NCBI GenBank assembly: GCA_048013815.1
Contig: CM106585.1
Coordinates: forward strand, 6,014,001 to 6,078,000
Reading direction: 5' to 3'
Source of the DNA: Setoptus koraiensis
Taxonomy: Eukaryota > Animalia > Arthropoda
Length of the DNA stretch: 64,000 nt
Positions within the stretch are counted from its first letter, which is position 1; every line of letters starts with the position of its first letter. The position numbers and the translations under genes were made by a program. This document shows, piece by piece, positions 1 to 64,000 of the stretch. The notes below the pieces were generated by a model. That model was not told the origin of the DNA, did not search any database, and was given only the letters and a program-made list of their open reading frames with translations.

Positions 1-1625
1 TGTCCATCTGTGTGTACCTGTCTCATTTACGGTGACGCTATTATCGGCCTTGTTGACCAGCCTTGTTCGTTATACCTGCTTGGTGGCGATGGCAAGAGAG
101 CATTTATTTATAGACCGCGCTACAAATCATTTCCTTTGGGATGACCTCGGGGCGCAATCGATACGACCAGACCAGACATATGCATATTAAGTCGTGTTCG
201 GCCAACGCCGGAGCACACGCCAATGGCAGCAATTTATACTTGTACATATATATGGCATTTGCTTTACATCATCATCATTCTCATGATGCAACGCAGCAGT
301 GGCACTGTACAACAGTCTGGGTGTCACCTTATAATGATCTATCCATCTCATTAGAGGCAACAACATTGAACATTTGGTGCAGCTTGGCGACACACAATCA
401 ATATCTGGCACAGCGCCCATAGGTGAGAGATTTGTCGCCGATGACACAATTGCCGGGATGTCGCCAAAAAGCTCACACAAGCCGGCCCGCTACGGGCTGC
501 GTGTGGCACGAGTAGGGGAGGGGGGGCCACGGGCGCTGTTGGTCGCCTAATGAATTGGCCGCTATCAGTTCAATTTGTTTATTTTGTCTGTTTGTATTTC
601 CATTTGTTGTTGTTGTTGTTGTTAGCTCGTGTCGCTCGTTCATGATAGGTCGCAAATGATATACCTTTCCTACGCGCCATGCTATATCATCTAGAGCTAT
701 ATCTAGAAAACAAAACAAACAGGCCCAAATTGGCCCTCCGCTGGCCCTTGGCGCGCCGGTTTGTGTGCGCCCCGGTCGGTGGCCCCATTCAGTCGGTCGG
801 TCGCTCGTTAGCCTAAAGCTAAACACTCGAGCGCCCGACTTGAGCGATACTTGAGCCGCATCCGCGCCAGATACTTATAAGAAGCGATACCGATACCGAT
901 AATATTGCCACATTGCTTGCGATGCAAGAATATATACAATATACAGTACATAGTGCAGTTGCCAGCGACGGTTTAGTGGCGCTCAATATAATATAATGGC
1001 GGCCGCAATCGATCCAATTTAATTTGATGCTGACTGTCGTTGAACCAGGCCAGCCAGCCAGCAAAGCCACACAAAGCTACATTACATAATATATATATTA
1101 CATAATGTGTATAATCCGGCCAATCAAGCGCGATACCGACGCGTTTGCAAATTAATTTTGTCATCATTACAATACATTGCGTGTGTGTGCCGGGCACACA
1201 TCATACGTATCATACATGTATCATCATCATGTATCTATGTATCATGTATTTGTATCATATATTTGTGTCCAAATGTATGTATATTGTACATACGTAGTAT
1301 ATCTCGTGTGTGTATCTCACAATGATGTATAATTGCGAGCACTCGGTGTATGCAAATGTGTATCACTTAATAATGGCGACTGAATGAACAATGAACGAAT
1401 ATGCCAGTGCCCCGAGACAGCGCTGGCACGCGACAAAAAACAAAGAAAACAGAGCAAGAAACAATCTTTTTTAATTGAATCCGTCCCAACAATCGGATCT
1501 CTGCACAATCGGATCTCTCTGTACTCTGTCTACTGGAGTATACAATCGGATATGTGCGGCGCGCAAATCTCGAGCACTCTGGCCGCATCCGTTGTTGTCG
1601 TTTGTTGTGCCGGCTGTTAACCAAC

Positions 1626-1669
1626 GCCGACGACGACGACGCCGACGACGACGACGACGACGACGACGA
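1626..1669. repeat. (GAC)n trinucleotide tract
   Basis: Direct reading; generates the poly-Arg spurious ORFs in the track. Confidence 0.9.
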
Positions 1670-4600
1670 TTAAATCTAATCCAACTTGCAAGCGAGCGTT
1701 GGAAAGATGTAATCAACTTTCTTCATTTCATTCATTACGACGATGATGCAATCAACATGAATGCTGGTAGCAATATTAGGCATATTATGTAATATGTTGG
1801 GCCGACACTGGGGCAACGGCAGCGGCACGAATATGGACAAAACAGATAAAAGATTGTTGTCTTTTGTTTGTGTGTCGCTGTTGTCGTTGTTGTTGTCGTT
1901 GTCGCTGTTGTCGTTGTCGTTGTTGCCGTGATTGCGCAACATACAACAACAACATGCAAACATGTTGTGCGAACATGACAGCGAGATATCACTGTATAAT
2001 GCGGTGGCGCCCCAATGGTGCACACTGTCACATTGTTGTGCTTGTACGCAAAAGTCGTCGCGAAATGTGGCCGCAACTCACAACTTGTAAGTTACAACTT
2101 GTAAGTTACAAGTTAGTGTGATTAGGCAACATATTGCACACACAGGCCAACAATTTATCTGTTACTTTATCCGGCTGCTGCTTCTTTTTAGCAGACCCGG
2201 CACTAGGATCGGTTAGCATTATTACTGTTATTAGACAGGATGCGATTGCGCGTCGGCAACCGCATATTTGTATCGCCACTTGCGGTCACCACCTCTCGCG
2301 ATTGTCGTTGTCGCTGTCGTCGCTGTTGTTGTCGCTGTTGTTGTCGCCGTTGTCGCTGTCGCCGTTGCTGCGGTTGTTGCGCTGTCATGTGTTGCCAGCA
2401 ACAGCAGTCGTCGGCTAATTAATTGAGCTTTGAAGCGCCGTAATTAGCTTGTTGTTGCGGTGAGTTGGCTCTGAATTCGGCTCGCTGCTGGCGCTGCCGA
2501 AATCACTGTCACTGTTGGCGCTGCGCGACTGTGGCCGTCGCGACGAGGCTCGTCGCGACGGCCATTCTCATGGCAAGCGTGGCAAGCGAACAAGTATTAT
2601 GTAACAAGTATTATGTAACAAGTAGCGAGACCAAACACTGCTGACAGAGCTGGCGAGTCGGCGAGCTGGCGAGTGGCGGCGACACCGCTGACGCTGGACG
2701 CGCGGCTCGCTCAACAAGAGTGGTGCAAGTGCACCAAGTGCAACGGGACTGGCTGCACCAGCAACACAATGATTCATTTCATCCGATCAAATTCATGGTG
2801 CATCGCGGCATGTTGTGTTATTTTTGGCAGCGCACAGCTTGGCAGACACTGACCGATTGATTTACAGACGTTGGTCGTCATGTTTGCGTCATATTTGCCT
2901 CATGTCCAGTTGCTGTAAAATATGGCGCCGATTGTTTGCAGCGGCTGGAGTGATTGTAATGGCGCAACAATGTACAATGCGGCAACAGCGGCAGCTTGTT
3001 AACAGCGCCGAGAAACTAATTGCGATATTGGCGCTGACGAGGGCGTTGATTGTTTTGATTGACAGCGGCAACTTCGTCGACTAATGGCCTGCATCAGACG
3101 CTTATTAGTATTCATGGCTCGCTCGCCCGTTTGCATGTCGGCCCTTGCGCGCACCGTTCATGTGGTGCGCACCGTTCCCGTAGTGCGGACCGGCTCTCCG
3201 GGGCCCGCTGAAGGCCGGCCGGCCGGCCCGTCGGATGCGTGGAAGAACAATGGCGAGCGTTGTGGCATAACAAGTGCCGCTGCAAGCGAGCCAAATGGCG
3301 CTTAATTGATGCGCCTAGATGCGCCTTGATGCGCCTTGATGCGCCAGAATTGCGCAAGATGATGCGAGCACAATGTATCGTGAGTTTGGCCGTTCGAGAT
3401 TGATTCGAGCGTCATCATCTTACAATATCTTACAATGTTGCTCTCGACAACAGCGACAACAACAACAGCAACCACGACGGCAGCAGAAACAACGACAGCA
3501 ACAGCAACGACTCTCGGCGTCTTGATAGACACTCGACGCGGCGAACGCGCCTGCCGGCCTGCCTGCCAATAAATCATGAGACGGCGAGAGGGGGGCGCTC
3601 TCGTAATTTATTATGCAGATTATGATTAACGCCCGGCCAACAACAATCGGCAATCGCAATTGCTGGCTTCATTAGCATGCACCGGGGCGCTCGCCGCCCG
3701 AGCGCCATTTGGGCACATTATTGTCCGGGGCACGCCGTTGTTTGGGGCGCGTTGCCGTTCGGGGTGCGCTGCTGTTCGGGTATGAGTCGTTTGGGCATGC
3801 GGTTGTTTGGGTATGCATTCGCTAGGGGTGTGCGGTTGTTTGGGCATCCAGCGCGGTTGTTCGGGCGCTTATTACTGGGGATGCCGGCGCTAATAACAAT
3901 AATCCATAACGGTCTATTATGATTATTATCTGGCTGCGCACGGCGTCCAATAACGGGCACGGCGAACGGCGTATGGTCGCGGTCGGCCGAGCACCCGATA
4001 GCGAGCCAATAGTAAGCCAATATTATGTAATGGTGCAGTGGCAATATGTTTATATTTATATATAAACATGCGAGCAGGACGAAAGTTGAAAACTGGCTGG
4101 CTGGCCGGCTAGTTGGCCAGCTAGCCAGCGGGCCTCAAGTAGAGCAACACGAGCGCGAGCGGGTCAACTAAACAATGAGCCGGCTGAGTGAGTGAGCGAG
4201 TTAAAACAACACCCAGTGGCGCCAGTTTGTTGTTGTTATTGGGTCGGTTGTTAGCGTTACGTAACGGCGGCCAGTAGCAGTTAGGCAAACAAGAATCGCA
4301 AGTGATGAAAGAAAAAGTGTGCTTGCCTATATTTGCTTGCGAACGCGCTCACAACACCGGAGAGCGTCGAGTGGCGACGGCCAGTCGACAGTAATAGACG
4401 GCCCACAGTCGAGACGCAACAAACAGGCATGCATCTATATCGGTGATTCATTTCCGGCCAACCTATCCAACAATCAATAGCACGTGGCACGTCTCGAGCT
4501 GGATCCATTAGTGGCGGATATATCCGCTCGCCAAGTAGCTGGCGGGCGCTAGAGGGCGGCAGGGGGCGATAGTGCACGATAGTGGGCCCCGTAGCGAGAT

Positions 4601-5190
4601 TAGCCTCGTTATGGGGCGCTTTTTTGTTTTACAATTGGGCGCTCGCCGGGCTCGGGCTAATGATTATAAAAACGCGTTTGATGCGCTTCTTTTCTTGGGG
4701 CGCGTCTGGCCGCACGCGCCGACCCCGCGACGATAGCACGCGCGGGCGCGCCGAATGCGCTCACTTTTGGCCGCCCTCACCGAGTGACTTTGCCGAGTGC
4801 CTGCACCGAGCGCCGCAACGGGCCGAAAGAACGGGCCGGCCCAGGGTGGCGAGTTTGCGCGCGGGCGGCGAGCTGGCGAGCGGGCGGCGATTTGGCGAGC
4901 GGCTGGCGGGCGGCTGGGGTAAACACTGCGTGCGATGGGCGGCCGGGCAATGGGAGAGGGGCGGATATAATTGATTGTTGCGCGCCTGTCGGACCGTTCC
5001 GGTTTGCGATGGCCCCGAAGTGGTTTGAGTTGTCTCAATTAGAGGACGATCTTTCAATCGGGGCCGACGAGGTTTGTCGACAGACGGCCGAGACGCGGGC
5101 AGCGAGACGCGGGCAACTCGCGCCCGTGTGTGTGTGTGCCCGTGAGCGTGCGGCCAGCGGGGGCCAGTAAGCAAATAAATGACGACTTGC

Positions 5191-5801
5191 GCCATCAATA
5201 AGCGCACTTACCGACACATCCGCTCAGGTATCGTTGGAGCGGCCGGCTTGATGCTCGCCCGCCGGAGCGGCTGGCGTTCTCGCTGCCAAAAAGTTGCCAA
5301 GAGGTTGCCAAGAAGCTGCCAAGACGCTGCCAAGAATTGCCAAGAGGCCGCTGGCGAGCACGCCGACAGCCGGGCGCCGCTGCGGACGGGCGGCGACCGT
5401 TCGTTGTCCGGAAGCGACGGGCGCGCGTTTGCGAGAATCAATTTAAACTCAAATGCTGCTGCCGTAATTCTGGCCGTACCTGTTCGCGAGCGCAACCTTG
5501 TATCGAGCGCAAGTCGGTGCAATCGTTGCGATACATAGTTGGCCACTCACGCGGGATATAAAGCTGCCATAAACTGGCAGCGCCAAATGCAGGCGCAAGT
5601 CACGCGCCCTGTCCGCCGGGCGTCCGTCGGGCCGCCGACTGGCGTGCGGTCGGCGGTGGCGCGCCAACGAGATTAACGGCCAGTCGCTGGCTCGTTACTC
5701 GTTACTGGTCGGCGCGGCCGTCTTGACGGGCCGATCGAGTTGTTCGCGTTTAAATGACGGCTCATTCGATTATGAGCCGCCGTTCGAGGGCGCCGTTCGA
5801 G
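5191..5801. repeat. Copy 1 of a dispersed ~600-bp direct repeat
   Basis: 19 substitutions plus one 11-nt unit indel relative to 10693-11292; a more diverged tail continues to about 5950. Confidence 0.95.
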
Positions 5802-8800
5802 AGCCCGTTCGAGAGCGTCGCTCGAGAGACAGGCAGAGAGAGGGGCGGCCGCTTCGCCCAGTCGGAGCGGCTCGAGTGGCGCAACAACTTTCGCCGGTCG
5901 GCCGGATCTGGCGCAACAACCGGCGGCGACTCGTTTGTCGCGGCTTGCGACACCCGACGGCGGCAAGTGTCACAAGTTTCGATTGTGAGTCGCCCGATTG
6001 ACACTCGCTGACACTCAGCCGACTGTTTGATTCTTTGCTCGCTGTTTCATTCTTCTTCGGCTTCTCATTCGACAACTCGACAATTCGACAATTCGCCGGC
6101 TTCTCATTCGACGATTCGACAGATCGCTGGCCTCGCTTGGCTCGGTGCGCAACACGCACACGCAAATCATCGCTCGCAGCAGCTCGCCAATGTCACTTGA
6201 CTTTAATTATCCGCGCCGCATTTAATCAACTTTACATCTGGCTTTATCTGGCTACGTCCAGTTATACGTAGTTGTGTCCAGTTATGGCCAGGTATGGCCA
6301 GTTATGTCTGGTGCACTTGTTAGTGTGCACCGTTCGTCAGTTAGCCTAGTTTGGCGCCACTTGGTTCGGTGTCAGTTAGCTCAGTGTCCGTTGGCTCAGT
6401 GTCGGCTAGCTCACCTGTCCAGGTGAGCGGTGCTCAGGTGAGGAGTGAGCGGGCTTAATATGGCCTGCGCATGCAATGTCATGTGACACACAGTAAGTGT
6501 GTGATTATGTAATTGTTTGGCGCGCGGCCATAACTTGCGCAATATCGATGTTGTGTTTATCACAAATTGTATTATCGAGCGCAAAACATACTGTCAGTGA
6601 GTTAGATAACGGCGACATAACGGGCCGGAGGTGTCATTAGCAGGCTCAATGTTGTTGTGCGCCATTGATTGCATAATAAATTGAATGCGTGCCATAAAGA
6701 CATAACTGGCTTATGTCCGGCCGTGAGCGTCATAAGCCGGCTCCATTGCTGGTCAGCCCCATCGCTCCATCGCTGGTCAGCTCCGTCGGTCAGCTCCGTC
6801 GGTCAGCTCCGTCGGTCAGCTCCGTCGGTCAGCTCCATCCAACGAGATAAACGAGCCAAGCGAGCCAAACGAGCCAAAGCGGTGAGAGTGTAAAAACATT
6901 GTCGATGATGAGTTATCGCGCGCTAAGCAGTGATAATCGGCCAGAGTGCAGCATCGTGCACTTGTCAATTTGCCGAGTCTTCGCCCGTCGGCGGGGCCTC
7001 AACAAATCGTTTGCGCGCCCTCGTGTCTCGTTGGCCGTTGGCTAACTGGCGGCTAACTGCCGGCTAACTGCGCCGCTCAGCCAACAGCCAACAACTGGTC
7101 AGGCTAGGCGTGCTCAAAAACAACAACAACGGCAACTGGATCATCATTGCCGTTATTGTTTATTGACTAACACGGCATATAAACAATGATTAAACGTTTG
7201 CTGTTCGCTGTCAACGCTGTCCAGTGTTGCCGCTGTTGGCCCCATTGTCGGGATCGTCGTTCGTTGTCGGGCTCGCCGCTGGCGTGTGTGTTCGGCCGGG
7301 CCGCGCCGGGCTCAAGCTGCGCCGCGCGAGCGCAGATAAGCGGGCCCCGAGACCAGGGACAGAGACAATTAATAATTGCAATCACGACCTCCCATCGGCA
7401 ACCATTGCCGATATGGGCCCGTCGCAAGCGCTCTCGACAAGCGATAACTGGACACAGCATTACTCACCACATTAGTCGAGCTCGAGTGGCCACACTGCGC
7501 GGGTATAGTGCGGGCAGCGCGGGCACAGCGTGCATAGCGGCATAGCGCGGGTATAATGGGGCTCCGGCCATGTATACGCAACTAGCTGCATGGACGACTG
7601 GCTGCGTAGACAACTGGCCATTCACACGGCCAGTGTGGTCAGTACATGCAAGTTGTATATAAAAGTTGTGTATACAAGTGGCGCCCATAAGTGGCGTACA
7701 TAAGTCGCGCATACAAGCGCAAAAGTTGCGTAAGAAAGTTGCATAAGTCGTATGTATGAGCTGCGTGCACGGGCCGGGACGGGCTATAAAATATGTGTGT
7801 CATGTGACACATATCGGCTCGGGCCGGCCGAATGGCACAAATGGTGTGGGGGCAAACAAATGGCAAACAACGGTCGAGCATGACGCCAAGACATTTGGCG
7901 CGCCCGTGGCTGGCCCGCAGCGAGCCAAATGGCGCCGACAAACAGGGCCCAAGTTGGCAAATTCGCGAACTCGCGAATTCGCGAACTCGTGAATTCGCGA
8001 ATCCGTGAATTCGTGAATTCGCAGCCGAGCGGGCCTCTCGACGGCCCGATCGCGGGCTCCCATCGCGGCCTAGCAGCGGCCTAGCGGAGGCCTCGCAGCG
8101 GCCGGACGAGAGCGGACGGGAATGGCACAAAGGGCGACGAGTGAGACAAAGGCCACGGTGCGTCATCTCGGCGCTGGTAGGTGCGGGTTGTTCAATATTC
8201 ATAGAGCCATTAGGCCGCCTAACGGTGTCAATATTTATGATGATGCTCCGAGCGGCTCCCCGACGCACATATATCATTTGCCGGGGTACGTGGCGGGCTG
8301 GCCGGCTGGCTGGCTGGCGTCTTGGGCGGCCCGCTGTCCGGTTGTGCGTGCGGATGGCGCGCGGACGCTGCGCGCATCCGGCACAGCGGAGAGTAAATTA
8401 GCAAAAGTCGGCGTGGCGCGGGCCCGGCGAGCGGCAGCCAGCGAGCGACGGACGGAGGGGGCAATGGTGGCCAGAAGTCAATAAGTCGAAAGGGGCGCTC
8501 GAAAGCGCGCAAAACAGCGCAAAACTGCGCAAAAGCGGGCAAAATTGCGGCAAACGGCACAGCGGTGATTGTTATTATTGTTCATAATCATGTTTGCGGG
8601 AGCCACAGTGAGAGCGGCAGCGAAATGTTCACATTGGAAGCTGCAAAGTATAACTCGATTATTGCATGTGTCCGCCAACGGCAGCCACAATGAGCCAGCC
8701 GTTACGATCAATTTGCATATTAAACAAGCTCACGGCTCTTGCAAGCCCGGCGACGGCCACAAGTCAGTTACGCAATGTGATGCGCCGTGTCGTGTTAGCC

Positions 8801-10434
8801 GTGTCAGTTGGCCCGTCCATCGGTGGCGCTGTCTAACCAAACAACGACAGCATGATGTGATCGTCATGATAAGTGTTCCGGTTGACGGGCGCGCAATCAA
8901 CTGCGTGCGCTGTGGCCCGTCTAATCGACTCTCTCGCTCGTCTCGTCGGGCGCTCGACCCTCGCTCGACGCTCGCTCGATGCTCGCTCGGCTCTTCGGGC
9001 GCTCGATTCTCGCGGAGCTCGATTTTCCGGGAGCTCGATCGGGCCGGCCAGCGGCGGCCAGCCAGCGAGCGGCGGCCAGCGGGCGACGGGCAGCGGGCGA
9101 CGGGCGCAGCGCCAACGGAGCCGAAAGTGAGCGCCGTCACTAAATTATTTTCAACTTGCCAACTGGTGCGAGCCTCGATGGCTGCCGGCTGTTGCGTGGC
9201 CGAGCTTGGGCCGTTAGTTTTGCGCGACACGTGAGCTCACCTGCGACATGAGCGCCGATATTGGGCGGCTTGTCGGGCCCGCGACAAAGTATCGGCGAGT
9301 CGGTGGGCCGGCCGCTCATGGCGGTGACGCTCGAGAGACGCCCGAGAGACGCCCGAGAGACGCCCGAGAGACGCCCGAGAGACGCCAGAGAGACGCTCAC
9401 AAGGCGACCGAGAGACGCTCACAGGGCGACCGAGAGACGCTCGGGAGGCGCTCGGGCGACGCTCGGGACTCCCGAGTCGGGAGACGAGTTTGCGAGCACA
9501 ATTGCGGACGCAACCGCGGCCATGAGCGCCATTTGCAACTGTGGCACGACTTTGGCTTGGCCACTCCGTTCGTACATGTATTATGTCTAGTAGTGTGTAT
9601 ACTTATGTAACAACTTGATCGTCGCCCTTATCGCCGCTGCCATCAATAACACACACACACACATATACACAGAAATATACGCAGAAATATACATATAAAT
9701 GTACATTAATATGCAGTGTGTGCAGCGTTCGCTATTTAGCGTCTACATGTTAATGTTTGTTATCCCATGATGCCATTTACAACATGCGTATTGCGTAATG
9801 AAGCACTCAGCGCTGACCACTCGTAAAGTCATGCTCATTCCGACGCACAAAGTGACAGCTGCCCTCAGCTGATCATCAGCGAGCTAGCCAACAATGAATT
9901 GACCACCGACCAATGAATTGAATTGGCCATAATACGGCGTGTCCACAGCCGGCGAGCCGACACAGCGAGTCAACGGTCAACGCTCGTCGCTCGTCGGCAA
10001 GTGACCAGCGGCCAGATTGCAGCTCGTGCACTGACGAGCTTGTTGCCGACTCATGATAGTTCATGATACCGTCAGCACCGTCATGGTCTGCACCGCGACG
10101 GCCCGCACTGCGATGGCCTGCACCGTCATGGCCTGCACCGTGATGGCCGGCACCGTGTCCCCTCCATGTCAGGACAAGACAAGACAAATTAACGTTTGTT
10201 AGCGTCGGTTGTGGTCAGCTAGCCACGACGGTGCAAACATTCTGCACACTATATAAACATGTACAAACTGACCAAAAGCAACTCGCACAGGTGAATCGGC
10301 GCACCATGAATCATTTTTTGCATACGAAAGCAGTGCAAACACTGCTGCACGCTGACAGTAGACAAGTGGATAATTTAATTTCATCGCATAAATCATTTTC
10401 ACAAACGCTGCTCACCACCCTCGCCAGCTTCCAA

Positions 10435-10605
10435 CTGCCGTCCGCGTCTCCGGCTGCCATCCGCGTCTCTGGCTACTATTCACGTCTCTGGCTACTATCC
10501 ACCTTTCCAGCCGCTATCCACCTTTCCAGCCGCTATCTACCTTTCCAGCCGCTATTCATCTTTCCGGCCGCTATTCACCTCACCAGCCACTATTCACGTC
10601 TCGAA
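10435..10605. repeat. Degenerate 19-nt tandem array, 9 units
   Basis: Units such as CCGCTATCCACCTTTCCAG and CTACTATTCACGTCTCTGG in exact 19-nt register. Confidence 0.9.
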
Positions 10606-10692
10606 GCGCCATTCGGGTAACTGTTCCGCGCAACTATTCACCAAGTCGCCCGATGAGTCGTCGGCAACGCGACGATTTGTGCCGGCTCGCGG

Positions 10693-11292
10693 GCCATCAA
10701 TAACCGCACTTACCGACACATCCGCACAGGTACCGTTGGGGCGGCCGGCTTGATGCTCGCCCGCCGGGGCGGCTGGCGTTCTCGCTGCCAAGAAGTTGTC
10801 GAGAAGCTGCCAAGAAGCTGCCAAGAATTGCCAAGAGGCTGCTGGCGAGCACGCCGACAGCCGGGCGCCGCTGCGGACGGGCGGCGACCGTTCGTTGTCC
10901 GGAAGCGACGGGCGCGCGTTTGCGAGAATCAATTTAAACTCAAATGCTGCTGCCGTAATTCTGACCGTACCTGTTCGCGAGCGCAACCTTGTATCGAGCG
11001 CAAGTCGGTGCAATCGTTGGGATACATAGTTGGCCACTCACTCGGGATATAAAGCTGCCATAAACTGGCAGCGCCGACTGCAGGCGCAAGTCACGCGCCC
11101 TGTCCGCCGGGCGTCCGTCCGGCCGCCGATAGGCGTGCGGTCGGCGGTGGCGCGCCAACGAGATTAACGGCCAGTCGCTGGCTCGTTACTCGTTACTGGT
11201 CGGCGCGGCCGTCTTGACGGGCCGATCGAGTTGTTCGCGTTTAAATGACGGCTCATTCGATTATGAGCCGTCGTTCGAGGGCGCCGTTCGAG
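10693..11292. repeat. Copy 2 of a dispersed ~600-bp direct repeat
   Basis: About 97% identical to 5191-5801; diverged tail to about 11415. Confidence 0.95.
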
Positions 11293-11479
11293 GCGGAGGG
11301 AGCCGCTCCGCCCAGTCGGAGCACCGCAAGTGGCGCAACAACTTTCGCCGGTCAACCAAGGCGCAACAACCGAAGGCGAGAGCGAGGCCCCTCGTTTGTC
11401 GCAACTTGTGACACCAGGTCGCCCAAAGTCGCACAACAATCTAGTCACAAGTTGCTCGCATCACAGGTTGTTTACTTAC

Positions 11480-11604
11480 CCAAATACGAACACAGGCCAA
11501 TGAATTTGTTGAACAGGTTTCTTCTTTCTATGCTTCTGAGCTCGTTGTCGCCTCTTGTTGGGGGCCGCTTGTCGTCGCGGGCTCGCGCTGTAACTGACCA
11601 GCAT
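11480..11604 (-). CDS. Candidate coding exon of an unidentified minus-strand gene (MLVSYSASPRRQAAPNKRRQRAQKHRKKKPVQQIHWPVFVF)
   Basis: CTAAT..TAGCAG|ATG at the 5' side, TGG|GTAAGT donor at 11479, open frame of 41 codons. No homologue recognised. Confidence 0.3.
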
Positions 11605-12426
11605 CTGCTAATTAGCACACTCATTATGTTTGTCTTGTTTGGGTTGGCGTGCGACACGTTGCGCGGCCACACGTAACAATGTTGGCCCATGTTCAACTGT
11701 TTCATTTGAGCTAGCTAATTTGACCAGTTTCTCTACAGTTTTTCTAATTAGGTTTTTTGCAGATGAGCCGCTTGCTGCTGTGCGCAATTGTACGCAGTGG
11801 CAAGATTGTAGCTAGATGATGAAGGATGACGTAAGATGATGTAAGATGATGTTTCACAATGCAATATGATGCAATCGACCACTGACTTGGTCACTCGGTT
11901 AGACGATCACTGTTCTTATCACTGCAGAATGTGTGAGTGAGTGTGTAAACTCTTGCGACTCTTCGAATGCGACTCTCGAACGCGACTCTCGAACGACCAA
12001 ACTGGAACTGACCCCACCGACGGCAGCAACAGCGACTCGAAACGGCGCCGAGCTCGCAATTGCGCCGGCCAGTTGGCCCAGTCTCCGCCCTCGCAATTGG
12101 GCGAGCTTGCGACGCGAGCGCCACCTTCCGCCGGGTGGGCCACTTACAAAAGTGAGGTCGAGCGTGCCATTTGGCGCCAATTGGATGCGACTCTGCACAA
12201 GATGTGAGTCGCAACCAATGCTGTGAGCAGTGTTGCAGTTAAATCGGTACCCACAACCAGCTTTGGTTTCTGCTGGTCACTTTCACTGTGAACTTTCACT
12301 GGTCAGTGTTTCAGGGTGTCAACTTGGCACTGTCCACTGTGGTACAGTGCGCTGCAGTGTGAGGCTGTGCACCTCGTTTGGCCGATGCGCGTGTGCGTGC
12401 GCCGGACGCACAACAGTTAGTGTGCG

Positions 12427-12505
12427 TGCACGAAATGGGGCTAGCAACTTCCTTGCGGCGCTCATTCGTGCCCGCTTGCGCCAGTGCGTAGCCCCATTTC
12501 GTGCA
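12427..12505. other. Inverted repeat / hairpin with perfect 17-bp stem
   Basis: TGCACGAAATGGGGCTA (12427-12443) is the exact reverse complement of TAGCCCCATTTCGTGCA (12489-12505). Confidence 0.85.
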
Positions 12506-12960
12506 AATTCCCTCCTATGCTGCTGCCTGTTTGTTTGCCTGTTGCGCCCTGTACAGTTTGCCTGCGCGTCCATTATGAGCAACAACAAAGCGCGCGTATT
12601 CGTGCTTGTTTTTTTCACTCGCGCACACTGTACTATTCGCTGCACTATTCGCTGCACTATTCGCTGTACTAAGCAGCACACACCCACTGGCCGCTATCTT
12701 CTGCTCGCCAGACCGACCTCCAAAACCCGAAACCGGCAACCGAGTGACGATCATGACGAGCCTCGTGACGATGGTAAACAAAAACAATTCAGCAACACGT
12801 ACATTTATCATTGAGATACGTTGCCGTGACAGTGTCAAAATCCCACAAATTACGACATAATTATTATTATTATTGTACTAATTGCTTTTAACTAATTAGT
12901 CGGCCCGATATCCATTCCAATAAATCACACACCGTCCAGCTATTATTACCATATTTATCG

Positions 12961-13023
12961 CCATTATTATCGTATTTATCGCCATTATTATCGTATTCAT
13001 CACCATTATTATCGTATTTATCA
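12961..13023. repeat. 21-nt tandem repeat x3 just upstream of PLK4
   Basis: CCATTATTATCGTATTTATC(G/A) units with GATA-like cores. Confidence 0.85.
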
Positions 13024-13102
13024 CAGCAGCGCCATCATTTTAGCCAAATATAGGATAAAAGCCATGAACAACCCGAGCCGTAGGACCCACTGAACCGCAA
13101 GC

Positions 13103-15106
13103 ATGGCCAACGGGTACCAATGTTTGAGCAGGCTCGGCAAGGGAGCCTCCGCCGAGGTTTACAAGGCCGTTGATACGAGCGTCGACCAGTCAACTGACAG
13201 CAACAACCCCACTGACAGGCCAGGCTATGTGGCCATCAAAAAAATGGCCAGACCATGCAAATCGGAAATTCACATTCACAGAAAAGTTAAGCACAACAAC
13301 ATAGTTCAATTGTACGATGTAATACATGATGGCCAGTTCAATTATTTAATTTTAGAATTATGTAACGGTGGCACTCTTAAACAATTGCTCGAGGCCAGAA
13401 GTAATAACAACACTAATTTTAATAACTATAGTCCACTCAACAACAACCGCCTAAATGGCCGCAGTAACAACAACAACAACAATTATATAACGCCTGTACT
13501 AGACTATCATCAGATACGCGGCATCATCAGGCAACTCTGCGAGGCTCTCGTCTATTTACACCGTAACTCCATCATACACAGAGATATCAATCTTAATAAT
13601 TTACTCCTAACAGACAAAATACATACACGGGATACATTTGGCGACATCTATATTAAATTGGCCGACTTTGGCCTGGCCATCGATCTCAGCCTTAGCAATC
13701 ATCACAAACACGGTTCTGTTATGCCAAAGGGCGACACCATATGTGGCACGCCTGGCTTTATTGCGCCAGAGGTAGTCAACGGCCAACAGGTGCCCGCACC
13801 CGCTAACGACGCCTTCAGTGTCGGAGTTGTCCTATTCTGTTTGATCAATGGCCCTTGTAGACCTAAAAAGGACCAGTTCAAAAGCACATTGGCCCAGATG
13901 CCACCACTAGCCGCGGACCTAATATCCAGTTTAATGAGCGAGGATCCAACATCCAGACTATCCATTGAGGACGTGTTGAGGCATCCGTTCATTATCGGAC
14001 CAATTTCTACCGCTAGGTTACCTTTCCTTTGCAAAAGAACCAACACTATGGAAATAACAGCGGGAAACAGTCCTAAAATATCCAGTCTAACCTCCCCCAC
14101 TAGCATAGAGACAAATGTTGATGGTACAATAATTACAGTTGTTGATAAAACTTGCAAGTCTAAAAATTACACATTAGAAACATTGCCTAAAATTCACTGG
14201 AGGAAATATCACCACTTGAGTGCTTTTGTTGATCTAGTCAAAGCCAAAGTAGTTAAGGTCAACTTCTATTGTAACAAAGTCGCATCAAATGGACCGCTCA
14301 TCGAAAGGTGCTGTCTCATGGAGAATGGAAGTCTTGAAATTAAAATAAGCTACCCAAAGCACACTATGAAAAAATCTCGTATTCTATTGTTTGAAAGATT
14401 TGAAACTCGCTTTGAGAACCACTGTGTTCCAGCTAGTGAACTGAGAGACATCTGCACTCAATGTAGATTACTTGAAAGGAATCTACTAAAACAAGTCAGG
14501 CGACTTCCTAACTCAAATCAAAATTACAACATATTCCCGGCTACATTCGGTCAGAAATCTAACAAGACGAGAAGTTTCTGTTCCTCGATAGACAGCAAAC
14601 GAGATTCAACAACTGCAAATAGATGGAATACCAGTATGGATTGTGGCGAGATCACAGAACAACCTTCGAAATACAATTCGCTTAATCCTCATGCAGTAAA
14701 ATTTGCAAATAAATCAGACAGTGGTTTTGAATTCTCATCACATGACCTGATTCCAAATGACTATTTAATTCCTCTGGATAACAAGAGGGATTTCAGAACA
14801 ACAGAAAGTCAACCGTTCGATGATAGTGCTGATTCTGAAAATCACGTGGATATTCCTCGATATATTCCTGCGCACCACGACAGTATTTCTTGTGTGCTCC
14901 AGCGGTTGAATAGTCTCGAGTTTTCATTCAAAGACAGAAGTAAACTCACCATCTACATGGGTCAAAAAATAGTCTATGATTACCCCAGGGGCATGACCAT
15001 TGAAATTGACATCTCTCGAGATCCTCCAGATCTTAGCAGCTTACCAAATGAGTTATTAACCAAAATACTTATAGCAAAAGAGTTAGATCCAACAGTTTGT
15101 CCGTAA
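13103..15106 (+). CDS. PLK4: Polo-like kinase 4 (SAK), intronless, 667 aa
   Basis: Kinase motifs LGKGASAEVY, VAIKK, HRDINLNN, DFG, TICGTPGFIAPE. Cryptic polo-box signature LETLPKIHWRKYHHLSAFVDLVKAK matches PLK4 ([22 protein letters not shown]). C-terminal PB3-like segment. Confidence 0.9.
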   Translation: MANGYQCLSRLGKGASAEVYKAVDTSVDQSTDSNNPTDRPGYVAIKKMARPCKSEIHIHRKVKHNNIVQLYDVIHDGQFNYLILELCNGGTLKQLLEARSNNNTNFNNYSPLNNNRLNGRSNNNNNNYITPVLDYHQIRGIIRQLCEALVYLHRNSIIHRDINLNNLLLTDKIHTRDTFGDIYIKLADFGLAIDLSLSNHHKHGSVMPKGDTICGTPGFIAPEVVNGQQVPAPANDAFSVGVVLFCLINGPCRPKKDQFKSTLAQMPPLAADLISSLMSEDPTSRLSIEDVLRHPFIIGPISTARLPFLCKRTNTMEITAGNSPKISSLTSPTSIETNVDGTIITVVDKTCKSKNYTLETLPKIHWRKYHHLSAFVDLVKAKVVKVNFYCNKVASNGPLIERCCLMENGSLEIKISYPKHTMKKSRILLFERFETRFENHCVPASELRDICTQCRLLERNLLKQVRRLPNSNQNYNIFPATFGQKSNKTRSFCSSIDSKRDSTTANRWNTSMDCGEITEQPSKYNSLNPHAVKFANKSDSGFEFSSHDLIPNDYLIPLDNKRDFRTTESQPFDDSADSENHVDIPRYIPAHHDSISCVLQRLNSLEFSFKDRSKLTIYMGQKIVYDYPRGMTIEIDISRDPPDLSSLPNELLTKILIAKELDPTVCP

Positions 15107-15139
15107 TAAATTAATAAACTTCCAAACAAATAATTACAG

Positions 15140-15688
15140 TCAAGTTTGTGCTGACTCTTTTCCTTTTTTATCTTTCTTGTTTTGTCTCTTTATGTCCTTC
15201 TTGCTCTTACTTTTTCCAGTGGCCAAAACTTTTACTATGTCAGGATGAGCGAACTCTTTAGTATCATGATCACTAATGGAAAGGGTATAACGAATGGCAA
15301 GATCTGAAATGAATTGATTCAAACTAGAATTGTCCGAGGCTTCGACGCTCATAAGCAACAGACTTTTGATTTTGTCAGGAGTTGCAGATTGCAAGTTAGT
15401 GATCCCAAGGCAAGGTATCTTGTGTTTCTGGCCATAATCAAGCAGGAATTTTGTCAAATATGGCGGTGCAGTCGAATCATAGAAGATGGCTTTTGATCTA
15501 CCATTTTTAATAGATCTCAGAGCAGAATTGAGGCCCAGCTTGAAGGATTTGTTCTCATATTTTCTCAATTCTTCCTTAATATAATTGATTTGGCTGTCGT
15601 TTAACGACGGTGGAACTGGCGTCTTTGGTCCTCTGTAGTATGATAATAATGGCTGCCGGTATGGTTTGTTTTTCTTGGTCTTGGCCAT
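15140..15688 (-). CDS. L7Ae/L30e-fold RNA-binding protein, probably RNase P/MRP subunit p38-like (ATG at 15688, 182 aa)
   Basis: FKLGLNSALRSIKNGRSKAIFYDSTAPPYLTKFLLDYGQKHKIPCLGI fits the L7Ae fold; basic C-terminal tail. The ORF track starts at a TTG four codons upstream of the ATG. Confidence 0.65.
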   Translation of the reverse strand: MAKTKKNKPYRQPLLSYYRGPKTPVPPSLNDSQINYIKEELRKYENKSFKLGLNSALRSIKNGRSKAIFYDSTAPPYLTKFLLDYGQKHKIPCLGITNLQSATPDKIKSLLLMSVEASDNSSLNQFISDLAIRYTLSISDHDTKEFAHPDIVKVLATGKSKSKKDIKRQNKKDKKGKESAQT

Positions 15689-16248
15689 TTCGTGGGTCAA
15701 TGTGGGACTGTTGAATTTTGGAGACGCATGTTCTTCTATAGGCCGTTAAAATTAGACAAAATTGGAGGTAAACAAAGGTATTGTTCGGGTCAATTTTAAT
15801 ACCCTATATCCGGCGCATTCTGATTTGGCCAGATTTACAAAGTGTGCTCTCTGTGGAGTTTTCGTCAAACCTGAATAGCTAATGAGAGTTGATGAAGAAC
15901 TTCCAATGTGATAATCAGATATTACTTTTTGGCCTTTGACGACACGAAATAATATCCACAACAGTAAATTCTCTCACACAATGGCAATTAATTCTGCTTC
16001 TGGAATGTCGGCAAGGCAATTCTTCCTCATAATTCTTAACGATTTGTTGGTTCAAAATCCGCGCTCTAATTTGAACAAAGGTTATGGCAATCATGTATGA
16101 GTCACATGTAAGAGACATGCATCGCTATGAACTCACAACAAAACTCTCTCTATATGGACAACAAGTTTTACTTATTCCCCATCACTTCTTCATAACAATG
16201 CCCAATCATAATTATATGTCCCTGTATAATTAAATTGGATCAGTCAAA

Positions 16249-18348
16249 ATGAAGGTGACCCACACACGCTTGACACTATTATTGTCATTAATTCAGGTTT
16301 ATCTCGTATCAAGCTCATCATGCGAAGATCAAGACCACCATGGCTCAAATGAGGATAAGCCCGTTCAATTAGTGATGCCCGACCAGCAGCACAAGGGACT
16401 CAAAATAGTTGAATCCAACTTGAAATATTTGCGAGCCCTTGAGGGCCCTGTTGCTGTGGTCGGTGTTGTTGGAAAGTTCCACTCCGGCAAATCGTTTCTC
16501 ATGAATCAATTGATGGGCAAATCGAACGGATTCGGTATTGGTCCCTCTGTTCAACCAAAGACAATGGGCATTTGGATGTGGGGCAAACCATTAACACTGC
16601 ACCTTGATAAAATTGATCAAAAGGTCAACTTGATATTTTTAGACACAGAAGGATTTGCTGCCAACAATGTCACCGAAAGGTACGACGCCAAGGTGTTTGC
16701 CGTCTCCACTTTGCTCAGTTCGCATCTATTATACAACTCAGTCAAAATCATAGATCAGTCCGATATTGAGTACCTGGAACTATTGGCTCGTCGCACTCAA
16801 TTATTTGCTCTCAGATCTCAGATGTCAAAGAGCAAATGGACCTCGGATTTCAATCAGGATCTATTGACCTTCCCGCCACTCACCTGGGTAGTGCAAGACT
16901 TCGTTCAGGAGACACAAAACAAGGAAACCCCTACAGAATGGTTACATAGGCTAATGGGCAGCCATTCGCGCGAAAGTGATAATTATACTATTAGTTTGTT
17001 AGACATATTTGAGCGTGTTGACTGTCACACTCTGTTCATACCCGCCTTCCGCAAGGACCTACTCATGGATATGTCGCAAGCAAGCGATGAAGACTTAAGC
17101 AAAGAATACAGATGGGAAAGGGACGAATTGAAGAGAAAATTACTCAAATCTATCGTGCCTAAAGAGAAAAACGATCAGTTTATAACTGGTTCAGATTTGG
17201 CACGCTTAATGCAGGTTCTTGTGACGGCCGCTAACGATGGCTCACTAGCTGATGTTCCAAGTCGGTGGGACTCATTTGTTGACCGTCTTCAAGTTACTGC
17301 TTCGCTGGATTGTGCAAAATTTTACCAGATGGAACTCGACAATTTCCTCCAGGATAAAAACGAACCCGTTAGTATGAGGGCTTTCGAGTTGTTCCACAGT
17401 CAAATAAAAGCAAGAGCTGACGAATTGCTCAAGCAACTGCTCCATGGTTTAGAAGATGCGTTAGCTAGCGCCCAACGCGATCTGGATACCAGAAGGGACA
17501 TGTATTATACTAGTATGCGAGATTTAAACGAGAAAAAAATCAAGGCGAAACTTACCTTAATCGGCCAAACCTTATTGAAGGACTTTGAAGATGCTATAAG
17601 ACCAGATAGCAAGAAGATTCCTCGAAGACCTGAGCTTCTTAACAATTTAATCGATCAAGTGATGAAGAATAGTCTTGAGGAGTTCGTTATTAAGACAGTT
17701 CAATTCAAGGATGAAAGTACATATTCTCAGTCGATTGAGCGTTTTAAAGAGGAGCTTACAGTTAGTAGTGAAAAAACGATAAAAGACAACGAACAAATAG
17801 CTGACAATCTCATATCAAAAACGCGCGCGGAAAGTCTAAGAAAATTCACTGATAGGATTAGCGCAAAATTCATAACATTACCAATCAATGAGGACACCCT
17901 GACACAACGTCTAACTCTTGAGGCCAACAAAGCTTTAGAAGATTTCAATGGACAGTTTGGAGATTATAAGGACTGTTGCAACTTTAAAACACATGTAAGT
18001 CAGTTGACCAAATCGATAGAAGAGGCTGGTCGAAGCAAACAGACCGACAACATTAAAGCCTACAAAGAGATAGTCGATGATGTTTTGACTAAGGCTAAGG
18101 ACCTTATCAAGCTATCTCAGGATAAATATAACACTGTATTTAGCTTGAACAAATTTGTTAACGACGTTTGCAATAGCTTATTATCGGAAGGGAGATCCCG
18201 ATCGTGGACACCTGATCTTAAACGCAAAGTTATAGACGAATTCATGGCTCAGGATCCTGAGATAAAGCAACTCATAGATTCAAAGCAAGGCCTATTCTCT
18301 ACAATCTTAGGTATTCTAGAGTGGTTGTGCTCTTTGATAGGTTTGTGA
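16249..18348 (+). CDS. Guanylate-binding protein (GBP/atlastin superfamily GTPase) with N-terminal signal peptide, 699 aa
   Basis: G1 GKFHSGKS, switch KTMGIWMW, G3 LDTEG, LLSSHLLYNS, WVVQDF, long helical C-terminal region. Hydrophobic N-terminus MKVTHTRLTLLLSLIQVYLVSSSSC. Confidence 0.85.
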   Translation: MKVTHTRLTLLLSLIQVYLVSSSSCEDQDHHGSNEDKPVQLVMPDQQHKGLKIVESNLKYLRALEGPVAVVGVVGKFHSGKSFLMNQLMGKSNGFGIGPSVQPKTMGIWMWGKPLTLHLDKIDQKVNLIFLDTEGFAANNVTERYDAKVFAVSTLLSSHLLYNSVKIIDQSDIEYLELLARRTQLFALRSQMSKSKWTSDFNQDLLTFPPLTWVVQDFVQETQNKETPTEWLHRLMGSHSRESDNYTISLLDIFERVDCHTLFIPAFRKDLLMDMSQASDEDLSKEYRWERDELKRKLLKSIVPKEKNDQFITGSDLARLMQVLVTAANDGSLADVPSRWDSFVDRLQVTASLDCAKFYQMELDNFLQDKNEPVSMRAFELFHSQIKARADELLKQLLHGLEDALASAQRDLDTRRDMYYTSMRDLNEKKIKAKLTLIGQTLLKDFEDAIRPDSKKIPRRPELLNNLIDQVMKNSLEEFVIKTVQFKDESTYSQSIERFKEELTVSSEKTIKDNEQIADNLISKTRAESLRKFTDRISAKFITLPINEDTLTQRLTLEANKALEDFNGQFGDYKDCCNFKTHVSQLTKSIEEAGRSKQTDNIKAYKEIVDDVLTKAKDLIKLSQDKYNTVFSLNKFVNDVCNSLLSEGRSRSWTPDLKRKVIDEFMAQDPEIKQLIDSKQGLFSTILGILEWLCSLIGL

Positions 18349-18905
18349 AGTTCAGCATTCATATTGTTTGTAAATAGACTCATACCCACATTATAATTTT
18401 TTTTTCGTACATTAAAAACTCTTTACCGCACTAGCGCTACAATAAAACTCTTATGTCAGTGTCGGCAGACACAATCATATGTTCATTTCGAAAGAAACCT
18501 GTTTGTTGTTGCTTTTACTTACGGAGCCGGTTTTGCAGGGTCGATAAGCATGGCACCACATATGCACTTGTAATACGAATCGTATTGTAAGATCGTGGAG
18601 TAGGTGAGCTGTCGTCTATCCATTCAATAGTTCATTATGTTGTATTATATAATATCAATTTAACTACGTAGCAATATAAAGATCTCTGATTGGAGAAATA
18701 AAGAAATAGCTTATCGACGTATTATCTTACAACAGTAGAACAAAGACTCGCACAGATTCAAAATGAGAGCGAAAGGGTAAACAACTATTACATTTACGGC
18801 ACCACTTGTTAGATTAGATGAATCGGTATAATCTCATTCATTTCAAGAAAAAAATTATTATTGTTTGTTGAGTTTGTAAGGAAGAAACCAAGAAACCTCA
18901 TCATC

Positions 18906-21077
18906 ATGACCATCTGTTTGATGTCGCTGCACCAGTGTAAAACTAATCTATCCAGGATTAGCAAGAAGAGATGCTTGAAACTGTCCCCCGTTCAAAATCA
19001 CCCCGTCAGATCAATATTTGCACCCGCTTCTGGATACAATATATCAACACTAAGAAATGGATCGACTATATATTACAACAGTGAACAGCTCAAATGGGCC
19101 AGAACAAGAAGTATCACAGGCAACAAACAAGACAGTTTGTATGGATATTCTTTAAAGCGATGCGCCGGTACAAGTGCCCAGCCACGGCCTTACATGGACC
19201 CCACTTATAGCTACATGTTTGGAAAATCTAACGGGCATCTCGTATACAAGAACATTGGTCAAATGTTGGACGAAAATGTTCAACGATGGCCCGACAAAAT
19301 GGTGTTTGCCAATCCAGTTGAGGGCATCGAACGTACCTACACTCAGCTAAATGAGGATACAAATAGGGTCATTAAGGCAATGATAACATTGTTGAATATT
19401 TCGAAAGGCGATTGTGTTGGTATATACTCTTATAACTGTTACAATTGGCTAATATTACAAATGGCCTGCAATAAAATTGGTGCCGTATTGACGCCAATAA
19501 ATCCATCGTACAAAGTTGACGAACTTAGTTACATACTGAAGAAGGGCCGGGTCAAAACGCTTTTTTTGCCTGGTCCACGATCGGATCAAGCTCAATTAAA
19601 TAATCATTTGGATGTGTTAAATGATCAGAGCATTCGAGAAGATATGGACAATTTAAAATTAGAGAGTGTAGTATTAATGGACGACTATGATTACGAGATA
19701 GAAAACGATAACAGATTGCCATTCAAGCAATACAACAGCAATAGTAACAATCTCAATCAAGGCAATACCAGGTTTAAAATTAATCACAAGCTCAATAAAG
19801 TGCAAATGATGAATTGGAATTACTTTTTTGATAATGACGGCATACTGACAGACGGAAACCTGTCTGACGTGGACGAACGCCAGCAATCAAACAATAGCAT
19901 TTGTCTATTCAATAGTACCAACGTTAGTCCAGATGACGTTTTTGGAATTTATTACACTTCCGGTACAACAGGTCGACCTAAGGGGGCCGTTGTTAGTCAG
20001 TTTACTGCGTTAAACAATGCGATTAGCTGTCACCACAGGCTATTTAATGCATTCTCTAAGGAAATTATCAATTGTTCGCCATTGCCCATGTTTCACATAT
20101 TTGCGGGGATATTGGTCGGTCTCACTATAGTGGGCAATCCAAACGGAACCACTATTGTTTTCCCGGGGCATAGGTACAGTATTAAGAAAATGGCGGAGAC
20201 AATGGAGAAATACAATTGCAATCTATTGACTTGTACGCCCACCATGTTGATTGATTTATTGAGTCATGTAGAACAATCCGGAGTACAATTACCGCTGAAA
20301 ATGATTCAAGTTGGCGGAGCGCCGCTACTCACTGAAGTGTTCAAGAAGGCCTTAAAGCTATTGCCCCATTTAGAGGATGTCAGATTGGGCTACGGATCAA
20401 CGGAAAACGGCGGTGTGTCAACAATACAATCAGTGTTTGAGCCAACGGAAACTAAACCATATACAGTGGGTCCACCAATTAGTTTTACTGAAGTACTGGT
20501 GGTCGATACGAAAACAAGGAAGCCCGTTGAGCACGGAAAAGACGGCGAAGTGCTAACTAGGGGCCCCAATACCATGACAGAGTATCTTGATGATCCAGTT
20601 AAAACTAACGAGGTTATAACGCAATCAAGATGGTACAAAACGGGCGACATTGGACGCTTGTTGCCGCATGGCAGCTTACAAATAGTTGGCCGAATAAAAG
20701 AATTAATAATAAAGGGCGGTGAAAATATCTACCCGAAAGAAGTGGAACAACTATTGTTGAGACACGAATCTGTGGAGGACGCGCATGTTATTGGAGTGCC
20801 CAGCAAGCGATACGGCGAAGAAGTTTGCGCTTGGGTGAAATTAAAGCCGGGCTTCGTTGAGGCCAACAAACAGGAAACAAACAGCAATAACAAAGATACA
20901 GTTGTCACTAATGAGCAGATTATCAAATTTTGCCGCGACAACATAACCTATTTCAAGGTGCCAAAATACGTTTTGTTTGTGGATACGTTCCCCATGACAC
21001 CCACGAAGAAAGCCCAACATCACATAATGAGGGACGAGTCCATAAAGATACTGGGCCTCCAGAATGAAATGGCATAA
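18906..21077 (+). CDS. ACSF2: Medium-chain acyl-CoA ligase ACSF2-like (AMP-binding family), first in-frame ATG at 18906
   Basis: YYTSGTTGRPKG AMP-binding motif, GYGSTE, WYKTGDIG, GRIKELIIKGGENIYPKEVE, FKVPKYV. Basic N-terminus compatible with a mitochondrial presequence. Confidence 0.8.
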   Translation: MTICLMSLHQCKTNLSRISKKRCLKLSPVQNHPVRSIFAPASGYNISTLRNGSTIYYNSEQLKWARTRSITGNKQDSLYGYSLKRCAGTSAQPRPYMDPTYSYMFGKSNGHLVYKNIGQMLDENVQRWPDKMVFANPVEGIERTYTQLNEDTNRVIKAMITLLNISKGDCVGIYSYNCYNWLILQMACNKIGAVLTPINPSYKVDELSYILKKGRVKTLFLPGPRSDQAQLNNHLDVLNDQSIREDMDNLKLESVVLMDDYDYEIENDNRLPFKQYNSNSNNLNQGNTRFKINHKLNKVQMMNWNYFFDNDGILTDGNLSDVDERQQSNNSICLFNSTNVSPDDVFGIYYTSGTTGRPKGAVVSQFTALNNAISCHHRLFNAFSKEIINCSPLPMFHIFAGILVGLTIVGNPNGTTIVFPGHRYSIKKMAETMEKYNCNLLTCTPTMLIDLLSHVEQSGVQLPLKMIQVGGAPLLTEVFKKALKLLPHLEDVRLGYGSTENGGVSTIQSVFEPTETKPYTVGPPISFTEVLVVDTKTRKPVEHGKDGEVLTRGPNTMTEYLDDPVKTNEVITQSRWYKTGDIGRLLPHGSLQIVGRIKELIIKGGENIYPKEVEQLLLRHESVEDAHVIGVPSKRYGEEVCAWVKLKPGFVEANKQETNSNNKDTVVTNEQIIKFCRDNITYFKVPKYVLFVDTFPMTPTKKAQHHIMRDESIKILGLQNEMA

Positions 21078-21644
21078 GCGCAGAGCGATATCGAGATAAG
21101 TCAATCTACACTGATGGATACTTGATTATGAGGCCACCTTGAACTGTGACTCTTTGGGAATTCCATCGGAATGGATAGGCGAGACACGAATTTATTCGGC
21201 ATTGAACGTTATCTACATGTTAATTCTTTGGCTTGTTTACGACTGAACACTGATCCTTTTAAATAAACTGAATAAAATTTCAGAACAGAAACACTTGTAC
21301 GCTTGAGCCAGTCCTCAGACATGCTATTGCGACGTTCTTGTATTTATTAGCGACTGTTGGCGACCCTTGAAACGCCATTCAGCCTCAGATTTCCATTCGG
21401 ATTTTTTGTTTATCAATCGGGCAAATTGTGAGCGGCAGCGATGCGATATTGTGACGAATCGACGAGATCAGACTTTTGATTTTTCTCTACGATTCCAAAT
21501 ATTTTCACAACAAGCAGAATAAACAATATGCCGTGATCTCAGAGAGGACTGGCGAGCTGTCGTGATTGGCGGCTGTTCGAAGAAGAAATGACAAGACCAC
21601 TGGCTAACAATCTTGTAAGGCCGGGGAGGACGCAGCTCCGAATC

Positions 21645-21708
21645 GCCCTGATATCATCATAATATGATGTCATCATAATATGATATCATCATGATATGAT
21701 ATCAGGGC
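21645..21708. repeat. 16-nt tandem units with ATGATATCAT palindromic cores, bounded by a 13-bp inverted repeat
   Basis: GCCCTGATATCAT ... ATGATATCAGGGC with TGATATCATCATAATA units between. Confidence 0.85.
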
Positions 21709-21848
21709 TAGTTTTATAATAGAGCGTATTGACGATGGAGCGAAATGTGATTATCGGAGCCGCAATTATACGGGGCTGCTGGTGACAGGTGAATAGAGGT
21801 GATGCGATTCGGCCAGAGAATGGGTGTTACGTGGCCGACAAAAGTAAT

Positions 21849-21929
21849 CGATATCGGCAGGATTCGAACCTGCGCGGGCGAACCCATCAGGATAGCAGCC
21901 TGACGCCTTAACCACTCGGCCACGATATC
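21849..21929 (-). tRNA. tRNA-Ser(GCT)
   Basis: Minus strand reads GATATCG TG GCC GAGTGGTTAA GGC G TCAGG CTGCTAT CCTGA TGGGTTCGCCCGC GCAGG TTCGAAT CCTGC CGATATC G. All stems pair, long variable arm, G discriminator, TTTT terminator a few nt downstream. Confidence 0.93.
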
Positions 21930-24900
21930 CAATCCTTGAATTGGACGGCTTCATTCGGCAAGTGTAGCAAGTGGTTATTTTGGCAGTAAATCTCAGCCGT
22001 CTCGGCACACAGTATCATACTGTCAGTATGTGACACAATTAGCTGCTGTTGCGCCAACTGCAATAATTTTTAAACTGTATATTGCATGTTATTTGGTGAC
22101 ATAACGCACACACATACGAGCGCTCGCCGTGATTTTACTGGGCTTCGTCGTCGCGACAAACAGCGCACATTGCGTAATACTTTTGATGACGTGACGGCGG
22201 GCGTCTTGACAGCGTTTTGACAAACGTCAAAAGGTCGTTGTGAGTTGTGAGTCGCGAGTTGTCAGCTGTCAGCTGTCGGCTGTCGGGCCAGCGACTAAAA
22301 AACGGCCCACTCACCTGATGTGATGGTCGAGACGAGGCCCAGTCACCTGATGTGATGGTCGAGGCGAGGCCCGGTTGTCGGACATTGGACAGCGGCCAGC
22401 TAGAGTTTTAATTGTTTGCCATGCTCGCTCACGCGGCGGTTTGCGAGAGCAGGCCGACTGATTAATCATCAACAATCAGTGATCATCCATTTCGGGGCCT
22501 CACGAGCCTCTCCACTTCAGCCGTGATCCGGCGGATATGTGTGCCACAGTGCTGCAACGGGGCCAGACAGTGACAATCATTACGGCGAATAATTGTGGGC
22601 CCGAGTGGCGCCGCTAGGTGATAATCTGATATGATTATTTATCGTCGGGTCGCCTCTCTTATACCCCCCGCCCAATAACCGCTTAAATAAGCGTTGAAAA
22701 TCCCAACGATCCCACCGTTGCAAACGACAACACTGTGCGGGGGTGTGCGGCAACGTTTGGCCCGCTTGCGGATCATCAGCGCCAGCATTTAGTGACTCTG
22801 GCGCGTTGGCTTTGTGCGTGCGTCTGCACGCGTTGCCGGGGATATTTGATTAGAGGCCCCGTTAATACATTTTCGATGAATGCTTGCCGCGAGCTCCTCC
22901 ACGGCCCGCCGCGGACCGTTGCAGACTGTCGCCGACTATCGGTGACTGCCGCAGACTGTTGCGGGCCGTCGGGCCCCTCGGCGTGGCCTTGCATGCGAGT
23001 GTCACCGCCAACAAATTCATAAATCATCATCGCGCATAGTTCGCGCCGGCGATCATTTAAATGAGATTCCCGAGATGATTCGCCTGTGCACCAGCGCGGG
23101 CGCACTTGCTGCGGCGCGCGGCCCGTGCGCGGCCCCTTTGTCCGACGGGCCTGTGGCTCCAGCGGCACCACTGAGAACAGGGTTTTGAACAGTGTTCCGA
23201 GCGGCACTCCCGGCGGCGAGGGGATAAGTATTATTGGATGGTGGGCATAATGAAATTCATGCACCGTTCGTGGGCACCATTAAACGGGAGGGGGGGGGCA
23301 CAACAATGCCACCAGTCGCTGTTTACATAAATGAAAAGAACGGGATTAGCGCACGTACAGCGATCGACGTTCGGCGGGCCGGCGTTTGGCGCAGTCTGGC
23401 GCAGTTTGCCACATCCGAGCGGGCCCGTATTGAGGCACGTTCGCCACGTTTGCCACGTTCGTCGCGGGCTGACTGTGGGGCCGCGGTCGGGTGTGCGGCC
23501 GATAACAAGTGGGCCCGTCGGTTGGAGACCCGGGTGCGCGACAGCCAGAAAGCCACAGACTGCGCCTCGCTGAGACAGGGGGCGCTCCGGGGCGATGGTT
23601 TGCGGGGCGATCGGACGATCGGAGCGCGGGCCGACCGCCGCGACTGCAGCGTCGGCCCGCGGAGGCCCGACCGAGGCCTCTGAACTTGAGCGCGCCCGCT
23701 GAAGCGAGGCTTGCGCCACTAAAAAGACAGATCGCGCCGGGCGAGAGCTGGCGCCGCTGAAACATGCTATTATTACATAATAATAATGATAATCTTGATG
23801 GCGCAATGGCACGATTCTAGTTGAGCCGAGTGGGGCCGCCATGAGCAATGGCCGACACAGATATTAAGTATAAAGTGGCCCATCAGTCAATGTCAGACAT
23901 GTGTGCACAAATGGCGCGCCGGCCCAGCGCCAATTGGCCGAGCTCAGCCGGGGCGCCGGATATTTGTGTGCGATCCGAGCGCGATATGTGCCAGATATGT
24001 GTGCGCCGTCGTATATCTGGCCGGATAATATTTAATAATTCCGAAGTCGTCGCTGCATCGTCGCCGCTATTAGCGGGCGCCCCCAAACGCACAATCGCTT
24101 TCAATTGTTACCATTGCGACTGCCGTTTGAGCTGGATCATCTTTGGTCGCGCTCTTTGCTCACCATAACGGTCACAAATAGTGTCACACGTTGTAACGCG
24201 ACTCGGATACTGTGATTATGTAATATCAATCGCGCCAGTGGCGCCAGATAAGCGCCCAGTCGGACACTTGGCTGCCAGCATCAACTGGGCGAGCGTTCAT
24301 TTCGGGGCACGCAGTGCGCGCGTCGGACTTTGGGCCGACACTGCGAGTCTGGGGCGACACCGCGAGACAAACAAAACTGGGCGCAAAAAATGAGCTTTGT
24401 TTGTCGTTCTCGTCCGCGCCGAGGAGCGCGTGCCCGCGTTCGCACGTCCCCTTCGTGGCGGCGCCCCTTGCCACGCTCGTTGCGGCGCCCTGTGCTCGCT
24501 CCGAATTGTCGGAAAACCGCTCCGTTGGAAACTCGAGAATCTCGAGTCGAGATCGGCGCGGCTCCCGCGGACCGACCGCTCGCCACTCGCGTCGACCGCT
24601 CGACCGAGCGCCGGCCCGACCGACAACTGCGAGCCGCGGCCATGATCGATGCGCCCCTTCGGGCCCAGCCGGGCAAGCCGTGCGAACGTGCACCACTTAG
24701 CGCGGCTTTGTTTGCGCTGGGCCGACTCTCGCTCCGACGCCGCGCCCAAGCCGCTCCGCCTGCGCAAACAAGGCGCTCAAATTTGAGCTGGCACCGCCGG
24801 CCCAATGACATGGGCCCAATGACGTGGGCCCAATGACGTGGGCCCAATGGGGCAATCGAAGAGAAAATAGATTTAAATTGACTGAAATTTACATTGATCC

Positions 24901-27900
24901 ATCTTTTTCGGTCGGCCGCTCGAGCGCAAGTGTGCAGAGTTGTTCACAAGTTTGTCACTCTTGGAGTTTCTCAGTCGTCGCGCCTGAGCAATCTCGTGGC
25001 GAAGCGATCTCGTGGCGAAACGAGCTCGCGCCAGAGCGATCTCGTGGCAAAACGATCTCGTGCCAGAGCGCGAGACGCTCGCCAGGAGCGGACGAGGCTC
25101 GGCCCCACGAACTGTCAGCCTGATAGCCGAACCAAGCCAACGAATCCACCAACTAGACGTGTTTGAGCGTCGTCACCGCCAGGGCGCAGCGACGCCGATG
25201 AATACATATTTGTGCGATATTTATCATATCTATCACACATTCAATATACAACAATGTACATAATGACGTTCAATAAATAATAATGTTCAATAAATAATAA
25301 TGTTCAATGTGTAATAATGTTCAATATGTGATAGCAAACTTTGCTAAGCAAAGGCCGAGAGAATCGGGCGGCGATGACTGGCCGGTTTGTTGGCCGGAGC
25401 GCCCCTAGAGGGCGACCTCTGGCTGGCATGGTGATCGGGTGCGATTTAATCAGTTTTTGATGAGAATCGGCCGAATTAGAGAAAAATGAGCCGGGCGAAA
25501 AGTACGAGAATTGAATTGATGCGATTCGAAGCAAGCAACACAAATGAGAGCTGCCATTGGCGCTCATTATGCAATTGTTGTTCTCGATTAGGCTGCCATT
25601 TGCGTGCCGGCCAGACAATGCCGGTGTTTTGATTAGCGGTTCGCTGGCCACTGCGGCGCTTGTGCGGCAGCCGGACTGCGGCGGGCAACGGCGGACAGCG
25701 GCGGATAACGGCGGATAACGGCGCTCGGCTGAGCCCACCGACCCGCCATGAGTTATCCGTTGTGAGTTACCCGCCATGAGGTGTCCGCTGTGAGTTACCC
25801 GTTACGAGCTGTGAGTTGGCCGATGTGAGTCGCGAGTTGTGCGGCACAACGGCGGCCCGCCACCGACGGGCCGTCGATCAAGGTTGACCCGGCAGCGGGC
25901 CGAAACAAGCTTGAAACAAGACTGAAACAGGAGAATCAATTTCGTGTCTAGAGGCAATTAGCAAACAGTTGTTAGTTGTTGTATTTACAGCAGCGCACTG
26001 GCGCGATATTAGCATGTTGCCCGGCAATTAGGCGGCCGTGGGCGCCTCGGGTGGCTGCGTCGGGCTGCGTCGGGCTACGTCGGGCATCGGGCGGCACCGG
26101 CGGCATCGGGCGCCCTAATGAGCACCCACATGGCGAGTTGATGATGATCAACACGCCGATAAACAGTCGCAAGTTGCCGCTGCGGCCCGTATAATACCGA
26201 CCGTAATCTATTGCGGCGCGATGGCGCAGATTAGCGGCAGATTAGGGCGAAACAGATTACACAATTGTGATGCCCTGATACACATTGTGCTGATACACAT
26301 TGTGCTGATACACATTGTGCTGATACACATTGTGCGGCTCAAATAACTTTTCAATAATTGTTCTCGGCCACTCATGACTCGCAACGTGATTGTGCGTGCC
26401 AGTGGGTGAGTTATTATTATTCATTTTTCACTCTGTTTGCCCGGCGCTCGCACTCTCGAAATGCCCTCAAATTTGAGACTCAAATGCCTGTCGCACGCAG
26501 GGCGCCCAGTGCCATCGCATCAAATATCCGCCATCCCATATCGAATGGCGCCCACACCGCATGCCCGAGTACCGTTATTATGCCGTCGCGATACCGTTAT
26601 AATTTGCCTAGTGTGTGCCAAGCGTCAGGCGCGATGCAAAAGTTGATTACATCACCGTGATGCGACGGCAATGACGCATAATGTGTTTGGCACCTACTGT
26701 TTGTAAAATAATGTAAAGTGACCCGAGGCTGCCCAATGCAACATACGAAATGTAATACAAATGTAATACAAATGTAACACAAATGTGATGCAATATGCAC
26801 ACCGGCGCGCATATTGCATCATATTGCATCATATTGCACTGTTGTTGGCTGTAACCATAGGCTGGCTTGTAACCTGCCTGTGGGCCAATCACTGGTCACC
26901 GGCAGCTAACACAAGACAACATGAGCATTGCGTAATAGCAATAATAATTTGCATAATACGCACGTGTTGCCCTACTGACTCATTAGTAATGAGCCGGCAC
27001 ATTCTTCAATGAGCTCGGCTCATTACTAACGAGTCATTACTAATGACTCACTGGGGCTCGACTGTCACTCGCTCTGCCAGCTGATCGGTGGCTTGTCAGT
27101 GCGATGGAACGTGCAGTCAGCTGATCGCGCTTTGGCACCTGTCAGTGTGCTGTCTGCGTCAGCTGACGGCAAGCTTGTCAGCTGATTGTCGGCCGATTGT
27201 CAGCTGATTGTCAGGGCGGCCAGATTGTGGGCCGGTCGTCGGCTGATTGTCGGCTGGTTGTCGGCTGATTGTCGGCTGGTTGTCGGCTGATTGTGGGCCG
27301 GTTGTCGGGGTGGCCGGCGGCGTGTTGACGCGGACGGGTTTGGTGATTTGTATGTGGCCAATGCCAACAAATGTTGCTGTAAATTGTCAATTTTGGCCAC
27401 AGCACCGACGGCGGCCGTCATTGGCAAAACAACAAGTGGTCAGTTGAGCCAAGTAACATGCGCAAGACTGCGAGTTAACGACGCACAAACAACGATAACG
27501 ATAATAATAAAACAATGATGAATTATGAGCATTATCGCAAACAATGGATCGCTCTATCAATCTGGCCATTCTCTCTGGGCCATTCTCTCTGGGCCATTCT
27601 CTCGGGGCCATTCTCTCTGGGCCATTCTCTCTGGGCAATCTGTCGGAATTCGGCCAGTGCATCGCCAGAGCCAAACTCCGACTGATGGTGTGTACAGATC
27701 GGCGAGCATCGAGGGGCCACACAACACTAAATGGCACTAGATGGCGAACAATTAAATTTTGAATTCGCAACTTGAACCGCACTGGTTCAAGTTGAACGTT
27801 GCGCCGGCCACATGATACTATGACTTATGTCTGACAGTCACATGATGATTGTCAGCCAGCCACAAACAGCGATTGTTTGCTCGCTCGCGGCCACTCAAAA

Positions 27901-29652
27901 CATCAGGTCCACTGGTCAGTTTGATGGCCGAGGCCATAGTGCTCCAGTTGCTCAGCTCAATTGTTGCTCTCGATTGCTCTCAATGGCGCTCGAATGTTTG
28001 CTTGTTTGCGCGTCGCTCGCAACGCTTAAAACTTTACGTTTTATACTTTTAGCTGGCACGTCGTCGGAACGCCAAAACTCTCAAGTCGGCCGGCCGTCTC
28101 AACTTGACACTCTCAAGCAACGATCGCCAGTCGACTCTCGAGCCGCGCAACTCGATACAACCGAGACACAACTCGCATTTGACGACCGAGTGGCCTCGCC
28201 ACAAAAAGTGCGCGCTGCCCCACTGGAGTGGGGCGTCTCAGTCGGGCTTCGCGCGGCTCGTCCCGACCTTTCCCGAACTCATAATACGGCCACAATGCCA
28301 GCCGGCGAATAAGTATCGCCTGCGAAGGTCATTGCGGCATGAAATGGCGCAACGATACGCAACATTACGCAACAATAATTTGCATACGTGCACGGTAAGA
28401 CGGCGAGTCCTTGAGCCGCTCAACTTGAGCGCTGAGACTCGCAACTTGCGAGCGCCGCGACCCGCAACTTGCGAGCGTCGCAAACAATCGGCTTGCCGCC
28501 GTAAAAATGCCGCCGCTGGTTAATGTGCGCCGGGCCGCTGCTGGTCGATGTGCGGGCCGCTGCTGGGCACGCCGGCCCGCCGCACATTAACCAGCGCCGG
28601 CCCGCCCGCTTGTCACCGGATAAAAATAAAACCGACAATGAATTCGTCGCGTCTCTCGGGCTCTGGTCGCTCTGTGTCCAGCAGCCAGTTCGAGTGGCCA
28701 GTTCGAATGTTCGGTTCGAATGTGCGGTTCGAATGGCCGGTCGTGGCGCATTAATTGAGTGATGATGCAATAAGCGAGGCCGAGGTATGCGTTACCTGGG
28801 CAGGCCGACGGCGCTCAGAGATGCGCTCACGGCGGCTAATGTCATGACAGGCGACGCGGCGCGCCGACATTGTGAGCTGAACTTGACAGTCAACTGGACA
28901 CACTCACTCGCGCCGAGCTGGCCAGCCGACATGACGCAACATTGGGCAACATTGCGCAACATTATGCAGCATTGCGCAACATTATGCAGCAGTATCAGTG
29001 TATCGCTGGCCAGCTTGTTTGCGCCGGATGCAGCTCGCCAGCGAGCGAGCTCACCTGTGAGCTGGCCGGACTGCGATTTCGGGCGCACAATCTGACAACT
29101 GCGAGCACAATTGTGCTCAAATTCGGACACAACTGAGCACAATTGTGCTCCAACTCGGACACAACGTGAGCGTTGTCCAGCTGAGCGGCGTAAAAAGCGT
29201 GGCCAAGATCGGCCAACTTCATGCTTGTCCGCGACTTGCGTCCAAAACAAACCAAAACAATATTTGCGCCCGATGGCGCGCTTACGTAACACCGGGCCTT
29301 TTGATGACTCAACTGCGATGGTGCAGCGAGCGACGGTGCGATGGTGCAGCGAGCGATGATGCGATGGTGCAATTGTGCGAGACGGGAGACGGGAGAGCGC
29401 GCCGGAAAATATGCACTCGACAGCAACATGCAAACAATAATGGCTGGCGCAAACAAAGATGTAAACACTACCTGTGGATTTAACGATTGTTTGCAATGGT
29501 CTCGTTTGCGACGCTCGTCGCATTTGCGAAGCTCGACCGGGCGCCGGCCCGACAACAATGCCGCGCCCGTCGCCGCAACATATTGTGTCATCGGGCCGGC
29601 CTGTTTCGACAAGCCGCGCCGGACCTCATAAAGTTGTGCGCGCCGCGCACCA

Positions 29653-29713
29653 GTGTGAGCCAGTTGTGAGCCAGTTGTGAGCCAGTTGTGAGCCAGTTGT
29701 GAGCCAGTTGTGA
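29653..29713. repeat. 11-nt tandem repeat (TGTGAGCCAGT) x5
   Basis: Direct reading of perfect units. Confidence 0.9.
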
Positions 29714-32700
29714 GCGGGACCCGGCTAATGGAACTAATCGACTTTCGGCCGCCCGGTGCCGGCCGCCCGATGCCGGCCGCTCGGGGCTCGAGCGAGCGGG
29801 CGCAACAGCGAGCGGCGCACACCAGCGCCAAGCCGGCCGTTTTATGGACTTTTAAGCACTTTTATTTTATTATTATATTCCGACCACTTGAGGGCATATG
29901 TGCTCTCGTTGTCCATTTGCGGCCACTTGTTGTCGCCGTCGCTGTTGCATCGCGGTTGTCGCTGCTGTTGTTGGCGTCGTGGTTGCTGTTGTTGCTGTTG
30001 TTGGCGTCGTGGTTGCTGCTGTTGCCGTTGCTGCTGTTGGCTCGGTTGCTGCCGGTGACTTGGGAGCTTCCAAGGAGAAACAGGACATAAAATGCAAAAT
30101 AATTAAATTGCGAGCCAAATCAACAAATAAAAGATTAGATAATAATGAGACGGCCGATCAGCGCGATAGTTTTTATGGCCGACGGGCCATTCCACTTACC
30201 CGGCTCAGCGGCGCACTAGCGACGCCCGGCAGCCAACTGAACGCACAAAATTTGAGGCTTACACAACGCACAATCGTTCGGGGCCCCGGCCGTCGGAGCG
30301 CGGGGGCCAGTATCCTTTAAGTCGCGTGATACGAGTCGTGTGAGCAGTGCAATTTGCAATTTGCAACTTTCAAACTGAGCAAGCCCAACAGCAAATACCC
30401 CGAAACCGGCAGACGCGTCCCCGAAAGAAAATCTCCGCTGAGTCGCAAGTGGCGACCGACTCTGGCCGCTTGAGTGGCCAGAGTCGACCGAGTCACGCGA
30501 ACCAACTGAGTCGGCCAAGTCACTCGAGCCACGAGAGTCGACAGAGTCACCGGAGCAGACAGTCACGCGGGTCGCTTGAGTCCGGCGCCGGCCGCGCTGA
30601 GTCGGACGCGGCACACCGACCCGCAGCCGCGAGTCACGGGTCGCTCAAGCGACTTGAGTCAAGTCAGCGGTCAGCTCGAGCGCCCGACTCAAGGCGCTCG
30701 AGTCGCGCCGGCACCGGACTCAAGGTGAGTTGAGTCGAGCGCCGCAGCGGCGAAAGTGAACTAATTAGCAGCAACTCATATTCACATTTATAATCTGACA
30801 ATGGTCTGACAATGGGCGACGACAGCCGCCATTCAAAGCGAAAGTGGCTCGCCTTTGTTTGGCACACAACGCAAACATCGCCAGAATCTTGTAAAGAATC
30901 TGAGAATCTTAAGAGTTGCGCAAGTGCACAAGTCCAACAACCTGTAAATGGACGAGACGTGAAGTTGTCATAAATAGACGTTGCGCCGTTGTTTGTGTCT
31001 CGTGATTAATCATCGACATCCCAGGCCGCGGCGTCGCATTTTCCGCTCCAAATTCGAGCTTCGAATCGAGCGAACCGAGCGAGAGAATTGAGAGAATTGG
31101 GAGAATTGAGAGCGGCCGTCGGAGTCCGTTCGGGCCGGCGCAACAATGGGGCGCCGATTGGATTCTGTGCAGAATTCTCGCCAATCTTCAATCGAGCGGC
31201 ATTGTATGGAAATGACGCTGTTGCTGTCGGGCCGGCGAGTTGGGTGCGCATACTATTTTATCATTACTGTTATTATTGTTTTCGCGCTCTCATTGTCCGC
31301 GCCGTCTAACCACTAAATCAGTTTCCAGTGGCCGCTAATTGATTCGACACTTTCACTGTTGTGTCGTCGCTGTCCGCGCTGAATCGTCCAGAGTGTGCCA
31401 AATCAAAGCCGCGAGTGGCCACTCCAGACTTTGATCGATCTAGTCGCCGTTGGACGCAAATTTGGCCCATTCGAAATTGCACCAATTTGCAGCTCCGAAC
31501 GCAGCTCCGAACGCAGCTCCGAACGCAGCTCCGAACGCAGCTCCGAATGGGACGTTCGGCGGCAAGCTCGCCGTCGGACGGCCAGCAATGCCGGCCGACA
31601 ATCGATGAAACCAACGGAATCCGTTGCTCACACGACACACACACACACTTTTTTTGCCATTGTTGCGTTCCGTTGTGCTCCAATTATCCAATGGCGTGTA
31701 TCGGCGTTCTTTCAATTTCCGCTGGCCCGTTCGATTGGTCGGCGGCGCAGCAATTGCGATTCGGCGGCGCAACAATTGCGATTCGGCGGCGCGACGATTG
31801 CGATTCGGAGGCGAGCCGCTCTCGTTGCTGTTCGTTCATTGCCTTCGTGTATCGCGCTCCATCGTTTATCTGTGCGCCGGTATCTCGCATGGAGAGAGCG
31901 GCGCAAAGTTTCTTCTTATCCGGCCAACTGCGAGCCATTTGCGAGCGGCACAAAGAACGCGATGAGTCGAAGAATCGAACGCCGAAAGAATCGGTCGCTG
32001 AAAGAATCGAACGCTCAAAGAATTGCACGCCGGAGAGATCGCGCGCACTGAAAGAATCGTCGATTGTTGGCAAGGTTGGCGCGCCAACAATCGACCATTC
32101 GGCGCTGAAATCGGTGATATTCTATCGCTCGATCACTTCGGCGCCATTCTATCATTGTTCGCCTGGTGCCGTCCGCTCAGTCGGGCTTGCTGCGCCGGCA
32201 AGCTCGTTGCGGCCGGCTGGCCACACGGCCGCCAATTCAGCGTTGATTAAACAGAATGGAAAAAGTTGAATTGAGCGACTGCAAAGTTCATTCGTCTGTT
32301 TGTGTTGCACTGGCCACTTGTTGCGGCTCACACAATGTGACGGCGACGCTCGCCGAGCACCAAGCCGGCGCCGGACAGAGCGACACCGAGAAGCGAGCGA
32401 CTGGAGCGAAAGAAGCGCCGCGACCGAAAGAAGCGGCGAGTGCGAAAGAAGCGACGAGAGCGAAAGAAGCGACGAGAGCGAGAAGCCGGCACAAGCTCGC
32501 CAGAGAAGGAGAACAAGTGGCTTAAAAAATCCAAAATGAGAATCAAGGTGTGTGATAATTGATTGACTCACACACACACACACACACACAGCTATTGAGG
32601 TCACGATATCGGCCGGCTCGCTGCGTATCATTGCTGCGCTGGCCAACAAAGATTGTCAATTAGTGGGCGAGTTTGTCCGCTTTTGCGCAAGTCAACAACG

Positions 32701-33120
32701 GCAACAGCGACAGCAACAACAACAACAACAGCGACAGCAACAACGGCCGACGCATCGACAATTGTTGTTGCGCAACACACTCGATCACGCGTACAAGGTG
32801 AGCGGTGCCCGTGAGAGAATCGGATGTATAAATATACCAGATATTCCAGATACTACACATACCATCGAGCATGTTGTTGTTGTCGTTGTTGCCGTTGTCG
32901 TTGTTGCCGTTGTTGCCGTTGTTGTTGTTGGCCAGGCGGCCACTCTCACCTGTGCTCACCTGTGCTGACCGGCGCTCACCGGCGCTCACCGGCGCTCACC
33001 GGCGCTCACCCGCGCCGCCTGTGCCGAAACGAGCCGGCCGGCGCTGATTTATTGGGCTGCCAATGGCGAGAGCAGCTAATGACCAACAATCAATTAGCCG
33101 CGCCGTCGCATATCGGCAGG

Positions 33121-33180
33121 TGAGCTCACATGAGCTCAGGTGAGCTCTTATGAGCTCAGGTGAGCTCTCATGAGCTCAGG
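33121..33180. repeat. Six GAGCTC-core units at exact 10-nt period
   Basis: TGAGCTCACA TGAGCTCAGG TGAGCTCTTA TGAGCTCAGG TGAGCTCTCA TGAGCTCAGG. Confidence 0.9.
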
Positions 33181-35038
33181 TAAGCGCGGCCGTCGGCGCG
33201 CTGGGCAACAAGTTTGCATTTGCATACCGAGTGTCCAGGGCAGCACACTCACAACTTGTGAGTCACAAGCCATAACCTAATAATAGTATAATTATAATTA
33301 GCGCATCATTTAGTGGCCTCTCGGCGCAACTCGGGCCAGTCCAACTGCGGCCAGTGTGACTACGGCCAGTGGCCAGTCAAACTGCGGCCAGTGGCCAGTT
33401 GGACAAATCACCGGTCAGCTGTGACGCGGCTTTCGACTTGCGATCTCGTTTGCCGTCTCACTCGGGCTGTGCCTATGCTAATTCGGACAGGTGAAGCGCA
33501 AGCCAATCGGCTCGACGGACACACCTGGTGCCTTATGGCGCGATCGATATCACAGTGCTGGCGGCCAGCCCAAGCGATTGGCCGGTCGGCTTCGGGGCAG
33601 CCCGGCTCGAAGGCTGGCCGAGCGGCCGATGAAAGTTGCCGTCGCCTCGATTCGCAGCCCTCGAAAGTGGCGAGATCGCAGCGAGCTGAATTGGCCATAT
33701 TGACCTCATTCGAGCCACTCGACATATCCGATGTGCTCCGATGTGTTGCAATGTGACGTAATGTGTTTCTGATATGCGCCGCAAAGAGTTAAAATTAGCC
33801 CTCGCCTGTGCCTAGCTTGCCTTGATCGCACAATGATTCCACAATGAAAGTGCCTCTGAATTAGATTATCGGCGCTGATTGGCACACTTGGCAAAGTCGC
33901 AAAGTTGGCGACCATGACGCAACTAGCGGCCATCGGGCTTGTTGCGGGCCGATTATCCGACGGCGACGACGTATCGACTTTGCCACTTGATCTCGCTCTC
34001 ACTCAACACTCTCATGCCGGCCGGCCGACCGCAAACGGCCGCTTGATCTCATTATTGCCAGTGGACAATGATGAGCCTTTTATTAGCGGCTAATCTCTTC
34101 GCAGCCCGTAAATTTAACCTGTTAATCCCGGCCCGGCCCGGCCGGCCAATCCGCTGGCGCCACCGTCGTCCCACTTAAATCTAATCTCAAATCTAATATT
34201 GCCAATATCATATTGGCCAATATTATATTGGCCAATGGCCGCCTCGGTGACGCGCCTCGGCCCGACCGGGCGCCAGGTCGCTCCGCTCGCGAAGCCCGAG
34301 CGGCCCGTCATCCTCATCATTAATCACATGCGCAAGTGTGAATCGCAGCGTTCGTTTTCTCGCCGTTTCTCGCCGTTTCTCGCCGTTTTCTCTTGGCGTT
34401 CCTCGGCCGCCGCGGCCGTGCGACACGCCGATCGCCGGGCAATTTGCGGCCGCGCAATCGCCCGGCCGGCACAGTGATAATCTCACCTGAGCGGCCAATC
34501 AACCGTCGTCGGCAAATCACGACAAGCCGACCAGTTTGACGTGCGTCCGAACATCAACGGCGCTCACTGTCACCCATTGTGTCCGGCGCCGACGGCCGCG
34601 ATCTGGCCAGAATTATGCACAATTATCCGGGCCGGATAATTGTCGAAAAAGCGATGATAAGTCGCCATCAGAGCAAATTGCGCCGTCTCGATGACCATTC
34701 ATCCGACGGCCCGCTCATGCAGTGGCTCACCAGATTCAGCCATTCAACGATTCATTCAACGCAAATCATGATAAATTGATAAATGGACCAATCGCCTCAC
34801 CTGTGCGCGGCAAAACAGTTACGCGCCGACAGCGCCGATAGTAAATACATCGTTTATTTATTTATTTTATTCAAAGAATTCACCTAACTCGCATCGCCGC
34901 GCCATCCGGATTAGTCCAAATCTGACTTGGCGACTCACAATTTGTGAGGCCCGCTCCTGAGCCGACCTGTTACATTCTCGCTATATTTGCATCTGTTGTC
35001 GCACTCGATTTGTCCCGACCGGGATCGCCCGCGCCGCA

Positions 35039-37601
35039 CTAGGCTATATAAAGTGCGCCCGACGGGGCCGCTCCGCCGTAACCGGACGGGGCCGCGCCGC
35101 CGTAACTGGACGGGGCCGGTGCGTAGCTGGATGGGGCCGGCGAGTAGCTGGATGGGGCCGGCGCGTAGCTTGACGAGCTTGTTTTGCGCATGCCGTACTC
35201 GGGAACGGGCGACGCGTTGCTGCCGTACACCGACGGCTGATATGGGCCGTAAGTGGGCGCGGAAAGCGGTGCGGCGCCGTAGCTTGCCGCGCCGGTCGGG
35301 TACATTTGTTGGTTGGCGCGATAGACGGGCGGCTTGTTGTAATTGCTCGATTGGGCATTGTTCGAGACGCTGGCGTAGCCGCTGAGCGCCGGCGAATTGT
35401 AGTTGCTACTGCCACCGGCCAGATATTTGGCCGATTGACCGTAGCCCGAGCTTGACGCCGCCTGACCGTAACCAGATGCCGGCAGGGCACTGCCGTAGCT
35501 CATGGCCGGCCCGCTGCCCGCGTAGTTGCTGCTCGACGAACCGGCAGCGTACGGTATCGACGCAGAGGGGGCGGAGTAGCCGCCGCTCGCTTGCTGGGCC
35601 GCGTAACCGGTTGATGCCGACGATGGTCCGCTGTACGACGGTGCCGAGTCGTAAGAGGGTGCCGCACCGTACGATGGTCCAGACGAGGGCGCCGAGTAGC
35701 CGCCCGCCGATCCCAGTGAGGCGTCACCGTAGCCGCCGCTCGAAGCTCCGTATCCGCTCGATCCGCCGCTAGATGATCCGTATCCGCCGCTCGATCCTCC
35801 GCTCGAGGCTCCGTATCCGCCACTCGAGGCTCCGTATCCGCTCGATCCGCCGCTCAAGGCTCCGTATCCGCCCGATCCGCCGCTCGAGGATCCGTACCCG
35901 CCGCTTGAAGCTCCGTATCCGCTCGATCCGCCGCTCGAGGCTCCGTATCCGCTCGATCCGCCGCTCGAGGATCCGTATCCGCTCGATCCGCCGCTCGGTG
36001 ATCCGTATCCGCTCGATCCGCCGCTTGGGGATCCGTATCCGCCGCTCGAAGCGCCGTATCCGCCGCTCGAGGCCCCGTATCCGCCTGAGCTGTAAGAGCT
36101 GCCGTCGGGGTGAGATGAAGTGTACGAGTTGCTGGCGCCGTACGAGCTGCCAGCCTTGGGTGGGTTACTGGACATGGACAGGTGAGTTGCGCCGTCGTAG
36201 TTGTCGTTTGTGGCGGTCAAAAGTGTCTGGCCAGGCTCTGCAAGTGATCGTATCGGGAATTGTCGACGGGTCGAATCGGGATTCACCGGTGAATATAGAG
36301 AAGAGATAATTAGCGATGAAAAGAAACACACAAACTCTAATTATGATTATGTAATAGCCATCGAGCCAAGGGACTCACCTAGCGGAGCGTAAGACGATGG
36401 CGAATTGGCGCCCTGGTAGCCGCCTTCACTGCCGCTTCCGTAGCTGGCGCTTCCGGCGCCCCCGTAAGAGGAACCGCTGGCTTGGCCGCCGTACGACGAC
36501 GAGTCCGACGAGTAGCCGCTCGATTCGCCGCCTCCGTATCCCGAGCTTGCGCCCGCTCCGTAGCCTCCCGCTGATTGGCCGTATCCTCCCGAACTTGAGT
36601 CACCACCGTAGCCGCCCTTTCCGCCGCCGTGACCGGCCGCTCGGCTGCCCTCTGGTCCGGGCAATTTGCTGCTGGAATCCAATTGAATCTCTGGCACAAA
36701 TATTGTCATCGGTTTGTGTGGTTGGCGCACCTTGGCCTTGATAGTTATCTTGGGCATGTTCATTTTGGGCATGTGAATCTTCATGGCGGGTATGTGCACG
36801 CCCAGATTGAGCTTAATACGGGGCCGGGGCGCACCGCCGTGGCCCGAACCTCCGCCGTAGCCGCCGCCGTAGCCGCCCTGCTCGCCTCCGTCGCCGCCGC
36901 CGTAGGCCGCCTCTGGGCCGGCATACGACGATGGCGCGGCCTCGTAGCCGGCCGACCCAGCGGCGGCACCCTGATCGTAGCCGCCCCCGCCGCCGCCACC
37001 CGACGGTCCATATGAGGGCGACGAGTGGACGTAGCCGAGGGTGAGGGCAATCACGAGAACGGCCAACGGGCACAGGCATGTGAATTCAATCTGGTTACAC
37101 AATTACACAGTGACGTAATAATGGCGACACAATCATAGTTACGTAATAATGGTGACACAATCATAGTTGCGCAATAATAGTGACACACAACAATAGTGTG
37201 CGGTTGTTTAAATGTAGGTGAGATAAGTGAGTGTGTCGCGTGCATTAATTGTATCACTCGATGGGGTCAGTAGGGCCAACAGAACGCGCGCACAGCCGAC
37301 CAACAAAGACAGGTGAATGAACAGGCGACACGGAGCCCACTTCCGGTCGACGGATACACTGGCCGAAGTTGGCATATCGAACGATTAGCGATTATCTAAT
37401 ATTGCATAATCCGTGATGAGTTGCCAGTGTTTAATCCTTACTTCCGGTTGGTTTGGGGTTCGCGTGTGTGTGTCACTCAAAATGGTGACAGTTTTCGGCC
37501 GGCTAACGAGCGCAAACTGTTCTGTTGGCCCCAAACATCGCGTTGAGTATGCAAGCTGGTGCAACAACAACAACAAGTGCTGACTGCGAACTTACCTTCA
37601 T
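35039..37601 (-). CDS. Secreted Gly/Ser/Tyr/Ala-rich repetitive structural protein (cuticle/silk-like), about 638 aa. Exons 37601-37596, 37090-36379, 36237-35039
   Basis: ATGAAG|GTAAGT micro-exon joins in phase 0 to AACCAG|ATT and completes a signal peptide (MKIEFTCLCPLAVLVIALTLGYVHS). CTAG|GTGAGT at 36378 joins in phase 1 to TTGCAG|AG at 36238 after an AG-free tract, fusing ORFs 36347-37102 and 35039-36331. GGSSGYGASS repeats. Confidence 0.8.
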
Positions 37602-38169
37602 GTTGGCTAATGGTGTAATGGCCGCTTGCGGTCTAACGGTTTAAATTAGATGGTTAATTAAATCACAGTCGATCAAACAATGTGTGTGTGTCAAATCAAT
37701 AAATATAAATACTTCCCTCTGTGTGTGTTGGTGGCTATGGTCGTGCTGGCCGGCGTAATGTGAGTCGTAATCTGGAAACAAAGTCGAGCGCATCGAGAGG
37801 AGGGGAGGGCGAGAAGATTTTCGAGGGTGAGATGGCTTGTCGCGATGATAACAGAGATAGAGCGATTGGGCGCGCTCGAAACCGGCCCGATTTTCGTCTT
37901 GGGCCGAATGTTCTGGCCGGAACAGTTCGGCCCGAACAGTTGAAGTTGCTGGTGGTCACAAGCTGGCCAAGACGGCGCTGGCAGATCAGAAATATTTGGG
38001 GCCCACGCGGCGACTCTCAGCCGACTGAGTTGGGCACTGATCGCGGGCAATGTTGCTCGAATATTGGTTGCAATATGCACATCGTGTTGCGTTGCAGCGT
38101 CACTCGTGGCGCCGGCGCTCTGGCCGAGTTCTGGCCGATGGTCAGCAGATTGCGGCCAGACGCCAACAA

Positions 38170-38249
38170 GTGACAGTTGGACAAAATGACAGTTGGACAG
38201 AGCGGCAGTTGGACGGAGTGACAGTTGGGCAAAGTGACAGTTGGAGAGG
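38170..38249. repeat. 16-nt tandem array x5 with (TGA)CAGTTGG core
   Basis: GTGACAGTTGGACAAA-type units in register. Confidence 0.85.
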
Positions 38250-41200
38250 ACGACGCCAACATTGCATGCGATATCAGCTAACAAGTCACTTGTTACAAGT
38301 GCGCACTGGCTGCGTCTGCGGACATATGACATGTGATATATGATATATGACGCACGAACAGACTGACAGCTAGATCGACACGAACAGATGATGTCCGCCT
38401 GAACAGTGTGCACTGACAATAGTGTAAGTATGCGAAAATAAACGCGCCCAATGCGTTTATTGAGTGGTCATTTGCACGTGACAATAGCGGCCATTGCAAC
38501 AGTGTCACACACAGGCCACACGCAAACGCGCCACGAACGAACGCTAATTGATTGGCGGTGCGTTATGGCGCCGCGTTGATTTGCGCCACTGGCACAGCCA
38601 AAGTGTCAAGTCAGCTGACACTCAAGTGTCAATTGCAACAACTGCTTGGGTGGTCGCAGCAATTGTCACCGACCGCCGAAGCGTGGGCGTCGCAATTGTT
38701 GTGCCACTGCGGCCGCAGCGGTCACAAGTGGTCACAAGTGGTCACAAGTGGTCGGCTCACAACGTTGTCAGCTGACCATTGTCATGTGTGCTGTCGTAAT
38801 TGGCAATGTAATTAATGCGCCATTTGAACGCTGTCTCATCGCTCGGCTCTGATTCTGATCTGACAACAGTTGTGAGCTCATTTGAATATCTCGTGAATAA
38901 CTCGCCCGTCAGCTGCAAATGAGCGGCTCACAACTTGTGAGTCACAAGCTTGTCAGGCCGAGTCGGCGCAACTCGGTGCAACTGACAGGTCAGTCGCTTG
39001 TGGCTCGCAACCTGTGAGCCGGTTGCGGGCCGGCCGAACGGGCCAACGGGCGAGCGGGCGAGCGCGCAATTAGCGTGGGGCGAGAGTTTTATTTGTTATT
39101 TGTTTTGTGATCGCTGCTGTGACCACTTGACGAGAGCGGCCGCTGAATTGCGACGAGGCGCAATTAATCAAGCGCGCGCCCGGATGTGCGCTCGGCCGCT
39201 CGAGAGCGGCCGACATTTGGAGCCGCTCGGCGCCGGCCGGAGCCGGCCGGACAAGCGCGCAAACAAGCCCGCAAACAAGCGAACAGGCGAACAAACAAGG
39301 GGGCGAGCAACAGGCAATCAGCGCGCTCACTACCTGTTTGTATAATTGATTAACTCTGCTTAATTAGTCAATCGCTCACGAATCGCTCACTTGTCAGCTG
39401 CCAGCGCGCGGTCACCTGTTGCGCTGGACGGCGGCACGCGCGGGCACCGCTAGTGCGGCCCGTGCACTTGGCGCGCCAACAGCCCCTGCTGAACAGAGAC
39501 TCTGTCACAGAGTCTCGGTCATCCGCTGACGTTATTCACGGTTATCCGCTGACCATCGTGAGCGGTGGTCAGCGAGTGGGCGCGACCATTCACCTGTTGC
39601 TCGTTCATTCGCGACTAATTTGTCTCATTTGAATGAATGTTGTTGTCGCAACAACAATGCTGTGCGCCTCACTGGCCCAATTAACTGGCCCAATTGAACA
39701 TCGGCGATTAATTGAACATCAAAATGGCGATTAATTAATTAATTAATTGTGCGCGATTAACTCATTGTGCGCGATTCGATTACGGGCAGCGGCACGTTGC
39801 CGGCGGGGGAGTTTACAGTTTGCATTTGAGTTTTATTTTATTTTTGTGTTTTATTGGTACGGCTTGTTGGCGCGCTTGTCAGCTGTCGCTGCGGCCAGCG
39901 GACCGCGGCCACTGCGGACACTGTTTGGTTGCCGGGCCGGCCGCTAGTCGCCCGTCGCCGGGGCGGTCGCCAGTTGCCGGACTAGATCGAGCGGCCGCCG
40001 GACTCGACCGCTCGATCTAAATACTGTCTAAATGGTTTCGTCAACGAGCCAGTGAGAGATGGCGAGATTAACAAGGGCATTAACAGGGCATATGAGCGCT
40101 GCAAGATTACAATTACAGCGACACAATTAACTGACTGACAATGCGACCGGCCGAGCTCCAAGTGAGACTGGCTCACAATGATGTGATTGTGAACGGTTCA
40201 CAATGTGAAGTGCGCGCCGGAGACAAAAGACGAACAACAAGCCAAATATGAATAAATGATAAAATCTAAACACAGTGTAATTGCAGTTTAAATTGCACTT
40301 GTGCGCCGAGTTTGTCTTTGGCGAGTCGTTGCAATTGGAACAAGTGGTTTGTTTGTTGTTTGCTTGTAATTAACAGCATCCTCGGCTCGTTGCTGTTTGC
40401 CGGTTGTTTGCTGTTTGTTTGCTGTTTGTTTTGCATGCCGGCCACCGGACTATACTCCGGCCAGACTGGACAAACGTTATATAGACATGAACAGATAAAC
40501 ATGCCAGTCGTCGTGCCATTATGAATCATTATGAGCAGTGGGCAGTGCGAGCTGTGGTCAAGCACACTTGCACTCGCCCTCGTCGGCCGCTCGTTGGCCG
40601 CTCGTCGGCCGCTCGTCGGCCAAATAGTTGGACAGTAGAGCAAACAGCGACTATTTATATTATTCATATTGTTGTGTTTGATATTATTGTGAGAGGGTCT
40701 CGCGAAGGCACGGCTCGCGGACACAAGGCAAGGCTCGCACTTGTTTTATCCGCTGCGCACAACACAAGTGGCCCTAGATAAACAGGCCAAGATAAACATG
40801 AGCCGCTTGCGGTCTAATTGGTCAAATGTAAACACAGGTTGCACAGGCCATAATTGTTGTCTCTGTTGTTACTCGTTACTGTTAATTGTGTATCTCTTCT
40901 CTTGGCATGCACGCTCGCCGTGTAATGACGCCAGCAACAACAATGACAGCGAGCCCACTCGCCGGCCGCTGTCCCGTCGACGCCAGCGCGCGGCGCATCC
41001 CTCGCTCAGATATCCCTCAAATATCCCTCGAATGTCCGCAGAATGTCCGCAAAATGTCCGCAGACTATCCTCGGAATATCCTCGGAATATCCTCGGAATA
41101 TCCACGGCGAACGCGGCGGAGGATATCGGCCTCGCACAAGCGACTAGTGACGCTCAGGCGACTTGTGACGCACAAGCGACTTGTGAGACGAGAAACTCTC

Positions 41201-44200
41201 ATCAGAAATTCAGAGTCTGAACGAGCTCTGACTCAGAGTCTCTGAATGAGCCCCGTCCTTGATTGAGAGAGAGACAGAGTCCGAAGCGAGCTCCGCTCAA
41301 ACGAGCGACAGGCCGCTTGTTTGCACGGGCGAGTCGCTGGCCCGAGATTCGCGAGTCTCCGCTTGAGATTTGCAAGTCTCGGCCCGAGATTCGCGATTGT
41401 CATTTGCATACATGGACGCGATGCGTCGCTGGTGTGGCCGCGATGCGCAAACAGCCAGCGACAAACAATGAGCGATCGCCGAAATTATGCTAATTGACTA
41501 ATTGCGCCAACACAACGCTTTTATTGTGCCTTGCTTATTATCGCTCGATAAACCGGATAAAGTTTTATGGCAAATAAGGCTTGTGCCTGCAATGAGAGCG
41601 GCAAGTGAAAGCGAGCGCTGCCTTCGCCATCGTGCGGCCGCTTCGGTGGCCAGAGTTCGGTCGGACGAATCACGGCGAGCGCGCACAATTGTTGCAATTG
41701 TCGCGCGCTGAGCATCGCGTAACGGTCATCGTGACGCACTGTGCGCCTGTCGGGACGCGCGCCGGTCGGGCATCCGAACATTCGGCCGGTCGGACATTCG
41801 AGCATTGGGCCGGTCGGACGGTCAGCCGGTCGGACATTCGTACATCAGGCCGCATCGCCGGCCCGTCGGATGTTTGCGTCTCGAGACGCGCACAGCCACA
41901 GATACGATCATGCATAAATTTGCCGGCCGAATGGCGCCGGCGAGAGAGTGATTGATGCGATTGGCCTTGTTAGTCACACACTCACTCGCTGGCTGGCTCG
42001 CTCACTCGCTCGCTGGATCGCGGACTGTCGCTCGGCCGGCCAGGCCGATTTGCCAAGACCGCTCATTGCGTCCCACTCGAACGCAGCGAGCGACGCGGGC
42101 GAGCGGCCGCAAACGGACCAACGGACCAACGGACCAACGGACAAACGGACAAACGGGCGAACGGACAAACGGACAAGCGAGCAAACGAGCAAACATTTGC
42201 ATCTCGTCAGTCATGGTGCCCATGCCCATGATCCACTTGCCAGCGAACGGCGACCGGCAGCAGTGACCGCGCAACTGTTTGCAGCCAACGGTTGCATCGA
42301 CAGTTCGCGTAACAGTTACATCGACAGTTCGCGCGGCTGTTACATCGACACTGACCAACGGCGCCGGCCGCCGCGAACGGTGACCGGCGCCGGCCAAACA
42401 AGCGCCAGTTATCGCGGCGTCATCTCGCTGTGCAACCGCGTGAGATGGAAGCGAGATAACTGTGATTACGCAATGTAACAGTTGCGCAATGTAACAGTGA
42501 CGCGATGAGCGCCAGTTGCACAGTGCAATCAACTCATTAGCATATTGCCATTTGTTGTGTGTGTGTGATTAGTTGACGCAACGCGCCAACTTTGATTAGC
42601 CTCTCATTATCTGGCTCGTTATCTCGCTACTTGATTGTGCCTCTAGATCCAATCAATCGAGGGGCGCAACCAGCGGAGGGGATGGCAACAGCAACAATGT
42701 CGGCCCCTCGAATTATTAGAGTCGAATTATTAGAGTCGAATCATTTGACGTCGAATCATTTGACGTGAAATACGCTCAAACGCGCACGAAATGAGAGCGC
42801 AATCAGTGCGGTCTCGGCAATGTTTGCCAATGTTTGCGCCGCTGTGCCGAGTCGGGTGCACGGCGCGCGCCCACACGCTGACCTGTCGCCCACTGTTCGT
42901 ATATAGAAACTGTCGCGCGCTAATTGTAACTAACTGTGCAACGCGCACCTCTACATAGTACCTACATAGTATTGTATCATAGAGGCTCTGTGCCATGATG
43001 ACTGACAGTGAGTGAGCAGCATTGAGCCGGTCAACCGCTCAACACTCACAGTGCCATTCTCACGTTGTCAGCTGTCATGCATCCGTCAACCGTGAGCTGT
43101 CACGCCAAACAGCTGATCGCAGCAGGTCAACACACAACGGGGCTTGCTGTTGAACAAGGTCAACACGCACAAGTGACTCGCTGCTCATCAGTGGGCGCAC
43201 TATGCGCACAATAATTGACAATCAATTGGCGCGTACCTGTCAGCTATTACCTGACCGGCCCCGTACGACTTGCCCCGGCCCGTATCCGGCCCGCACCCGA
43301 GCCGGGTCTCGCCGGCGGCCGGCCGGGCAAGTTGCGCCAGACTGTGCTCGACCCGAGCCGCACCAATGCCGGCCCGCGGCCCATGTGCAGCCTCAATGAT
43401 CATAATTGTGCAACAAATAATTACCCGTTGGCATGGCAAATGGGAGATTATTTGCCTGCCGCGCACACGGTGCCCGATAGCGGCGCCCGATAGCGGCGCC
43501 CGATAGCGGCGCCCCATAACGGGGCACCGGCCAGCCGCGACCGACCTGACAAGTTGTGAGAACGTGTTGCGACAAACAACCAAACAACAGACAATGTCAC
43601 AAAATGTCACACGAATTGCGTCTGCAGTGCGGCCGGTTGACACTGTCAAACACTGACAGTGTCAATGGTGGACAGTGGGCCAGCTCGGACCCGGCCCCCC
43701 GTCAATCGGTCGGCCGACTGTCGCTTGTGCCCGCCGAGTCAAGACTGTGCCGTGACTCGGTGCCTACAACAATTTGCAGCAAAAGTCGCACGGGGCCCGC
43801 GTCCCGTTGTCAGTTTGTCACACACACACACACACAACCAATTGGCAGCGCGGCACGCTTGGCTGCCCGCTCTGCGTACGTGCATCTATCGGATGTGTCG
43901 TGTTGGCTCGTGGCGCGGCTCGCCGAACGCCAAACCAAGCGGCCAGCGACACGGGCAAATGCGAGCCGGACAATTGCGGGTCCGACTAACGCGAGCCCGA
44001 CAATTGCGAGTCCAGCAAATGCGAGCCAGACAAATGCGAGCCAGACAAACGCGAGACGTCGGACAAATGCGACGGCAAAGCGAGCGCGAATTATGATGGG
44101 ATAGATTAAGCGCCAATCAGGGCCCCAAATGGACGGACGGGCTGGCCGAATGATGGGGCCCACGACGGGGCCCATCGATGGGGCCGAGCGACGCAGGGCC

Positions 44201-46546
44201 GAGCGACGGAGGCCGAATGATGGAGGGCGCCAATCAAAAGCGGAGCGAAACGAAGCGCCGCTGTCCATTGAATCGCAATGAGTCACTGGCCAATCTGATT
44301 GAGTCAATCAGTCGCTGGCGCGCAAACTAAACTTCGTTATCGCGCCGTTAGAGTATCGCTGGCTGGCCAGCGATACTCTGGCCAGCGATACTGGCCAGAG
44401 AAACTGCGGCGAGCGGCACTCGGGCGAGCGATGCCGGCGAGCGGCACTTTCGGCGGGCGACTTGTCGCGGTGCCCAGAGCGAGATTGTCGCAGCACCGTC
44501 CGCGGCACACGCTTACCGACGGTGCCCGACAACAATGGGCGCGCGGCCTATTAGTCGCGTCCAGTTGTGTCCCGTTATATGCGATTATTATAGCATTGTA
44601 GTGTCTGGTTGCGTCGCAATTGCAATGTTGGCCGGCCAATCTCGCTCGATATCAGGGCTTTTTAGCGTGCGTGCGTGCCCATAGCTGTGAGCTTGGCCGC
44701 ACCGATCACGAAATCGAATTAGTGGTTGCGTCACTTGCAATGTCCGGCTCGGACATTGCAAGCGAGTTGGCTCGTTCGGCGATGCGCTGCCAACGGCCCG
44801 TTACCTAACAATTGCGTCTAGCCAATTGTTAGGCCATAGGCCACCGTTTTGCCCTGTTACTTTTGGCCTGTTACGTCAGCGTTGTGTCGCTGCAACGTCG
44901 CAACGTTTTGCACCGTCACAAACCACCGTTACAAAGCGTGCATCGTCGTGCCGTTACAGCCGTTACAGCGGCCACAACAATGGCCCCGAGCGGCGCAACA
45001 TCGGCCCACAATCGGGCGACCGGCACACGAATGCCAAACCGAGCCCGCGTACAAGACAAGATTCACTTGGCGAGACGCTGCAACGGGGGCCGCTGGCGCG
45101 GCCATTGTGCGCACTTGTCACGCCACACTCTCTTTGTGCCCGCTCTTCTGTGCTGCTTGTTTTCGCAAAACCGTGACTCGCTCGCGGCCCGCTCACAACG
45201 CACGGGCCGCTCACAACTCACAGACCGCCGCTCGCAGCCCGCGACGCGGGCCAACAAAGGAGCCCGAGCGGGCAGCGGCCCGTCGGCGCCAGCACAATAA
45301 CCAGCTGACGCAATTCATAATGGCCAGGTGATCCATTAGCGCGCGATGCGTTTAGTCTGTGCCAAGACGGCACACAAAGACAGCGCACGCTTTGTGTGTC
45401 TGTGTGCAGTGCGGGCCGGCTAGTCAGCTGGCCGTCCCGTGGCCGCCCCGTCGGCCGCTCCGTCGGCCGGCCCGCGGGTCGACCGGCTACGACACGCGTC
45501 ACTCGAAAAGAGCCTCCAATGGGGAGTGTCGTTCAAAAAGTGTCGCCAGGCCGACCGGCGGCCCGAGCTGGCGCGCTGGGCCGAGTGCGGGCACGACCGC
45601 GCCAGACCGCTCGCCGCCGTCAATCAATTGAGCGCTGTCAGGCGGCCAGCTCGACGGCTCCGTCTGCATCAGTGTGCGATTTGCTGAGTTGCCGGGCCAG
45701 CGCGGGCACTGACCGGCCAACGGACTCTGCCAGAGTCACTCTGGCCGACCGAAGATTGCGAACGGCCAGCCAGCGACGGCCGGATTAGTCGGTCGCTTTT
45801 GACCGGCCGAGCCAGCGCGACCGTCTCGCGGGCCGCGGGTGTGCGGTCCGACTCGGACCGTCCGAGTGGGGCCGCCGTGCGCGGCCGCCAAGTGGGCCGG
45901 CCGGAATGTTGGGCTTTGGGCAACATTGTTGCTGCGCGAGAAGCGGCCAGGGCCGACAGCGGCGAGGGGGCCGGCAGACCGACAGTAGCGAGAGGGCCGG
46001 CAGGCCGAGAGAAACGACGAGAAACGACGAGCGGCGAGGGCCGAAACTCGAACTGAATTGGCCCAAATTGAGCTGAACCGAGCCAAATTGAGGGCGCAAC
46101 GGAACTGGCGCGCCCGAGCCACGGCGGCGGCCCATCGACCGCTCGTTTACGCAGTTTAACAGCCGCTTACCGACCCCTGACCGCTCGACGGGTGGCGCGC
46201 ACGCCCACACAAGGTCGCTTCATACGAGTTCATACGAACAGCGAGAGCGGCCCGTTTCCGCTGGCCCAATCAGCGCGGGCCCATCAGCGCGGGCCCAATC
46301 ACATTTTAACTATTCATCGTCGTCGTCGGCGTCTTGGGGCAAAGCGTTTAGTTAAACATGAGTTGTCGGCCCCCAGCGCGCGCCAGTCATTGCAATCTGA
46401 GCGGAATTAGATTAGATTCGCGGGCGTCTGTTGGGAGGCCGGGCCCGTCCGACAGCGCGGTTGCGTTTGCGCGTCGCGTTGCGGCCGCCAGTTTGGCTGT
46501 CTCGTTGTTCGGGGCCCGTCGACGCTGCCAAGGGTTGCCAGTGTCT

Positions 46547-46601
46547 GCCAGTGTCTGCCAGTGTCTGCCAGTGTCTGCCAGTGTCTGCCAGTGTCTGCCA
46601 G
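46547..46601. repeat. 10-nt tandem repeat (GCCAGTGTCT) x5
   Basis: Direct reading of perfect units. Confidence 0.9.
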
Positions 46602-49600
46602 CGGCTGCGAGCAGGGGAGCGGGCGAGCGCGATCCGAATTTGAATGAATAATCGATTTTATCGATTTGGCGCTGCGTTGTGGGCCGCGGCGCCGGCCCGA
46701 GACTGCGGACCGACGGAGAGCTCGCTTGTGTGCGGAGAGATTGCGAGAATCTCGGTCGGACTGTCGGTCGGCGAGCGCTGGCAGCAGGCGCGAGATATTG
46801 CTGCCGCTGTGGGCGCTGCTGTCGGCGCAGAGGGGCGCTCAATTAGGTAATCGCTGGCCGTTGTTGGCGCACGCAGCAGATCCGCGCGCGAGATAGAGAT
46901 TGGAAATTGGAGAATGGTGCCGATGCTCGACAATGCCGCCGCGCCCGTCCATAAACAATGCGACTGGCGGTCTCGCCAGTGGCGCGGCCTCGCCAGGCTC
47001 GCAGTATCGCCAGTCTCGCAGTCTCGCAGTCTCGCCAGCCCGAGCGCCCGACCCGCGGACGACCCGGCCAGCCGACGGCCCGACGCCAGCCGACGGCCCG
47101 ACGGGCAGCCGCATCGGCTCGGACGCATCATTAGGCCGGCCGGCCGAGCGCACGGCCGGGCGCATAGACGGCGCATAGACGGCGCGTCGACATAGGCGGC
47201 CCGACGGCTAAAAAAGGCGCACAAGTGGCGCTATCCGACACACGCGCGCAGATACCCGCGCTTGGAGGCTCGCGCGTTATCGCGTGCGGCGTATCACGAG
47301 CGCGCTCGCCAAGATGATCATCTTGTTTGTCATGCAAACATAATCATTTATCATTCGCGTCGCTCGTGCGCCCTCGCCAGCGCTGGGGCCCGCCGCTGGC
47401 GCGCGACGTGGCCGGCACCAGGCGAAAATCTCTCGTGGAAACGCACATAAATATCTAAATATATCCACATATCTGTGCGTCTGTATATTCATGTGTGTGC
47501 GCGTGGCGAGCTCGCCCGCACGAGTCGCACAAACGCGAGCCCGAGTCGCACAAACGCGAGCCCGAGTCGGCCCGTTCGGGCTTGTCCAGCGCAGCTCGGA
47601 TACTGAGTAATACTGAGTAATATGAGCCGGCCAGCGGTGATTATTTGTCGGCTTGCCGGCGTGGGCACATCGCGCGATACATACAAAAATATCCGGGCCC
47701 CAGCGTTGCGACTCGCATGTCGTGGGCGCATCGCGCACGGGCCGTGAGTCACAACGCGCCACAAGGGCCCGAATAAACGGCCACGGCCCGATAATGCGCC
47801 CATCACCTGCCCGAGCCAATTTGAGTGGACACATCATTAGCGGGCCGGGTGTCGCTGGCGCCGCGCACGCCGTACACCGCGGGCCGGGCGCAAGTGAGCC
47901 GAGAAGGACGACGGCGGCAAGCAACGGCAGCGGACGGGCCAATCATGGTCAGTGTCTTATTTACAACTTTGCCACTCCATTGGCCCGCCGCCGCTCGTCG
48001 GGCCTCATTTTGGTGGCGCATTGAGCTCATTTGGTGTCGCCGGGCCCACTGTCGCATCATGGTCGGGCCATAAACAAGCGCCTGATGATGATTAAATTGG
48101 AGAAATGATTGAACTGGCCGCGCCGTCGTCGGGCCGACCGCCCGCGCCGCGCCGACCGTCAGTGTCGACACTGACGCCCGGCGACACCCGGCGCCGGGCA
48201 CTAGACGCCGCATACTGGGTACCGGACGCCAGATACTCGATCGCGACGCTGCACGATGCACCGATCTAAAGCCCTCCGGCCAGCTCCCGCGGCCCGCAAA
48301 CAATCAAAACACGCACGCTGGCCGGCAGGTGACGGGCACAGGGATTAGGCGCCAAGATTAGCGCTCGCCAGAGATTAATAATATGCGCTGCCGCCGGCCA
48401 GCTTACCTTATCGCGCACCTCGGGCCCGTCGGGCAGCGCGTAACTTGTTATGTAACTGTGCATGCAACGTTGTTTATATCTCGCAACGGTGCAACGGTGC
48501 ACAGAGGAGGCGCCCCATGAAAGTTGCATAGTTACGTAATATATATAAGTTACATAATATATATAAGTTACATAATATGTGTATATATGAGCGCGAACAC
48601 ATATGAGCGGGCCGCATTTTGTGCGCGTGGCTTACGGGCAGAGCGATGCGGCCCGCGTTAGGCCCACCAGCTAATGACAAGATGCGCATCGCGCGACGCC
48701 AATATCACCTCATATCCGATGGCTGCAACTGCCGCGCCCGGCGGCACCCAGCGGCACCCAATTGGCACCTCGAGCCGGTTTAGTCAACTCGGCGCCCTCT
48801 TGACTCTTGTCTACTGAGCTGGCGCCGATTGAATCGAGCGCATGACTCATTGAGCGGTGCGCTGGGGCCCCGGTCGGCCCGTCGCCAACCGGCCGGGCGA
48901 GCCGACAACGAGACTGGTAGCGCCGACTGTTTGTGACACTGCGCGCGTGCCCGCATTCTTTTATGCTCACACAATAATGCAATATGTGCGACATAACACG
49001 CGGTGCGACATGACGACAGTTGCCTCAATCGCACGTTCGCACCCACTCTTGCGGGCCAATCAGCCGGGGCCCAAGAAATTGGCGCGCACGGAGCGAGCCA
49101 AGCTCAACGGCGGGCCCAACGGAGTGGATCGCGGCAAGTGAAAATAACAGCTCGGCGGCGGCGGCCAAGTCGCACGGGCGACATTGTTCGGCTCGGCGGC
49201 CCACAGCGTGCTGGCGGCGGCCCGCAACATATGCGCCCGTCTGGCGTTATCTGTCTTGACTGGATTACGCAGCTGCATGGCCAGTGATAAATTATGCAAA
49301 TCATTTACTGCGCACCGCAACATATTTGTCAGCGGGCCGCCGTTTTGTTGTCGCCCGCTCGCCCGTGCAACACTCACGCTGCCGTCTGACTGAGGCCGCT
49401 GTCGGGCGGGCTTGCGGCCGCAGTCGGGCGGGCCCCTGCCGGCACCGGGTTTGCACGCGCTGGCAAACGCGTGCAGGTCTCCCGAACAACTTCTTTGTGC
49501 GCGCTTCGAACGCTCGCCGAGCCCCGAATGCGCGCCGGGCCGCGAACGAGCGCCAAGAGCCGCGGCAGACGGTCGCGGCAGCGCTGAGCCAAATTGCAAA

Positions 49601-52600
49601 TTAAATTCATGCCAATTGCCGCTCGCGAGCTGTCATTAATGAGTGCGGCTGCCATGTGCAGATCCGATCCGCTGAGGCGCCTCGTGAGCGGCCCCTCTCA
49701 CGAGCCGAGCCGCGCGACACTGTCGCAGTGTGCGCCTATTGACCGAACAATCGGCCCACAATGCGCCCGAGAACGTGCCCCGCTGATAATGATCTGGGGC
49801 CTCGCTGCGCAAGGTGCCAATGGGGCCCGGCTGCACAAGCGGCAAATGGGGCCCGGCTGCACAGGCGGTCGGCCACCGCAACGTGCCAGCCGAACGGGCG
49901 CCGCACGGGCCCCAATCAGCGAGCGCCGGACGCAGTGATGCAAACTGCGCACTTGAAGTGTGTGTGTGCACTTACGCTATGCGCACCAACAGTTAGCAAG
50001 GGGGCGCGTATTAAGGCGCATTGAGGGCCCTCACTTATCCGCAGCTCACTTGTCCGCGGCTCACTTGTGCGCGGCTCACTTACGCGCGCAGCGCGCGATG
50101 GCATGCGAACGGGCGCGCTCATTGACTCCGACTCATTGAATCGGTCGCACCAATTGGGGGCTCAACTCGCAGCTCATTCGCCGGCCTGCGAGCTACCCGT
50201 GGGCAGCGCGCAAGCTACCCTCAGGTAAGCTGATGCGGCTGCACGGCGAGGTGCCAAGGGGCAATCAATCACGCACAGCTTAGCGACTGCTGGCGAGCCG
50301 AGCCACTGAGCCGCCAAGTTGAGCAAAGTCGCGCCAGCGAGCCCGGTGGCACAGTGCGGCCGTCGGGCCGCCTTCGGAGCGTTGTGCAGCGGGCGCCGTT
50401 GGAGCGCTGTGCAGCGGCGGCGGTGGCGCACACTGATATCAGTATATCGGTGATATAGCAGCGACAGGTGAGTGGTCAGTTTCAATGAGGTGGCCTGGCC
50501 GGCGAGCATATGGCTGCACCTTGCACCGAGTGCCTGGTCATTGTGAGTGGCGGGCGTCACGCTGCGCCGAGCCGGGCCAATCTTGGCCAATATTGGCTGA
50601 GACAATTGCCGGTCGGTCGCTCGATGCGGGGTGTCATTGCGATTGCGGGTAATTGTGCCCGCAATGGCAATGATATCGCAATACGCAATCGATATACGTT
50701 GTGTGTACAATGGATGTAATATGGATACGGCCGGCGGGCGCATTATCATTGTGTTATCAATGGCCAACGGCCAATGGCGCCAACGGAGTGTCGATAAAAT
50801 GGAGTATCGCCTGCATCGGCCGAATGGAGGCCATAAATCAATTATGGGCGCATCTCGCCTTGCCAGTTACGCCAGCGCATGCATATCTCATAGTTAGATG
50901 GCAAAGGCACATCCCAGCGTATGCACAATTGTATATAACTGTACATAACTGTGTATAACTGGCACAACTGGTATGACTGGTGTTACGTAACCGTAACTCT
51001 TACATAACCGTAACTGTTGTGCAACTGCGACTGTTGTGCAACTGTCTCACCTGTGCGCACTGGCGCCATTCGAACAGGTATAACAGGTGTGCGGCGCCGA
51101 TCGTTGTGCGCCGGGCGGCACAACAATTGAGAGATCAACAAACTCAATTAGGCCAATTGGCCAATAACGGCCAACGGATGGTCAATTCGGCAAGTCGCTG
51201 TATGTTATACGACGCAGCGACGCCGGGCAAGTGGGCACGCAATGGCGATACACACATAATGCGATCATGACATGACATTCATGACATGACATCGCGTTCA
51301 CGACGACGCCGGCGATAACTCGCTCGCCCGTCTAGCCAAAATGGTCACCGTCTGGCCAAAATGGTCACTGGCTGGCCAGAATGGTCGCTGGCTGGCCAAA
51401 ATGGTCGCTGGCTGGCCAAAGTGGTCACGCTCTGACGTGCGGTGTCGCCACTCGAGCTCGGTGTACGCCGCACATATTGCCGCCTGTTACAAGTGGCGTC
51501 CCATTATATCTGGTTGTTGTTGTTGCGCATGGCGGCCGCATGGGTTGCGGCGCTGGCCACGATGAAATATTGCCGGCTGGTTTCGTGTGTTCGTTCGCGT
51601 GGCCACTCACACACACACACACACACTCACACACGCTGCTGCTGCGCACAATATACGTTAGGCCGTTTACCTGGCGGGATATTTGTCCGTTGGTGGCGAG
51701 ACATTTACCTGTCGGCGGCGACTCGCTGAGCGGCCTGTGCCCTGAGACTGTTTGCAGTCGCAACTGTTTGCTTTGCGCCGTGGCAGCCTGCAGCACTGGT
51801 CGCGCTGACCGGCTCACCTGTTAGGCGGCCGGCCGCAACAAAAGTCGCCAACAGAGCTCGACATAGAGCTGGCCACGACAAAACAGTGGCGCACACAGTG
51901 GCAACGAGTGCAATATGTCGGCTATATGTGTCAGACAGCTAACGGCGCACCACAAATCATATCGGCGTTGCGTAAGTCATCGGCGGCCACTCAGCTGGCA
52001 TCGCTGATGTTGTTGTCGTACTCTCAAATTGTTGCGCTGGCATGACAGTGGCGCGATGCGGCGACGATGCTCTCACGGCTCTCTGATCGGCCGCCCTGAT
52101 AAATGGCGAGACCGTCGGGTCGCTGTGAGCGACTTTCAAGTGCAAGCCCGTTAACGAACGGCCGTGTGGCGTGTAAATTATTCATAGTTCAGTTGACGAC
52201 AACTCGCCGGCTCAACAGCGACGGCTCACGTAACGCAACGTAATAAATTCATATGAAGCAGCATGCAATGCGAAGTACGCAATATGTAAGAGTTCACGTA
52301 AATGTTTAAGAGTCGGTTAGTTAGCGGTCATCATTTGCATGCTCATTTGGTTGTCGGCGCCGGCCGCTCGGGTTCGACCGCTCGGGTCCGACCGCTCGCG
52401 TCCGACCGTATAAGAATATCATATCTTATAGACCGCTCGCGTCCGAGGACGCGGCGCGAGCGCGCTGCGTGATTGGCGCTCGCTCGCCCATCCGACAAGC
52501 GCACCGTCAAGTCGAGTTGTTGGCAGGGTGCATGCACATCGGAGCCGATCGAGCGAATCATTCAGCGACTGACCGCCCCCGCTCGATTATGGCCGCTCCA

Positions 52601-54968
52601 ATGAGAGCTGCTAATTAGGGCGGCCACAATTGCAATTGTTGGGCCGCCGCCGTGGCGTAACAATCGCGGTGCAGCGCCCCCAAAGAGCGCCCCCAAAGAG
52701 CGCCCCCAAAGAGCGCCCGGTTCGCGCGGCTCGGTATTTATGTGATGCACCATGTTGTTTATGTGTTGTGGTCTCGCTCGGTGCGACATGATTTACTGTA
52801 ATGTGATTTGCCCTAATGCGATTTAGCCTAATGCGATTCAATTAGGCGCAATTTGATGAACGGCGACGACGAGTCGTGGGCGGCCGCCGCTCGAGTCTCG
52901 AGTCGGGCCGACTCGAGACTCGATTGGGCCGACTCGAGTCGAGCCGCAACAGTGGCCGGCTTGAGAGTTTGCCGTTCGGGCACCACTTTTCAGCGACACT
53001 CTCTCGGCGTGCTCACCTGTTGTTTTGTCAACTCGCTGCCTGTGTTCGCTGCCTGATCGCTGGCTGTTCGCCGGCTGCGTTCGTTTCGCTGGCGGTGTCC
53101 GGCCAACGCAGCGAGTGTGAGCGTCGTCGGCTGGCCGAATGTCCGAAGTAGCCGAAGTGGCCGAATGTTCGAACGGTCGAATTGTATGAATGGCCCATAG
53201 AAATGGCCGGTGATTCACTGCATGTTTGGGCAGCTCGACGAGCCCGGCGAGCTCGACTGTGCCGCGACACTGCAAACGATCGCAGCGCCGACGATCGCGC
53301 TGCAAGCGATCGCAACGCAAACGAACGGCAACGACGGCGCACGCTGGCCAACAGCGAACTGACAACCGACTTGTGAGCAGGGGCAGTTTAATTTGCAGTT
53401 TAGCGGCCGAGCCCCACGCCAACAAGCAAACGGCGAAGCGTTCGCAAGCCGGCGCTGATTATAATTAATTGTTGCCTCATATGTCATGACCTCATCAGCG
53501 CATAATAGCAATAATAATGTTATATAATGTTAGCCGGTTGCCGGTGTGCTCTACTGGCGTTGCGTGCGTTATGTGTGTGTGTGTGTGTCCAGGCGTGATC
53601 GTATCTCCTTGGCACATACCGTGTATATCCGACGGCGGCGAGTTGCAGGTGTATCGGCGGCGCAAAGTATCGAGACGGGGTGGCAGCGACAAGTGCAACA
53701 ACCAGTGCGCCAACCGGCCAGCCAGTGACACAGACCACACAGGTGAGCGCAGCCAACGATTAATTAGAAGCTCATTAACGAGCTGTGCTGTGCTGTCGCT
53801 GTTGTTTGTTGTGTCGGCGTTTGTGGCTCGACTTGCGCTGTTGGTCGACAGTATAACACCGGCATGTTGGTGTTAGCATTGAACTTGCGTCGTGTCGCCA
53901 TCGTTGCAGCTCGCCTGACGGCGGCTTGTCGGGCGGCGCTCAGGTGAGTGCGCGCTGTGCGGTGTCAGTTTGTTGCCGGTTCCTGTTTGTCGATGTTTGT
54001 CCGGCGGCCACTCAACGCATCTGGCCACTGTTGGCAGCTCACCGGCAACAACTCGCGAGCCCGTCGCAGTGGCCAAGATGCTCGCTTCGACTATCTTGCG
54101 CTGAATATCGCCAATAAATCATCGCTGCGCCGTGCTGTTGGCTTGTCACTGGCTTGCGACCAGTGACAGTGGCGCGACGTAACTGTTCACGTGGGCCGCC
54201 GCTGACCAGCGCCAGTTGCCGCTGACCAGCGCTGGTGCCACTGAGCGCCGCCAGTGGTCAACACGTCGCACGCTCGGCACACCGACAATCAATCCGACAG
54301 TAACTGTTGAACGGTTTGTGTGTGTGCCTTGACGTTCTTGCGTTTGACCATCAGCTGCTCGGCGCTGGCAACAGCTGACGGCCGGCAACAGCTGACGGCC
54401 GGCAACAGCTGACGGCTGCATGACAGCTGACAGTGTGGCATACGTGTGACATACGCGACTGATGCCGTAATATCTACAGGTAGCTTGACGTTGTGAGCGC
54501 TATGCTGGCAAGACGCAATTAAGAAATGTGCTGTCGATTTATATGATGACAGTATTGATTTTGCCATTGATGATGGCCGTGCCCCCATCCGCAGCGCGTC
54601 CCGAAGGTTGACAACCGCTGGTCGCTTGCCACAATGCAGGCAGGGCAAGTGGGCCGTAACTGGGCCAAAATGGTTGCTCTGACAACCAGTGTGAGGGACG
54701 AGTTAATGCGTGCGATGTGTATGTTCATAATGTTGTATTGGTGCTGGAGTCGAGTGAAATTGTCGTGTCGCCAACACGATGTTTGTCGCTGATCTTGTGG
54801 CTTCGAGTCGATCTTTCGGCTTGTGTAGCTGCACTGTTGGGGCTTGGTCGGCCCATCGACTGTCCAATAAACAAACAAAGCTCTGGCCGGTGCTTCGAAT
54901 GTCACACAGAAGAATTCGCGTTTAGCGCGCAAGTAAACCGCTCTGGCGCCAGTTCACTCAAGTGCTCA

Positions 54969-55081
54969 ACTTACCTTCTTTAGGTGCCCCTTTGAGGTTC
55001 CTATGCAAGCAAATGTGCGCTGATTTTTGTTGATTGTTGTTGCTGTTGCTGCTGAGATTAAATTTGCGTTGACATAACTGA
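54969..55081 (-). pseudogene. Inverted copy of the 3' end of the Plexin-B exon, including its 5' splice site
   Basis: Reverse complement aligns to 59913-60022 (about 95/110, one 3-nt indel) and ends GGGCACCTAAAGAAG|GTAAGT exactly as in the gene. Confidence 0.92.
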
Positions 55082-56490
55082 CTGGCCAATGGCTGTTGTA
55101 TTAGGTGGTGGATAAATCGATATAGCGCCGTTATGCATAGAAAAAAATTACTTTCATTTCGCTAATTTGTTGTGCTGTTGCTCGCTTGAGTGGTAAACAT
55201 CGAATGAAAGAGAAAGCGAAAACGAAAACGAAAGCGAATCAGGTACGCAAAGGATGATTAAAAATGAAGCGCTAAAAATAGATAGATAGATAGATTGAAA
55301 TTATAATTAAATTAAATAACTATGCGAGCAGATGCGAATGACCTGGAATTAGGTAAATAGAACAGTCAGGTCATTCTTATGCATTGCTATGTTGCTGTCT
55401 TGATAACTTGTACAATCTGCACACACTTTGGCTGGGCAATTCTGAATGACAACAAGCATTAGCGACCATTGTGCCATTGGCAAATAAATACACTGATACT
55501 GATGTAACTTTCTTATCTCCCACCTAGACAACACTTACACTTACACACTCTTTAGCGCATTTAGTGCGCCGTTTACCCTTTCCCCGCCAATCTTGACCAC
55601 ACACACACGCACACACACCACACACACACACACACTCTTTGGCAATCCCCAAACCAATCAAGCCGCTCATGAGCCGCGCCCCTTCTCTCCCACTTGAGCA
55701 TGTCCATCATGTCGCTTCGGTAGAAGATATACCACAGTCAGTGGATGTGCCCACTCCGAAATCGTTTAGCCAAATTGGCATGCGGAAGACAGTTAGAATG
55801 TGTTAGAAGATGTGCCAGGGGAAAGAAGCAATTATTATTACATCACAGCAATTAAATCATAGCAATTAGAGCGATGCGAGAATAAACGAATGTCAACATT
55901 GGTCCCATCTGTCAGTGCTCGTGAAAATCGATTGTCCGTTGGTGATGCCCATTAGGCTCGCACGAAACAGTGTTGTCAGTGTTGATAATAGTTGGCCAAC
56001 ATTCAAAGAGTTGCACTCGCCTTGGATTCTCTGGATACATGGTTGGTCGACTGGAGTTTCAATACCGTCTATTGAATACAACCAGCAACTTTCAGACTCT
56101 TGTGATGCACATGAGGCCCGAGAATAGTCCCCCGTGTTGCAGGGATCACCCATCCCTGAGATCTTATTGTCGCCCTGTCAGGGCGGTAGTATTAATTATT
56201 ATTATTAATAGATGGCGATTTGTGCCAACAGTTCGTGTCGCTCGAGGCCGCTCAGGCAAAGCAGCGCCTGATTGCTGAAGAGCCACTCAATGATGTCTGT
56301 CTACTCATTGATCAACTTGTTGAACGTACACTGTAATTTAAACAATCTTTGTTCGGCGCTTATCAAATTAGATGGAGACGATCTCGCTCAATTGGGAGTG
56401 CAAACTAAACATACCAATCAATTATTTTTAAATACTAACCTATAATATATTCATTCTACGATCTATCATTATTTCATCATCATAGTTTGA

Positions 56491-56830
56491 CTAGACCGGC
56501 CATTGCCACTGACTGGAGGGTGCCTGCTGCACAAGAGGTTCCCAGAGCTTATGTTTGGCCATCGTGTGAACTAATTCCAGCTCGTCTCGAGCGTGCTCAA
56601 TCAGTTCTTCATTCCGAAAATCCAGCTTTTTCTCGATCTCTCGCGGATCCGTTGTAGTTTCAACTACATTCATCCTATGCTTGGTAATTGACGCACTGTG
56701 TCGCTTGTAGACAGATTCATCGGGTAATTTCGACAGAGCAAGATCAATTTTATTGCATGCTTCCAATGGTTCTCTTTGTGGATCGACTACAACAGCCAAG
56801 CCACAATCCGGTTGTCGTTTTGGTAGCCAT
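56491..56830 (-). CDS. NDUFA5: NADH dehydrogenase 1 alpha subcomplex subunit 5, with an apparent 1-nt frame discontinuity at about 56803
   Basis: C-terminus EELIEHARDELELVHTMAKHKLWEPLVQQAPSSQWQWPV matches NDUFA5 (KLWEPLVEEPPADQWKWPI). The N-terminal MATKTTTGL (cf. KKTTGLVGLAV) from the ATG at 56830 is out of frame with GLAVVVDP. Confidence 0.85.
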
Positions 56831-57012
56831 GATAATGATTTAAATATGACAATTATAACAAATACAGGGAATTACGTGAATCGCCGGTTGTTTCGAATTT
56901 CGATTGGAGTGGCGTTTATCAATAATTTCTGTTGCTGGAATCAGTTGAGGTGTAAAGAGGCGACTCTCTCTCTCTCCCTCCCGTGGTCTTTGCAATTGAC
57001 GATCAAGTGATG

Positions 57013-57293
57013 CTCTGTTGGTTGAGAATAGACCAATTGAGACGCGTTCGTTGGTTTCAATAAATTTGGTCCGGTTTCTAGAGATCGTACACCAATGGCG
57101 GTCACGAGATCTCACAGCGTCCTTGAATGTGTGAGCGCGATCAATGACGACAACCTTGTTGACGTTTGTTGTCAGCTTCATACTGTCCTCGAAGGCTTCG
57201 AGTCAAAGCTCTCGCAATGCACGATCACCTGATGCTCGAGCCTGGAGTTCGAGTTCCACCGGTGAAGCACATTTCAGGCGCCCAGGTGCAGCG
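57013..57293 (-). pseudogene. Inverted mosaic of four Plexin-B exon fragments
   Basis: Reverse complements: 57223-57293 ~ 58818-58888 (55/71); 57131-57191 ~ 58942-59002 (55/61); 57055-57111 ~ 59219-59275 (54/57, including 34 nt perfect); 57013-57055 ~ 59633-59675 (40/43). Confidence 0.92.
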
Positions 57294-58321
57294 TGAACCG
57301 GGTCTAACCAGTGTTACCAGAGTCTAACCAGAGCAAAATGGTTGAGCTCGTGAAAATTGACGAGCACGCTTGTTTGCCGCGAACGGTCGCTGCATGGGCA
57401 TTCGGTGCATGCTGCATGCACCAAAAGCTCATGCACCGACTTTTGGAGTTTGGGGTGAAAGATTTTGCACCGCGTTGCAGCGACTCAGGATTCCTGAGTC
57501 AGGATGGACGCGGCGACGAAAACCCCGTTGAGTCGGCGCGCTGAGTCTGCAGTTTTGTGCAGTGTGCGCGTTGCGGCGCCACTGGAGTTCAGTGGTGAGT
57601 GAACACACTGAAACACTCACAGCGACTGAATACACTGGCGCACACACAGGCCTGCACAGAACTGCTGGCCTGGCTTGCGTGGCTTCGGCCAGTCTGAGCC
57701 TGAGTCGGCTCAAGTTGGTTTGGCGGCGGCGGCGGCGGCGGACGCGCACGGCGTGAGCAACGCCAGTAGAGCAGTGTGTGCGCTCATTCGGCATTTGGAT
57801 CGCAAACGATCAACACGCACACACACACACACACACTCATTGCGAGTGACTCACATGAAAACGCAACAATCAACGCGCGCCGTGTAACGTTCGATCAGCG
57901 ACAATTAGTGCTCAAAGTTGTACAGTTTGCAGCGAACAAATCGCGCACCGATCGAATTGTGTCTACACATTGTTTCTGTATCCGTCTGTAGCGTTGGCCA
58001 GTCAGTCAACTGGCGAAGACAAAAGAAGAAAAAAGAAGAGAAGAAGAAAAGTTCGCCCGTTCAGTTCATCGCAAGCTAATCGCGCAACAAAGTGTCAACA
58101 TCGACTCGTGATCACATCGATTGCGAGTGTCATCGATAGCGCGGTTGCAGTTCGCCTCCGGCAACACGTGCCCCACGCATGCAGCTCAATAGCTCACATG
58201 ACGACATAGGCAAGATCATCATCGCCATTATCATTATTATTTTATTACACAATTATTATCATAATTATAATTATAATTAATTACTCATCACGCAAACATC
58301 AGCGCACACACATCAAGCGCA

Positions 58322-60016
58322 ATGACAAGGCCGGACTTTCTGAGGCCGCCCCGACGACGACGCCGAAAATGGTGGCCGACAGCGGCGCTTTTATTGATAT
58401 CGATGCTGACGCTGGGCGCCCGGTGCCTCGGCGCCGACCAGCAGCACTCCAGCAGCGAGGCCACCCGTTCCACTAGCAGCAACAACAACAAATTATTAGC
58501 CAATCTCTCCACTGTGATATCATCGTCATCATCATCATCATCATCATCAACTAACCGACTGACCGCAGACATGCTGCTGGCCTCTCAATCGCCCGTGATC
58601 CAAAACCAAATGCATAGTTCCTCTCAGCAAACGGCCAACGGCAGCTCGCACAACAACAACGCCGGGCCCACACCGGCCACCGCCACCCTGTTAACCAGCA
58701 ACAACAACAACAACAACATTGTTATCAACAACAACATCAAGCCAATTGTGGCCTCATTCGCCACCCCCAACCAGACCATAAACTTCACGCATGTCACCTA
58801 CGACCGGGACACGGGCTCGCTGTACCTGGGCGCCTCAAACGTGCTTTACCAGCTCGATGCCAATCTCAGGCTCGAGCATCAGGTTATCACGGGACCCGTG
58901 TGGGACAGTCCGTCGTGCAGCATCATCGATTGCAAGGGCTACGAGGACAGCATGAAGCTAACAACAAACGTCAACAAAGTTCTAGTCATTGATCACGCTC
59001 ACCAATCACTCCTGGCTTGCGGCTCCACACGACAGGGCGCTTGCCGGCGCCACCATTTGCACAACATTACGCAAAAAGAGGATCTCATACCCATGGCCGT
59101 GGCAGCAAACGACGACAATGCCTCCACGGTGGCCTTCATCGGGCCAGCTCGTTACAGTGACAATCAAGCCCCACAACAAGTGCTATATGTTGCCGTCACC
59201 AATTCTAGGCCGCCGCGTGATCTCGTGCCCGCCATTGGTACACGATCTCTAGAAACCGGACCAAATTTATTGAAATTATATGAGAATTCATTTGCTGACG
59301 CGCGAATAGATATTGATTCGCCATTGAGAGATTATTTTCTAGTTAACTATATCTATGGCTTTGCGACAACAAACTACATTTATTTTGCCACAGTTCAAAA
59401 GCGGGCAGTGGAGAGAAAATTCGAAGAAATGGGCTATCATACACGATTGGCCAGAGTTTGTGTCTCTGATGCCTCATACAATTCATACACCGAAGTTGAT
59501 CTCAAATGCGCCACAAACTCAACACTCACTGGCAGGCCATCCATTGAGTATCCATTGCTGCAAGACGCCATTGTTGTTGATGCCGGCCATCACATGTTGT
59601 CATCAATGATAAAAGATGCATCGTTTGATTCTACCAACGAACGCGTCTTAATTGGTCTGTTCTCAACAAACAGAGACCATACAGCACAAGCTGGTGATAA
59701 TTCTGCAATTTGCATTTTTCCATTATCATACATAGAAAATAAATTCACCGATAACATTCACAATTGTTATACTGGCAAGACTGAATCAAGAAATATGGGA
59801 TATATTGCTGGCAATGTTGCCGAATGTCCAAAATCAGCGGGCAATGTAGTCAACTTTTGTTCTGAAACTCTCAAGATCAATGGCTCAGTTCCAATAATAC
59901 AGTCACCAGCAATCAGCTATGTCAACACCACTTTAACCTCTATCACAGCAACAACAATCAACCAAAATCAGCACACAGTTGCTTTCATAGGAACCTCTAA
60001 CGGGCACCTAAAGAAG
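58322..60016 (+). CDS. PlexB: Plexin-B, first coding exon (signal peptide, Asn/Ser linker, Sema domain); gene continues beyond the window
   Basis: Sema-domain motifs LYLGASNVLYQL, NVNKVLVID, LLACGSTRQGAC, DYFLVNYIYGF, GYHTRLARVC..DASYNSYTEV resemble insect PlexB. Exon ends GHLKK at AAG|GTAAGT (60016/60017). Confidence 0.88.
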
Positions 60017-63000
60017 GTAAGTCAAACAATCTCCATTGTTTTTATACTGTCTTTCTACCATTGTTCATGCGGACGAGATACCTGAAAGGTCGGGGTCCTG
60101 AATTGGCCGTCATTGTCAGAATAGTAACTAGAATCTATAATAACTCTATTGAGCTTATGATTAGTTCTACAAGTATCGCCATGAATTGTTATCGCGCAGT
60201 TTTTTTTTCAAATACGAAAAATAATATGGGTGTCAGTTTACTGACAAATATACAATGATGAACCACCTCACAGAAGAATCAGAGAGCACAACCACTAGGT
60301 AATCCAAAATTGTAGACACAGGCCTCGCATTAACTCGGAGTCGATTCACCCCAGAATCCTCATATCTATGCGTCCACGGTCCTTGGCTGCTGCCCCTCTA
60401 AGCCATTCAGAGATTCACAATAGTTGGTGTCTCAGTCGTTGTGTGTCGCATCCACTGTATACATATCTTGTATGATAGCTTATCACCATAAATATCTTCA
60501 ATGCTCCAACTAATGAGCTGTTGATTAAGAGATCATGTTTGTTGTTGTTTGTAATTCTTTGTCATTTGATGATCATTGATTTATGGTGATGATGACGATG
60601 ACGACGACAGCGGCATAGTCTGTTGTAGTCACATTGACATAGTTCAACTTAGCTAGTTTCTAAGTCACAAAGATCTGAGTGAATAAAAGCGCAAGAGGCT
60701 TGATTACGAACATAAAATAAGTTATTAACTGCTTAACATATCTTGTAATTGTAACTAATGAACAAACATATACTCATATCTTACTCCTGCGACTCTTGAG
60801 TGATGTATCTACATACATAAAATTGCTGTGATCATCATCACCCATATTAAAACTCATTAGTTGCCGCTTCGCTTGATATACAACGAGAGCGCTGAGTCCA
60901 GATTGTTAAGTATCAATTTACGTCACAAAATATGATTTTGATGATGGTGATAGTGGTGATGGTGTTTATGATGAATGGGCTTGACATGAGTAAGTTAGAA
61001 TCAGGAAAAGTTGATGACTGATGCCGTTGGACTCACCAAATACTTGTCATTCTTTCATAAGTTTTTCCATCCTAGCACTCACAGCTGACGCCACATTAGA
61101 GAAAGAGAGAGGAGGAGAGACAGAGAGATGAATGTTAGCAATTAAGAACGAATAGTTACTCTTATTTCTTATTACATAGCTCGCGATTTATTATTACCAC
61201 CAGCCAGCCTGCCAGCCTGCAAGCGAATGATGCGATTGCAACCAGAGCAAGATTAAACTGCAGTCAAGATTAGACACAACCGTTCGAGTGGGGCCTGTGA
61301 AAGAGAGCTGGTCGTCCTGAAGCAATGATACTATCTTGTGTTGTTGCTGTTGTTGTAGATGTTGTTATTGTTTATAATCTATCTGATAATAAGGTTATTT
61401 ATTAGAGAGACAGTCTCACTGTCCCGACACATTATTACTATATACAGATCCATTCAAGCGTTATGCCTCTAACGAATCCTTTCGCTTTCTGCAGGGATCC
61501 AGTCCTTTTATTGCCCACCATTGGTAGTATTAGCAATGATGATTCGTAATGCGATGAAAATTAGATGCGATTCGTGATTCTCGGATTGCATGAGGTTGGC
61601 TTTCGAAGATTGCAATAATATAAACAACGGATAGACTTATTAGTTCACACAATAGCCACCCACTCGCACAATTGGGGCTCATCTGTTTTCTCCAGAATGT
61701 AGTTAGTGTGGGTGGCCTCGATCATGCGCGCTCTATCGGTGCACTTACAGCGGTCTGTGCTCTATGTTGTATCGAATAGAGATCGAATATATAGTCTAAT
61801 TGGCTCATTTACGATGATTAATTAGCTAGTTTCACTCTTAGCCAGTCGAATTCTCATTCACATTTAGATCATGAGCAGATTATGTGAATGATTTAACTCG
61901 AATCAGCTTGATTTTCATTTCAATCGGAACTAGAATTCGACATGGCCGTTGAGCCGTATCATTTATTGTTCTGCAGCCAACGCAAATGAGATATATTCCA
62001 TCATTAGTTTGAACCTTTTTTTCTTGCTTTCAGTACAGTCTGATTGATTTGCAACCTCCCTACCATCACTATCATTAGTTGAGAATCAAATTAGGTTAAT
62101 CGCTGTGTAGAAGCGAATTGTATTTATTTAATTTCTACATTTGTATTTCGAGGTTTGGCAACAGCCATTGGCTGTAATCAATTCGTATTGCAATGCTGCA
62201 ATCACTGCCTGCTTAATTTTGATTGCAATTGAATGTAAAACTGCTGTTGACAATTTTATTCGCGCAGCCAAATAAAATGCCCAACTACTAAGCTGAATAT
62301 TAATTAAGTGTCTTGATTGGCGAGATTATAACGAATAGACATTATGCTAGTTCACATAAAATGCCGGCTTCTATGTCGGCTCTGTTGCTGCCTATGTGAG
62401 AGAGAGAGAGAGAGAGAGAACCTTGCCTCTACTATTGCCGACATAGATATATCAACATTGGCATCATCATTTAATGTGATTTTGATACTAGATATTATGG
62501 CCAGAAGCAATTAGATAGTATTTCCACAGGAGGAGACAGAAATCAATAGAAGCGGTTATTAAACTGATTAGCATACGCAAATTCGTTTGTGTGTAGCACC
62601 AAGCAATTATTGCCAGCGCACCTTGAACAATCCGGACAATAAACGGACTATGCAAAGTATAACTGAACGCTGATCTTCCGCATCGATCCGCTATCTTGTC
62701 TGCGAGAATTCTTGTTGAGAGTTCTCAACCAGATCCCAGTTGCACCTAGGCCCTTTGGCAGAGCTTGCAACGTTGAATGACCCCACAGTAGACAGCCTAC
62801 TTAATTTGTGATCGCTTACTGCTATTTCTTGCCAATCAGACTGTCGCTCCAATATCTATCTATTCACTTTATATTTGTGCAGTTGAATCTAGTTAGTTGT
62901 ATCGTCAAAATGTCGAGATATTTTGCATGTAAAACAATTTACAATTAATTAACTAGTGTGTTAATTGCAAATAGAATATCTTGCATATCGACGATACTTG

Positions 63001-64000
63001 TTGTTTTTGTACAAGATGCGGCCACCATCGTATCATTAGTTGGCCCACCACAGCACACATAAAATTGATGATTATCCTAATGATGATATTCGATACTAAC
63101 ACACATGATGTCTCGTCTAGTGGATCCGACAAATACCGACGCTGATCAATATCGCGAGTCCTATGACTGACTAGTCGCTGGCTGCTAGTGCCAGTTTGTT
63201 TCGTATCAGTTGGCTGGCCTAGCAGCAATGTTCGATGATGATTAAGATCATCATTAGCTGTATGTACATTTGATTTTTGTCCAATCACACTAACACAACA
63301 GATAAACATCTTATTGCAGTTGGCATAGAAGCAAAATTTTCTGCTTCTTGTCTTGTCCGCAATCATACGTTGGCCTCTCAATGAAAAGAATGTCCAGCTT
63401 GCAAAATTTGACAAAACTGCATTCAGCAGTAAACTTTCAAAGTTCAACTAAACTCACACATAGTTTGAATATAAATATTGACACTAACTAAACTATGTAA
63501 GCTGTCAATGTTGTGTGTCGGCGTACGAATATCGAACATTATGCAATCATATATTCGAAGCCGAATGTGTGTGTATGTTGTGGTGTGTTGTTGGCTGGAG
63601 AACTGGCAAAAGATAGACTAGTTGGTAGGCAAGCAACAATAACTTTGAATTAATGGCTGCCACCATCACCATCACTCGCCAAATGAATGTTTAAATATTC
63701 AAATGCGAATCACGCACTTACTTTTTGAACCTGCTGCATCACCTAACCACCTTGCGCCTCTGGGGGATATAAATCAAATTTGGAGTGCGCAAATTACAGC
63801 CACTACCGTGATGTTGTTGCCGATGTGCACATAGCAAAAAGCAAGCTGCTGCTGTTGTTGCTGTTGGAACTGTGTAGCTGCACTGTATTGTATGCCAACG
63901 GTGCATGTAGGACTGTATAATGACGACGCCTTGCACCAACCAACCAACCAACCTTTGGCCCCGCTGCGAGCAAACAAATTGAAATCGGGGTTGGGGCTCC
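60017..64000 (+). other. Plexin-B intron (runs out of the window)
   Basis: Starts with GTAAGT; AT-rich, with microsatellites and no credible downstream plexin exon. Confidence 0.7.

Follow-up and report, generated by a model that had tools for sequence, protein, structure and literature searches.

An inverted and eroded copy of Plexin-B exon 1 whose splice donor ends the first exon of a neighbouring gene

About 1 kb upstream of the Plexin-B start codon lies a stretch of 281 nucleotides (57013-57293) that is complementary to parts of the gene's own first exon. Such an arrangement raises the question whether the stretch is a cis-antisense module through which the gene regulates itself, or the remnant of an inverted duplicate in decay. 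A sequence-only reading had proposed both. Here we analyse the locus within the window, by which we mean the whole 64-kb stretch of DNA (64,000 nucleotides), and with the help of sequencing runs that cover it. Our analysis favours decay for the greater part of the copy, and reveals a present use for one end of it.

Five colinear inverted blocks

A find-repeats search of 54-62 kb and a blastn of the 64-kb window against itself, with E-values of 1e-10 to 1e-21, bear out that 57013-57293 consists of colinear pieces of Plexin-B exon 1 in reverse complement. This exon comprises an ORF from the ATG at 58322 and ends at the donor AAG/GTAAGT at 60017/60018. A fifth colinear inverted block, at 54969-55084, belongs to the same copy and brings the total to five. 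The parent segment and the blocks are as follows.

Parent segment: 58818-60022 (+), 3' two-thirds of Plexin-B exon 1, Sema domain
Block 1: 57223-57293 (-), against 58818-58888, 77% ungapped and 83% with one 1-nt gap on each side, in-frame stop
Block 2: 57124-57194 (-), against 58939-59008, 89%
Block 3: 57055-57134 (-), against 59196-59275, 88%, includes a 34-nt perfect run
Block 4: 57013-57055 (-), against 59633-59675, 93%
Block 5: 54969-55084 (-), against 59910-60022, 85%, E 1e-29, end of Plexin-B exon 1 plus GTAAGT

The first four matches are found where the earlier reading had placed them, but they are not four separate pieces, as blocks 1 and 2 form a single continuous alignment with a deletion of ~22 nt. 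Block 3 is likewise present, but extends 23 nt further than had been described. The 34-nt perfect run exists (59242-59275), and it is unremarkable because ~0.5 perfect runs of this length are expected, by simple arithmetic, across 364 aligned sites at 87% identity. The fold-back geometry also agrees with the earlier description, with a loop of 1524 nt between the inner arms that holds the Plexin-B ATG; such nesting arises automatically in any inverted copy with deletions. Blocks 1 to 5 carry 12/70, 7/64, 10/80, 3/43 and 14/107 differences, respectively, which sum to 46/364 (12.6% divergence), and the per-block divergence is statistically homogeneous and compatible with a single age. The five blocks are thus one eroded inverted copy of 58818-60022 and not a mosaic.

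The homology of block 5 ends immediately 3' of the copied donor. Neither tblastn nor a relaxed blastn returned additional eroded plexin pieces beyond the five blocks, and short direct matches at ~54272-54530, which we considered as further pieces, were not significant in these searches. In a blastn of the whole window, the remaining inverted matches between separate places all involve the same plexin locus. The window also contains a 775-bp direct repeat with 87% identity (5191-5954 versus 10693-11415) in GC-rich non-coding DNA. Between the blocks and plexin lies a near-perfect local palindrome (57386-57440, 27-nt arms, 85%); runs X2 and X4 have a 12-nt insertion behind 57386, while the window and run X1 are without it.

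A chimeric join or a collapsed repeat could produce a layout of this kind, and none of the contigs examined spans both arms. Run X2, which derives from another sample and another study, nevertheless contains 91% of the words sampled, and its depth on the blocks is that of a full single copy; contigs of X1 tile the joints without differences (56711-57084 and 57059-57237). At the level of contigs the locus is no artefact, and we attach next to no probability to an assembly error. A divergent, low-depth contig of X2 spans 57064-57317 with 28 differences (11%), no gaps and the same joints, at a depth of 16 versus ~135. Another low-depth contig of this run, on the non-coding flank (56162-56445), is 7.7% diverged, also without gaps, at a depth of 8 versus ~135. 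These contigs suggest that the sample contains a second haplotype or a related mite. The presence of the same joints in the diverged contig implies that the block arrangement is not very young and has not been further deleted. As far as two contigs can tell, the divergence of the blocks (11%) is not below that of the flank (7.7%), which speaks against special constraint on the blocks.

A protein search with exon 1 identified mites and a tick as the best named plexin relatives, with identities of 46-52%, and returned nothing above 57% protein identity; the nearest plexin relatives found, at 52-58%, are without a copy. Two long metagenome contigs of distant relatives contain no inverted plexin self-copy, and within 10 kb they carry none of the genes for NDUFA5, GBP and acyl-CoA-synthetase. 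Metagenome contigs scanned for exact occurrences of the joint between blocks 3 and 4 gave no match.

Erosion of the copy and an inserted NDUFA5 duplicate

Relative to its parent, the copy has three internal deletions. The first, of ~22 nt, separates blocks 1 and 2 (57195-57222 against 58889-58938). The join of blocks 2 and 3 sits in the 8-nt direct repeat TCACCAAT, which the parent carries at both 58999 and 59196, as is characteristic of deletions between short repeats. Blocks 3 and 4 meet with a 1-nt overlap, at which 357 nt of the gene are absent. Beyond block 4, gene positions 59676-59909 are replaced in the copy by 1.9 kb of other DNA.

Frame loss accompanies these deletions. Blocks 1 and 3 contain in-frame stops (tblastn), block 5 contributes three further stops in the plexin frame, and in the sole long minus-strand ORF the frame of block 3 differs from that of blocks 2 and 4. 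A 113-residue minus-strand ORF (56840-57181), which starts with the plexin-derived MKLTTNVNK, was considered as a gene and rejected as a chance frame, having no Pfam match, no RNA cover and mixed plexin frames. The 46 differences are distributed over codon positions 1, 2 and 3 as 15, 12 and 19, with ~121 sites each, and such an even spread is expected if most changes arose in an unconstrained copy. The copy has no coding capacity.

The DNA between blocks 4 and 5 includes a copy of another gene.

Inserted segment with NDUFA5 copy: 55708-56874 (-), ATG at 56830, stop at 56491-56493, Pfam PF04716

The frame of this NDUFA5 copy breaks off nine codons downstream of the ATG. About 2 nt are lacking near 56805, where the conserved G-L-x-G-L-A-V stretch of NDUFA5 would need six letters and four are present. 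A second version of 55708-56874, about 90-91% identical, is present in DNA runs X1, X2 and X4 at a depth equal to that of the window version. Of the two, the RNA-like run X7 contains solely this other version; its record 29 differs from the window at 31 positions and by 2 gaps across 56516-56874. The NDUFA5 of the window is thus most likely a disabled duplicate inserted in the eroded plexin copy rather than a working gene, and the interval is no simple head-to-head NDUFA5/PlexB pair.

A second set of inverted sequences is located on the other side of the exon.

Inverted collapsed fragments: 60106-60360 (+), plexin intron 1, from an acyl-CoA-synthetase ORF (19754-19841) and the 3' end of a GBP ORF (18251-18418)

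Here, 60106-60188 corresponds to 19754-19841 (score 52) and 60204-60360 to 18251-18418 (score 74), versus a shuffle maximum of 31, and the 1.3 kb between the acyl-CoA-synthetase and GBP fragments has collapsed to 15 nt. Similar erosion has therefore acted more than once at the plexin locus. The intron 1 fragments are colinear with the plexin blocks in a palindrome-like arrangement, and are ~28-30% diverged versus 12.6-13% in the blocks. One large palindromic duplication with reciprocal decay might lie behind both sets; although order and orientation fit such an event, we regard it as possible but rather doubtful because the divergences differ twofold.

A copied splice donor in a minus-strand neighbour

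Only two runs, X7 and X8, are RNA-like. We took X7 as RNA because it contains exon-like parts only and a spliced joint; it is of low depth and consists of assembled contigs, which drop rare variants. Its record 25 (1331 nt, depth 37) corresponds to 54976-55191 with 0 differences and runs off this stretch at the GTAAGT donor of the copy. Of its next 30 letters, 29 match 37744-37772, which adjoins the acceptor ttccag/ATTACG on the minus strand. This RNA-like contig thus has a GT..AG joint that links the donor of block 5 to the acceptor at 37771, 17.2 kb away. The joint has one unexplained letter, X7 reading AAGAA-CG-ATTACG versus the AAGAAG-ATTACG predicted from the window, which may reflect variation between strains or an error in the contig. 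As the places at 54976 and 37771 share no repeat, we consider a graph chimera unlikely. By joining block 5 to the acceptor at 37771, the contig identifies the copied donor as the 3' boundary of the neighbouring gene's non-coding first exon. This gene is organized as follows.

Non-coding exon 1: 54975-55191 (-), ~220 nt, last 110 nt and donor plexin-derived (X7 record 25)
Exon 2: 37596-37771 (-), acceptor ttccag/ATTACG, ATG AAG at 37601-37596, then GTAAGT
Downstream ORF: 36347-37102 (-), predicted signal peptide and Gly/Ser/Tyr-rich protein

The 5' end of exon 1 is taken from the end of the contig, and the true start may lie a few nucleotides further upstream. We infer that exon 2 is joined to an exon 3 that begins at 37090. 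Given its predicted signal peptide, the neighbour would encode a secreted Gly/Ser/Tyr-rich protein; this protein has no match in Pfam. Its first intron of 17.2 kb is GC-rich (55-63%), and the depth of the gene in X7 (37) is higher than that of NDUFA5 (15).

Of the whole copy, block 5 alone can be shown to be in use today. What is new at this locus is that a 5' splice site copied from plexin has been recruited by a minus-strand neighbour.

Pairing, origin and known systems

Could the four blocks upstream of plexin act by pairing with its exon? One way in which they might do so is in cis, if the plexin pre-mRNA started upstream of 57013 and folded back into a duplex that serves as an ADAR or Dicer substrate or as a block to translation or splicing. 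If co-transcribed, the arms would pair: in a minimum free energy fold of 56990-59700, 240 of the 281 block nucleotides are modelled as paired with the exon on either strand. This pairing follows from the homology and is uninformative about function. A GTGAGT at 57595 could also be the donor of a non-coding exon further upstream. In X7, however, the plexin 5' UTR is observed from 58129 on, which is downstream of the blocks, as are two initiator-like motifs (TCAGT(T), 57589 and 58061). X7 has no contig on the four blocks and zero depth over 57061-57651, which is weak evidence because X7 covers plexin itself only in patches (58129-58318, 58742-59001) and could miss a rare transcript. The mismatches also speak against selection for pairing, since such selection predicts the reverse ratio: in plexin-sense RNA, the 21 transition mismatches would give 5 G:U and 16 A:C pairs, with 8.3 G:U expected by composition. 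Over 58742-59001 the X7 contig, which like all such contigs drops rare variants, differs from the DNA at a single position, a T>G at 58885; as X4 shares it, this is a polymorphism and not A>G editing. Finally, AGO2, R2D2 and an RNA-dependent RNA polymerase were not found in Aculops lycopersici, a gall mite (PMC7738191), and a canonical siRNA reading becomes less likely if the same is true here. The proposed cis-antisense autoregulatory module thus gains no support from the RNA, the mismatches or the position of the 5' UTR and initiator-like motifs, and we judge a fold-back of this type very improbable. A search of 37-62 kb against Rfam families gave no match. Two 28-nt elements (57920-57947 and 58059-58086, 71% alike), with the initiator-like sequences ACAGTT and TCAGTT, respectively, are candidate plexin starts upstream of the observed 5' UTR.

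The blocks might instead act in trans, if antisense transcription of the exon or plus-strand read-through over the blocks gave rise to siRNA or antisense RNA directed at plexin. The minus strand is transcribed nearby, in the exon at 55191-54975, and endo-siRNAs derived from pseudogenes are known in other systems (PMC2708354, PMC3616710). On minus-strand RNA, 16 of the 21 transition mismatches would be G:U pairs. This 16:5 asymmetry, however, is no significant sign of pairing once the base skew of the sense strand (C>G, A>T) is corrected for (expected share 0.60, p = 0.18). Minus-strand RNA from the blocks would moreover be plexin-sense and unable to pair with the mRNA, the neighbour's exon seemingly starts at ~55191, far downstream of the blocks, and the blocks lack an X7 contig. 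We therefore consider dsRNA from both strands as improbable as the fold-back in cis. There is a slightly larger, though still slim, chance that low-level or cell-specific co-transcription or complementary transcription yields a duplex of ~250 bp that tunes Plexin-B by editing, dicing or translational block. For a regulatory duplex or antisense role in all its forms taken together we found no positive evidence, and we hold it to be improbable overall. Should such a duplex exist, an axon-guidance receptor would have an unusual means of regulating itself, through a hairpin made from its gene's own exon.

A decaying inverted duplicate, the other proposal of the earlier reading, fits all the tests that were run, namely frame loss, in-frame stops, even codon spread, a deletion at a direct repeat and the NDUFA5 insertion. 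The four blocks are probably a neutral relic of an eroded inverted pseudo-exon. We picture its history, in a tentative order of events, as follows. Either an inverted duplication at the locus or template switching during replication would have placed a copy of 58818-60022, including the 5' splice site, upstream of the gene, where it would have drifted without coding constraint. Three internal deletions would have cost it about two-thirds of its length, and a 1.9-kb insertion with the disabled NDUFA5 duplicate would have split it. Blocks 1-4 would be what remained between deletions, most likely with no function, and the copied GTAAGT donor of block 5 would have been taken over as the end of the neighbour's exon 1 and spliced over the 17.2-kb intron. 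The blocks and the NDUFA5 segment may also have arisen together in a single repair event with serial template switches (FoSTeS/MMBIR), in which case the blocks would still be a relic in functional terms. Short colinear inverted segments with microhomology at the joints (8 nt and 1 nt), the insertion of a segment from a second locus between the pieces, and the similar age of the plexin blocks (12.6%) and the NDUFA5 pair (~9%) are in line with such an origin. The gap between blocks 1 and 2, in contrast, is a small deletion in diverged sequence, like ordinary decay, and the joints flanking the 1.9-kb insert have no clear microhomology. On balance, a one-step origin seems unlikely. As a relic, the copy would be a well-resolved case of the decay of a local inverted duplicate in a small mite genome, and block 5 shows how a neighbouring gene can come to end its first exon at a surviving copied 5' splice site.

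As in the hpRNA endo-siRNA loci of Drosophila and in young plant MIR genes, which arise by inverted duplication of their target genes (PMC10292708, PMC10317233), an inverted coding duplicate could in principle form a long duplex here. The hpRNA loci have both arms in one dedicated transcript, apart from the target, and produce abundant 21-22-nt RNAs. At the plexin locus, by contrast, one arm is the target's own exon and the other is without a transcript in X7. ADAR editing-complementary sequences are conserved elements that usually reside in the same pre-mRNA as the edited exon, in an intron next to it. The plexin blocks resemble them as complementary elements within a few kilobases of a coding exon, but lie upstream of every candidate start, and the little RNA examined (X7) has no A>G change. 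FoSTeS/MMBIR denotes complex rearrangement by replicative template switching, and shares with our locus short templated segments in inverted orientation, microhomology where they join and the inclusion of sequence from a second locus; stepwise deletion gives the same layout here. Decaying duplicate fragments are relics of unprocessed pseudogenes shortened by deletion, as in the 'DNA loss' of Drosophila. The plexin copy is like them in its nearby parent, its frame loss, its codon-independent substitutions and one deletion between short direct repeats, and differs in that it is inverted, lies 1-4 kb from its parent, is interrupted by a fragment of another gene and has one end in use as a splice donor. 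This last feature is reminiscent of chimeric 5' exons formed from duplicated gene fragments, in that a copied exon end and its donor are used by a neighbour on the opposite strand; in our case, however, plexin has contributed solely non-coding sequence and the donor, and the start site is in non-plexin DNA.
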